DNA of 64,000 bases, from assembly GCA_018401555.1 (NCBI GenBank), contig JAGYKP010000086.1, forward strand, positions 42,049-106,048. The letters run 5' to 3'. This DNA comes from Halomonas sp. GTDB lineage: Bacteria > Pseudomonadota > Gammaproteobacteria > Pseudomonadales > Halomonadaceae. The position numbers and the translations under genes were made by a program. Positions within the stretch are counted from its first letter, which is position 1. The number at the start of each line of letters is the position of its first letter. The notes beneath the pieces are model-generated. The model saw nothing but the letters and a program-made list of their open reading frames with translations. It searched no databases and had not been told where the DNA came from. Shown one piece after another: positions 1-64,000 of the stretch.

Positions 1-227
1 AGCACCACGATGGCCACCACGCCGCCCGCCACCAAGGCGAAGAGCCTGGGCTCCAGCGCCGCCGCCAGGGGGTCACCAACCTGCATGCGCGCCGGGTCCA
101 GCAGGACCACGGCCAGCGCCACCAGCACGCAGGTCAGCGTCACCAGCGCCGCCACCGCGAGCAGCAACAGCAGGACCAGCCGGGCGGAGAGCCGCCGGGC
201 ACGGTCCTGCGCGGAGAAGAAGTCCAT
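1..227 (-). CDS. M48 (HtpX-like) metallopeptidase, N-terminal part, truncated by window edge
   Basis: Manual translation from ATG at 227: MDFFSAQDRARRLSARLVLLLLLAV...; this N-terminus is typical of M48 proteins encoded downstream of lemA. Confidence 0.7.
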   Translation of the reverse strand, partial: MDFFSAQDRARRLSARLVLLLLLAVAALVTLTCVLVALAVVLLDPARMQVGDPLAAALEPRLFALVAGGVVAIVV

Positions 228-240
228 GCGGGTCCTCCGC

Positions 241-837
241 TCAGAAGCTTACGCGGGGCGCGGCCTGGATCTCGGCGCTGTCCTCGAACTCCAGCAGTGC
301 GGCGTCCTGCTTGTGGCCGAAGGAGGCGGCCAGGATCACCGGCGGGAAGCTCTGCTTGTAGGTATTGTACTGCATCACGGCATCGTTGAAGGCCTGGCGG
401 GCGAAGGCGACGCGATTCTCGGTGCTGGTCAGGGTCTCGGAGAGCTGCTGCATGTTCTCCGAGGCCTTGAGGTCCGGATAGGCCTCCATCACCACGTTGA
501 GGCGCCCCAGGGCGGCCCCGAGCGCCCCCTCGGCACCGGCCAGTTCGGCCATGGCGGCGGCGTTACCGGGATCCGCGGCGGCGTGCTTCAGGCCGACCTC
601 GGCGGCATTGCGCGCCTCGGTCACCGCGGAGAGCGTCTCGCGCTCGTGGGCCATGTAGGCCCGCGCCGTCTCCACCAGGTTGGGAATCAGGTCGTGGCGC
701 CGCTTGAGCTGCACCTCGATCTGCGCAAAGGCGTTCTGGAAGCGGTTCTTCAGCGCCACCAGGCGGTTGTAGATGCTGACGGCATAGATCAGCAAGGCAA
801 CCAGCAACACGACAGGCAGGATCAGCGAAAGGTCCAT
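241..837 (-). CDS. lemA: LemA family protein
   Basis: N-terminal TM; YNRLV...IEVQLKRRHDLIPNLVET...EAYPDLKA...ENRVAFARQAFN motifs. Confidence 0.93.
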   Translation of the reverse strand: MDLSLILPVVLLVALLIYAVSIYNRLVALKNRFQNAFAQIEVQLKRRHDLIPNLVETARAYMAHERETLSAVTEARNAAEVGLKHAAADPGNAAAMAELAGAEGALGAALGRLNVVMEAYPDLKASENMQQLSETLTSTENRVAFARQAFNDAVMQYNTYKQSFPPVILAASFGHKQDAALLEFEDSAEIQAAPRVSF

Positions 838-870
838 GGCGGACTCCTTGTGGTAGTGGCGCAGTCATAC

Positions 871-884
871 TTGACGCATATCAA
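871..884. promoter_or_regulatory. Putative FNR/ANR-type box
   Basis: TTGAC-GCAT-ATCAA, one mismatch to TTGAT-N4-ATCAA, between divergent lemA and DUF1538 genes. Confidence 0.45.
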
Positions 885-1033
885 GGCAACATCGTCGGCG
901 TCCCATGCCGATGCCACCGCCAGGGTGATATGATCCCCCCATTCGGCGCCGGACACCGCCTGCCACAAGACTAGCAGGATGTGGCCACCGGGGCCGTCCA
1001 GGACATCGACGCCACACATTCAGGGAGCGGAAC

Positions 1034-2530
1034 TTGGCCGGACCACTCAGGGACTTTGCCCACGCCTTCCTCCATGCCCTGCGTAACCTGCTGCCGATCA
1101 TCCTGGTGGTGGCGGCCTTCCAGGCCCTGCTGTTCCGTGAGTGGCCGGAGGGCGGCCTGGCCATGGCCGGTGGCCTGCTGATCGTCGCCGTGGGGGTGGC
1201 GCTCTTCCTGCAGGGCCTCGAGCTCAGCATCTTCCCGGTGGGCAAGCGGCTCGCCAACCAGTTCGCCCGGCGCGGCTCGGTGCCACTGCTGATGGCCTTC
1301 GGCTTCGCCATCGGCTTCTCGGCGGTGGTGGCCGAACCCGCGCTGATTGCCGTGGCCGAGCAGGCCCGGGAGATCAGCGAGGGGCGCATTGACGCCCTGA
1401 CCCTGAGGCTGATCGTGGCCTGCTCGGTGGGACTGGTGATGGCGCTGGGTGTGCTGAGGGTGATCCTCGGCCACCCGATCCACTGGTACATGATCGCCGG
1501 CTACGTCACGGTCGTGATGGTCACCTTCTTCGCTCCCGAGGAGATCGTGGGCCTGGCCTACGACTCCGGTGGCGTCACCACCAATATCGTCACCGTCCCG
1601 CTGATCGCCGCCCTGGGGATCGGCCTGGCCTCCTCCATTCGCGGTCGCAACCCGCTGATCGACGGCTTCGGCCTGGTGGCGCTGGCGGTCATGGTGCCGA
1701 TGATCAGCGTCCAGCTGTACGGCATCCTGGTCTATGCCGATGCCGGCAGCCTGGCTAGCGGGGCCGAGCTGGTCAGCACCGGAGGCGAGGCCGGCAAGCC
1801 CGCCGGGCTGCTGACCATGATCCTCGACCTGTTCAGCATGCTGCGCGACGTGCTGCCGATCATCCTCACCGTGCTGTTCTTCCAGTACGCCGTGCTGCGC
1901 CACTCCCTGGCCAGCCCGCTCAAGGTGGGCGTGGGCTTCGGCCTGGTGATCATCGGCCTCTATGCTTTCGTGGTGGGACTCAAGCTGGGGCTCTTCCCCA
2001 TCGGCAGGAGCATGGCCGAGCAGCTCATCACCTTCGACACCTGGCTGTGGGTCTACCTCTTCGCCTTCGCCATCGGCTTCGCCACCACCATGGCCGAGCC
2101 GGCCCTGATCGCCGTGGGCCAGCAGGCCGAGGAGGCCGCCGCCGGCAAGATCCAGGGCAACGTGATCCGCCTGCTGGTGGCCTTCGGGGTCGCCATCGGC
2201 ATCACCATCGGCGTCCATCGCATCATCAGCGGCGACTCGATCCACTACTACATCATCGGTGGCTACCTGCTGGTGATCGTGCTGACGATCCTCGCCCCCC
2301 GCTACATCGTGGCGCTTGCCTTCGACCTCGGGGGGGTGACCACCTCCGAGGTGACGGTGCCGCTGGTTACCGCCCTGGGTATCGGCCTGGCCGGCCAGAT
2401 CGAGGGGCGCAGCGTGCTGATCGATGGCTTCGGCCTGATCGCCTTCGCCTCGATATTTCCTATCGTGACCGTGATGAGCTATGCCATTCTGATGGAGCGA
2501 ATGGCTCACAGGAGAGAGACACCGCCATGA
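1034..2530 (+). CDS. Tandem DUF1538 membrane protein
   Basis: Two internal repeats (LFPIG...AEPALIAV...D(S/L)GGVTT..VTVPL..ALGIGLA...LIDGFGL), multiple TMs; TTG start. Confidence 0.88.
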   Translation: MAGPLRDFAHAFLHALRNLLPIILVVAAFQALLFREWPEGGLAMAGGLLIVAVGVALFLQGLELSIFPVGKRLANQFARRGSVPLLMAFGFAIGFSAVVAEPALIAVAEQAREISEGRIDALTLRLIVACSVGLVMALGVLRVILGHPIHWYMIAGYVTVVMVTFFAPEEIVGLAYDSGGVTTNIVTVPLIAALGIGLASSIRGRNPLIDGFGLVALAVMVPMISVQLYGILVYADAGSLASGAELVSTGGEAGKPAGLLTMILDLFSMLRDVLPIILTVLFFQYAVLRHSLASPLKVGVGFGLVIIGLYAFVVGLKLGLFPIGRSMAEQLITFDTWLWVYLFAFAIGFATTMAEPALIAVGQQAEEAAAGKIQGNVIRLLVAFGVAIGITIGVHRIISGDSIHYYIIGGYLLVIVLTILAPRYIVALAFDLGGVTTSEVTVPLVTALGIGLAGQIEGRSVLIDGFGLIAFASIFPIVTVMSYAILMERMAHRRETPP

Positions 2531-2877
2531 AGTTTTCCCTGCTGGTGGCCATCGTGCCAGAAGAGATGGAACAGGAGTGCATCGATGCCGCCACCGAGGC
2601 CGGTGCCGTGGGCATGACCCTGATGTCGGGCCGCGGCATCGGCGGCGAACGCAAGAAGACCTTCTTCGGCCTGACCTACGAAGGCAGCCAGAGCGTGATG
2701 CTGATGACCCTGGAGAAGGGGCTGTCGCTCAAGGTGCTCAAGGCCATCCGGGATCTCCTCAGCCCCTCAGGAGAGGACTCCAAGGGGCTGGTGATGACGC
2801 TGCCCGTGGAGCACCTCGGCGGTATCGACATGTCGCAGATCAAGCGCTTCGAGGAGCGCCTGAGGCACGAAGCCTGA
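2527..2877 (+). CDS. P-II-like regulator associated with DUF1538
   Basis: MKFSLLVAIV...AGAVGMTLMSGRGIG...FFGL; ATGA overlap with upstream gene. Confidence 0.8.
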   Translation: MKFSLLVAIVPEEMEQECIDAATEAGAVGMTLMSGRGIGGERKKTFFGLTYEGSQSVMLMTLEKGLSLKVLKAIRDLLSPSGEDSKGLVMTLPVEHLGGIDMSQIKRFEERLRHEA

Positions 2878-2904
2878 TCCTTTTCCCACCAATGGAGTAA
2901 CACG

Positions 2905-3291
2905 ATGCTGGTCAAGGACATCATGATGCGCGATGTGGTGACGGTGTCACCCTTCGCCACTCTGCGCGACGCCCTGAGCCTGATGAAACAGCACAACCTC
3001 AAGTGCCTGGTGGTGGAGCAGCAGGATCCCCACGATGCCTGGGGGCTGATCACCTACACCAATATCCTCAAGACCATCGTCGCCGAGAACGGCGATATTG
3101 ATCTGATCAACGTCTACGACATCTGTGCCAAGCCGGCGATTGGCGTCGGTGAGTCGCTGGACGTGCGCCACGTGGCCAAGTTGATGACCGACAGCGTGGT
3201 CAAGCGCGCCCTGGTGCTGGACGACAATCGCCTGGTGGGCCTGGTGACAATGGATGATATCGTGGGTACCGTACTCGATCTGATCGAGTAG
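2905..3291 (+). CDS. CBS-pair protein
   Basis: VKDIMMRDVVTVSP...GLITYTNI...LVGLVTMDDI. Confidence 0.88.
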   Translation: MLVKDIMMRDVVTVSPFATLRDALSLMKQHNLKCLVVEQQDPHDAWGLITYTNILKTIVAENGDIDLINVYDICAKPAIGVGESLDVRHVAKLMTDSVVKRALVLDDNRLVGLVTMDDIVGTVLDLIE

Positions 3292-3307
3292 CTACCGGAA
3301 CCCGCAC

Positions 3308-3595
3308 ATGGAAGAGTTCTTCACCTGGATCGGCAGGACCCTCGGCGAGATCATCCGCTTCGTCGTCGACCTGCTGACCGGCTTCTTCGCCAATATCGGC
3401 GACTCCGCACGAGGCTTCCTCCAGGGGCTGGCCGGCTCGCTGGGCATCTCCACATCCATCGTCAGCCTGTTGATCCTGGTGGTCGGCCTGTGGATGCTGT
3501 GGAAGGCCTTCCGGGCCCTGACCCGCCGCGCCATCGTCGCCACCCTGATATGGCTGCTGCTGGGCTTCGTCGTCTTGAGCTGGCTGATATATTGA
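3308..3595 (+). CDS. Small hypothetical membrane protein
   Basis: 95 aa with hydrophobic segments, host-like codon usage, followed by a terminator. Confidence 0.7.
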   Translation: MEEFFTWIGRTLGEIIRFVVDLLTGFFANIGDSARGFLQGLAGSLGISTSIVSLLILVVGLWMLWKAFRALTRRAIVATLIWLLLGFVVLSWLIY

Positions 3596-3610
3596 CGCTC
3601 ACCCAGACGT

Positions 3611-3641
3611 GAAAGCGCCGCCCCGAGGGGCGGCGCTTTTC
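3611..3641. terminator. Bidirectional rho-independent terminator
   Basis: GAAAGCGCCGCCCC-GA-GGGGCGGCGCTTTT between convergent genes. Confidence 0.85.
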
Positions 3642-3658
3642 GTTGAAGACGCGGAGGT

Positions 3659-6289
3659 TCAGGCCAGGGCCTTTTCGACGACCTCATAGACATTGGGCGA
3701 GAGCTCCTCGGCCCGGATGCGCTCGAGCTCGCCCTTCATGAGCTCCTGGCGCTGCTCATCGAAGCGCGCCCAGCGCGTCAGCGGGGTGATCAGCCGTGCG
3801 GCGATCTCCGGGTTGAGGCGGTTGAGCTCGATCACGGTGTCGGCCAGCAGGCGGTAGCCCTCACCGTCGATACGATGGAAGTTGACCCGGTTCTGGCCGG
3901 CGAAGGTGCCGATCAGGGCGCGCACCTTGTTGGGGTTCTTCAGCGAGAAGGCCGGGTGCTGCATCAGGAACTTCACCCGCTCGAGCACGTCCGGCTGCGG
4001 GCGTGACACCTGGATGGCAAACCACTGGTCCATCACCAGCGGGTCGTGGGCCCACTTCTCGCCGAAGGCCTTGAGCGCCGGCTCGCTGAGCTCGTCGCGA
4101 CTGCTGTGGGTCAGCAGGGTCAGGGCATGGCGCACGTCGGTCATGTTGTGGTCGGCCTCGAACTGCTCGCGGGCCAGCTGCACGCCGTCCTCGTCCTCGA
4201 TGGCCATGAGATAGGCGAGCGCCACGTTCTTCAGGCTGCGCCGGGCGATCTGCTCCGGCGTGGGCGCATAGGGGCTGTCATCCTGGTTCTCGCGGTAGAC
4301 GCGCAGGAAGTCATCGCGCAGTGCCGTGGCCAGCCCGCGACGCATGAACTCCCGGGCGGCGTGGATGGCATCGACGTCCACCAGCGGCTGCTGCTCGGCG
4401 ATGTAGGCCTCGCTGGGCAGGGTGATCATCTCGGCCAGCACCGCACGATCCTCGGGCTCGCCCTCGAGCAGGCCGCGGAAGGCCTCGGTGACCCGCGGGT
4501 CCATCACCTTCTCGACGCCGTTGCGATGGGCAGCGATCAGGTCGTCCAGGGCCAGCATGGCCAGGCGCTGGCCCGAATCCCAGCGGTTGAAGCCGTCGGA
4601 GTCGTTGGCCAGCAGGAAGGCCAGGTCCCTCGCGGCCATAGGGGAAGCGCAGCTTCACCGGGGCCGAGAAGCCGCGCAGCAGCGAGGGCACCGGGGCCTC
4701 GGAGACGTCGGTGAACAGGAACTCCTGCTCCGCCTCGCGCAGGTGGATCACGGCGTCGCTGCCCAGCGCTTCGCCATCCAGGGTCAGCGGCAGGTCACGA
4801 CCGCTCTTGGTGCCCACCAGGCCCAGGCGCACCGGGATGTGCAGCGGCTGCTTGTCGGGCTGGTCGGGGGTCGCCGGGGTGCGCTGGCGCAGGATCAGTC
4901 GGTACTCGGCCTTGGCGTAGTCGTACTCGCCGAAGGCATCGATCTCCGGGGTGCCGGCCTGGGAGTACCAGTGCATGAACTGGGAAAGGTCCAGGCCAGA
5001 GGCCTCGGCCATGCAGTCGACGAAGTCCTCGATGGTCACCGCCTGGCCGTCGAAGCGCTCGAAATAGCGGTCGGCGCCGCGGCGGAAGGCCTCCTCGCCC
5101 ACCAGGTTGGCCAGCATGCGTACCACCTCGGCCCCCTTCTCGTAGATGGTGAGGGTGTAGAAGTTACCGATCTCGATGTAGTGGTCGGGGCGCACCGGAT
5201 GCGCGGTGGGGCCGGCATCTTCGGCGAACTGGGCGGTGCGGAAGAAGGCGACGTCCTCGATGCGCTTGACCGCCGGGGAGTTGGTGTCGGCGGAGAAGCA
5301 CTGGTCGCGGAACACCGTGAAGCCCTCCTTCAGGGAGAGCTGGAACCAGTCGCGGCAGGTGACGCGGTTGCCGGACCAGTTATGGAAGTACTCGTGGGCG
5401 ACGATGCTCTCGACCCGCTGGAAAGCGACGTCGGTGGCGGTGTGGGGATGGGTCAGCACCGCCGCCGAGTTGAAGATATTGAGCCCCTTGTTCTCCATGG
5501 CGCCCATGTTGAAGTCGTTGACCGCCACGATCATGAACAGGTCGAGGTCGTACTCGCGGCCGTAGGCCTGCTCGTCCCAGCGCATGGCGCGCTTCAGCGA
5601 GGCCATGGCGTGATCGGTCTTGTCGAGGTTCTCCTCCTCGACCCATATCTGCAGGGTCACCTCGCGCCCGCTGGCGGTGGTGAAGGCATCCTCGACCTTC
5701 TTGAGGTCGCCGGCCACCAGGGCAAACAGGTAGCTGGGCTTGGGGTGGGGTCTTCCCAGGTGACGAAGTGGCGCCCACCCGGCAGCTCGCCGCGCTCCAC
5801 CGGGTTGCCGTTGGAGAGCAGCACCGGCTCGCTGTCGCCGCCGATCACGGTGGTGGAAAAGGTCGCCATGACGTCGGGGCGGTCCGGGTAGAAGGTGATG
5901 CGCCGGAAGCCCTCGGCCTCGCACTGGGTACAGTACATGCCGTTGGAGAGGTAGAGCCCCTCCAGGGCGGTGTTGGCCTCGGGGGCGATCTCCACCTCGG
6001 TGTCGAGGTGGAACGCCTCGGGCACCCGGTGCACCGTCAGGCGCTTGTCGTCTACCGCATACTCGTCCGCCTCCAGCGGCTCGCCGTCGAGGGCGATGGC
6101 CTTGAGGGACAGCCCTTCACCGTCGAGCACCAGCGGCTCACCCGGCTCACGCTCCGGGTGACGCGCCAGGTGCAGGCGTGCCTTGACCCGCGTGGCGGCG
6201 GGGTCGAGGTCGAAGGTGAGGTCGGCATGGGTGACGCGGTAGGCGGGGGGACGGTAGTCGCTCAGGTAGGTCGCCTGGGGATCGGACAT
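3659..6289 (-). CDS. pepN: Aminopeptidase N (two apparent frameshifts near 5745 and 4630)
   Basis: GAMENKGLNIF, HEYFHNWSGNRVTCRDWFQLSLKEG, C-terminal NPNKVRALI across three ORF pieces. Confidence 0.95.
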
Positions 6290-6355
6290 GCGTGGTGCTC
6301 CTGTCGAGAATTGCGACCATTGTACGGCGCCGCGCCCCCCGAGCTCAAAGCACCC

Positions 6356-6727
6356 TCACAGGGCCGGCTCCGGCCGGGTGATGATCCAGGCCCCGAGCAG
6401 GGCGAGGCCGCCGATCAGCGCGAGCTTGAGCCACAGCAGGCTGACGGTCAGCGCCAACACCAGCATGGAAAGGGCCAGCATGCCGGCGGCCAGCTGCTTG
6501 GCGTGGCGCGGGATGGCGCGCTCGCCCTCCCAGGCCAGCACCGCGGGGCCGAAGCGCGGATGCTCGCGGATCCAGCGGGCGAAGCCCGGCGACGCCTTCG
6601 AGGCGGACCATACCGCCAGCAGCATGAAGCAGGTGGTGGGCATGAGAGGCACGAAGACGCCCAGCACGCCGAGGCCGAAACTCAGCCAGGCGATCAGCAG
6701 GAAGGCCAGGCGGGGGATGGATGACAT
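6356..6727 (-). CDS. YbaN/DUF454 membrane protein
   Basis: GVFVPLMPTTCFMLLA...HPRFGP...AIPRHAK. Confidence 0.88.
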   Translation of the reverse strand: MSSIPRLAFLLIAWLSFGLGVLGVFVPLMPTTCFMLLAVWSASKASPGFARWIREHPRFGPAVLAWEGERAIPRHAKQLAAGMLALSMLVLALTVSLLWLKLALIGGLALLGAWIITRPEPAL

Positions 6728-6880
6728 GGTGCAGCCTCCGGTGACGTCTCAGCCTTCATTGAAGACCAGCCGAGCAGGGCACGCCAATCGCCATGCCCTA
6801 TGAACGCCATGGGCTCCGCTGCAACGGCGTAGCGCGGGCCGCTTTCGCCGGCCCCTCGATGCTCGCGAGGGGCGCGCGTG

Positions 6881-7366
6881 TCAGTCGCGGAAGTTGTCGA
6901 ACTGCAGCGGCAGATCGGGGCCCTGTTCACCGCGCAGCAGCGCCATCACCGCCTGGAGGTCGTCACGCTTCTTGCCGGTGACGCGCACCTTCTCGCCCTG
7001 GATCTGCGCCTGCACCTTGAGCTTGCTGTCCTTGATGCGCTTGACAATGTCCTTGGCCTCCTTCTGGTCGAGGCCCTGCTTGAGGAGCGCCTCCTGGCGG
7101 GCCCGCACCCCGGATAGCACCGGTTCCTGGATATCGAGGCAGCGCGCATCGATGCCACGGCCGATCAGCTTGTTGCGCAGCACGTCGAGCATCTGCTTGA
7201 GCTGGAAGTCCACCTCGGCCTCGAGCTTCACGCTCTCACCCTCGAGCGCGAAGCTTGCATCGACACCCTTGAAATCGAAGCGCGACTGGACCTCGCGGTT
7301 GGCCTGATCCACGGCGTTGCTGGCTTCGTGCTTGTCGAACTCGGAGACGATATCGAAGGAGGGCAT
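6881..7366 (-). CDS. yajQ: YajQ family nucleotide/c-di-GMP-binding protein
   Basis: MPSFDIVSE...NAVDQANRE...RFDFKG...[11 protein letters not shown]...PLQFDNFRD. Confidence 0.95.
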
Positions 7367-7405
7367 GACGGCTCCTGGCAATGGGGGAAAGGTGCAGGGA
7401 TTCTA

Positions 7406-7897
7406 TCAGCCCTGAGTCCCGGGCGCCGCCGTCTCCAGCGCCTTGACCATCTGCCAGGCGGCGCAGCCATCCGCGTAGTACTCCGGCAACCAGCGCTCGA
7501 GCCGAAACCCCATGCGCCGGTAGAGCGCCAGCGCCGCGCGGTTGTCGGCGCGTACCTCGAGCCCCAGGCGGGTGCTGCCACGCGCCCGGGTCGCTCCTTC
7601 CAGGGCTTCGAGCAGTTGACGGCCGAGGCCCGAACCGCGGAACTCGGGGTGCACGCAGAAGGAGTAGAGCCGGGCGCGGGTACTGCCGTGACGGAACAGC
7701 AGGGTACCGTAGCCCAGCAGTCGCACCGGCGTGAGCGCCTCGGCGTCACGCTCCAGCACCCAGGTCTCGGCATGGGCGCGGTTGAGCAGGTGCCAGAGCT
7801 GGCGACGGCTGAAGCGGTCGCCGGTAAAGGCGCTCTGCTCCAGGCGAAAGAGGGCGTCGAGGTCGTGGCCGGTGGCCCGACGCAGCTGAATGGTCAT
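7406..7897 (-). CDS. GNAT N-acetyltransferase (RimI-like)
   Basis: RLYSFCVHPEFRGSGLGRQLL...LEVRADN..ALALYRRMGF...YYADG. Confidence 0.88.
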   Translation of the reverse strand: MTIQLRRATGHDLDALFRLEQSAFTGDRFSRRQLWHLLNRAHAETWVLERDAEALTPVRLLGYGTLLFRHGSTRARLYSFCVHPEFRGSGLGRQLLEALEGATRARGSTRLGLEVRADNRAALALYRRMGFRLERWLPEYYADGCAAWQMVKALETAAPGTQG

Positions 7898-8079
7898 GGG
7901 ACTCTCCAGAGGGTACCCGGCCGATTCTGAGCGTGCTTGGGGCTGATGTCAGCGAGGCATGAGCATGAAATATTTTCACTCTGCTTCCGCCTTGCCGTGG
8001 CCGCGAGCCAGGCGCATTCTGGCCACTGTTCGGCCCGCCCCGGCCGCCCCGCCCTCCTCCCTATCCGGTAGCCGCCACC

Positions 8080-9576
8080 ATGTGCCCCTTGCGAATCGTC
8101 GTCGACCGCCTCGCCGACTGGCAGCCCTACTACCCCAGCGAAGACCTGATCAGCGCCGACGACTACCTTTCGCTGGACCGTCGCCACCGCAGCGGCGCCG
8201 AAAGCGAACGCACCACCCATGTGATCAACCTGTGCGGTGAGCTCGACTACCTGGGCACCGGCTGCTATGTCTCGCTGCTCGCCCAGGCCCGCGGCCAGCG
8301 GGTGCTGCCCACGGTGGAAACGCTCAACGAGCTGTCGCGCAAGGCGCTGATCGACCTGCAGCTGGACAGCCTGGCCCCGCTGCTCGGCGAACTGGCGCGG
8401 CGCGGCCGGCTTTCCGGCGATGCCGTGACCTCTGCGCGTGCTGTTCGGCGAGTGTCACGAACCCGGCCTCGAGCGCCTGGCACGCAAGCTCTTCGAACGC
8501 CTGCCCTGCCCCCTGCTGGAGGCCCGGCTAGTGCGCCGCCACGACCAGTGGCGACTTTCCCCGCCTCGGCCGCTGCGCCTGCGCGACCTGGCACCCGAGG
8601 AGCAGGACCTCTTCGCCAGCGCCCTCAACCGCCACTCCCGCAAGGTCTGGCGCACGCCCAAGGCGCGGCGCCGCTACCGCTTCGACCTGGCGATCCTGGT
8701 CGACCCCGGGGAAGCGCTGCCCCCCAGCAACCGAGGGGCGCTGAAGGCCTTCATCCGGGCCGGACGCCGGCTCGGCATTGATGTCTCGTTGATCACCCGC
8801 CGCGATGCCGGACGAATCGCCGAGTTCGACGCCCTGTTCATTCGCGAGACCACCGCACTGGACCACCACACCTATCGCATGGCGTGCCGTGCCGAACACG
8901 AGGGTCTGGTGGTGATCGACTCGCCACGGGATATCCTGCGCTGCACCAACAAGGTCTACCTGCACGCCCTGCTGCGCGCCCGCGGGGTACCGGCACCGGA
9001 GGGCGTACTGCTCAAGCGCGGCGACCGTCGCCCGCTGGCCGAACGCCTCGACGGCCTCGACTTTCCGCTGGTACTCAAGGTCCCCGACGGCTCGTTCTCC
9101 CGCGGCGTGGTCAAGGTCACCGACCTGGCCCAGCTGGAACACCAGGCGGGACGCCTGTTCCACGATTCGGCCCTGCTGCTGCTCCAGGAGTGGCTGCCCA
9201 CCGAATACGACTGGCGGATCGGCGTGCTCGATGGCCAGGTGCTCTTCGCCAGCCGCTACTACATGGCCCGCGGCCACTGGCAGATCTACGACCACTCCGC
9301 TGCCGGGGTGAGAGCGGCGGTTTCACCACCCATGCCCCGGAGGAGGTGCCTCCGGCGGTGATCAAGGCGGCCCTCAAGGCCTGTCGGCTGATCGGCGACG
9401 GCCTGTATGGCGTCGACCTCAAGCAGGCCGGTGACCGGGTGGTGGTGATCGAGGTCAACGACAACCCCAATATCGACGCCGGCATCGAGGACGTCGTGCT
9501 CGGTCGCGGCCTCTTTGATCGCATCATGGGAGTGTTCCTGTCACGCATGGAGGCGCGGGTGAGGTCAGGGAGCTGA
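8080..9576 (+). CDS. RimK-family ATP-grasp ligase with RLAN N-terminal domain (frameshifts near 8430 and 9310)
   Basis: VINLC..DYLGTGCYVSLLAQARG; LFIRETT; RCTNKVYL; LKVPDGSFSRGV; YGVDLKQ..VIEVNDNPNID. Confidence 0.88.
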
Positions 9577-9643
9577 CGCGGGGGCGTGGCTCGCGTATGC
9601 TGTCGTTTTCCTTGACAAGCCTTGTACAGAACATGGAGCCCCG

Positions 9644-10243
9644 ATGAGCGATCGCGATACCCGCCACAAGCAGTCGATGCAGAAACTCAAGGCCCGCGTC
9701 GACGAGAAGGTCGCCGCCGCCACCGAACAGCGTGGCCTGCTGCTGGTCTTCACCGGCAACGGCAAGGGCAAGACCACCGCCGCCTGGGGCACCGTGACCC
9801 GCGCCCTGGGTTACGGCTACCGGGTCGGGGTGATCCAGTTCATCAAGGGACAGTGGGAGTGCGGCGAGCGCGAACGGCTGGTCGAGGACCCCAATCTCGA
9901 GGTCGCCATCATGGGTACCGGCTTCACCTGGGAGACCCAGAACCGCGAGGCGGATACCGCCGCCTGCCGCGAGGTGTGGGCCGAGGCGGAGCGCATGCTG
10001 GCCGACCCCGAGGTCTACCTGGTGGTGCTCGACGAGATCACCTACATGCTCAAGTTCGGCTACCTCGACATCGCGACGGTCAGGCGCGCCATCGAGAACC
10101 GCCCCGCCGAGCAGAGCGTGATCGTCACCGGTCGCAACGCCCACCGCGAGCTGCTCGGCATGGCCGATACGGTCACCGAGATGCAGGAGGTGCGCCACGC
10201 CTTCAACGCCGGCCTTCAGGCGCGACGCGGCATCGACTACTGA
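9644..10243 (+). CDS. cobO: Cob(I)yrinic acid a,c-diamide adenosyltransferase
   Basis: VFTGNGKGKTTAAWG, IQFIKG, VVLDEI, VIVTGR, RRGIDY. Confidence 0.95.
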   Translation: MSDRDTRHKQSMQKLKARVDEKVAAATEQRGLLLVFTGNGKGKTTAAWGTVTRALGYGYRVGVIQFIKGQWECGERERLVEDPNLEVAIMGTGFTWETQNREADTAACREVWAEAERMLADPEVYLVVLDEITYMLKFGYLDIATVRRAIENRPAEQSVIVTGRNAHRELLGMADTVTEMQEVRHAFNAGLQARRGIDY

Positions 10244-10442
10244 AATCCAATCAAATCAATAACCTGTAAAGATCCTCAAGGGCGGCGTTGCCGCCTGGCA
10301 ACACCCTACCCTATTGAAATAAAAGAATTTTCTCAGGCCCTGCGAGTCCTGTAGCTGCACGGCGACGCTTCGGCCGCGACCCGGCGACAGCGTTGCCGAC
10401 CTTGATAACCCAACCCATTGACACAAAAGGAAAATAATAACC

Positions 10443-10458
10443 TGGCCCGATAATTGCT
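10443..10458 (+). promoter_or_regulatory. Putative sigma54 (-24/-12) promoter of the polysaccharide operon
   Basis: TGGCCCGATAATTGCT has the GG-N10-GC spacing, about 80 nt upstream of ugd, in an AT-rich intergenic region. Confidence 0.6.
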
Positions 10459-10536
10459 CCTGTGGATGGTCGCACGCCCCCGTAGACCTGCCCTCCCCGC
10501 GTCAGATGCCTGCGGGAGGGCCCTCAGCAAGGAGCA

Positions 10537-11892
10537 ATGACGACCATGCGGATTACCATCTTCGGTTCCGGTTACGTGGGCCTGGTTACCGGTGCCTGCC
10601 TGGCCGATGTGGGCCACGACGTCCTCTGCGTCGACGTCGATGCCGACAAGATCGCGCGCCTCAATGACGGCGAGGTGCCGATCTATGAGCCCGGCCTGGA
10701 GGGCCTGATCCGCCAGAACCGGGCGACCGGACGCCTGCGCTTCACCACCGATGCCGCCGAGGGCGTGGCCTTCGGCCTGCTGCAGTTCATCGCCGTGGGC
10801 ACGCCCGCCGACGAGGATGGCAGCGCGGATCTGCGCCATGTGCTCGAGGTGGCCGAGACCATCGGTCGCCACATGACCCAGTACCGCATCATCGTCGACA
10901 AGTCGACGGTGCCGGTGGGCACCGCCAGCAAGGTGGCCCGCGTGATCAGCGCCGAGCTCGGGCGACGCCGCCTGCAGCTCCCCTTCGATGTCTGCTCCAA
11001 CCCGGAATTCCTCAAGGAAGGTGCCGCGATCGAGGACTTCTCGCGGGGCTCGCGCATCGTGGTGGGGACCGATTCCGAGCGCGTGCGCAGCGCCATGCGC
11101 GAGTGCTACGGCCCCTATAACCGCAACCGCGACAAGCTGATGTTCATGGGCGTGCGCAGCGCCGAGCTGACCAAGTACGCCGCCAATGCCATGCTCGCCA
11201 CCAAGATCAGCTTCATCAACGAGATCGCCAATCTGGCCGAGCGGCTGGGTGCCGACGTGGAGGAGGTGCGCCACGGCATCGGCAGCGACCCGCGCATCGG
11301 CTATCACTTCATCTACCCCGGCTGCGGCTACGGCGGCTCCTGCTTCCCCAAGGACGTCAAGGCGCTGGCGCATACTGCCGAGCAGGTCGGCCACCCCGCC
11401 GAGATGATCGCCGCCGTGGAAGCGCATCAACGCGCGTCAGAAGAGCCGCCTGTTCGAGATGCTGTGCCAGGCCTTCAACGGCCAGCTGGCCGGCAGGACC
11501 ATCGCGCTGTGGGGCCTGGCCTTCAAGCCCAACACCGATGACATGCGCGAGGCCCCCAGTCGGGCGCTGATGGAGGCCCTCTGGGAGGCCGGTGCCCGGG
11601 TCCAGGCCTATGACCCCGAGGCCGCCGACGAGTGTCGCCGCCTGTATGGCGACCGTGACGACCTGGTGCTCGCCGGGTATCGCGACGAGACCTCGAGGGC
11701 GCCGATGCCCTGGTGATCTGCACCGAATGGAAGGCCTTCCGCACCGTCGACTTCGAGGCGCTGCGAGCGACCCTGCGCGAGCCGGTCGTGGTCGACGGCC
11801 GCAACCTCTTCCCGCCCGAGTCGGTCAAGGCCGCAGGCCTCGCCTACTACGCCATCGGCCGGGGTGACTCCGTACGTCCCGTACTCGCCTGA
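10537..11892 (+). CDS. ugd: UDP-glucose 6-dehydrogenase (Ugd-type; frameshifts near 11425 and 11690)
   Basis: [94 protein letters not shown]. Confidence 0.88.
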
Positions 11893-11904
11893 GGGGGAGT
11901 CGAG

Positions 11905-13863
11905 ATGTCGAACACACCTGACGATCGCTCCGTCGCCAGCAAGGTGACGGAGGTCACGACCTTCATCCTCGGGATCGCCCTGCTGATAGTGGTGGTCGAC
12001 GGCCTGCCGCTGGATGTCTTCTCTTCCGAGTCGAAGAGCTTCTTCTTCGCCGTCGGCGCCGTGGGCATCTGGCGCTACAGCTGGTGGCTGATCCAGGCCG
12101 TGCGCTCGGTGTGGTACAACCGCCGGATCTTCCCGCGCCTGCGGGCCGAGGCCGATGCCGCGGGGGAGCAGGCGCTCCCCCCGGAGCTCTATGTGCTGTG
12201 CACCTCCTTCCGCATCGAGCCCGAGGTCAGCTTCCGTGTCTACGACGCCCTGGTGCGCGAGGTTGCCGACTATGGCGTGCCCACCACTATCTTCGCCTCG
12301 CTGTCGGACCGCACCGACGTGGACGTCATCACCCACGTCATGGACGACAACGGCTGGCCGGAGAACATCGAGCTGCGCTACATGTTCCAGAAGGGTGACG
12401 GCAAGCGCTCGGCCATGGCCGAGGTGCTGCGCGCCATCTCGCGGCGCATGCCGGCGCCGGGCGCCCTGCTGGTCTCCATGGACGGCGACATCCGGCTCGA
12501 GCCGGGCACCCTGTCGCGCTCGCTGTCGTTCTTCAGCGTCCAGGAGGACCTGGGCGCCCTGACCACCAACAACAGCGCCATCGTCACGGGAGGCGACGCC
12601 ACCAAGGAGTGGTATGACATCCGCTACGCCCAGCGTCACCTGGTGATGAGCTCGATGTCGGTCTCACGACGCCTGCTGGTACTGACCGGCCGCTACAGTG
12701 CCTTCCGGGCCGAACTGGCGACCCAGCCCGACTTCATCGAGCTGGTGGAGAACGACCACGTCGACCACTGGCGCTTCGGCACCTTCAAGTTCCTCTCCGG
12801 TGACGACAAGTCGACCTGGTACTGGCTGCTGAAGAACGGCTGGCGGATGCTCTACATACCGGACGTGCACGTCTCGGGCTTCGAGGAACTGCCCGACCGC
12901 AGGCGGTTCTTCAAGTCGACCACCGACCTGATGCGCCGCTGGTACGGCAACATGCTGCGCACCAGCAACCGCGCCATCGCCCTGGGGCCACGGCCCATGG
13001 GTCTGTTCACCTGGTGGAGCCTGGTCGACCAGCGGCTCTCCATGTGGACCACCCTGATCGGCCCTACGGTGGCCCTCCTGGTGACCCTGTTCATCCGCCC
13101 CTCGTTCATCTTCGCCTATGTCCTGTGGATCCTTTTCACCCGCGGCATCGTGACGCTCATCCTGGCCTGGCAGCACGGCCGCTACAGCCTGCTCTGGGTG
13201 CCCTTGATCTACTACAACCAGGTGTGGGGTGCGTTGCTCAAGACCTATGTCAGCTTCCGCTTCAACCGCCAGAAGTGGTCGCGCCAGGGCATCTCCGCGG
13301 GCGAACCCGACGACCCGGCAGCCGTGAAGCGCCAGCGGCGCATGGGCCATGTGCTCCACGGCTTCGCCTACGGCGTGCTGCTCTACGTGCTGGTGCTGGC
13401 CACCGGGGTCCTGCAGCCACCGGACCGCACCTCGCTGGCCACCCTGACCGGCGGCAGCCCGGAGGCGCAGTCGCGGGTGGACGACCGCTGGCTGTCGCTG
13501 GCCATCGCCGATGCCCCGGAGGGGGGCAGCGTGCAACTGCCGGCCGGTGACTTCCATCTCGACGACGACCTGCTGGACACAATCGAGGGCCTCGACCGCC
13601 CCCGGGCCCGGCAGCTGCTGGGTGCCTCGGGGGACGCCACGCGCCTCTTCGTCACCTCCGAGCTGGCCACTCACCTGAGCGACAGCCATGGACGGCCCAT
13701 CGCCGAGGCGGCGGCCTGCCCGCAGCCTGACGGCTGCACCCTGACACTGAAGCACCACTCGATGCGCCTCAAGGGCCTGAGGATCCAGGTGGACTCCGGC
13801 CGTTCCGGCGACACCCTGGCGTCGGCCAACCAACAGAGCAAGGAGAAGGCAAAGGATGTCTGA
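11905..13863 (+). CDS. Alg8-like GT2 processive glycosyltransferase with C-terminal extension
   Basis: GAVGIWRYS, TSFRI, GKR, DGD, AQRH..SSM, HWRFGTFKFLSGDDKS, LMRRWYGN, DQRLSMWT, YYNQ, all collinear with Pseudomonas Alg8 as I recall it. Confidence 0.9.
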   Translation: MSNTPDDRSVASKVTEVTTFILGIALLIVVVDGLPLDVFSSESKSFFFAVGAVGIWRYSWWLIQAVRSVWYNRRIFPRLRAEADAAGEQALPPELYVLCTSFRIEPEVSFRVYDALVREVADYGVPTTIFASLSDRTDVDVITHVMDDNGWPENIELRYMFQKGDGKRSAMAEVLRAISRRMPAPGALLVSMDGDIRLEPGTLSRSLSFFSVQEDLGALTTNNSAIVTGGDATKEWYDIRYAQRHLVMSSMSVSRRLLVLTGRYSAFRAELATQPDFIELVENDHVDHWRFGTFKFLSGDDKSTWYWLLKNGWRMLYIPDVHVSGFEELPDRRRFFKSTTDLMRRWYGNMLRTSNRAIALGPRPMGLFTWWSLVDQRLSMWTTLIGPTVALLVTLFIRPSFIFAYVLWILFTRGIVTLILAWQHGRYSLLWVPLIYYNQVWGALLKTYVSFRFNRQKWSRQGISAGEPDDPAAVKRQRRMGHVLHGFAYGVLLYVLVLATGVLQPPDRTSLATLTGGSPEAQSRVDDRWLSLAIADAPEGGSVQLPAGDFHLDDDLLDTIEGLDRPRARQLLGASGDATRLFVTSELATHLSDSHGRPIAEAAACPQPDGCTLTLKHHSMRLKGLRIQVDSGRSGDTLASANQQSKEKAKDV

Positions 13864-15373
13864 TCATCATCCCGACATGAACGGCATCGACCGTAACGAG
13901 CCGAGCCTGGGTCCGGTCACCCACCGAGGCGAGGGACGCCATCACGAGAGAATCCACCACGAGCGGCGCGACGAGCGCCGCTTCATCCGCGTCTCGCCCC
14001 CCTTCCGGGTCCGCCTCGAGGATGGCCAGGAGCTCCCCGGTGCCGATGTCTCGGTGGGCGGCTTCGCGGTGCGCACCTCACGGCCGCTGCGCCCTGGCGA
14101 GCGCCTGTCGGCCTCGCTGCTGCTGACCGCCGGGGCCACCGAACTGATCGTGCCGGTGCAGGCCGAGTGCCGCCATGCCACCGCCGAGCAGGGCGGGCGA
14201 CACTACGTCAACGGCTTCGAGATCACGGATATCGAACCACCCCACCGCGAACTGCTGCGCCAGGTGGTTCGCAGCTGCCTGACCGGACGCCACCCCAGCA
14301 TCGAGTCGCTGATGGAGGGCGAGGATCCGCAGACCCCGCGCAGGCGCAAGGCGGGTCACTCCTCGCCCCTGCCGCCGTCGCGCCCGCCCAAGCCGCGGGG
14401 ACGCTACCTGCTGCTGTTCACCGCCATCGGCGTCCTCGCGATCGCGGCGGCGGCCACGGCCTACCGCAACTTCATGCTGATCGAGCCGAGCTTCGCCGCG
14501 GTCACCGCCCCACGGATCGACATTCGCGCCCCGGGCCCCGGCATCCTCGAGGCCCACGACCTGCAGGCCGGCGACCGGGTCGCGCGCGACCAGGAGCTGA
14601 CCAGCATCGCCAACAGCGACCTGGAGTCGGAGCTGATCCTCTCCCGCGCCTCACTGAACTACAACGAGCAGCTCATCACGAACCTGCGAGAGCACCTGGA
14701 GTCGGCCGGCGGCGGTCAGGTCAGCATCGCCAGCTCCGCGCGTCCCGAGAGCGGCGATGCCATGAGCTTCGAGACGGTGTCGCCGGAGATCGCCCAGGCA
14801 CGCATCGAGCAGTTCGAGACGGCACGCGACCTGGAGAGCTCGCGCATCACCGCGCTGGAGGCACGCCAGGCCAGCAACGACATCTACAGCCCGTGCGAGT
14901 GCCTGGTGGCCTGGGCCCTGAGCAGCGCCGACGGCACCTATGTCAACGAGAGCGAGCGGATCATGACCCTGATCCGCACCGGCGAGGACGACGTCATGGT
15001 CGAGGCGCTGGTCCACATGGATGACATCGACCGCATCGAGCCCAACCAGACGGCCTACGTCTCGCTGCCCAACGCCTCGACCCCGATCCGCGCCCGGGTA
15101 CGCAACGTGGCGCTCGACGTCGAGCGCCAGCCCCGTGCCGGCTTCCCCAGCTGGGTCCGCCAGCAGCAGAACGTGGCAAGTGTGCTGCTGGTGCCCGAGA
15201 AGAGCCTGCCGCCGGAAAGCGTCGGCAAGCCGGCAGACGTGCGCTTCACCGAGGCCCCGCTGCTGGGTGCCACCGCCGAGTGGGTCTGGCAGGGCATGCG
15301 GGCGGTGATCCAGTTCGGCGAGCGCGTCTACCGTGCCGCCACCCAGGAGGACACCTCCTCCGAGGCGGGGTGA
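13856..15373 (+). CDS. Alg44-like protein (PilZ + TM + membrane-fusion domain)
   Basis: PilZ motifs RRFIR and DVSVGG; single TM; IRAPGPG...SPCEC HlyD-like periplasmic part. Confidence 0.85.
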   Translation: MSDHHPDMNGIDRNEPSLGPVTHRGEGRHHERIHHERRDERRFIRVSPPFRVRLEDGQELPGADVSVGGFAVRTSRPLRPGERLSASLLLTAGATELIVPVQAECRHATAEQGGRHYVNGFEITDIEPPHRELLRQVVRSCLTGRHPSIESLMEGEDPQTPRRRKAGHSSPLPPSRPPKPRGRYLLLFTAIGVLAIAAAATAYRNFMLIEPSFAAVTAPRIDIRAPGPGILEAHDLQAGDRVARDQELTSIANSDLESELILSRASLNYNEQLITNLREHLESAGGGQVSIASSARPESGDAMSFETVSPEIAQARIEQFETARDLESSRITALEARQASNDIYSPCECLVAWALSSADGTYVNESERIMTLIRTGEDDVMVEALVHMDDIDRIEPNQTAYVSLPNASTPIRARVRNVALDVERQPRAGFPSWVRQQQNVASVLLVPEKSLPPESVGKPADVRFTEAPLLGATAEWVWQGMRAVIQFGERVYRAATQEDTSSEAG

Positions 15374-15431
15374 TGCCCGGCCACCGACGCCGCGATGCCT
15401 CGGCACCGCGGCCCTTCGTCAAGGAGACTCC

Positions 15432-16317
15432 ATGAGCATGATATCACCCGATTTCCGGCGTCTGACACTGCTCCTCACGGCCCTGCTTTCGGGCATCGCC
15501 TCGGCAGGCACCTCTGCGCAGGAAGACGAGGAGCCGACCCTCTCCCATCCGCGGGTCGAACCCCGTTCGGCGCGCTATCCGCTGGCGGCCACCCCGCAGC
15601 CGGACCTCTCCGCCGAGGATGCCCGGGCAGGAGTGCGCCAGGGCTTCGGCACCCGGCGTGACTGGGGCGTCGAGGACAATGTCGAGCTCCTCGACGCCGA
15701 CGCCACGGGCCTCGGCGAGCCGGGCCTGCGCGTCCACTATCCCGAGGGCACTTCCTCCCCCGGAGACACGGAGCAGGGGGGCCGGCTTCTACGCCGCCCC
15801 GGCAGGACCTGGCCGGGGCCGAACGGGCCTGCCTCACCTACCAGGTGCGTTTCGAGCCGGGATTCGACTTCGTCAAGGGCGGCAAGCTGCCGGGCCTCTA
15901 CGGCGGCGATGCCCCCAGCGGCGGCGACGAGGTCGACGGCGAGAGCGGCTTCTCGATGCGCTTCATGTGGCGCGAGGCCGGCCAGGGGAGCTCTACGAGT
16001 ACGTGGCCGGCCAGGACGAGGAGTTCGGCGCCTCCGTGGGTCGCGGGCTGTGGAGTTTCCCCAGCGGGGAGTGGGTCACCATCGAACAGGAGCTGGTGCT
16101 CAACACGCCGGGGGAGGCCGACGGGCTGGCCCGGGTGTGGATCGACGGAGTCCCGGTGCTCGAGCAGGGCGAGATCGTCTACCGCACCACCGATGAGGTG
16201 ACCATCGACGGCCTGATGTTCTCGACCTTCTTCGGCGGCAGCGGCAAGGAGTGGCGCACCCCGTCCGACCAGCATGCCGACTTCGCCGCATTCCGCTTCT
16301 ACGCCCCCTCTCCCTGA
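15432..16317 (+). CDS. Secreted PL14-like polysaccharide lyase (frameshifts near 15780-15810 and 15985)
   Basis: Signal peptide; LRVHYPEG, FDFVKGGKLPGLYGG, FSMRFMWR, LNTPGEADG..RVWIDG, FSTFFGG. Confidence 0.8.
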
Positions 16318-16354
16318 GCGGGGCCGCCCCATCTCACAAGGAGTGACACCCACC

Positions 16355-17608
16355 ATGCCCCAGGCCCGTTCCGGACTGCCCCACCGCCCTCTCGCCGCCG
16401 CCCTGACCCTGCTGCTCGCCGGGCTGGCGAGCGGCGCGGGCGCCCAGGAGATGGAGATCCTCACCATCGAGGAGCGCGAGGCACTCGACCTCTCGGACTA
16501 TCGCGTCACCGCCCCCGACGCCGGCTACTTCGATGTGGCGGCCCGCATGGAAGAGCTCGCCGACACCGACAACGCCATCCTGCTCCAGGAGGTCGACCAG
16601 CTCGCTCAGGGCCCGAGCTGCCAGCAGATGATGGCGTACGAGCCGATCACCACCCAGCTGCGGGTTCCCGGCTACTACCCCAACCCCGAGGCATGGGAGC
16701 TCGCCTCGGAGCCGCTGTTCCAGTTCGAGGACAACGTCTCGATGCTGGCCGGCAGCTTCGTCGCCAGCGGCGATGAGTACTATGCCGAGTGCCTGGTGCG
16801 CTTCCTCGACCACTGGGCGCAGCAGGAGGCCCTGACCGACTTCTACTACGACTCCGTCGAGCCCCAGGCATGGTTCGCCACCGAGTCGATGATCTTTGCC
16901 GCGGCCATGGCCTACGCCAGCGTGCGCCCCTACGTCGAAGGCATGCAGGAGGAGCGTGAGCGCGTCGAGGCGTGGCTCAACGGCCTGGCCCACCAGCACG
17001 CCGATATCCCCGGTGGCGAGGGCAACAGCTGCTGCAACAACCACTTCTACCGCCGGGCGCTCTACGCCAGCATGGTCGGCGTGCTGACCGAGGACAACGC
17101 GCTGTTCCGCTTCGGGGTGAGCGCCATCCATGCCGCCCTTCACGACATGACCGAGGAGGGCGCCTTCCCGCTGGAGGTCTCCCGAGGACGGCGCGCCACC
17201 CACTACCAGAACTATGGCCTGCTCTACCTGATCACCAACATGCAGGTCATCGCCCGGCAGGGCTACGACATCTTCGAGCTCGAGGTCGACGGCCGCACCA
17301 TCCATGACGCCATCGACTTCCTGTTCGCGATCCTCGACGACCCGGCCGCCCTGGGCGACTACGCCCCTCTCGAGCAGTACACCGGATTTCTCAAGGATCC
17401 CCAGTACTTCACCTGGATGGAGATCTACCTGAAGCGCTTCGATGACCCCCGCGTCGAGGACTTCATCCGCCGGGTACGCCCCCTCTACAACCGCAGTGCC
17501 GGCGGCTACATGACCCTGTACTTCATGGATCCCGACGCCCAGCACCATGTCGTGCTCGACGAGGAGAAGCAGGAGACCACGGCTTTCAAGGGACTGGGGC
17601 AGGAGTGA
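16355..17608 (+). CDS. PL5-type alginate/polyuronate lyase
   Basis: Signal peptide; SCCNNHFY, HYQNY, RQGYDIF...DGRTIH resemble Sphingomonas A1-III/AlgL. Confidence 0.85.
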   Translation: MPQARSGLPHRPLAAALTLLLAGLASGAGAQEMEILTIEEREALDLSDYRVTAPDAGYFDVAARMEELADTDNAILLQEVDQLAQGPSCQQMMAYEPITTQLRVPGYYPNPEAWELASEPLFQFEDNVSMLAGSFVASGDEYYAECLVRFLDHWAQQEALTDFYYDSVEPQAWFATESMIFAAAMAYASVRPYVEGMQEERERVEAWLNGLAHQHADIPGGEGNSCCNNHFYRRALYASMVGVLTEDNALFRFGVSAIHAALHDMTEEGAFPLEVSRGRRATHYQNYGLLYLITNMQVIARQGYDIFELEVDGRTIHDAIDFLFAILDDPAALGDYAPLEQYTGFLKDPQYFTWMEIYLKRFDDPRVEDFIRRVRPLYNRSAGGYMTLYFMDPDAQHHVVLDEEKQETTAFKGLGQE

Positions 17609-17657
17609 TACCCCGATATCCGCCGTCATCCGAGAATCACCACGAGGCCCGAACACC

Positions 17658-20369
17658 ATGCAAATCACCCCGACCGCTACCCCCGTCCTGCCACAGGCTC
17701 GAGGACTTCGCCTGATGGCCTCGGCCAGCCTGCTGGTGCTGCTCGCCGGATGCGCCGTCACCGACACGACTCCTCAGGCCATCGCCCCCCTGCCCGAGCG
17801 CTACCAGGCCTGGTTCGAGGACGGCCAGCCGCGCAACTTCGAGTGGATGCACAAGCAGACCGTCGAGAAGGCCGACGAGGCGGCCGCCGCAGGCAACCCC
17901 CGCGAGGCGATCCGGCTGCTCACCGGCCTGGCCGATCAGGGCTTTCCCCAGGCGCACTATGAACTGGGCAAGCTCCATGACCAGGGCGAGGCGACGGAGC
18001 GCGACCCAGGACGGGCGGCCGAGCACTATGCCCGAGCGGTGCGCACCCCCTCCTACATTCGTGGCCATGCCGCTCTCAACCTGGCGAAGCTCTATCGCGA
18101 GGGCGGCGCCGTCGAGCGCAATGACCTGCTCGCCTACCACCTGCTGCGCCTGGCCATCGAAGAGGAGGTGGAGCGTGACGAGCGGGTGATGCTGGCCGAG
18201 CTGCTGCGAGACGGCGGTGACGGGGTGTCGGCCGACCCCGAACAGGCGGCCAGGCTCTATGCCATCGAGGCCGAGCAGGGCAAGGAGGAGGCGCTCAGGG
18301 CGCTCGCCGAGGCCCATGCCCCCGGCGGCTGGCTGGACGAAGCCCGACCTCGCCATGGACTACGCCCAACGCTACGCCGCGGCGCTGCGCAAGCGCGCCG
18401 CGGCCGGCGAGACCGATGCCATGCGGCGCCTGGCGGGACTGCATGCCCCCGACGGCCTGCTCGGCGACCAGCCTGAACAGCGCCTGCACTGGCTACGCCA
18501 GGCGGCCGAGGCCGGCGACGAGGATGCACTGGGCAATGCCGGTAACGCTCTGCTAGAGGCCGGGGAGACGCGAGAGGGGGTCGCAATGCTCGAGGAGGCG
18601 GCCAAGCATGGCGATGTCGACGCCATGACCAAGCTGGGCGGATTGCTGGGCGACCCCGAGCAGGAACCAACCCGGCCGGCGGCCGGCGAAGCGCTGGCTG
18701 GAGCAAGCCGTTGAAGCCGGCAACGTCGACGCCATGGAGATCCTCGGGGCCACGTTGGTGGCCGAGGCCCGTCAGCGGCAGGAGGCGACGGGCGGGCTGG
18801 GGGCCGACGCCGATGTCGCCTCCCCCGACCTCGGCGAACCGGCCCTCTTCCCCCCACCCGCGGCCCAACGTGGCATCGCCCTGCTCGAACGCGCCGCCGA
18901 GCAGGACCACGCCCTGGCGATGGCTCGCCTGGGCGACCTCTACCTCGAGGGCGAGCTGGTGCCAAGCCAACCCTATCTGGCCATCGACTACCTGGAGCGC
19001 GCCCACGAGCTGGGTCACCCCTGGGCCACCCAGCAGCTGGGCGCCGCCTACCTCGAGGGCCGCGGCGTTCCGCAGGACGGAGGCCGGGCGGAAGGCTTGC
19101 TTCGCGAGGCGGGCAAACAGGGCCAGGCGGGGGCCCTGCGCCTGCTCGGCGAGGCCCACCTCCAGGAGCAGGGGCCCCTGCCCTTCCACCCCAGCCGCGC
19201 CGAGTCGCTGCTGGAGGAGGCCCTAGAGGCCGGCGATGACACCGCCATGGCGGTACTCGGTGAGGCCTACCTGAAGGGGCCGCTGCCGGAGGATAGCGGC
19301 CGCGGCCTGGCCCTGCTCGAGCGCGCGGCGCGCAACGGCGACGCCAATGCCATGCTGGTGCTGGGTCGCGCCTACCGCGACGGCGACGGGGTCGGCCAGG
19401 ACCTCGACGAGGCCACACACTGGCTGACGCGGGCCCGTGAGGCCGGGAACACGGCCGCCGATGAGGTCATGGTCGGGGTCAACCGCAAGAAGGGGGCTGG
19501 CGGCGATATCAACGCCCTGATCGAGGCCGCCGAGCAGGGACACCCAGGGGCCATGGCCGACCTGGGACGCGCCTTCCAGGAAGGCCGGGGCGTACAGGCC
19601 GACCCCGGGCGGCCCGCCGCTGGCTCGAGCAGGCCGCGAATGCCGGCCACACCGGGCGCGCGCCGAGATCGGCGAGATGCTGCTCGACAGCGAGCCGCAG
19701 CGCGCCCTGTCTCTGCTGCAGTCCGCCGCCGGCGCCGGCCACGAGGGGGCGCGCCTGACCCTCGGCCAGGCCTACCTGAAGGGTGACATCGTCGAGGCCG
19801 ATGCCGAGCGGGGCATCGAATACCTGCGCCCCCTCGCCGAAGCAGGCAATCCCCATGCGGCCCGGGAGCTAGGCGTGGCCTATCAGGAGGGTGTGGGGGT
19901 GACATCCGATCCCGAGCAGGCCCGGGAGTGGCTGGAACGCGCCGCCGAGAGCGGTGATCTCGCCTCGCGGGCCAACCTGGGCCGCAGCCTGCTGCGCGGC
20001 GAGGCGGGTATGCCCGTGGACACCGAGCGCGGCCAGGAGCTGCTGCAGAAGGCCGCGGCCCAGGGTCACCCCGGGGCCATGGCCACCCTGGGCCGGGAGT
20101 ACATCCGCGGCGAGAACCTCGAGCAGGATGTCCGCCAGGGGGCCGACTACCTGCTGAAGGCGGCCGAGCAGGGCCACTCCAGCGCCCGCCTGGCGCTGGC
20201 CAAGGCCTACCTGGCGGCCAACGGCCTGGAGAATGCCAGCCGCGAGCAGGCCCTGGTGTGGCTCGATGGCGTCATGGAAGGCGACAGCAGCATGGCGCTG
20301 CAGACCCTCCACGAGCTGCTCTCCGACGAGAGTGCCGCCGAGGCGCTGGAGGTGGCGGCGGCGGAGTGA
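17658..20369 (+). CDS. SEL1-like repeat lipoprotein (AlgK-like, about 900 aa; frameshifts near 18345, 18680, 19610)
   Basis: Lipobox LLVLLAGC; many AxxxLGxxYxxGxGVxxD...A..WL..AA.xG repeats. Confidence 0.85.
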
Positions 20370-20392
20370 TCCACGAGTGTCCCCCGCTACGC

Positions 20393-20420
20393 AAAGGCCG
20401 GCCCCGTGGGGACCGGCCTG
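20393..20420. terminator. Hairpin terminator between converging SEL1 gene and purA
   Basis: AAAGGCCGGCCCC-GT-GGGGACCGGCCT. Confidence 0.6.
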
Positions 20421-20448
20421 CCTGCTTCAGGGACTGCTGCTTTCGAGG

Positions 20449-22979
<2,531 letters not shown>

Positions 22980-23091
22980 GTGAATCATCCTGCAAGGCAG
23001 TGAAAATGGCCGTGAAGTCTACGCTCCTGCCGAGGCGGCGAGCGTCTGACGTGCGACAGGGCTTGCGCAGGGCTTGTGGATAGACGGCCAC

Positions 23092-23116
23092 AAAAAAACC
23101 GGGCCACGCCCGGTTA
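23092..23116 (-). terminator. Rho-independent terminator after hflC
   Basis: Minus strand AACCGGGC-GTG-GCCCGGTTTTTTT. Confidence 0.75.
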
Positions 23117-23181
23117 CAGGAGTCTACCACGTTTGCGTCGGGGATGAACCCCGACCGGGCCCGCAGGCCCGGCCGGGTTTC

Positions 23182-24066
23182 TTACTCCCCGCCGTCTGGC
23201 GTGGGGCTCTTCAGGTACTGGAAGAACTCGCTGGAGGGGTCGAGAACCAGCATGTTGTCATCGCCCGCGAAGCTGTCGCGATAGGCGTTCAGGCTGCGCC
23301 AGAAGCTGAAGAACTCCTGATCCTGGCCGTAGGCTTCGGCGAAGATGGCCGAAGCCTCGGCATCACCCTCACCGCGCAGGGTCTCGGAGCGCTCGTTGGC
23401 CTGGGCCAGCAGCACCTGACGACGGCGGTCGGCGTTGGCACGGATGCGCTCGGCCTCCTCCTGACCCTGGGCACGCCACTCGCGGGCCTCCCGCTCACGC
23501 TCGGAGCGCATGCGCTCGTAGACCGCCGAGGAGACATCCTCGGGGAGGTCGATGCGCTTGACGCGGATATCGCGGATGGCCACGCCCAGCTCATCGCGCA
23601 GCAGCTGGTCGAGCTCCTCGGTGGGGCCGGTCATCAGGTCATCACGACGTTCGGCGATGATCTGCTGCAGGTCGAGGCGACCGAACTCGTTACGCAGGCT
23701 CTCGTCGACCCGCGGCTGGATCAGCCGGCTGGCCATCAGCTCGTCGCCGGCCGTGGCCTCGTAGTACTGGGTCGGGTTGACCACCTGCCACTTGACGTAG
23801 GAGTCGACGATCACCGCCTTCTGCTCCAGGGTCAGGTAGCGGCTGGGCTCGGTATCCAGGGTCAACAGCCGGGTATCGAAGGTACGCACCGTCTGGGTGA
23901 TCGGCACCTTGAAGTGCAGGCCGGGCTGGATGTTTTCCTCGATGATCTCACCAAAGCGCAGCTTGACCGCACGCTCGGTCTCGTCGACCACGTAGAGGCT
24001 GTTGCTGGCCAGCCAGGCGACGGCCGCCAGGCCGCCGACAATGAGCAGGGAACGATTATTGATCAT
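23182..24066 (-). CDS. hflC: Protease modulator HflC
   Basis: SPFH domain; PGLHFKVP, RVKRIDLP, RMRSER, EFFSFWRSL. Confidence 0.95.
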   Translation of the reverse strand: MINNRSLLIVGGLAAVAWLASNSLYVVDETERAVKLRFGEIIEENIQPGLHFKVPITQTVRTFDTRLLTLDTEPSRYLTLEQKAVIVDSYVKWQVVNPTQYYEATAGDELMASRLIQPRVDESLRNEFGRLDLQQIIAERRDDLMTGPTEELDQLLRDELGVAIRDIRVKRIDLPEDVSSAVYERMRSEREREAREWRAQGQEEAERIRANADRRRQVLLAQANERSETLRGEGDAEASAIFAEAYGQDQEFFSFWRSLNAYRDSFAGDDNMLVLDPSSEFFQYLKSPTPDGGE

Positions 24067-25300
24067 TTAGCGGCCCTCCCTGCGGATACCACCGGTGTTG
24101 CTGCTGTTGCTGGTGTTGCCGGAAGACGACGAGGCGCCCTGGGTGCCGCGCAGGCGCTCCAGCACCCGCGGGTCGAGCTCGCCCTCTCCGCCCTGCTGTG
24201 CGCTGCTGCTTCCGCTTCTGCCCAGCTGATCCAGGGGCAGGTACATCAGCGGCGCGTCATTGGCGACATCGACCATCACCTTGGAGGTGTTACCGAACAC
24301 TTCGCTGACGGCATCGAGGTAGAGGCGCTCACGCATGATCGCCGGTGCATCCTCGTACTGGGTAAGCAGGGCGCTGAAACGGCTGGCCTGACCACGTGCC
24401 TCGGCGACTACCGATTCGCGATAGCCCTGGCCCTGCTCGACGATGCGCTGCGCCTGGCCCTGAGCCTCGGGGATGATGGCATTGGCGTAGGCCATGCCCT
24501 GGTTGATGGTGCGCTGGCGATCCTCGCGGGCACGGATGACGTCATCGAAGGCATCGATGACCTGGTCCGGCGCCGAGGTGGACTCGATGTTGATGGTCTG
24601 CAGGCGAATGCCGGTTCCGTAGCTGTCCTGATAGGACTGCAGGCGACTGGCCACCGAGCTACCGAGGATCTCGCGACCGGAGGTCAGGATGTCGATCATG
24701 TCGGTGCCGCCGACCACGTGACGCAGGGCACTGTCCAGGGCGTTCTCGATGGAGAGCTGCGGATCGCGTACGTTGAGCACGAAGTCGCGCGGATCGGCGA
24801 CCTGGTACTGGGCCGAGATCTCGACCTCGACGATATTCTCGTCGCGGGTCAGCATCGACTGGGTCTGGGTCAGCGAGCGCACCCGGGTCACGTTGACCAT
24901 GCGCACGTCGTCGATCAGCGGCGGATTCCACTGCAGGCCGGGGGTGACGACCTCCTGGAACTTGCCGAAACGCAGCACCACGCCCCGCTCCGACTGGTCG
25001 ACCAGGTAGAACCCCGAGGCCGCCCAGATGGCCAGGGCCACCACGACCAGCAGGCCCGGCAGGGTGAAGGCATTGCGCGGCTTGCCACCCCCGCCCTTGC
25101 CGCCGGATCCACCTTTCTTGCCCCCGCGGCCACCCAGCATGCTGTTGAGCTTGTCCTGAAACTTCTTCAGGGCCTCGTCCGGAGTCCGGCGGCTGATTGC
25201 CACCGCCCTTGCCACCGCCGCCGTTACCGCCGCCGCGACGACCGCCCCCACTCCAGGGGTCGTGCTGGTTGCCACCACCACCAGGCTCATTCCAGGCCAT
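24067..25300 (-). CDS. hflK: Protease modulator HflK (frameshift near 25185)
   Basis: MAWNEPG...DPW; GFYLVDQSERGVVLRFGK; AFDDVIRARED; RERLYLD. Confidence 0.95.
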
Positions 25301-25384
25301 AGGTCTTCTCCACTATGCGTTGCTGCCCCGACCGGAGATGCCGGCCGGGGCCTCGGTTGCGATCCTGTCTTGTCCATGCCCCGT

Positions 25385-26707
25385 CTAGGGGGTCTCTTCC
25401 CACGCCTCACGCTCGCTCAGCGACGCCGGCAGGTAGTCTTCGGCCCGCTCGCCGAGCCGCGCCATCAGCTGCAGGAAGTCGCGGCGCGGCAACCGCACCT
25501 GCAGGTGTGTCTGGCCCTCCTCGGCAAAGCTCTCCTCGCGCACCGCACCCAGCTCGTGCAGGCCGGCGCGCAAGCGACCCTGCTCGGGCTCCAGAGTCAG
25601 CGCGAAATCGATGACATCATCGGCCAGGCACTCCGAGAGCGCCTGCTCCAGCAGCTCGAGCCCCCTGTCCTCCCGGGCCGAGAGCCACACTACCTCGGGG
25701 CGCCCCTCGCCGTCGCGCTCGATACGCGGGGCGCTGTCGAGCAGGTCGATCTTGTTCATCACCCTGAGCGTCGGCACCCCCAGGGCACCGATCTCGTCGA
25801 GCACCGTCTCGACCTGCTCCACATTGAGCTCGCGGTCGGGATCGGCGGCGTCGATGACGTGAACCAGCAGGCTGGCCTCGGCGGCCTCCTGCAGGGTCGC
25901 CTGGAAGGCCTCCACCAGCTTGTGCGGCAGGTGGCGGATGAAGCCTACGGTATCCGCCATCACCACCGGCCCCACATCCTCGATCTCCAGGCGCCGCAGT
26001 GTCGGGTCGAGGGTAGCGAAGAGCTGGTCGGCCGCATAGACCTTCGATTCGGTCAGGGCGTTGAACAGCGTTGACTTGCCGGCGTTGGTATAGCCCACCA
26101 GCGAGACACTGGGAATCTCGGCCCGGGCCCGGGAGCGACGGTTCTGGTCGCGCTGGGTACGCACCTTGTCGAGGCGCTTGTGGATCGCCTTGATGCGCCC
26201 ACGCAGCAGCCGCCGGTCGGTCTCCAGCTGGGTCTCGCCGGGACCGCGCAGGCCGATACCGCCCTTCTGGCGCTCCAGGTGGGTCCAGCCCCGCACCAGG
26301 CGGGTCGACATGTACTCCAGCTGGGCCAGCTCCACCTGCAGCTTGCCCTCGTGGGTACGCGCCCGCTGGGCGAAGATATCGAGGATCAGGCCGGTGCGAT
26401 CGATCACGCGACACTTGAGCTCGCGCTCGAGGTTGCGCTGCTGGGAGGGGCTCAGGCCATGATTGAAGATCACCAGCTCGGCGCCATGGACGCCGAGCGC
26501 CTCGCGCAGCTCCTCGAGCTTGCCGGAGCCCACGAAGGTGCGCGAGTCGGGACGCTTGCGGCTGCCGGTCAGCAGGGTGGCCGGCACGGCACCGGCCGAA
26601 CGCACGAGCTCCAGGAGTTCACCCGGATCCTCGCGCTCCTGTTCGTCCTGGAAGTCCATATGGACGAGTACCGCCGTCTCACCGGCGTCGGGGCGTTCAA
26701 AAAACAA
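25385..26707 (-). CDS. hflX: GTPase HflX
   Basis: RGPGETQLETDRR, VGYTNAGKST, LFATLDPT, DTVGFI. Confidence 0.97.
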   Translation of the reverse strand: MFFERPDAGETAVLVHMDFQDEQEREDPGELLELVRSAGAVPATLLTGSRKRPDSRTFVGSGKLEELREALGVHGAELVIFNHGLSPSQQRNLERELKCRVIDRTGLILDIFAQRARTHEGKLQVELAQLEYMSTRLVRGWTHLERQKGGIGLRGPGETQLETDRRLLRGRIKAIHKRLDKVRTQRDQNRRSRARAEIPSVSLVGYTNAGKSTLFNALTESKVYAADQLFATLDPTLRRLEIEDVGPVVMADTVGFIRHLPHKLVEAFQATLQEAAEASLLVHVIDAADPDRELNVEQVETVLDEIGALGVPTLRVMNKIDLLDSAPRIERDGEGRPEVVWLSAREDRGLELLEQALSECLADDVIDFALTLEPEQGRLRAGLHELGAVREESFAEEGQTHLQVRLPRRDFLQLMARLGERAEDYLPASLSEREAWEETP

Positions 26708-26715
26708 TCACTACC

Positions 26716-26964
26716 TCACTCATCTTCCTGCGGCGCGGCAGGATCCTGGGCCGGCAGGCGCACGTTGCGCGACGGCACCACGGTGGAAATGGCGTGCTTG
26801 TAGACCATCTGGCTGACGGTGTTGCGCAGCAGGATGACGAACTGGTCGAAGGACTCGATCTGGCCCTGCAGCTTGATGCCGTTGACCAGGAAGATCGATA
26901 CCGGGATACGCTCCTTGCGCAGGATGTTCAGGTACGGATCTTGAAGCGACTGCCCTTTGGACAT
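26716..26964 (-). CDS. hfq: RNA chaperone Hfq
   Basis: [34 protein letters not shown]...[10 protein letters not shown]. Confidence 0.98.
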
Positions 26965-27065
26965 TTTTTCTCTCCCTGGATGTGTCTCTGGGGTTGGGTT
27001 ATTGGGGTTTTCGGGGGCCTTTTCAAGCGGCCCGGCCAGCGGCCTAGGAAACACCGTATCTTACG

Positions 27066-28004
27066 CTAAGTGCCGAAATGGCGCACGAGTTTCAGCACCT
27101 CCGCCAGGGAGTCGTCGCCCAGGGTATCCACCCAGTGCAGCGCCTCCCAGCTGCGCATCCAGGTCAGCTGCCGCTTGGCCAGCTGCCGGGTCGCCACGAT
27201 GCCGCGCTGCTCGAGACCGGCGCGGTCGACCTCGCCGTCGAGGTACTCCCATACCTGACGATACCCTACGCTCTTCATCGCGGGCAGCGCCGGCGTCAAA
27301 TCGCCGCGCGACCGCAGGGCGGCGACCTCATCGATCAGGCCACCCTCGAGCATGGCCGCGAAGCGTGTCGCGATACGCTCATGCAGCACGCGCCGCTCGC
27401 CCGGCGCGAGCCCTATCGACAGCGTGCGCCAGGGAAAGGTTTCCGGACGCTGTTCGGCCCACAGCTCGCTGAGGGTGCGCCCGCTGATGCGAAAGACCTC
27501 CAGGGCGCGCAGCAGCCGCTGGGGGTCGCCTGGGTGGATCCGCGCCGCCGAGCCCGGGTCGACGCGGCCGAGCTCCTGATGCAGGGCGGGCATGCCGCGG
27601 GCAGCGAGCTCGGCCTCGAGCTCGGCGCGCACCTTCGGGTCGGAACTCGGCAGGTTGGCCACGCCATGCAGCAGCTGCTTGAGGTACATCATGGTGCCGC
27701 CCACCAGCAGCGGCACCCGGCCGGCGGCACTGATCTCGCGCATCTCGCGCAGGGCGTCCTCGCGAAACTCCGCCGCCGAGTAGGGATCAGCCGGATCGCG
27801 GATATCGATCAGCCGGTGCGGCGCGCGGGCCAGCTCCTGCGCCGAGGGCTTGGCGCTGCCGATGTCCATGCCACGGTAGACCATGGCCGAGTCGACACTG
27901 ATCAGCTCCACGCCCAGGCGTTCATGGAGCTCGATGGCGAGATCGGTCTTGCCGGCGGCGGTGGGCCCCATCAGCAGGATCGCGGGGGGGCGCTTATCGA
28001 TCAT
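27066..28004 (-). CDS. miaA: tRNA dimethylallyltransferase
   Basis: [45 protein letters not shown]. Confidence 0.97.
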
Positions 28005-28008
28005 GGGC

Positions 28009-29954
<1,946 letters not shown>

Positions 29955-29966
29955 ATCACTCCAAAT

Positions 29967-30007
<41 letters not shown>

Positions 30008-30077
30008 AAGATGTCGCCGCCGAAACTCACGACACGGTTTTTTCTTACAGCTTAAAGCTTACAGCTCCCCGAAGGGG

Positions 30078-31526
30078 TCATGAACGGGGAATGCGCAGCA
30101 CCTGTCCCACCCGGATCACGTCACCATTGAGCTCGTTGGCCTGCTTGAGGCGGCCCACCGGCACGTTGTGGCGCGAGGCGATCTCGGACAGGGTATCGCC
30201 CGGCTGGATGCGGTACTCGTTGCCGGCGGTACTCCGCCCGTTGTCGCGCTGCCAGGCCAGCAGGCTGGCCGGTGGCGGGTTGGTGCGGAAATGCTCCTCC
30301 AGGCCGGCGAAGACGGCCCGGGCCATCTCCTCCTGATGGGCCGGATCGCGCAGGCGCCGCTCCTCGTCGGGGTTGGAGATGAAGCCGGTCTCGACCAGCA
30401 GCGAAGGGATATCCGGCGACTTGAGCACCACGAAGCCGGCCTGCTCCACCCGCGACTTGTGCAGGCGGTTGACGCGCCCCAGGCGTCCAGCACCCTGACC
30501 GCCGATGGAGAGGGAGTCGTTGAGCGTCGCGGTCATGGTCAGGTCGAGCAGCACGCCGCGCAGCACCTCGTCCTTGTCCTTGAGCGACAGGTTGCCGTCC
30601 ACGCCGCCGATCAGGTCGGCCTGGTTCTCGCTCTCGGCCAGCCACTGGGCGGTCTCGGAGGTGGCCCCGCGCTGGGAGAGCGCGTAGACCGAACTGCCGT
30701 TGGGGCGCGGACTATTGAAGGCATCGGCATGGATGGAGACGAAGAAGTCCGCCTTCTGTTCGCGCGCGATGTGGGTGCGCTGGCGCAGCCCCACGTAGTA
30801 GTCGCTGTCGCGGATCATCACGGCGCGAAAGCCCTCGGTGGCGTTGACCCGCTGCTGGAGGCGCTTGGCGATCTGCAGCACCACGTCCTTCTCGCGGGTC
30901 CCCGCGGGGCCGATGGCACCCGGGTCCTCGCCACCGTGCCCGGCATCGATGGCGATGATGATATCGCGTCGGGGGTGGGGCTGGGCGCGCTGCACCGCCG
31001 CCTCGGGCTCGGCAGCCGCGGCCGCGCCGCCTTGGTCGGCCTGGGCCTGGGCACGCTTGGCGGCGATCTCCTGCTCGCGGATCATCGCCTCGATGGGGTC
31101 GATGGGGTCCTCCACCGCACTCTCCCCGGGGTACTCCAGGTCCACCACCAGGCGGTGGCCGTACTGGTCGTTGGGCGCCAGGGAGAAGTGCCGTGGGTCC
31201 ACCTCGCGCTCGAGGTCGAGCACCACGCGCAGGCCGCTGCCATCCCGCACGCCGGAACGGATGCGACTGATGGCGCTGCCGGTCAGGTCGAGGCCGTCGA
31301 GATCGGCCCCCATGCGGCTATCATCCAGGTCGATCACCAGGCGGCGCGGATTGTCGAGGGAGAACACCTCGGCCCGGGTCGGCGATGCCAGGTCGAAGAC
31401 CAGACGCGCATGATCGGGCGCCGCCCACAGGCGCAGGTTCTCCACCTCGCCGGCCTGGACCCCGGTCAGCGGGGCCAGCAGCAACATGCCCAGCGCCAGC
31501 AGGCGATGCAGGGCAGCCAACCTCAT
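30078..31526 (-). CDS. amiB: N-acetylmuramoyl-L-alanine amidase (AMIN + Amidase_3 + LysM)
   Basis: IDAGHGGEDPGA, FVSIHADA, PSLLVETGFISN, YRIQPGDTLSEIA; position upstream of mutL. Confidence 0.92.
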   Translation of the reverse strand: MRLAALHRLLALGMLLLAPLTGVQAGEVENLRLWAAPDHARLVFDLASPTRAEVFSLDNPRRLVIDLDDSRMGADLDGLDLTGSAISRIRSGVRDGSGLRVVLDLEREVDPRHFSLAPNDQYGHRLVVDLEYPGESAVEDPIDPIEAMIREQEIAAKRAQAQADQGGAAAAAEPEAAVQRAQPHPRRDIIIAIDAGHGGEDPGAIGPAGTREKDVVLQIAKRLQQRVNATEGFRAVMIRDSDYYVGLRQRTHIAREQKADFFVSIHADAFNSPRPNGSSVYALSQRGATSETAQWLAESENQADLIGGVDGNLSLKDKDEVLRGVLLDLTMTATLNDSLSIGGQGAGRLGRVNRLHKSRVEQAGFVVLKSPDIPSLLVETGFISNPDEERRLRDPAHQEEMARAVFAGLEEHFRTNPPPASLLAWQRDNGRSTAGNEYRIQPGDTLSEIASRHNVPVGRLKQANELNGDVIRVGQVLRIPRS

Positions 31527-32032
31527 GGGGTGCTCCCCTCGCGGCGATCATCGGCGAGCCGCCATTCGGCGACGGCGGGCATGGCGCCCAGGCGTGCCAG
31601 GGCGGCGCGACCATGCGCACTGTGCGCTTCCAGCCGGGCCTCGCGGCCACTGCCCACCACGCCAAGCTCGATGCGCAGGTCGGGATCGGGCAACCAGCCG
31701 GCTCCACGGGCGGGCCATTCGATCAGGCTCAGGGCGTCGTCGCCGAGCAGGTCGCGACCACCGATGAACTCCAGCTCCTCGGGGTCCCCCAGCCGATAGA
31801 GATCGAAGTGGTAGACCCGCACCCCGTCGAGCTCGTAGGGCTCCACCAGGGTGTAGGTAGGGCTCTTCACTGCGCCGCGATGGCCATAGGCACGCAGCAC
31901 GCCGCGTGCCAGGGTGGTCTTGCCGGCCCCCAGCTCGCCGACGAGATAGACCCGTCCACGCCCCTCCAGGGCACGGCCCAGGCATTCGCCCAGGCCCACC
32001 TGGCTTTCTTCGTCATCGAGTCGCAGCCGCAT
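31523..32032 (-). CDS. tsaE: tRNA threonylcarbamoyladenosine biosynthesis ATPase
   Basis: GELGAGKTT, VKSPTYTLVEPY, HFDLYRL, LIEWP. Confidence 0.95.
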   Translation of the reverse strand: MRLRLDDEESQVGLGECLGRALEGRGRVYLVGELGAGKTTLARGVLRAYGHRGAVKSPTYTLVEPYELDGVRVYHFDLYRLGDPEELEFIGGRDLLGDDALSLIEWPARGAGWLPDPDLRIELGVVGSGREARLEAHSAHGRAALARLGAMPAVAEWRLADDRREGSTP

Positions 32033-33562
32033 CGCCCTCGCCCTTGCCATCACACGTCGCCATCAAACCCTGTGTCGGGTTGACCAGAATTCGCGCATAG
32101 GATGCCAGATCGCCGGCCAGCAAACCACGCTCCCCGGCGTCTGGCGCGGCGAGATCCGCGGCCCGGGCGTGCACCAGCACCCCCAGCCGGGCGGCCGTCT
32201 CCAGTGGTACGCCCTGGGCCAGCAGGGCGCCGAGCATCCCGGAGAGCGCATCGCCCATGCCGCCGCTGGCCATGCCCGGGTTGCCGAAGGGGCAGACGGC
32301 CATCCCTGTGGGGCCTTCGATCAGGCTGCCCGCGCCCTTGAGGATGACCACGCCACCCCAGCGCTCGCGCAGCGCCCGCGCCGCCGCGGGGCGATTCACC
32401 TCGACCTCGGCGGCAGTGCATCCCAGCAGGCGTGCCGCCTCGCCGGGGTGCGGCGTCAGGATCCAGTCATCACGGCGTGTCCCGGCGAAGTGCGTGGCCA
32501 GCAGGTTGAGCCCGTCGGCATCCACCACCAGCGGCTTGCCGGCAGCCAGCGCCGCCTGCAGCACGCCCTGCCCCCAGCTGCCCTGCCCCAGGCCCGGCCC
32601 TACCACCAGCAAATCGGCAAGGGTGGGCAACGCGCCGAGGTCGGCGGCACCGCGGACAGCGTGGGCCATCACCTCGGGACGCCGCACCAGGCTGGCGGTG
32701 ACGTGCTCGGGCGCCGTAGCCAGACTCACGCCTCCGCCCCCAGCCGCGCGCAGGCCTCGACGGCCAGCAGCGCCGCCCCCCCGAAGCCGGGCGCTCCCCC
32801 CAGGATCAGGGCATGCCCACACTCGCCCTTGTGGGCGGTGCGGCGCACGCGCCGGCAGCCAGGCTCGCAGCAGGCTCTCGTCGAGCAACTGAGCCGAGGG
32901 CACCAGGTCGGCCTCGGCCAGGGCGTCCACGCCCAGGTCGCGGAAGACGACCTCGCCGGTGTGGTCCGCGGCGGCGCCGGTGTGCAGCCCCACCTTGTCG
33001 CCGATAAAGGTCACGGTGGCAGCGGCGCGCACCGCCTCGCCGAGCACCGTGCCGCTGTCGGCATGCAATCCCGAGGGAATATCGATGGCCAGCACCGGCG
33101 TGGCGCTCGCGTTGACCGCGGCGATCGCCTCGCGGAGTCCCGCACCTCGCACCGAGGCCGGTACCCGGCAGGGCATCCACCAGCTGGCCGCGGAACGCCA
33201 TGCCGGGACGCAGGCTCGGCGCGACCTAACCCAGCCGCCGTGGCCATGTCCGCGGCGAGGCGGGCATCGCCACTCAACTCGTCGACCTCCTTGAGCAGGA
33301 TGCGCTGCACAGCGAGCCCCTCGGCGGCGGCCAGGGCGGCCAGCACATGGCCGTCGCCACCGTTGTTGCCCGCCCCGCACAGCACCGTCAGCGCCCGAAC
33401 CCGCGGCCAGCGCTCCCTGAGGCACTGCCAGGCGGCAGCGCTGGCGCGCTGCATCAGGGCAAAGCCCTCGATGCCACCGGCGATGGTCCGCCGATCGAGC
33501 TCACGCACCTGCGCGGCACGGTAGAGCGGGTGCAGCGATACGGCAAGATGGCTGTCGGCCAT
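32013..33562 (-). CDS. nnr: Bifunctional NAD(P)H-hydrate epimerase/dehydratase (several frameshifts)
   Basis: CGAGNNGGDG, AIDIPSGL, VVGPGLG, VVDADGLN, ILTPHPGEAARL, NPGMASGGMGDALSG. Confidence 0.92.
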
Positions 33563-33688
33563 GCAGTGTCTCCCGGGTGGCAATGCTTTATCATGGCGAT
33601 GGTTCGATGAACGCGCTTATCGAACAGTGTAAAGCCTTCGCGGCTTGCGCCAAGTGACGCAGGCCCCCTGCACGGTGTTTCCGCGATC

Positions 33689-34779
33689 ATGTCTTCCTCG
33701 TCTGTCCACGCCGACGCCCCCGATCTGCATGCCCTGGCCGAGCGTATCAAGGCCTGGGGAGGCGAGCTCGGCTTCCAGCAGCTCGGCATCACCGATGTCG
33801 ACCTGGCCGAGGACGAGGGGCGCCTCGCCCGCTGGCTGGCCGCCGGCCATCACGGCGAGATGGGCTTCATGGCCAAGCACGGCACCAAGCGTACCCGCCC
33901 CGCCGAGCTGGTGCCGGGCACCGTGCGGGTAATCAGCGTGCGCCTGGACTACCTGCCCGCCGAGGTGGAGACCCTGGCCACGCTGGAGCGGCCCGAGACG
34001 GCCTATGTATCGCGCTATGCCACCGGGCGCGACTATCACAAGCTGATGCGCAAGCGCCTGGCGACGCTGGCCAAGTGGATCGAGGCCGAGGCCAGGCCCC
34101 TTCGGCTACCGCGCCTTCGTCGACTCGGCACCGGTGATGGAGCGTGCCCTGGCGCGCAAGGCGGGGCTCGGCTGGGTCGGCAAGAACGCCATGCTGCTCA
34201 ATCCCCGGGCCGGCTCGCTATTCTTCCTGGGCGAGCTGTATACCGACCTGCCGCTGCCGGTGGATGAGCCCTTCGAGGGCGAGCACTGCGGCAGCTGCAG
34301 CGCCTGCCGCACGGCCTGCCCCACCGGCGCCATCGTCGAGGACCGCGTGGTGGACGCCCGGGCCTGCATCTCCTACCTGACCATCGAACTGTTCGGCGCC
34401 ATTCCCGAAGCGCTTCCGCGAAGCCATGGGCAACCGCGTGTTCGGCTGCGACGACTGCCAGCTGGTCTGCCCCTTCACCCGCTTCGCCACCCCCACCGCC
34501 GAGAAGGACTTCACGCCGCGCCACGACCTCGACCGCGCCAGCCTGCTGTCGCTGTTCGCCTGGGGCGAGGAGGAGTTCCTGGACAAGACCGCCGGCAGCC
34601 CGATCCGCCGCATCGGCTATGAGCGCTGGCTGCGCAACCTTGCCGTGGGGCTGGGCAACGCCCCCTGGAGCGAAGCCGTGGAGGCCGCGCTACGCGCGCG
34701 GCTGGCCTACCCCTCCGAACTGGTGCGCGAGCACGTGCGCTGGGCGCTGGCCCGGCAGCGGAGAAGCGGCCGCCGCTGA
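33689..34779 (+). CDS. queG: Epoxyqueuosine reductase (frameshifts)
   Basis: [45 protein letters not shown]. Confidence 0.93.
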
Positions 34780-34791
34780 TCGCGGCGAGCG

Positions 34792-34819
34792 TTAAGCCGT
34801 AAGCTGTAAGCTTACAGCT
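34792..34819. repeat. Heptamer-family palindrome between converging queG and orn
   Basis: TTAAGCCGTAAGCTGTAAGCTTACAGCT, same unit family as the mutL array. Confidence 0.7.
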
Positions 34820-34834
34820 CCGGGCGAAGCCCGG

Positions 34835-35441
34835 TTATTCCTCCTCGTCACTCTCCCGCCCCGGCAGGCGCAGGAAGGTCTCGCGATAGTGGGCCAGCTC
34901 GGCGATGGACTCCTTGATGTCGTCCATGGCCAGGTGCACGTTGCGCTTCCTGAAACCCGCCATGGCGCCGGGATTCCAGCGCTTGGCCAGCTCCTTGAGG
35001 GTGGAGACATCCAGGTTGCGGTAGTGGAAGAAGGCCAGCAGCTCGGGCATCTCGCGCTCCAGGAAGCGGCGATCCTGATGGATGCTGTTGCCGCACATCG
35101 GCGAGGTGCCGGAGTCGACATGCTCGCGCAGGAACTCCAGGGTACGCCGCTCGGCCTCGGCGGTGTCGATATCGCTGGCCTGCACCCGCTGCGGTCAGCC
35201 CCGACTCGCCGTGGGTCTTCGTGCACCACTCGTCCATCGCCTCGAGCAGGGCGTCGGGCTGCTTGACCGCGATAACCGGCCCCTCGGCGACCACGTTGAG
35301 CTCGGCGTCGGTGACCAGGGTGGCCACCTCGATGATGCGCTCCTTCTCCGGGTCCAGCCCGGTCATCTCCAGATCGATCCACACCAGGCGCTGCTTGCGG
35401 GGATCCTGCTTGCTGTCTTTCGCTGACGCTTGCGAACTCAT
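34835..35441 (-). CDS. orn: Oligoribonuclease (frameshift near 35190)
   Basis: [50 protein letters not shown]. Confidence 0.95.
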
Positions 35442-35537
35442 GGGGAAGCCTTCTCCTGCGGGGCCGGCTCGCAACCTCGCGACAGCCGGCGTCATGGATG
35501 AGTACAATGCCTTCATTGTACCGAGCATCAGGGCCTC

Positions 35538-36580
35538 ATGAGCAAACGCAAACTGAGCCGCCAGCAGCGCTGGCGTGTCGAGAAGATCCAGGCCGAGCGC
35601 GCCCAGCGGGCGACCCGGCGTGATGTCCCGGAGGACGAGCTGCTCGCCGCGGGGGACTACGGCCCCGAGCAACCGGGCCGGGTGATCGCCCACTTCGGGC
35701 GCACCCTGGACGTGCGGCCGGACGCCGGCGGCGAGGTGATCCGCTGCCACCTGCGCGCCAACCTCGAGGGCCTGGTCACCGGTGACCGGGTGGTGTGGCG
35801 CGGCAGGACGGATGCCGAGGGACGCACCGTGGAGGGCGTGGTGGTGGCCCGCGGCGAAGCGCGCGACAGCGTGCTCGAGCGCCCCGATGCCGCGCGGCCA
35901 GCTCAAGCCGGTGGCGGCCAATATCGACCAGATCCTGATCGTCTTCGCGGGTGGAACCCGGAGCCGCACTGCCAACCTGATTGACCGCTACCTGGTGGCC
36001 GCCGAGGCCCAGCGGATCCTCCGGTGCTGGTGCTCACACAGATCGACCTGCTGCCGCGGTGGCGGCGGTGAACTGCGCGCTGCTGCGTCGCTACGAGGGA
36101 CTGGGCTACCCGGTGGTGACCACCACCACCGAGCGTGAAGGGGGCCTCGACGCCCTGCATGCCCGCCTCGCCGGCCGCACCTCGGTGTTCGTGGGCCAGA
36201 GCGGCGTGGGCAAGTCGTCGCTGATCGACCGCCTGCTGCCCGACGAGGAACTTCGCATCGGCGAGCTGTCGAAGGATTCACGCAAGGGAACCCATACCAC
36301 CACCACCGCACGGCTCTATCGCCTCCCGGAGGCGGAGGGTGCCGAACTGATCGACTCCCCGGGGATTCGCGAATTCGGCCTGATCCACCTCGACGAGCAG
36401 CAGGTCACCGAGGGTTTCATCGAGTTCCGCGCCCTTCCAGGCTGCACACTGCCGCTCACGCGACCGTCGCCACCGCAGGAACCCGGCTGCGCCCTGCTGG
36501 AAGCGGTGGAACGTGGCGAGATTCATCCCGAGCGCTTCACCAGCTACCGCCGCATCCTCGACTCGCTGGAGGCGAGCTGA
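35538..36580 (+). CDS. rsgA: Ribosome small subunit-dependent GTPase A (multiple indels)
   Basis: [42 protein letters not shown]. Confidence 0.93.
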
Positions 36581-36642
36581 GGGCGCGCCGCGACCAAGGA
36601 CCTGACACCAGGCCAGCCCCTGATACAGGAAAGGAGAGCCCC

Positions 36643-37486
36643 ATGAGTTCCGAAGCCAACCTGCTGCCGCTGATCGTCGAGCCGGAAGAACTCGCCGAGC
36701 ACCTCGACGAGGCCTCGCTGCTGATCGTCGATGTGCCGATGCGCGTCGAGAGCTACCCCGAGGGCCACGTGCCCGGCGCGGTGCTAGCTGCTGGACCCCA
36801 GCGCCCGGCTGATGCGCGGCGAAGGCGAGGTGCCCTGCCTAGAGCCCACCGTCGAGCAGCTCTCGGCGCTGTTCAGCGAGCTGGGCCTGACCCGGGACCT
36901 GCTGCCGGTCGCCTACGCCGACGACGGGCGGCGGCTGGGCCGAGGTCGCCTGCTGTGGACCCTGGAGCTGATCGGCCACACCCGCTACTCGTACCTCAAC
37001 GGCGGCATCCACGCCTGGCGCGAGGGCGGGCCAGCCGGCCTCTCGAAAGCGAGGCCAGCCGGCCCACTCCCAGCGAGTATGAGGCGGAGATCCTTCGCCC
37101 CGAGGTGCGCAGATCGAGCGCAGCGAACTGGTCGAGCGCCTGGGCGAGAAGGGCTTCGCGGTATGGGACGCCTCGCTCCCGAGGAGTATCGCGGCGAGAA
37201 GGGCGAGAACAAGCGCCTGGGCCATATCCCCGGCGCGGTAAACCTGGAGTGGACCCAGGCCATGGACCGCGAGCGCGCCCTGCGCATCCGTGACTATGCC
37301 GAGCTGATCACCGAACTCGAGGCGCTGGGCCTGACCCCGGACATGGAAGTGATCACCCACTGCCAGAGCCACCACCGCAGCGGCTTCACCTGGCTGGTAG
37401 GCAAGGCGCTGGGGTTCGAGAAGATCCGCGGCTATGCCGGCTCCTGGAAGGAGTGGGGCAATCGCGACGATACCCCGATCGAATGA
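36643..37486 (+). CDS. Two-domain rhodanese/sulfurtransferase (multiple indels)
   Basis: GHVPGA, YLNGGIHAW, GHIPGAVN, THCQSHHRS, GYAGSWKEW. Confidence 0.88.
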
Positions 37487-37540
37487 CAGCAATATCCCTG
37501 TCGCTCACCACCCTGAAGCCCTTTTGAGAACTCACGCATA

Positions 37541-38556
37541 GTGTCCCTAGCCAAGCTGTTTGCCCTGATCCAGTACCCCCTGCCCCACCACCTGCTCGCG
37601 GCTGGTGGTCGGCTCGCCGAGCGTGCCAGCCGGCGATCAAGAATGCCCTGGCCCGCACCTTCATCCGGCGCTTCGGGGTGGACATGGACGAGACCGCCGA
37701 GCCCGACCCGGCGGCCTATGCCACCTTCAACGACTTCTTCACCCGCGCGCTGAAGGCGGATGCGCGCCCCATCGCTGAGGGGGTGGTCAGCCCCGCCGAC
37801 GGACGGCTCTCGCAGTTCGGCGCCATCGAGGCGGGCCAGCTGATGCAGGCCAAGGGGCATCGCTTCTCCGCCGAGGCGCTGCTGGGCGGCGACGTGGAGG
37901 CCGCAACCCGATATCTGGGCGGCAGCTTCGCCACGGTCTATCTGTCGCCAAGCGACTACCATCGCGTGCATATGCCCGTGGGCGGCACCCTGACCGAGAT
38001 GGTCTACGTGCCGGGTCGGCTGTTCTCGGTCAACGCCGCCACCACCGAGCAGGTGCCCAACCTGTTCGCCCGCAACGAGCGGCTGGTGTGCCACTTCGAG
38101 ACCGAGCACGGCCCCATGGCCATGGTGCTGGTGGGGGCGATGATCGTCGCCGCCATCGAGACGGTATGGGCGGGCCAGATCACCCCGCTGCCCAAGGGTG
38201 GCGTGCAGCGCATTCGCTTCGACACCCCGGTCAGGCTCGAGAAGGGCGAGGAGATGGGCCGCTTCAAGCTCGGCTCCACGGTGGTGATGGCCTTCGCCGA
38301 GCCGGTGAGCTTCGCCGATGGCCTCGAGCCCGGTGACAAGGTGCAGATGGGGCAGTCGCTGGGGGAGCTGGCGGGGGCCAGTCCCCGGGCTTTCCCTGAA
38401 AGTGGAAAGTCCCGGGGTGCCGGACCATCGCGGAGGCGCTGTGAACCCATCCCTGGGCGCTACCGATGCCATCCCTGGCATAGGACCTCCGCTTCGACTT
38501 CCCCCCGGCGCCCTAGCTTCAGCGGCTCAGGCATCGCGGCGTGGCGAAGGCCATGA
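37541..38556 (+). CDS. psd: Phosphatidylserine decarboxylase (frameshifts; true stop probably near 38400)
   Basis: [42 protein letters not shown] (LGST cleavage site). Confidence 0.93.
38412..38512 (+). repeat. Structured ~100-115 bp intergenic repeat, copy 1
   Basis: Core GGAGGCGCTGTGAACCCATCCCTGGGCGCTACCGATGCCATCCCTGGCATAGGACCTCC shared with 45756-45869 and 48193-48302. Confidence 0.85.
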
Positions 38557-39552
38557 CCTTCCGCCACGCTCGACCTGCCCAGCGCGAGCTGTGAGTCCAA
38601 CCGGTCGAGGCCGGGTGCGACGCCGCTGCCCGCTCGGGCGTGCCGACGCTCGAGTGCCGCCAGCAGGCGCCGATCCACGTGCACCTCCGGCGGGCCCTGC
38701 CGCCCGCACGGGCGGCGTTCGTCCTCGGCTCGGCGCGCGGGCCTGTCTTCGGCGGCATCGGTGAGCTCGTCGCCGCTGCTGGCGAGCTCCAGCCGCTCGA
38801 GGTGGAGGCTCGAAGCGCGAGGCTACGCAGGCGCCGTCCTCCGGGCCGCGTGACGGTCTCGAAACGCAGGGCGGCCTGGCTGGCCGGGTCAGTCCCACGA
38901 CCACCTCGACGCCGCTCCCGCCCCAGGGTGGGGGCTCAGTGTCAAGGCTCATCAGCAGGTCGAGGCAGCCCGTCGCGAGGGGCTGTCACGTCCATGCGTC
39001 GGGCCCGCCCTGCGCCGCCGCCCGGCGCCGCTGCGTGCTCGGCGGGCGCGGTGAAGGGGTCGATGGCCAGAGCGCTCCGGAACGCGGTCACGATAGGCGG
39101 CGCCGTGCTGCAGCCGGGCCCGGGCTCATCCCCCGGCTCTCGGCCCCAGCACCCGACGCACCAGCTCGGCGGTCTCCTCGATCAAAGCATCCAGGGTCAG
39201 GCCCGGGCGATACCACTCCAGCATGGTGAACTCGAGGTTGTGGCGCCGCCCCACCTCGCCGTCACGAAAGCTTCGGGCCAGCTGGAAGATCGGCCCCGAG
39301 CCGGCGGCCAGCAGCCGCTTCATGGCGAACTCCGGGGAGGTCTGCAGCCAGAGCCGCTCGCGCCCTGGCGGCGTGGTGGCCTCGGCCGAGAGCGAGGCCA
39401 GAGTGCACCTCGGTGCTGCCGCCGTGGCTCAGCACTGGCGTTTCCACCTCCAGCACCACCGCGCTCGGGCGAAGAAGGCGCGCACTCGGCGAGCCAGCGC
39501 GCCCGTTGCGCAGGGTCTCGATCGTCGCCGTGGGGCGCCAGTCGTCCGTCAT
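38519..39552 (-). CDS. epmA: EF-P lysine aminoacylase (3' half heavily garbled by indels)
   Basis: [56 protein letters not shown]; remnant G(L)DRL...LALG..VMAF at 3' end. Confidence 0.85.
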
Positions 39553-39604
39553 TTTCAACCTCCAGAACCGACAAGGCCACGCCGTAGCGGTGGCGCAGGA
39601 CTCG

Positions 39605-39633
39605 TTGACAAAGCTGCCCTCCCGAGCTAAGCT
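39605..39633 (+). promoter_or_regulatory. Putative sigma70 promoter facing the efp 3' end
   Basis: TTGACA-N17-TAAGCT. Confidence 0.5.
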
Positions 39634-39737
39634 CAACTAGGCGAATCCCGGAGTAAGGCGGCGGGTTTGGCAGCGCTAAATGAGCAAGCCGTCTCGGGAT
39701 TCAACGACGTATGAGCGAGCGCAGGAAGGGCCGCACT

Positions 39738-40304
39738 TCAGGCGCGGGAGACGTACTCGCCGGACCGCGTATCCACCTTCAGGACCTCGCCCTCGTTGAT
39801 GAACAGCGGCACGCGCACCACGGCGCCGGAGGAGAGCGTCGCCGGCTTGGAGCCACCCTGGGCGGTGTCGCCCTTGAGGCCGGGGTCGGTCTCGGTCACT
39901 TCCAGCTCGATGAAGTTCGGCGGGGTCACGTTGATGGCGTTGTCGTTCCACAGGGTGACGGTGTAGGCAACCTGCTCCTTGAGCCACTTCTCGGTGTCGC
40001 CCAGGGCCTTCTTCTCCACCGCGTACTGCTCGAAGGAGCCATCGGTCTTCATGAAGTACCACATCTCGCCGTCGTTATAGAGATACTCCATGTCCAGATC
40101 CAGGACGTCGGCGCCTTCCAGGCTCTCGCCGGACTTGAAGGTACGCTCCCAGACGCGGCCGGTCATCAGGTTGCGCAGCTTGACGCGGTTGAACGCCTGA
40201 CCCTTGCCCGGCTTGACGAACTCGTTCTCGACGATCGCGCAGGGATCGCCGTCGAGCATCACCTTCAGACCGCCCTTGAATTCGTTGGTAGAATAGTTCG
40301 CCAT
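39738..40304 (-). CDS. efp: Elongation factor P
   Basis: [34 protein letters not shown]. Confidence 0.98.
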
Positions 40305-40425
40305 CTTCTTCTCTCACCCATATTCGAGCGCGCCTCCGGAAGCCCCGGCGGCGCACTGGGAAACGATTTCCGACGAGCCCATGCCTGCAAGGGCGCGGTC
40401 TCGTCCGCATTGACTGGTGTAGCGC

Positions 40426-41535
40426 ATGATAACCCGAAGCCCCGCCCTTTTGCAGCGCTCGGATAACGGCGACAAGGGACACAACAGTTGCGGTCAGCAC
40501 GAAGCGAAGGAGACACCCTCGAGCGATGGCACCACGCTGCTGGCGACCCCTCCCTCCTGGCAGGCCCAGCTGACCGGCGCCATCCGCGACCCGCGCGAGC
40601 TGTGCCGACGCCTGGGGCTGGACGAGCGCTGGCTGCCCGGCGCCGAGGCGGGCCATGGGCTCTTCGAGGTGCGTGTGCCGGAGGCCTTCCTGGCGCGCAT
40701 GCGCCCGGAGGACCCCGACGACCCCCTGCTGCGCCAGGTACTGCCGCTGGGCGAGGAGTCCCGGCCCACGCCGGGTTATGTTGCCGACCCGCTGGAAGAG
40801 GCCGCGCACACCCCGGCCAAGGGGCTGATCCACAAGTACTCGGGACGCGTGCTGCTGATTGCGAGCCCCGCCTGCGCGGTGAACTGCCGCTACTGCTTCC
40901 GGCGCCACTTCCCCTACGCCGAGAACTCCCCCTCCATGGCCCAGTGGGAGGCGACCCTCGACACCCTGCGTGACGACACCACCATCCACGAGGCGATCCT
41001 CTCCGGCGGCGACCCGCTGGCTGCCAGCGATCGGCGTCTCGCCTGGCTGGTCGAGCGCCTGGGCGAGATTCCGCACCTGAGACGGCTGCGCATCCACACC
41101 CGGCTGCCGGTGGTGATCCCCCAACGCATCGACGACGCCCTGCTGGCGTGGCTCGGCGGCACCCGCCTGCAGAAGGTGATGGTGCTGCATATCAACCACG
41201 CCAACGAGATCGATGACGGCGTCATCGCCGCCTGTGCCCGCCTGCGCGAGGCCGGGGTTACCCTGCTCAACCAGAGCGTGCTGCTGCGTGGGGTCAACGA
41301 CTCGATAGAGGCGCTGGCCGCGCTCTCCGAACGGCTCTTCGAAGCCGGTATCTTGCCCTACTACCTCCACGTGCTCGATCCAGTGGCGGGCGCGGCCCAC
41401 TTCGACGTCGCTGGACGACGAGGCCCGCGAACTGGTCGCGGGCCCTGTGGAGGTGCTGCCGGGGTTCCTGATGCCGCGGCTGGTCAGGGAGATCCCCGGC
41501 GAGGTGAGCAAGACACCGCTATAGCGCCGAGCTAA
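40426..41535 (+). CDS. epmB: EF-P beta-lysylation protein, lysine 2,3-aminomutase (frameshift near 41415)
   Basis: CAVNCRYCFRRHFPY, ILSGGDPL, RIHTRLPVVIP, LLNQSVLL, PYYLH; divergent from efp. Confidence 0.94.
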   Translation: MITRSPALLQRSDNGDKGHNSCGQHEAKETPSSDGTTLLATPPSWQAQLTGAIRDPRELCRRLGLDERWLPGAEAGHGLFEVRVPEAFLARMRPEDPDDPLLRQVLPLGEESRPTPGYVADPLEEAAHTPAKGLIHKYSGRVLLIASPACAVNCRYCFRRHFPYAENSPSMAQWEATLDTLRDDTTIHEAILSGGDPLAASDRRLAWLVERLGEIPHLRRLRIHTRLPVVIPQRIDDALLAWLGGTRLQKVMVLHINHANEIDDGVIAACARLREAGVTLLNQSVLLRGVNDSIEALAALSERLFEAGILPYYLHVLDPVAGAAHFDVAGRRGPRTGRGPCGGAAGVPDAAAGQGDPRRGEQDTAIAPS

Positions 41536-41556
41536 GGCCGTCGAGGTCTGTGAGCG

Positions 41557-41589
41557 AAAACCCCCAAGGCACGACACCTTGGGGGTTTA
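41557..41589. terminator. Bidirectional terminator between epmB and leuA
   Basis: AAAACCCCCAAGG-N7-CCTTGGGGGTTT. Confidence 0.8.
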
Positions 41590-41607
41590 CTTATGGCTTA
41601 AGGCTTA

Positions 41608-43342
<1,735 letters not shown>

Positions 43343-43596
43343 GGCGGCGTTCTCCTCAGGATACGGGGCGTCAGGCGTGCTGGCGTTCGGAAACGGCAGC
43401 GCCCCGACGGCGGGGAGCCGGTCGGGGCGCTGCATGAAAGATCACGGTGCGGCAGGCAGCGCCCGACTGGGGGCGATACCGATGCGACCTGGAAACAAGC
43501 TGTGACGACGGGGATGGATGACATGGTACGACCTCTTGACGACCGGGGCTCCAGCGGGGAGCAGTGACTCGGCGATGCAGGCGGCATCGCCAGCGC

Positions 43597-43647
43597 TCAG
43601 GCTAGCGCTAGTAGTCGTAGGTCGAGGTCGTACGCGGTCAGGTTCAT
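43597..43647 (-). CDS. leuA leader peptide MNLTAYDLDLRLLALA
   Basis: 16-codon ORF with 6 Leu, four encoded by the rare CTA codon (CTA CGA CTA CTA GCG CTA), upstream of leuA. Confidence 0.8.
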   Translation of the reverse strand: MNLTAYDLDLRLLALA

Positions 43648-43678
43648 ACCCCTAGAAAATCAGGCCTGGAGGGCATTG

Positions 43679-44503
43679 TCAACTCCGTCGCTCCAGCAGT
43701 GCCTCCATGCGCGTCAGCTGGTCACGCAGCTCGCGCACGTCGCTGCGCAGCCCGTGGAGCTCGGCGGCCTCCCCCTCCCCGCTCTCGATCTCCATCTGCA
43801 CGCTCTCCTTCTGCATCACGTCGAGCACGATGCCGATCATCATGTTGAGGAAGATGAAGGCGGTGAGGAAGATGAAGGTCAGGTAGTAGATCCAGCTCCA
43901 GGCATACACCTCCTGGGTGGCATACATCACGTCGGTCCAGTCCTCGAAGGTGGCGATGCGGAACAGCGTGAGCATGGCGATGGAGATATTGCCCCACAGG
44001 AAGTCATCGATGTCCGCGAACAGGAAGCTGCCAATGGCCGCATAGATGTAGAAGATGATGAACATCAGCAGCGCCACGTAGCCCATCCGTGGAATGGACT
44101 TGATCAACGCCACCAGCAGCAGGCGCAGCTCGGGAATCATCGACACCAGACGCAGCACCCGGAAGATGCGCAGCAGGCGTGCCAGCAGCACCATCTCAGA
44201 GTCGTCCATGGGGATGAGGCTGGCCGTGACGATCAGGAAGTCGAAGATGTTCCAGCCACGGCGGAAGAAGTCCCGCAGGCGCCGTTCCGCGGCCATGCGG
44301 ATCAGGATCTCCACCAGGAAGAACACCGTCACCGCCACGTCCAGGACCAGCAGCCACTGCTGGAAGCGGTTGGTCTCCTCGTAGGTCTTGGCGCCGATCA
44401 GCAGCGCCGAGATGATGATGATGGCGATGACCGCGGTCTCGAACAGCTTGTTGGCACGCAGCCGCTCGAAGCGGTCGCGCCATGCCTCGAAGACCGAGCT
44501 CAC
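43679..44503 (-). CDS. Voltage-gated (BacNav-like) cation channel
   Basis: 6TM; WNIFDFLIV; S4 RLLRIFRVLRL; filter TFEDWTD; FLNMMIGIV; C-terminal coiled coil. Confidence 0.9.
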   Translation of the reverse strand: MSSVFEAWRDRFERLRANKLFETAVIAIIIISALLIGAKTYEETNRFQQWLLVLDVAVTVFFLVEILIRMAAERRLRDFFRRGWNIFDFLIVTASLIPMDDSEMVLLARLLRIFRVLRLVSMIPELRLLLVALIKSIPRMGYVALLMFIIFYIYAAIGSFLFADIDDFLWGNISIAMLTLFRIATFEDWTDVMYATQEVYAWSWIYYLTFIFLTAFIFLNMMIGIVLDVMQKESVQMEIESGEGEAAELHGLRSDVRELRDQLTRMEALLERRS

Positions 44504-45730
44504 GACGCCGACTCCTCCAGATCACCCTGGCGATAGCCGATCAGGTAGAGCACCGCATCGAGCCCCAGCGTCGAGATCGAGTGACGCGCCTGGGCGCGTA
44601 CCAGAGGCTTGGCGCGAAAGGCGATACCGAGCCCGGCGGCAGCGAGCATCTTGAGGTCATTGGCACCGTCGCCCACGGCGATGGTCTGCTCCATGGCGAG
44701 CCCCTCGCGCGCGGCGATCTCGCCCAGCAGCTGTGCCTTGCGGTCGGCGTCGAGGATCGGCTCGCGGACCTCGCCGGTCACCTTGCCATTCTCGATCACC
44801 AGCTCGTTGGCGTGGATCTCGTCGAAGCCGAGCTTCTGCTGCAGGTGGCGGGCGAAGTAGGTGAAGCCGCCGGAGAGGATGGCGGTGCGGTAGCCCAGGC
44901 GCTTGAGCTGGGCCATCAGCCGCTCGACGCCATCCATCAGCGGCAGCTCCTCGGCGATCTCGGCCAGCACCGACTCGTCGAGGCCGCGCAGCTTGGCCAT
45001 GCGCTCGCGGAAGCTCTGCTGGAAGTCCAGCTCGCCGCGCATGGCGCGCTCGGTGACCTCGGCCACCTCGTCATAGACGCCGTGGCGGCGCGCCAGCTCG
45101 TCGATCACCTCGGCCTTGATCAGGGTGGAGTCCATATCGAAGCACACCAGGCGGCGGTGGCGGCGCCAGATGGAGTCCTCCTGGATGGCGATATCCACGC
45201 CGTGCATGGCGCCCAGTGCCAGGGCCTTCTCGCGCAGGGCGTCGAGGTCGACCTCCTCGCCGCGCAGCCAGCACTCCACGCAGGCGCCCTGGATAGCGTC
45301 GTGTTCGCCGGGCACGCCGCCGTCCAGCGGCTCGCGCCCGGAGAGGCGATGGATCAGCTCCACGGTCAGGCCGTGCTCGGCGGTGAGCGCGCCCACCTCG
45401 GCCAGGATCCCGGCGGGCAGGTGCGGCGCCAGCAGGGTCAGGATCAGCCGCGGCTGGCTGGCCTGGCTGCTCCAGCGCTGGTAGTCCTCGGCGGCGACCT
45501 GGATCGCCTGGACGTCGAGGCCCAGCTCGTCCCCCGCCGCCGAGAGCGCCGCCTCGAGATCGGCCTCGTGATCGAGCCCGACCAGGGCCTCCAGGGAGAG
45601 CATGCCGAAGGTCACGCTCTGGTTGATGTCCAGCAGCCGGGCGCCGCTGGCAGCCAGGGCCCTGCCCAGGCCGGCCAGCTGGCCGCGGCTGCGCCGCGCC
45701 GCTGGCGCGAATCAGGATTCGTCGTGTCAT
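44500..45730 (-). CDS. serB: Phosphoserine phosphatase with ACT domains (frameshift near 45690)
   Basis: FDMDSTLI, LSGGF, AVGDGANDL, GIAFRAKP. Confidence 0.94.
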
Positions 45731-45755
45731 GGTTGCCTCAGGAGCTCTCTCGTTT

Positions 45756-45869
45756 CCGCGGCTGACCCGGCGACAGGCCTTCGAGGAGGCGCTGTGAACC
45801 CTTCCATGGGCGCTACCGACGCCATCCCTGGCGTAGGACCTCCTCTACGGCCTGTCCCCGGCGCCGCGG
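45756..45869 (+). repeat. Structured intergenic repeat, copy 2
   Basis: Homologous to 38412 and 48193 copies; between parC and serB. Confidence 0.88.
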
Positions 45870-45879
45870 CACCATCTTG

Positions 45880-48143
45880 TCAGGTGTCGCCGTTCAACGC
45901 TTCCAACCTGTCGACCTTCTGCAGGCCGCGGGGCAGCTTGCTGCCGCGTCGGCCGCGCTCGCCGCGATAATACGCCAGATCGTCGGCCTTGAGGGTCAGG
46001 TGGCGCTTGCCGGCATGCACCACCAGCGCCGCGCCCTCCGGCAGCACCACCAGGTCGCGGACGAACTCCTCACGGCGCGCCGCCCGCGGGCCCGGGATAT
46101 CGATCATCTTGTTGCCCTTGCCCTTGGCCATCTCGGGCAGCTCCACCAGGGGAACAGCGGCAGGCGTCCCTCGTTGGAGACCGCCGCGACCAGCGCCCCC
46201 TCGCCTTCCGGTACCGCCACCGGCGGCAGCACGTTGCACCCCTTGGGCACGCGTCAGCACCGACTTGCCGGACTTCGTTCTTGCCGATCAACTCCTCCAA
46301 CCGCGCCACGAAGCCATAGCCGCCGTCCGAGCCGAGCAGGTAGCGGGTGGCAGGCGGTGCCAGCATCACCCCGGCCATATGGGCGCCGGCGACCACGTTG
46401 ACCCGGCTGGTCACCGGTTCGCCCTGGCCCCTCGCGCTTGGCAGGTTGTGGGCCTGCAGGGTATAGGCACGGCCGGTATCGTCGAGCAGCACCAGCGGCT
46501 GGTTGGTCTTGCCGCGGGCGGCCAGCGCGAAGCGATCGCCGGCCTTGTAGGAGAGCCCTTCCGGGTCGATCTCGTGCCCCTTGGCGCTGCGGATCCAGCC
46601 CTTCTCGGAGAGCACCACGGTAACCGGGTCGGCGCCCACCAGCTCCACCTCGGAGAGCGCGCGGGCCTCCTCGCGCTCGACGATGGGCGAGCGGCGGGGG
46701 TCGCCATGGGCCTCGGCGGCGGCACGCAGCTCCTCCTCGATCAGGTCGGTGAGCTTGGCCTCGTTGCCGAGCAGCTCCTGGAGGCGGGCGCGCTCGGCCT
46801 CGAGTTCCTCCTGCTCGCCGCGGATCTTCATCTCCTCGAGCTTGGCCAGGTGGCGCAGGCGCAGCTCCAGGATCGCCTCGGCCTGGCGGTCGCTGAGACC
46901 GAAGGCTTCCATCAGCGCAGGCTTGGGCGCGTCCTCCTCGCGGATGATGCGGATCACCTCGTCGATATTGAGGTAGGCGATCAGCAGGCCCTCGAGGAGG
47001 TGCAGGCGATCCTCCACCTTGCCCAGGCGATGCTCCAGGCGCCGGCGCACCGTGGAGCGCCGGAAGCGCAGCCACTCGCCGAGCAGGTCGGGCAGCGGCA
47101 TGACCCGCGGCCGGCCATCGAGGCCGATCACGTTCATGTTGACGCGAATGTTCTTCTCGAGGTCGGTGGTGGCGAACAGGTGCGCCATCAGCGCCTCGAT
47201 ATCGACGCGATTGGAGCGCGGCTCGATCACCAGCCGGGTCGGCTCCTCGTGGGTCGACTCGTCGCGCAGGTCGGCCACCATGGGCAGCTTCTTGGCCTGC
47301 ATCTGGGCGGCGATCTGCTCGAGGACCTTGGCGCCGCTGACCTGGTAGGGCAGTGCGGTGATCACCACGCTGCCCTCCTCGCGGACGTAGCGGGCACGCA
47401 GCTTCACCGAACCGCGCCCGCTCTCGTAGAGCTTGCGCAGGTCCGCGCGGGGCGTGATGATCTCCGCCTCGGTGGGGAAGTCCGGCAGCCGGCAGGTGCC
47501 TGACCAGGTCCGCAGTGGTGGCCTCGGGGTGGCGCAGCAGGTGACAGGTGGCCTCGACCACCTCGTTCACGTTGTGGGGCGGGATATCGGTGGCCATGCC
47601 CACGGCGATGCCGGTGCCGCCGTTGAGCAGCACATGCGGCAGCCGCGCCGGCAGCACCACCGGCTCGTTCATGGTGCCGTCGAAGTTGGGAGTCCAGTCC
47701 ACGGTGCCCTGGCCGAGCTCGGCGAGCAGCACCTCGGCGAACTTCGACAGCCGCGCCTCGGTGTAGCGCATGGCGGCGAACGACTTGGGGTCGTCGGGAC
47801 TGCCCCAGTTGCCCTGGCCATCCACCAGCGGGTAGCGGTAGCTGAACGGCTGGGCCATCAGCACCATCGCCTCGTAGCAGGCGCTGTCGCCGTGGGGATG
47901 GAACTTGCCCAGCACGTCGCCGACGGTACGCGCCGACTTCTTGTACTTGGCGCTGGCATTGAGGGCCAGCTCGCGCATGGCGTAGACGATGCGCCGCTGC
48001 ACCGGCTTCATGCCGTCGCCGATATGCGGCAGCGCCCGGTCGAGGATGACGTACATCGAATAGTCGAGGTACGCCTTCTCGGTGTACTCGCGCAGCGAGA
48101 GGCGTTCGACGTCGCCCTCCGCCACCTGGATATCCATGGTCAT
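45880..48143 (-). CDS. parC: DNA topoisomerase IV subunit A (frameshifts near 47490, 46270, 46160)
   Basis: [48 protein letters not shown]. Confidence 0.96.
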
Positions 48144-48192
48144 ACGGTATGCCCCTGGTCAGGGTGTCCAAAATCGTTGGCTGTCTTACCTC

Positions 48193-48302
48193 GCGGCTGA
48201 TCCGGCGACAGGCCTTCGGGGAGGCGCTGTGACCCCTTCCCTGGGCGCTACCGATGCCATCCCTGGCATAGGACCTCCCCTCCGACCTGTCCCCGGCGCC
48301 GC
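48193..48302 (+). repeat. Structured intergenic repeat, copy 3
   Basis: Homologous to the other two copies; between parE and parC. Confidence 0.88.
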
Positions 48303-48335
48303 TCGCCCTTGGCGCTTGTGACTTGTGGCTTGTGG

Positions 48336-50216
<1,881 letters not shown>

Positions 50217-50231
50217 GAGTCGTCCGGTTCC

Positions 50232-50861
50232 TTAGTGTTGGCTGGCCTGCCACTCCGGCGGCAGGGCATGGCCGCCATGGGCCAGCACCGCCGGCAAGTG
50301 CCGGGAGAGCACCGTGAAGGCGTGGTCGGCCCCAGGGTGCAGCAGGGTCCGCGCGCCGCGATAGAGCGTGAAGGCATGCGCCGGGTCGAGCACCTCGTCG
50401 GCGCTGCCCAGCAGCAGCAGGTAGCGCTCCGGCGCGGTGAGCCGCTCCGGCGTCAGCGCGGCGAGCTCGGCCAGATGATCCGCCTCGATGGTGAAGCGCT
50501 CGCCCGTATAGTCGTTCTCGAAGCGCTCCCCCACCCACTCGGCCACCAGGTCCGCCGGACGCACCGCCGGGTTGATCAGCGCGGCCGGAAGGTCATGGCG
50601 CTCGGCCAGGCAGGTGGCCAGGAAGCCGCCCATGGAGCTGCCCGCGACCAGCGGGCGCTCCCCCAGCTCGGCCAGGCGCGATTCGGCCAGCGCCAGCGCC
50701 GCACCGGGACGATGCGGCAGCTGGGGAGTGATACAGGGCACTCCCAGGGCCTCGCAGGCGCGGCGCATCAGCACCCCCTTGGGCGAGGCGGCCCCGCTGT
50801 TGAAGCCGTGCAGGTAGAGCACGCCGCTGGCCCGGCGGCTCCGCCGAGGCGCACTCAGCAT
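50232..50861 (-). CDS. yqiA: YqiA/YcfP family esterase
   Basis: LYLHGFNS, GSSMGG, LINPAV, DEVLD; upstream of parE. Confidence 0.88.
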   Translation of the reverse strand: MLSAPRRSRRASGVLYLHGFNSGAASPKGVLMRRACEALGVPCITPQLPHRPGAALALAESRLAELGERPLVAGSSMGGFLATCLAERHDLPAALINPAVRPADLVAEWVGERFENDYTGERFTIEADHLAELAALTPERLTAPERYLLLLGSADEVLDPAHAFTLYRGARTLLHPGADHAFTVLSRHLPAVLAHGGHALPPEWQASQH

Positions 50862-50889
50862 ACCCCAACACCTGTATGGGTAGCCAGCA

Positions 50890-52547
50890 TCATGGAGACT
50901 CCTCCGCCGCCCAGGTCGCCTCGATCAGCGCCCGCGTGGAGGCATCCATGGCCGCGAGCCCCTGGCGGCTCTCGAGGATACGCTGGGTCTCCCCGGCGAT
51001 CTTCTTGCCCAGTTCAACGCCCCACTGGTCGAAGGGGTTGATACCCCAGATGGTCGCCTGGACGAACACCTTGTGCTCGTAGAGCGCAATCAGCGCCCCA
51101 GAGTAGCCGGGGTGAGCTCATCGAGCAGCAGGGTGCTGGAGGGCTGGTTGCCGCGATAGCGCTTGTGCCCCGGTCGCGGGCCATCGTCGGCGATGGCGTC
51201 GTCGCCCAGCATCAGCACTCGGGACTGGGCGAAGCAGTTGGCCAGCGTCAGCCGGTGCTGGCCCTTGAGGTGCTCGCGAGTGGCGGCATCCTCGACATCG
51301 TCATAGCGCCTGAGCGGGGCGATAAAGTCGCACTCCACCGCCTGGGTGCCCTGGTGCAGCAGCTGGTAGAAGGCGTGCTGGGCATTGGGTCCGAGCTGCC
51401 CCCACAGCACCGGGCAGGTGGCGTAGTTCACCTCGCGGCCGTCGTGGGTCACCGACTTGCCGTTGGACTCCATCTCCAGCTGCTCGAGATAGGCGGCGAA
51501 GTACTCCAGGCGGCCATCGTAGGGCAGGATGGAGTGGGCGCGGATATCCAGGAAGTTGACGTTCCAGATCCCCGCCAGGGCCAGCAGCACCGGCAGGTTG
51601 TCGGCCAGGGACGCCTCGCGGAAGTGGCGATCCATGGCGTGGGCCCCGGCCAGCAGGGCGCGAAAATTGTCCATGCCCACCATCAGGGCGATGGGCAGGC
51701 CGATCGCCCCCCACAGCGAATAGCGCCCGCCGACCCACTCCCAGAACTCCAGCCGATGGGCCGGGTCGATGCCCCACTCGCCCATCTTCTCGTCACTGGC
51801 CGAGACGCCGATGAAGTGCTGACGCATGATCAGCTCGGCGTCGACGCCCTCCTCTCCCGCCAGGCGTCCCATCAGCCAGTCGCGGGCGGTATTGGCGTTG
51901 GAGAGGGTATCGATGGTGGTGAAGGACTTCGACGACAGCACGAACAGCGTGGTCTCGGGGTTGAGCCGTCGCAGGTAGTCGGCCAGCTGGGAGCCGTCCA
52001 TGGTGGAGGCGAAGTGCACCTCGACCGAATGCACATCATCCGGGCGATAGTCGGCCAGGGCGTGGGTCACCATCAGCGGGCCGAGATCCGAGCCGCCCAC
52101 CCCCAGGTTGACCACATCGCGGATCGCCCTGCCGGTGGCGCCGCGCCACTGCCCGGAGTGAAAGCGCTCCACCATGGCGGCCATGCGCTCCAGGGTACGA
52201 TGCACCCCGGGCACCAGGTCTTCGCCCTCCACCACCAGCGAGGCATCGGCGGGCAGGCGCAGGGCGGTGTGCAGCGCCGGGCGATCCTCGCTGACGTTGA
52301 CCCGTTCGCCGTCGAGCAGCCGGCCGATGGCGGCGGGCACCTCGGCCTGCTCGGCAAGCGCCAGCAGGCGCGCCAGGGTCTCGGCGGACCAGCGCTGCTT
52401 GGAGAGGTCGAGGGTCAGGCCCGCGGCGTGGCGGGTGAAGCGCGGCTGGCGATCAGGCTCAGCCGCGAACAGCTCGCGCAGATGGGTCTGGCTCAGGGTG
52501 TTGGCATGCTCCTGCAAAGCCTGCCAGGCGGGGGTCTGATCGATCAT
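50890..52547 (-). CDS. pgi: Glucose-6-phosphate isomerase (frameshift near 51095)
   Basis: [58 protein letters not shown]. Confidence 0.96.
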
Positions 52548-52625
52548 GGCTCCTCCTTGGACGTCGTGTGAACGGGCCTCCGTGCACCGCCCTACATCAC
52601 AACGTAGAATGACGGATTTCCCTGC

Positions 52626-53423
52626 ATGACTGGCTCGACGATGAGTGACGCATCTTACCGTGACGCGATCTTTTCGACACCCCTCGACCGGGTGGCACGC
52701 TTCTCATTCGACGAGCGGGTCGTCGCCTGCTTTCCCGACATGATCCGCCGCTCGGTGCCGGGCTATGGGCAGATACTGGGCATGCTGGGGCTGATCGCCC
52801 GTCGTCACCTGCGCCACGGTGCCCGGGTCTATGACCTGGGCTGCTCGTTGGGTGCCGGCGGCCTGGCGCTAGCCGGCCAGCTCGCCCCGGACGCCTTCCA
52901 CTACGTAGGCGTGGACCTCTCGCCGGCCATGGTCACTCGAGCCCGGGAGACGCTGACCAGCGAGTGCCCCGAGCATGCCATGGAGGTGCTCGAGGGCGAC
53001 ATCCGGCGCCTCGATTACCGACCGGCCGGCATGATCGTGCTCAACTTCACCCTGCAGTTCCTGCCCCCGGAGGACCGCGAGGCGCTGATGACGCGGCTCT
53101 TCGAGGCGCTGGAGCCCGGCGGCGTGCTGGTGCTCTCGGAGAAGATCCAGGCCTCCGATGAGCAGGAGAACGCCTGGCTGGTGGAGCGCTACCACGACTT
53201 CAAGCGCGCCAACGGCTACAGCGACCTGGAGATCAGCCAGAAGCGCACGGCGCTGGAGAACGTGCTGGTACCCGACACCCTGGACGAGCATCACGCCCGT
53301 CTGACCAGGACCGGCTTCTCGCGCAGCCATACCTGGTTCCAGCTCCTCAACTTCGCATCCCTGGTCGCGTTCAAGAACGAGGCCTTCAAGGACACCGCTT
53401 CACCCGCGTCACAGGAGACCTGA
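52626..53423 (+). CDS. cmoA: Carboxy-S-adenosyl-L-methionine synthase
   Basis: [45 protein letters not shown]. Confidence 0.96.
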
Positions 53424-53425
53424 GG

Positions 53426-54418
53426 GTGCCGATACCCGCCGAACATCGCGACCTCTACCAGGCCTTCCTCGACCAGGGCCTCGACGCCTGGCTCGCCCGG
53501 CTGCCCGAGCAGCTCGCCCGTGGGCTTGACCGCAAGCGCTACGGCGACCTGCCCGCCTGGGAGAAGGCGGTAGCCAAGCTGCCGGTGCTTCCCGAAGAGC
53601 GCGAGGTGCGCCTGGATGCCGATACCATCACGGTGGAATGCGACCTTCCCGACAGCCGGCGCCGCCAGTGCGAGAACCTGCTTGGCAAGCTCGCCCCCTG
53701 GCGCAAGGGGCCCTTCTCGCTGGGTGGCATTCATATCGACACCGAGTGGCGTTCCGACTGGAAGTGGCAGCGCGTCGCCCCCACCTGGCACCGCTGGCCG
53801 GCCGCCGCATGCTCGATGTGGGCGGCGGCAGCGGCTACCACGCCTGGCGAATGGCCGGGCGCCGGAGCCGCCTTCGTGCTGGTGATCGACCCCTCGCCGC
53901 GCTTCTTCTGGCAGTTCCGGGCGGTACGCCACTTCGTCGGCGACACCGACGACCAGCGCACCCACTTCCTGCCGGTGGGCATCGAGGACGTCCCCGAGGA
54001 ACTCGGCTTCTTCGATACGGTGTTCTCCATGGGGGTGCTCTACCACCGCCCCTCGCCGCTGGAGCACCTGCTCCAGCTCCACGGCGCCCTGCGTCCCGGT
54101 GGCGAGCTGGTGCTGGAGACCCTGGTCGTCGAGGGCGACGCCACCACGGTGCTGCTGCCCGGCGAGCGCTACGCCGCCATGCCCAACGTCTACTTCCTGC
54201 CCTCCTCCGCTGCCCTCTGCCAATGGCTCGAGCGCTGCGGCTTTACCAACGTGCGGGTGGTCGACGAGGCACCGACGACGACAGAGGAGCAGCGCGCCAC
54301 CGAGTGGATGACCTTCCAGTCGCTGGCCGACTTCCTCGACCCCGACGACCCGAGTCGCACCCGCGAGGGCTACCCTGCCCCGCGCCGGGCGGTGCTCATC
54401 GCCAATCGACCCCGCTGA
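53426..54418 (+). CDS. cmoB: tRNA cmo5U34 carboxymethyltransferase (compensating indels near 53785-53865)
   Basis: PWRKGPF, IDTEWRSDWKW, FSMGVLYH, RYAAMPNVYF, EQRATEWM, GYPAPRRA. Confidence 0.95.
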   Translation: MPIPAEHRDLYQAFLDQGLDAWLARLPEQLARGLDRKRYGDLPAWEKAVAKLPVLPEEREVRLDADTITVECDLPDSRRRQCENLLGKLAPWRKGPFSLGGIHIDTEWRSDWKWQRVAPTWHRWPAAACSMWAAAAATTPGEWPGAGAAFVLVIDPSPRFFWQFRAVRHFVGDTDDQRTHFLPVGIEDVPEELGFFDTVFSMGVLYHRPSPLEHLLQLHGALRPGGELVLETLVVEGDATTVLLPGERYAAMPNVYFLPSSAALCQWLERCGFTNVRVVDEAPTTTEEQRATEWMTFQSLADFLDPDDPSRTREGYPAPRRAVLIANRPR

Positions 54419-54421
54419 GGC

Positions 54422-55095
54422 TCAACGTCGCAGGATCGTAAGCCAGCGACCCAGGTTGAGAATGCTGGCAAGCGATGCCGCCACATAGGTAAAGGCACAG
54501 GCGGTGAGCACATGGCGGGCACCGGCCATGTCGCCGGGCGGGATGTACTCCTTGAGCAGCGGCAGGGCGCGCTGGAAACTGGCGTCGAATTCCACCGGCA
54601 GGGTCACCAGGTGTACCAGTGCCGCGGTGCCGAAGCTGATCACCGCCGCGGCCACCACGATGGCGAGACCGCCGGGCAGCCGGGTCAGCAGGAACAGGAA
54701 GGGGGCGGCCATCATCAGCAGCGCGCCGAGCCTCTGGCCTTCTGGGCCACCGCCACCAGCCGCGAGCGTGCCAGCAGCGGCGCATAGCCGCGGTGGTGCT
54801 GGATGGCATGGCCCACCTCGTGGGCCGCCACCGTCACCGCGGTAAGCGAGCGCCCGCCGTAGACAGACGGCGAGAGCCTCACGCAGCGCGCCTCGGGGTC
54901 GTAGTGGTCGCCCTGCTCGGTGGGTTCGACCCTCACGCCCTCGATGCCCAGCCGGCGCAGCAGGTGCTCGGCCAGTTCTGCCCCGCTGCCGGGGTAGTCG
55001 TCGCGGCCGCGGGCGTGGCGCTTGAGCACCCACTGGGCCCAGACGTTGGGCAGCAGGAAGAGGGCCAGCAGCAGGGCAATAGCGAGAACAAGCAT
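54422..55095 (-). CDS. YugP-like neutral zinc metallopeptidase (frameshift near 54735)
   Basis: DHYDP, VAAHEVGHAIQH, TLPVEFDAS.RA, VLTACAFTYVAA. Confidence 0.9.
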
Positions 55096-55134
55096 CGAGC
55101 GGGACTCCGGAGGTTCAGCCGAGATAGGGCAGAG

Positions 55135-55461
55135 CTACTGAAACATCTCCAGCAAGGTGGAATGCCAGATCGAAGGCGAAATATCCCCCATCTTGCTCAG
55201 CACCCTTCGCTTGTCGATACAGCGCAGCTGATCAAGCAGGACCCGCGCTGGCTTACCCCGGAAGGTAAGGACCGGCCGACAGCCGAGAGGCTGCCCCTTG
55301 CTAGTCACTGGCGCCACGATGACTCTCGGAAGAACAGCGTTCATATCATCCGGGGAGATGACAAGTGCGGGGCGAGTCTTGCGGATTTCGGTACCCACTG
55401 TCGGGTCGAGATTGACCCAGTAAACTTCACCGCGACGAATATCACGGCCTACCACTGCCAC
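55135..55461 (-). CDS. PemK/MazF family endoribonuclease toxin
   Basis: RGEVYWVNLDPTVGTEIRKTRPALVIS, IVAPVTS, LDQLRCIDKRR. Confidence 0.93.
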   Translation of the reverse strand: MAVVGRDIRRGEVYWVNLDPTVGTEIRKTRPALVISPDDMNAVLPRVIVAPVTSKGQPLGCRPVLTFRGKPARVLLDQLRCIDKRRVLSKMGDISPSIWHSTLLEMFQ

Positions 55462-55688
55462 TCATCCTCACCGACCTCTGCTTCAATTCGGTCTTCCCAC
55501 CCTCCCTCATCGCGCGAGGCATCATAGCCATCAAACCAATGACGGCGCGGTTCCTTGACGGCCTCCACTACCAGACGCTGCCCCTCAAGATGGATATCCA
55601 CCTCGTCGTCAATACCCAGCTCAGCCAACATGGCAACAGGAATCAACACACCCTTGGAATTTCCAATCTTCCTGAGATGCGTACGCAT
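55449..55688 (-). CDS. AbrB/MazE family antitoxin
   Basis: LRKIGNSKGVLIP, acidic C-terminus, overlaps toxin start. Confidence 0.92.
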   Translation of the reverse strand: MRTHLRKIGNSKGVLIPVAMLAELGIDDEVDIHLEGQRLVVEAVKEPRRHWFDGYDASRDEGGWEDRIEAEVGEDEWQW

Positions 55689-55715
55689 GGGAAACCCTCC
55701 CGACAGACTGCATAA

Positions 55716-55756
55716 GTAATAACTTCGTTACTACGCTTAGTCTACCACAATGTCAA
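55716..55756 (-). promoter_or_regulatory. TA promoter/operator
   Basis: Imperfect palindrome GTAATAAC-TTC-GTTACTAC (55716-55734) and TTGACA on the minus strand (55756-55751). Confidence 0.5.
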
Positions 55757-55779
55757 TATCACCGAATCATCACCCATGC

Positions 55780-55869
55780 GACTTCCTCGCCCCCGAGGAC
55801 CCCACCAGAATCTGCGGGGACTACCCAGCCCCAGGCCGGGCGGTGCTCATCGCAAATCGGGCGGGATAG
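55780..55869 (+). pseudogene. Diverged duplicate of the cmoB 3' end
   Basis: DFLAPEDPTRICGDYPAPGRAVLIANRAG* vs cmoB DFLDPDDPSRTREGYPAPRRAVLIANRPR* (19/29 aa identical, same stop position). Confidence 0.85.
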
Positions 55870-55875
55870 CGAGGT

Positions 55876-56874
55876 TCACTCCACCGTCTCGGCGACCTGA
55901 AGCAGCGGCATCGGCGGGAAGCGTCCCAGACGCCGGGCGACCCCCATGTTGATGACGATGGCGAAGTCGCTGACACGCGCCACCGGCAGCGTGCCGGGCT
56001 GCATGCCCTCGACCAGGATGCGCTCCGCCTGCCGGCCGGCCAGGCGGCCAACATCATAGTAGCGCGGCGCCACGGAGAGCAGTGCGGAGGCGTGGCGCAC
56101 CAGCCCCTCGTAGGGGCTGAGAACCGGCAGCCCCCGCGCCATGGCCGTCGCCGTGAAGGCTTCACCGTGCCGCTGCAGGAAGGAAGAGGAGCCGAGATAG
56201 AGCGCATCGACCCTCGCGTCCTTCAGGGCGGCCAGCCCCTCCTCGAAATCCGCCAGCACCGGGCTGCCCCCCTTCCCGTTCGGCACCTCGAGGGCCACCA
56301 GCTCGAAGTCCAGCCGCTCGGCCAGCGCCTCGAGCTCCCGGGCCTTGAGCACCGAGTTGGGCTCACTGGTGTGATAGAGCAGGCCCAGGCGGCGAAAGCC
56401 GGGGAAGTAGGCACGCAGCGTCTGGAGATTCACCTCCTCCGGCACCCGGTTGTAGGTGCCGGTCAGGTTCGTACGCCCGGTGGCCTCCAGGCTCTGGACC
56501 AACCCCGCGCCCACGGGGTCCGCCACGATGGTGAACACCTGCGGCAGCTCCTGGTTGAAGGCCGGGTCGCCGGCCTGCTCGAGGGTACCGGCCAGCCCGC
56601 GTGACACGCTGGTTCCCCAGGAGAGGATCAGGTCGACTGGCAACGCCCTGGCCTCCTCGAGGAAGCGCGGCAGCAGGGCGGTATCCTGCCCGGCGTCACG
56701 CAGCAGGAAGTCCACCTCGTGGCCACGCTCGCGAAGGTAGTCCTGGAACCCTTCGCAGGCCTGCTCGCAGCCGCGCCAGGTGACGATCATGACGCTGAAG
56801 GCCGGCGCCTGCAGCGGCCAGAGCACCAGGACCAGGCCCGCCAGCACGCCTCGCACCACTCCCCGCCTGCTCAT
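55876..56874 (-). CDS. ABC_sub_bind-type periplasmic substrate-binding protein
   Basis: Signal peptide; LPQVFTIVADPVGAGLVQSL, TNLTGT, LGLLYHTSEPNS, VINMGVARRLG. Confidence 0.85.
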   Translation of the reverse strand: MSRRGVVRGVLAGLVLVLWPLQAPAFSVMIVTWRGCEQACEGFQDYLRERGHEVDFLLRDAGQDTALLPRFLEEARALPVDLILSWGTSVSRGLAGTLEQAGDPAFNQELPQVFTIVADPVGAGLVQSLEATGRTNLTGTYNRVPEEVNLQTLRAYFPGFRRLGLLYHTSEPNSVLKARELEALAERLDFELVALEVPNGKGGSPVLADFEEGLAALKDARVDALYLGSSSFLQRHGEAFTATAMARGLPVLSPYEGLVRHASALLSVAPRYYDVGRLAGRQAERILVEGMQPGTLPVARVSDFAIVINMGVARRLGRFPPMPLLQVAETVE

Positions 56875-58863
56875 CGTCCGCTCCTCGCCATAGGTCTCCC
56901 CTGGGTCCCGACAACAGTATAGAGAACCGTCCCCGGGACCACCGCGGCGATCACCAGCAGCAGGCTGGCGCGATGGCCCAGGGCCTCCAGCCAGAGTGCG
57001 CACACCAGCAGGCCACCCAGCGCCCCGAGGCGATCGACGAGGCGCAGCAGGGAAAGCATCCGGGGGGCTTGGTCACTCAGGGTGCGCACCTCCGCATGCA
57101 CAGGGCCGCGAAGCAGCGCGTGCCCCAGTCCGAGGGTGGCCATGGCCAGGGCGAGGGCCGCCGGGGCTTGAACCTGGGTCATGCCCGCCAGGGCGGCGAG
57201 CGACAGGCCACTGCCGAGGATGATGGGCCCGCGAGGGCCGAGCTCGCCGTCGGCAAGGCGGCTGGCCAGGGAACCGACCAGCACGGCGGCCAGGTAGTAG
57301 AGCATCACCACCCGGGCCACCAGCGCCGGTCCGCCGCCCTGGTCGGCCAAAAAGAGCGGCGTCAGGTACCACACGACGACGGCGGTGGTCAGGTTCATCG
57401 GCATGGCGATGCCAAACAGCAGCAGGGAGAGCCGCGGCCGGCGACGCAGCAGCAGCCAGGCCGCGCCCCTCCCGGCGGGTGTGTCCCGGCGTCTCGGGTC
57501 GGCATCGCCGGCGGTCGCCTCGCATCATCACGCCGGCGCGGACCCCGGCCGGGATAAACGGCAGCGCGGCGGCAACGAAGGCCAGCAGGTAGCCGAAGCG
57601 CTGGGCCAGCAGGCCCCGAGTGCCGAGCCACAGAAGACGCCGCCGAGGACGACCGCCATGGTGATGCCCAAGGCCTCCCCACCGGCCCGCGTCGCCTGCG
57701 CGCGCAGCGCGTATTCCTGGCAGGCGATGATGGCCAGCGCATAGCCGACCGCCAGCAGCAAGCGCCAGAGCGTCAGGGGGATGACGCCCTGGCTCATGCC
57801 CATCCCCAACAGCGCCAGTGCCGTGAAGGGAACCGCCAGCAGGAACAGCCGCCGCGCCCCGATGCGGGCAGACAGATGGCCCGCGAAGGGCACGGTCACC
57901 ACCAGGCCCAGCAGGTAGACCAGCAACGGAGCGGAGGCGGCGAGCTCCGCCGAGAGCCACGCCGGACGTGCCAGGGAACGGGCATAGAGCGGCATGAAGG
58001 CGGTCGACACCTCGGTGGCCACCGAGAACAGGAACAGGGCCAGGCGTGTATCGTTGAGATCGGAAAGCCGCAGCAGCACCGGCCGGCCTGCGCCGACACG
58101 CCAGCTCGACGACACGGCGTGCGCCTCGCGGCCAGGGGGAGCCTGCGTCGCGTGGCGCTCGGCAAGGTCCTCGGCGTGGTCGTTGAAGCGTCGGGTCACC
58201 CGTTCGAGGCCACCGATGCCGCCGGGCCTGACGCGGTGGAGAAAGCGGCCATCACGCTGCTCCCCGATCAGGGCCAGCGTACGGCGCAGCGGCTTGCCCG
58301 ACGGCTTCTGCCACCACCACATGCGCACCAGCATCACGGCCACCACCACCGCCACCAGGCCCAGCACCAGGAGATCGAGGAACATCTCCCCCAGGCGCGT
58401 CTGGATGAAATGCGCCGCGGTCTCGACCCTCACCTGGCCCAGCAGGGTCCCGTCGGCGAACAGCGGCAGCGTAGTGGGACAGGGGCGCCGTCCAGACCCC
58501 GCCGACCCACTCCAGACCCGGCACCCGCCCCATCGGTCGCCTCGATTCAGCCAGCACCCCGCCGTCCGGCGCCAGGATGGCGATGTGCTCGATCTCCTCG
58601 AACCTGCCCAGCACCGCCTGGATGTGCTGCTCCAGTCCGGTGATCGCCTCCAGCGGGACGCCCAGCTCCAGCGCCTGCTGCAGATCGACCTGCAGGAGGC
58701 TGGCCACCAGCTGGATGCGCTCGCTCAACTCGGGCTCCACGGCCCGATCGAAGGCCAGCAGGGCCATCCCGCTCAGGAGGGCCACCACGGTCGCGGGGAC
58801 CCCCGCGGCCACCACCAGCGCGAGGCGCAGCCGGAGATGGCGCTCCCAGGGGGCCGTCCTCAC
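56871..58863 (-). CDS. Periplasmic sensor + HAMP-like + MFS transporter fusion (frameshifts near 58470, 57615, 57500)
   Basis: TM-periplasmic domain-TM-HAMP-like segment, then about 12 TMs with MFS motif A-like AGHLSARIGARR and ASRLADGELGPR; GTGA/ATGA overlaps with neighbours. Confidence 0.75.
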
Positions 58864-59659
58864 CCCTTCCCTCCTTGTGTGGGTGGCGGAAGCAACCGGC
58901 AGGCATCCTGGTAACGCCGTTCGGCGGCATCGAGCAGCTCGGCCAGTTCTTCCTCCTGAGGCGGCCGCCCTTCCCCGGTGCCAGGGCAACCCCGCCCGGC
59001 CGCCAGCAACGTCGCTCGAAGGCGTCGATGGTCTGCTCGAGTCGACGGCGGTCAGCGTCACGCGGCCTCCCTGGCCAGGGCCCGACGCAACGGCATGCCA
59101 GCCCGCCACGGCGGCGATGAGCCAGACCAAACGCGGCGCCTGCAGCATCGACAGCTCGGCCGACATGGCAAGGACGCGGGCCTGGCTGCGGCGGCGCTGA
59201 GTAGCGTGCGAGAAGGACGCCGCCCGACGACACGCCGGTTGCACCATCGATCGACACGCCGCTGATGAAGCGATCGCCGCTCTCGAGGTACCAGGGAGTG
59301 CCCGCCGACGCCCGATGCCGGCGGATGACCTCCTGACCGACCCGAGCCGGCGCCTCCGGCAGGCTGGAATGTACCACCCGGCCGTCAGGCGCGAAGACAT
59401 GGATTGCCTCGATCAGGGCATCGGTCCGACGTGAGCGCTCGAGCACCGCCGGCGCATTGCGCACCTGACCCAGCGACAAGCCGAGGCCGGCCGCGATGGT
59501 GAAGGGCTCTGCCGTGCGCTCGGCCAGCACGCCCAGGCGCTCGCCGGTCAGGCCACCTTCGATGCCGGCGTAACGCAGCGTGGCCAAGCCCACGAAGAGG
59601 GCCAGCACGACGAGGTTGACCAGCATGATCGTCGCCCAGGCCCGCCAGAAGAGGGTCAT
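58860..59659 (-). CDS. Membrane-anchored periplasmic sensor-like protein without output domain (frameshifts)
   Basis: TM-domain-TM-short tail; GLGLSLGQV...IEAIHVFAPDGRVV resembles the N-domain of the MFS fusion. Confidence 0.65.
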
Positions 59660-59738
59660 CTCGCCTCGGAACTCAAGGAGCGGTCATCCCAGTGTGGCAT
59701 CACCGCAGACCGACTGCCGTCAAGCTCCCCACGGGCGA

Positions 59739-59820
59739 TCAACGTCGCAGGATCGTAAGCCAGCGACCCAGGTTGAGAATGCTGGCAAGCGATGCCGCCA
59801 CATAGGTAAAGGCACAAGCG
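59739..59820 (-). pseudogene. Duplicate 3' end of the Zn-metallopeptidase gene
   Basis: 81/82 nt identical to 54422-54503; ends exactly at the IS right end. Confidence 0.95.
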
Positions 59821-60000
59821 TTGACGTCCTCCCCTCCCTCAGCTTCTTGGGAAGCTGCCGCCTGCGGCGGAAAGGAAGGGGATTCCTACAGCGCTCAGGC
59901 GCGGCATTGAGCCGCTCCTGAGTCGCTTCGGTGGGTTCCTGCTGCTGGCGGCCTTACCGCACCACTCACTTCACAGGCTAACCGGGCATGCCCTGCCCTT
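59801..60000 (-). ncRNA. Predicted omegaRNA/reRNA with guide CGCUUGUGCCUUUACCUAUG (boundaries approximate)
   Basis: Established architecture: scaffold overlaps tnpB 3' end and RE, and the guide is the sequence 3' of TCAA. Confidence 0.65.
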
Positions 60001-61233
60001 AACACATTGATGGCGCCGACGAGGTCGGCGTTGGCCTGATAGCCACATTCGACGCAAGCAAATCGGGCCTGGCTGCACCGGTTCTCCGCGGCGACATGAC
60101 CGCACTCGGGACAGGTGCGGCTGGTGTTGTGCGGTGGCACAACAACCAGATGCGCCCCGCGCCAGGCCAGCTTGTAGTCGAGCTGGCGCCGGAACTCGAA
60201 CCACCCCTGGTCGAGGATCGAACGGTTGAGGCCGGACTTCTGGCGAATTTGGCGGCCTGGCTGCTCGACACTGCCTCTGGCCGAGCGCGACATGTTGCCT
60301 ACCTGCAGGTCTTCCAGCACCACAAGCGCGTGGTTTTGGCTGATCATGGCGGAAGCCTTGTGCAGGAAATCACGCCGGGCATTGGCGATGCGAGCCTGGA
60401 TTTTCTGGACGCGGGCCTTGGCCTTCTTCCAGTTGTTGCTGAACTTGACCTTGCGGCTCATGGCTTGCTGCGCCTTGCGCAGCGCCGCCTGGTGCTTTCT
60501 GAAACTGTTGAGAGGTGCCAGGTAGCTGCCATCGGAGAGCGTGGCGAACCGCGCCACGCCCAGGTCGATGCCCACGGCACCGCCAGTCGGCGCCGGCACC
60601 GCGACCTCGCGCTCGGTCTGGATCGAGACGAACCATCGCCCCGCCGACTGGCTGACGGTGACGTTCTTGACCGCTCCCAGTACCTCGCGGCTCTTGCGGA
60701 AGCGCAACCAGCCGAGCTTGGGCAGGTAGAGACGGCGATTACCCTGATCGAGCTTGATCTGTTTCGGATCGGGATAGCGGAAGCTGTCGCGCTGCCCTTT
60801 CTTCTTGAACCGCGGGAAGTCCGCCCGCTTGGCGAAGAAGTTGGCGTAGGCGCGATCCAGATCCTTCAGCGACTGCTGGAGCGGGTGGATCGGGCCATCC
60901 CAGAGCCAAGGTGTCTCGGCGCTATTACGCCAGTCGGTGAGCTGCTTGCACAAGGCCGCATACCCCAACTTCTTCTTCTCACCGGCTGCATACCGCTCTT
61001 TCTGCAACGCCAGCCCTCGGTTGAACACGTACCGTGCCATGCCGGCAAACTGGCGCATCTTGCGCACCTGCTCGCCGTTGGGCATCAGTTCGAATTTGAA
61101 GGCTTGGAGGCGTTGCATAGTGATCCATTGGCTATATTTATATCCAGTATTATAGGACGCCTTCGGCGTCCGCGCTACCTCGGCGGCCCCATCCTTCCCC
61201 GCACTAGAAGTACGGGGCATGTCTCGCATTTTG
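59821..61233 (-). mobile_element. tnpB-only IS200/IS605 (IS1341-like) element
   Basis: LE: TGAC|CAAAATGCGAGA-CATG-CCCCGTAC..GTGCGGGG hairpin; RE: GAAT-CCCCTTCC...GGGAGGGG-AGGACG-TCAA|; no tnpA, no TSD. Confidence 0.9.
59895..61118 (-). CDS. tnpB: RNA-guided endonuclease TnpB (407 aa)
   Basis: HTH MQRLQAFKFELMPN; RuvC D (VGIDLG), E (VVLEDL), D (NADLVGAIN); CPECG/CVECG zinc finger. Confidence 0.95.
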   Translation of the reverse strand: MQRLQAFKFELMPNGEQVRKMRQFAGMARYVFNRGLALQKERYAAGEKKKLGYAALCKQLTDWRNSAETPWLWDGPIHPLQQSLKDLDRAYANFFAKRADFPRFKKKGQRDSFRYPDPKQIKLDQGNRRLYLPKLGWLRFRKSREVLGAVKNVTVSQSAGRWFVSIQTEREVAVPAPTGGAVGIDLGVARFATLSDGSYLAPLNSFRKHQAALRKAQQAMSRKVKFSNNWKKAKARVQKIQARIANARRDFLHKASAMISQNHALVVLEDLQVGNMSRSARGSVEQPGRQIRQKSGLNRSILDQGWFEFRRQLDYKLAWRGAHLVVVPPHNTSRTCPECGHVAAENRCSQARFACVECGYQANADLVGAINVLRAGHARLACEVSGAVRPPAAGTHRSDSGAAQCRA

Positions 61234-61234
61234 G

Positions 61235-61975
61235 TCAGATATCGACTCGCTGCACTTGCGTTGTCAGGGTCGCACCGTCCAGATCGAAGACGCGATAGCC
61301 GGGACGCGCGACCGGGTCGACGGCGAAGGTTTCGCTGCCCGGCAGGAAGGGGTCGATGGTGGAGGGGCAGCCGTAGACCATGACCTCGCGCTCTCCCGCT
61401 GCATGGCGGCCTACGAAAGCCTGGTGGATATGCCCGCAGAGGATCGCCTGCACCCCGGTGAAGGGCGCCAGGGCCTGCCAGAACGCCTCGGCATGCCGCA
61501 GACCGATGGCATCCAGCCAGGTGGAGCCCACCGCCAGGGGTGGATGGTGCATGGCGATCAGCACCGGTCGCACAGGGTCGGCGGCGAGGCGCCGGGCCAG
61601 CACCTCCAGAGCCGCCTCGCCGAGCTCGCCGTGGGGCTTGCCGGGCAGGTGGGTATCGAGCAGCAGGATGCGCCAGTTGCCGAGTGCCAGCTCCGCTTGC
61701 AGCGGCCGGGTCGCGGCCATGGGTTCGATCACGTCGTGATTGCCGGGCAGCCACTCCCAGGGAGCCTCGAGGGCGTCCAGGGTGCGCCTGGCCAGGGCGT
61801 AGGAGGCGGGGCTGTCGTCGTTGCTGATATCCCCGGTGACCAGCACCCGATCCGGCCGCTCATGGTTGACGGCCGCCACCACCGCCTCCAGCTGACGCAG
61901 CGGAACACCGCACCGGCCGCGGGCCCGAGGGTCGGCACACAGGTGACAGTCGCTGATCTGGATCAGACGGGGCAT
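61235..61975 (-). CDS. cpdA: 3',5'-cyclic-nucleotide phosphodiesterase CpdA-like
   Basis: QISDCHL, VTGDIS, LPGNHD, AMHHPP, LCGHIHQ; downstream of nudF-yqiB. Confidence 0.85.
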   Translation of the reverse strand: MPRLIQISDCHLCADPRARGRCGVPLRQLEAVVAAVNHERPDRVLVTGDISNDDSPASYALARRTLDALEAPWEWLPGNHDVIEPMAATRPLQAELALGNWRILLLDTHLPGKPHGELGEAALEVLARRLAADPVRPVLIAMHHPPLAVGSTWLDAIGLRHAEAFWQALAPFTGVQAILCGHIHQAFVGRHAAGEREVMVYGCPSTIDPFLPGSETFAVDPVARPGYRVFDLDGATLTTQVQRVDI

Positions 61976-62038
61976 GGCAGGACTCCGGGGGCATCAATGG
62001 CTCGGGGTGAATCCGGGAGGCGAGTTCGCGGCGACGCG

Positions 62039-62485
62039 TCAGGGAAGTTCGGGCAGGTCTAGGGAGTGGCCGTGGGCCAAGCCGTGCTCCAGCCACTCGC
62101 CGAGGAAGCGGTTGAGCTGCAGCTTCTCGTCCGGCTGGTGCATCTGGGCATTGGGATAGCGGTAGCGGCCGTGGAAATGGCGCTGGCGCTGGAAGTCGGT
62201 GACCTCGGCCATGCGCACGTCGTGGTAAAGGTGCACGCGCATGCGCGGCGTCTCGAGGTAGTCGTCGAGGATGCCGCGCTGGGAGGCCTCACGATGCATG
62301 GCGCACGGCGCGCGCTCCTGCGAGGCAGGCCGGCTCGCCCACCTGGCGGCCATGGCTCACCAGCTCCACCTCACGGGTCTCGCCCGGCTCCAGCTCGCCA
62401 TCAGGCGCACGAGCCGCAGGTAGTTGACGCTGCACTCGCCCTGCAGGCTCTTGAGGTCGGTCACATAGGCGTTTCTGTTCGGCAC
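62039..62485 (-). CDS. DUF1249 (YqiB) protein (frameshifts)
   Basis: YVTDLKSLQGECSVNYLRL; LYHDVRMAEV; YRYPNAQMHQPDEKLQLNRFLGEWL. Confidence 0.88.
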
Positions 62486-62486
62486 G

Positions 62487-63127
62487 CTACCTCCTCGCTC
62501 GCAATGAGGCCCGCTCGCCCACCAGCCAGTGGAAGGCGATCAGACACATGGCATTGTCGAGTCGTCCAGCCTGCAGGAGTTCCCAGGCCCGCGCAAACGG
62601 CAGCACATGCACGCGGATATCCTCGTGCTCCGCGTCCAGGCCGTGCACCCCGCCCAGGCCGCGGCTGTCGACCAGGCCACAGAACAGCGTGACCCGCTCG
62701 TCGCAGGCGCCGGGGCTGGGATAGTAGGCATGCAGCTCGATCAGCTCGCCCACCTCGCAGCCCGCCTCCTCGAGGGATTCCCGGCGTGCCACCTCGGCGA
62801 CACTCTCGCTGTGCTCCACCAGGCCTGCCACCACCTCGAGCTTCCAGGGCGAGGCCGGATCGTCCAGGGCACCGGGGCGGAACTGCTCCACCAGCACCAC
62901 GGCGTCGCGCTCGGGATCGTAGAGCAGCACGCCCACGGCGTCGTGGCGGTGGTGCACCTCGCGCACCATCGGCTCGCTCCAGCCGCCCTCGAAAAGGCGG
63001 TGACGCAGGTGAAGCTCCTCGAGGCGGAAGAAGCCCTGTGCGGGCAGCGCCGCTCCAGCAGTTCCACATCGGCGCGGGTGAAGGGCGCCGCCGTTGCCGG
63101 GTCGGGTACCTCTGGCGTGTCACTCAT
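62487..63127 (-). CDS. nudF: ADP-ribose pyrophosphatase (frameshift near 63040)
   Basis: LVEQFRPG, Nudix box AGLVE..E...VARRESLEEAG, SPGACDE, EHEDIRV. Confidence 0.92.
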
Positions 63128-63198
63128 GGCGGTCTCCGCTGGCGCAAAGACGCCCATTATCGTGACCCGAGGCGTCGATGCCAACCGCCGGCCTGGTG

Positions 63199-63846
63199 TC
63201 AGAGGCGTTGCTGCAGAGCACGCGCCTCGTCGCGCAGCGCCTCGTCGGAGGCCTGGCGGTCGGGGCGGGCCTGGCCCTCCACCGCACGGCGGGCATGCTC
63301 GCGAGCCTCGTCCAGGCGCCCCTCCTCCTCGAGGAAGGCGGCGTAGTAGAAGTTGACGTCGATGCCGTCGGGGCGAATCGAAAGCGCCTGCGCGAACATC
63401 TGCTCGGCGGTCTCGCTGTCACCGAAGCCCATCAGCCCGCCCGGCACGCGATCGTAGAGGGCTCCCAGGGTGACGTAGGCGGAGCCATTATGGCCCCGGG
63501 GATCGAGCTCGACGGCCCGCTCCAGGGCCTCGCGGGCGCTCTTGGCGCTGGAAAGCGCCCCCAGGCCGCTGCGCTCACGGGCCCATGAGGCCTCGATGAT
63601 GCCCTGCCACACCAGCGGCACCGCCGCGTCGGGGTGCTCAGCCACTAGCCGCTCGGCCTGGCCAGCGAGGGCCTTCAAGCCATCGCCGCGCTGCCCCTCG
63701 GGCTGCTCGGTAATCAGGCGTTCCCAGTGGTTCTTCATGCCCTCCACTCGGGCCTCCCAGGCATGGGCAGCGGCCAGCGGCAGGACGGCGAGGCCGAGGC
63801 TCAGTCCCACGCCCATGGCGGTATTCAGCAGTCGACGTCGCAACAT
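63199..63846 (-). CDS. Exported TPR-like hypothetical protein
   Basis: Signal peptide; GLGALSSAKSAREALERAV, AYVTLGALY, GIDVNFYYAAFL helical repeats. Confidence 0.75.
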   Translation of the reverse strand: MLRRRLLNTAMGVGLSLGLAVLPLAAAHAWEARVEGMKNHWERLITEQPEGQRGDGLKALAGQAERLVAEHPDAAVPLVWQGIIEASWARERSGLGALSSAKSAREALERAVELDPRGHNGSAYVTLGALYDRVPGGLMGFGDSETAEQMFAQALSIRPDGIDVNFYYAAFLEEEGRLDEAREHARRAVEGQARPDRQASDEALRDEARALQQRL

Positions 63847-64000
63847 CTCGGATCTCCTTTGGGGTGTTGGTATTGTGCTCCCGACCTGGAATGTAACGAA
63901 CGTTTGAATGATTGACCAGCCACCACGCCTCCCCGTCACCACTTGGCTACTGCTTGGCCACCCCGGGCGCATGGCGTATGGTCCCGCCAGACACTCAGAC

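Follow-up and report, generated by a model that had tools for sequence, protein, structure and literature searches.

We analysed a 64-kb window (the whole stretch of DNA, 64,000 nucleotides) of a salt-lake Halomonas, in which six co-oriented genes on the + strand encode a UDP-glucose dehydrogenase (ugd), a GT2 synthase, a PilZ/membrane-fusion protein, a PL14 lyase, a PL5 lyase and a SEL1 lipoprotein. The preliminary description of this DNA had placed six such genes between cobO and purA, and the Pfam and NCBIfam assignments confirm the arrangement. The genes, their flanks and the elements upstream are as follows:

9644-10243: cobO, upstream flank of the operon (NF004637, 272 bits)
10287..10302, + strand: palindrome GTTGCC-N4-GGCAAC, some 150 bp before the promoter element
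10443..10458, + strand: sigma-54-type -24/-12 promoter element TGGCCCGATAATTGCT (consensus match, conservation)
10546..11892, + strand: ugd, UDP-glucose 6-dehydrogenase (Pfam and NCBIfam matches, PDB ranking)
11905..13863, + strand: Alg8-like processive GT2 synthase, 652 aa (GT2 Glyco_tranf_2_3, E 1.3e-27; 40% identity to canonical Alg8)
13856..15373, + strand: Alg44-like predicted c-di-GMP receptor/co-polymerase (Pfam PilZ at residues 36-138, HlyD_3 at 343-426)
15432..16317, + strand: PL14-family polysaccharide lyase with signal peptide (PF21294, Polysacc_lyase_14, across two frame fragments, 104 and 78 bits)
16355..17608, + strand: PL5-family polyuronate lyase (alginate-lyase fold) with signal peptide (PF05426, Alginate_lyase, E 1.5e-36)
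17658..20369, + strand: SEL1-repeat lipoprotein of ~900 aa, predicted AlgK-like periplasmic scaffold (Sel1 repeats in all three fragments; lipobox L-A-G-C)
20520-21812, - strand: purA, downstream flank of the operon

The genes are tightly packed, those of the synthase and the Alg44-like protein overlapping by 8 nt. An alternative ATG for ugd lies at 10537. The orthologous locus of H. shengliensis, which is colinear with the window across 15.5 kb at 90% nucleotide identity, has six intact genes encoding 448, 652, 505, 295, 417 and 907 aa, with intergenic spacing that ranges from an 8-nt overlap up to a 58-nt gap.

In the window as given, frameshifts interrupt three of the six genes at more than one point: ugd is broken at about 11420 (a spurious extra base) and about 11689 (a missing base), the PL14 gene near 15780, 15807 and 15984, and the SEL1 gene at 18342, 18688, 19602 and 19653. 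If these frameshifts were real, the operon would be a decaying pseudogene cluster, a reading that we consider hardly credible. The orthologues are intact, single-base indels of the same kind also break purA, hisZ and a rimK-like gene of the window, and contigs from four public runs differ from the window in precisely the lost or surplus bases that cause the breaks. In the probable source sample, X1, whose contig pieces are 99.9-100% identical to the window, positions 11420, 15984, 18688, 20401 and 20668 are corrected, and the contigs of the other three runs correct 11690, 15780, 15807, 19602 and 19653. Because contigs of X1 and of other samples correct those positions, the frameshifts of ugd, the PL14 gene, the SEL1 gene and purA are assembly errors. 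The preliminary description had made no mention of them.

The first gene had been described as a Ugd rather than an AlgD/GMD enzyme, and this assignment holds. Its product matches UDPG_MGDP_dh_N (E 1.6e-62) and the central domain (E 1.3e-38) in the window, the intact orthologue having all three UDPG_MGDP_dh domains, and the catalytic Cys motif GGSCFPKD can be read. Against the crystallised Burkholderia UGD 2y0e, the intact orthologue reaches 563 bits (about 62% identity), compared with 230 bits against the P. aeruginosa GMD 1mfz, with which AlgD from a canonical alg operon gives 898 bits. For the N-terminal part present in the window, 2y0e is again the best PDB match (416 bits; 2y0e/2y0c are structures of the Burkholderia UGD BceC), and the TuaD UGD model gives 340 bits for the N-terminal 290 residues. 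All four peptides previously cited as Ugd signatures are present, although one of them (11 residues) lies in another reading frame than the remainder of ugd. Furthermore, a dehydrogenase phylogeny, as had been proposed, places the operon enzyme in the Ugd clade with a support of 100. Judged from these matches and from the tree, the operon dehydrogenase is a UDP-glucose dehydrogenase and not an AlgD-type GDP-mannose dehydrogenase. The operon Ugds of Halomonadaceae group with a Halomonas paralogue encoded outside the operon (74% identity), and those of Alphaproteobacteria form another clade (best PDB match UGD 4a7p, 489 bits) and are encoded at a different position in the operon. The separate clades and positions suggest that ugd was recruited or replaced more than once with its linkage to the operon retained.

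The claim that the next two genes encode an Alg8-like GT2 and an Alg44-like PilZ protein is likewise supported. Over about 450 residues, the synthase shares 40% identity with canonical Alg8. Its clade and the AlgD-linked one have 98 invariant residues in common, and neither varies in D138 or in the catalytic DxD (D193-G-D195), DDK (D300-D301-K302) and LxxRW (L342..R345-W346) motifs. At the same time, 19 clade-fixed differences separate ugd-linked from AlgD-linked synthases, and the synthase has an extra C-terminal domain of ~150 aa (about residues 503-652). In the Alg8 tree the AlgD-linked proteins form one clade (SH-aLRT 100), with all ugd-linked synthases on the other side (93). By alignment and phylogeny, the synthase is thus a true Alg8 homologue, distinct from the AlgD-linked clade. 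The PilZ protein aligns with canonical Alg44 over 356 columns (hhalign probability 100%, E 1.7e-40) and is, at the sequence level, a true Alg44 homologue; an N-terminal PilZ domain is followed by a membrane segment and a periplasmic HlyD-like membrane-fusion domain, and the RxxxR (HERRDERR) and DxSxxG motifs for c-di-GMP are conserved among its orthologues.

To our knowledge there is no solved structure of Alg8 itself for comparison, and the best solved folds for the AF2 model (pLDDT 84) are hyaluronan synthases, BcsA and chitin synthases. Single-domain GT2 synthases beside ugd can build alternating heteropolymers, examples being hyaluronan synthase, paired with hasB, and Cps3S of pneumococci, paired with cps3D. 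The main rival to a homopolymer is a GlcA-containing heteropolymer, for instance an alternation of GlcA and Glc, as in cellubiuronic acid, or of GlcA and GlcNAc, as in hyaluronan; with the second donor drawn from housekeeping pools, ugd alone would be needed in the operon. The single membrane-embedded processive GT2 beside ugd is indeed the layout of hasA-hasB-hasC and cps3D-cps3S, and the solved folds that match the model best are hyaluronan synthases (E 3e-15). However, that match comes with only 12-14% identity, as expected for any Alg8-like protein, and by far the closest sequence relatives of the synthase are the Alg8 proteins, which make homopolymers. The has and cps3 systems, moreover, differ from the Halomonas operon in that they have no PilZ/membrane-fusion partner, lyases or lipoprotein and no gating by c-di-GMP, and make heteropolymers. 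We consider a heteropolymer unlikely, while taking it seriously.

Both operon lyases are members of polyuronate-lyase families. Smlt1473, a PL5 enzyme, acts on poly-GlcA, poly-ManA and also hyaluronan, and the operon PL5 lyase, in which the catalytic NNH and YQNY motifs align, matches it at 95 bits, a point in favour of the heteropolymer. Its PDB matches also comprise Sphingomonas A1-III (158 bits) and AlgL (55-66 bits), and the PL14 orthologue scores 110 bits against the mollusc alginate lyase AkAly30 (5gmt) vs 33 bits against chlorovirus vAL-1. The family assignments of the preliminary description thus stand, but its argument from vAL-1 and Smlt1473 is weak, as the PL14 and PL5 lyases are nearer to AkAly30 and A1-III, respectively. 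Glucuronan-lyase activity has been reported inside PL14 subfamilies (PMC11890756), and PL14 and PL5 are mainly families of homopolyuronate lyases, which argues against a heteropolymer (PMC11890756).

The last gene encodes a lipoprotein that is Sel1-like from about residue 100 through the C-terminus in a consensus of 30 orthologues, at least 90% of which keep the lipobox Cys. The AlgK model matches it at 24-47 bits, which is weak given a cut-off of 700. No gene for an outer-membrane porin or barrel was found in the operon or in its flanks, and tblastn gave no match to AlgE in the organism's own 77%-complete genome; for the AlgE-family domain PF13372, one of four carriers gives a strong hit and another a marginal one. 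The missing porin makes the passage of this synthase-dependent polymer through the outer membrane a matter of interest.

The availability of related loci allowed us to assess how stable the gene set is. A search for ugd-alg8-alg44-PL14-PL5-SEL1 synteny, which had been put forward as a check, recovered all six genes in 66 of 79 related loci, in no fewer than eight named genera of Halomonadaceae and four families of Alphaproteobacteria. The linkage of ugd holds in two proteobacterial classes, and the operon flanks vary between taxa. Two locus types emerge and do not mix. In canonical loci, Alg8 and Alg44 occur with a dehydrogenase of the AlgD type (53-100% identical to P. aeruginosa-like AlgD) and with the majority of AlgK/E/G/X/I/J/F, AlgL or AlgA being present in some, and the second type consists of ugd, GT, PilZ, PL14, PL5 and SEL1. 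On plasmids of the searched collection there was no homologue of the ugd-type synthase: the 14 matching records were all from Rhizobium or roseobacters, the five loci examined were of the GMD type, and no plasmid record of S. meliloti, which is known to produce glucuronan, matched.

An ordinary system for alginate (mannuronan), whose GDP-mannuronate would come from a dehydrogenase encoded elsewhere or from a Ugd of relaxed specificity, would accord with the source annotations of the orthologues ('Alg8' or 'mannuronan synthase') and with published genome surveys, which take the same view (PMC11890756, PMC4523562). Carriers do have genes for GDP-mannose synthesis, and the characterised enzymes nearest in sequence to the two operon lyases are alginate (poly-M) lyases and not glucuronan lyases, a point that also counts against a glucuronan product. 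Nevertheless, we find this reading very improbable, as the operon dehydrogenase falls in the Ugd clade and the synthase outside the AlgD-linked Alg8 clade. An AlgD-type dehydrogenase was found in none of the 79 related loci, nor were AlgG or AlgX/I/J/F. Consistent with the earlier statement that algA, algG, algX/I/J/F and algE are missing here, tblastn with the canonical Pseudomonas set gave no homologue of these genes or of algK in the locus or the 77%-complete genome, and AlgK/E/G/X/I/J/F were not found in related loci either. An algD elsewhere in the genome, which had been named as evidence that would overturn the proposal, did not turn up: GMD is absent from four 100%-complete carrier genomes, whose best AlgD-like matches have 36-39% identity, and was not found in the organism's own genome (77% complete). 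AlgG (NF038177) is absent from the four complete carriers as well, while the Pseudomonas control was found.

Several nucleotide sugars are reached by way of ugd, and the building block of the polymer could be some other UDP-GlcA derivative, such as UDP-GalA formed by 4-epimerisation or a pentose formed by decarboxylation, with the converting enzyme encoded elsewhere. A minority of loci lack ugd beside the synthase, so precursor genes evidently can sit elsewhere. However, no epimerase or decarboxylase gene occurs in the 79 loci, whose flanks vary between taxa, and PL5 and PL14 are not pectate-lyase families; we regard such a product as quite improbable.

A conserved sigma-54-type promoter precedes ugd, as judged from consensus and alignment. 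The window contains a single match to TGGCNCGNNNNTTGCW, namely the promoter element, against 0.12 expected by chance, and the GG and GC dinucleotides of the element are invariant in nine species. Among 76 related loci, 29 have TGGC-N7-TTGC at a distance of 60-160 nt in front of ugd (background 0.02 per 460 nt). The half-site GGCAACA of the palindrome farther upstream is invariant in an alignment of nine Halomonas species, and its position relative to the sigma-54 element makes the palindrome a candidate site for an enhancer-binding protein.

An alginate-type polymerase together with an enzyme that makes UDP-glucuronate suggests that the operon probably makes a glucuronic-acid polymer not described before, perhaps glucuronan. 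The earlier proposal that the Alg8/Alg44 machinery was repurposed for a non-alginate polyuronate gains support from the ugd linkage, the separate synthase clade and the lack of GMD and AlgG in carriers. Our favoured interpretation, to which we lean without great assurance, is that the operon encodes a c-di-GMP-gated, synthase-dependent exopolysaccharide system derived from Alg8/Alg44 and fed by UDP-GlcA, most likely producing beta-1,4-glucuronan. We infer the donor sugar, the linkage, the homopolymer nature, the activation by c-di-GMP and the export route, the donor and the product being read from gene linkage alone. In Halomonas and Billgrantia, transcription would start from the sigma-54-type promoter. 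Ugd would oxidise UDP-glucose to UDP-GlcA, which the Alg8-like membrane GT2 would polymerise while translocating the chain, most likely an unmodified beta-1,4-polyglucuronate. Polymerisation would be switched on when the PilZ domain of the Alg44-like partner binds c-di-GMP; the membrane-fusion domain of that protein and the long SEL1 lipoprotein may guide the chain through the periplasm, and the secreted PL14 and PL5 enzymes may trim the polymer or clear stray chains.

Among known systems, that for alginate in Pseudomonas and Azotobacter is alike in its homologous GT2 synthase and PilZ/membrane-fusion co-polymerase, its TPR/SEL1-type lipoprotein and its PL5 lyase, and in that its first gene encodes a nucleotide-sugar 6-dehydrogenase. 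In contrast to it, the Halomonas operon has Ugd in place of GMD, lacks AlgG, AlgX/I/J/F, AlgE and AlgA, adds a PL14 lyase, encodes a SEL1 lipoprotein twice the length of AlgK and has a synthase of a separate clade with a 150-aa C-terminal domain. The cellulose (BcsA/B/C), PNAG (PgaABCD) and Pel systems also combine an inner-membrane GT2, a c-di-GMP receptor and a periplasmic TPR-like scaffold, but there an outer-membrane beta-barrel is part or partner of the TPR protein, whereas the SEL1 repeats of the Halomonas protein run to the C-terminus and no barrel gene is linked. As a candidate product class, the glucuronan of Sinorhizobium meliloti M5N1CS and Peteryoungia rosettiformans is O-acetylated, unlike what would be expected here, as the Halomonas operon has no acetyltransferase. 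Known glucuronan producers also make glucuronan lyase, and in 2023 the genes for bacterial glucuronan synthesis were stated to be unknown (PMC10180729).

On a practical matter, polyglucuronates are sought as gelling and bioactive polymers, and a defined six-gene cassette in culturable Halomonas strains of industrial use would make production and engineering directly testable. Our findings also point to an annotation error, as dozens of Halomonadaceae genomes label these genes 'mannuronan synthase' or alginate, and ocean metatranscriptome surveys do likewise (PMC11890756). In its most far-reaching form, which we put forward tentatively and as slightly less probable than its contrary, the proposal is that the cassette is the first genetically defined bacterial glucuronan synthase, in which the donor of Alg8/Alg44 would have switched from GDP-mannuronate to UDP-glucuronate; it would be gated by c-di-GMP, under sigma-54 in Halomonas, would occur widely among halophilic Halomonadaceae and Alphaproteobacteria of marine or saline habitats, and would export its polymer without an AlgE-type porin. 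The Alg8-type clades, which appear to use GDP-ManA on one side and UDP-GlcA on the other, represent a natural experiment in donor specificity.

The six co-oriented genes that the preliminary description placed between cobO and purA were all found, with the families it had assigned to them:

9644-10243: cobO, upstream flank of the operon
10287-10302: palindrome GTTGCC-N4-GGCAAC, ~150 bp upstream of a sigma-54-type element, one half-site invariant
10546-11892: ugd, UDP-glucose/GDP-mannose-family dehydrogenase, co-oriented with the five other operon genes
11905-13863: GT2 glycosyltransferase (synthase), 652 aa
13856-15373: PilZ protein, 505 aa, N-terminal PilZ and HlyD-type membrane-fusion domain, 8-nt overlap with the end of the synthase gene
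15432-16317: PL14 lyase
16355-17608: PL5 'alginate lyase' family protein
17658-20369: SEL1-repeat lipoprotein, ~900 aa
20520-21812, minus strand: purA, downstream flank of the operon

The source genome measures 3.25 Mb in 106 contigs, the window lying on contig C10, and the public run that matches the window best is a salt-lake metagenome. As given, the window has its frame changed twice in ugd, three times in the PL14 gene and several times in the SEL1 gene, and purA, hisZ and a rimK-like gene are likewise broken. The locus of Halomonas shengliensis, whose synthase is 93% identical, runs colinear with this region at 90% nucleotide identity, and there all six genes are intact (448, 652, 505, 295, 417 and 907 aa). 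We aligned contigs from four public runs to the operon region, and these drop or supply a frame-restoring base at exactly the broken positions: the probable source sample (0-1 differences over pieces of up to 2.4 kb) restored the frame at 11420, 15984, 18688, 20401 and 20668, and the other runs at 11690, 15780, 15807, 19602 and 19653. The frameshifts are assembly errors and, since run contigs and the colinear orthologue restore the frames, the operon is intact in nature; for protein analyses, intact orthologues took the place of broken window genes. Single-base indels relative to H. shengliensis also occur at 8431, 9311, 20668, 22693 and elsewhere, hitting the rimK-like gene, purA, hisZ and operon genes. 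Consensus indel errors seem to be spread across the whole assembly, which probably explains in part its lowered completeness estimate (77%). Contigs of a metatranscriptome run, 93-97% identical, covered parts of ugd, the synthase gene, the PilZ gene and the PL14 gene at depth 4-9 and purA at 300-900; given possible DNA carry-over, we set this coverage aside as a sign of operon expression.

The first gene had been proposed to encode a Ugd and not an AlgD-type GDP-mannose dehydrogenase (GMD), and every Ugd peptide signature quoted in support was found in the window. The N-terminal part from the window scored 416 bits to the Burkholderia UDP-glucose dehydrogenase BceC (2y0e) versus 190 bits to the P. 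aeruginosa GDP-mannose dehydrogenase 1mfz, and the intact orthologue scored 563 versus 230 bits, while the control, the leading gene of a canonical Pseudomonas-type alginate operon (L043), reached 898 bits to 1mfz. The top NCBIfam models were UDP-glucose 6-dehydrogenases and, in the phylogeny that the preliminary description had called for, here of 36 dehydrogenases, AlgD-type proteins formed one clade and the operon-linked proteins fell in the Ugd clade, with support of 100 on each side. The genome of the window encodes another Ugd outside the operon, and the operon Ugds of Halomonadaceae group with it (74% identity); the alphaproteobacterial ones form a separate clade whose best PDB match is the UGD 4a7p. 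This pattern suggests that ugd may have been recruited or exchanged on more than one occasion with its linkage to the synthase retained, as expected if the synthase depends on UDP-GlcA. In Caenispirillum salinarum, the synthase nests among those of Halomonadaceae (65% identity) and the ugd is of alphaproteobacterial type (44% identity) and in the alphaproteobacterial operon position. Cassette and ugd hence differ in history, which points to horizontal transfer with gene replacement, in either direction.

Scanning a single genome for each species yielded 79 named loci with a synthase of this type, and the synteny sought from the outset proved common, all six genes occurring together in 66 of them. 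The order ugd-GT-PilZ-PL14-PL5-SEL1 was seen in 51 loci and, with duplicated lyase or SEL1 genes, in 9 more; six had GT-PilZ-ugd-PL14-PL5-SEL1. Loci with ugd first belong to Halomonadaceae (Halomonas, Billgrantia, Salinicola, Modicisalibacter, Onishia, Franzmannia, Litchfieldella and Vreelandella) and those with the other order to Alphaproteobacteria (Caenispirillum, Thalassobaculum, Kiloniellaceae and Dongiaceae). No AlgD-type dehydrogenase was present in any of the 79; among them, linkage of ugd to the synthase is conserved and exclusive. Lyase or SEL1 duplications were found in four Billgrantia loci (L072, L076, L077, L081) and three of Modicisalibacter (L089, L125, L137), some genera having a second PL14-PL5 pair 3' of the SEL1 gene and others a duplicated PL5 gene with two SEL1 genes of ~600 and ~900 aa. 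The synthase is patchy in the family: 4 of 11 sampled genomes carry it, and the one further genome sampled from the same genus lacks it.

The synthase and the PilZ protein had been described as Alg8-like and Alg44-like. As neither matched a PDB sequence at E <= 0.01, we tested homology against a canonical Pseudomonas operon taken from genomes. Across 401 genomes of the same order, synthase matches fell into family-level orthologues at 65-80% identity and, after a gap, a block at 34-43%, from which 20 neighbourhoods were fetched, 16 of them canonical alginate operons. In the one used as reference (L043/L061), AlgK and AlgG exceeded NCBI equivalog cut-offs and AlgL was present too; its Alg8 was 40% identical to the Halomonas-type synthase. 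Ninety-eight residues are invariant across both types, including D138, D193-G-D195, D300-D301-K302 and L342..R345-W346, so that the catalytic motifs are kept and the Alg8-like assignment stands. Nineteen positions are fixed differently, among them E328, aligned to Alg8 H323, whose change to alanine lowers alginate production 6.9-fold (PMC4436075). An AlphaFold model (pLDDT 84) was closest to membrane-embedded processive synthases, namely hyaluronan synthases, BcsA and chitin synthases. When 87 synthases were placed on a tree, all 16 that are AlgD-linked formed one clade (SH-aLRT 100) with all ugd-linked proteins opposite (support 93), and one change on the tree accounts for the AlgD label. More distant Alg8-like synthases (34-43% identity) at four loci, L053 and L058-L060, have no adjacent dehydrogenase, and the sole partner of the one at L053 is a 511-aa HlyD-type protein lacking a Pfam PilZ match.

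Single-sequence searches with the PilZ protein gave no match to Alg44. The Alg44 assignment was borne out by comparing a profile of 20 orthologues with one of 12 canonical Alg44 proteins (probability 100%, E 1.7e-40, 356 columns), the match covering the PilZ domain, membrane segment and membrane-fusion domain, SPCDC motif included. Every orthologue examined kept both motifs for c-di-GMP binding, RxxxR (HERRDERR) and D-x-S-x-x-G; mutation of the RxxxR arginines abolishes alginate synthesis (PMC4436075). By these sequence comparisons, the two proteins are real Alg8 and Alg44 homologues of a distinct lineage. Furthermore, the synthase has a ~150-aa C-terminal domain (residues 503-652) that is missing from Alg8 and some orthologues; its two invariant cysteines suggest a periplasmic location. 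Modelled alone, it folded confidently (pLDDT 82) with no Foldseek match at E <= 0.001, and VIA-align gave a best Z of 3.9, listing scattered beta-helix proteins that included AlgE4 (2pyg, Z 2.3). One candidate reading of the domain is a beta-helix N-cap.

The absence of algA, algG, algX/I/J/F and algE noted at the locus extended to the genome, where tblastn with twelve canonical Alg proteins gave no matches beyond the synthase (40%), the PL5 lyase (24%) and paralogues of the Ugd family; likewise, none of the 79 loci contained homologues of AlgK/E/G/X/I/J/F/A. Because this genome is incomplete, we extended the search to four 100%-complete operon-carrying Halomonadaceae genomes. An algD elsewhere in the genome had been named as a finding that would speak for alginate; the best AlgD-like matches in the four were 36-39% identical, i.e. 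Ugds. AlgG was found in none of the four, the Pseudomonas control being detected, and all four have genes for GDP-mannose synthesis. Compared with the alginate operon, it keeps the polymerase core but lacks GMD, AlgG and the genes for acetylation; the operon fails the defining tests of an alginate operon, and its product is very probably not alginate.

Other alginate-type loci were also seen. A plasmid collection gave 14 matching records, all of them chromids of Rhizobium or plasmids of roseobacters with S. meliloti unrepresented, and no connection to known glucuronan producers. The five loci examined included no ugd-type locus, all being alginate-like of GMD/AlgG or AlgA/AlgI type. Three from Rhizobium chromids, including R. 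grahamii and R. gallicum, have AlgD-, Alg8-, Alg44- and AlgG-like genes, with an AlgA-like gene as well in R. gallicum, and the cluster region lacks annotation in the Rhizobium records. The Loktanella and Salipiger plasmid clusters, also GMD-type, have AlgD-, Alg8-, AlgA- and AlgI/J/X-like genes, and a parallel beta-helix gene is annotated where AlgG would stand. One Pseudomonas-family genome has two separate clusters, a standard algD-alg8-alg44-algK-algE-algG-algX-algL and a divergent one with algA between algD and alg8.

Enzymes of the PL14 and PL5 families act on 4-linked polyuronates. For the PL14 protein the closest match was AkAly30, an alginate lyase from a mollusc (110 bits), with chlorovirus vAL-1 far behind (33 bits), and the PL5 protein, whose catalytic NNH and YQNY motifs align with those of its relatives, scored 158 bits to Sphingomonas A1-III, 95 to Smlt1473 and 55-66 to AlgL. 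PL14 subfamilies include glucuronan-lyase activity (PMC11890756). Of the earlier argument from the lyases to glucuronan, the membership in polyuronate-lyase families holds, but the closest relatives are alginate lyases and do not separate GlcA from ManA; the families would fit a polyuronate of either.

Regarding export, the lipobox of the SEL1 protein is conserved, and the consensus of 30 orthologues looks Sel1-like throughout, from about residue 100 to its C-terminal end, leaving no space for a beta-barrel. No porin gene was linked to the operon in any of the 79 loci, and the flanking genes of one alphaproteobacterial locus, coding for a peptide ABC transporter, a GntR regulator and a peptidase, included none either. 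Just one of the four complete carriers clearly has an AlgE-family porin.

The sigma-54 consensus TGGCNCGNNNNTTGCW has a single match in the 64-kb window, at 10443-10458, ~90 nt upstream of ugd and on the correct strand. Across nine species in which the rest of the intergenic region is ~50% identical, the GG and GC dinucleotides of this element do not vary, and 29 of 76 loci (Halomonas, Billgrantia, Onishia group) have TGGC-N7-TTGC at a distance of 60-160 nt upstream of ugd (background 0.02 per 460 nt). The upstream palindrome is a candidate site, positioned where an enhancer-binding protein would bind. A sigma-70 promoter scan found nothing, terminator-like matches were at chance level and no credible RNA element emerged when 9500-21000 was scanned with Rfam. 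At 10490-10521, in the presumed 5' UTR immediately 5' of the ugd ribosome-binding site, lies a GC-rich hairpin (GCCCTCCCCGC ... GCGGGAGGGC), and related species have a different but also pairable sequence there. Together with the PilZ motifs, the sigma-54-type element seems to place the operon under double control, of transcription by sigma-54 and of the enzyme by c-di-GMP.

Published surveys take these Halomonas genes for alginate genes or 'mannuronan synthase' (PMC4523562; PMC11890756), as do database annotations of orthologues, and a 2023 paper on glucuronan producers stated that the glucuronan biosynthesis genes were unknown (PMC10180729). Our literature search, with subscription journals outside its reach, found no described glucuronan synthase or ugd-linked Alg8/Alg44 system. 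Judged from its genes, the operon is best described as a UDP-GlcA-fed variant of the synthase-dependent Alg8/Alg44-type systems. The polymer that Alg8 itself produces is a beta-1,4 homopolymer whose unit is the C2 epimer of GlcA. A heteropolymer containing GlcA is a serious rival as the product; most likely the product is beta-1,4-glucuronan, and we lean, by a modest degree, towards the reading as a whole, in which a synthase supplied with UDP-GlcA would make glucuronan in these bacteria.
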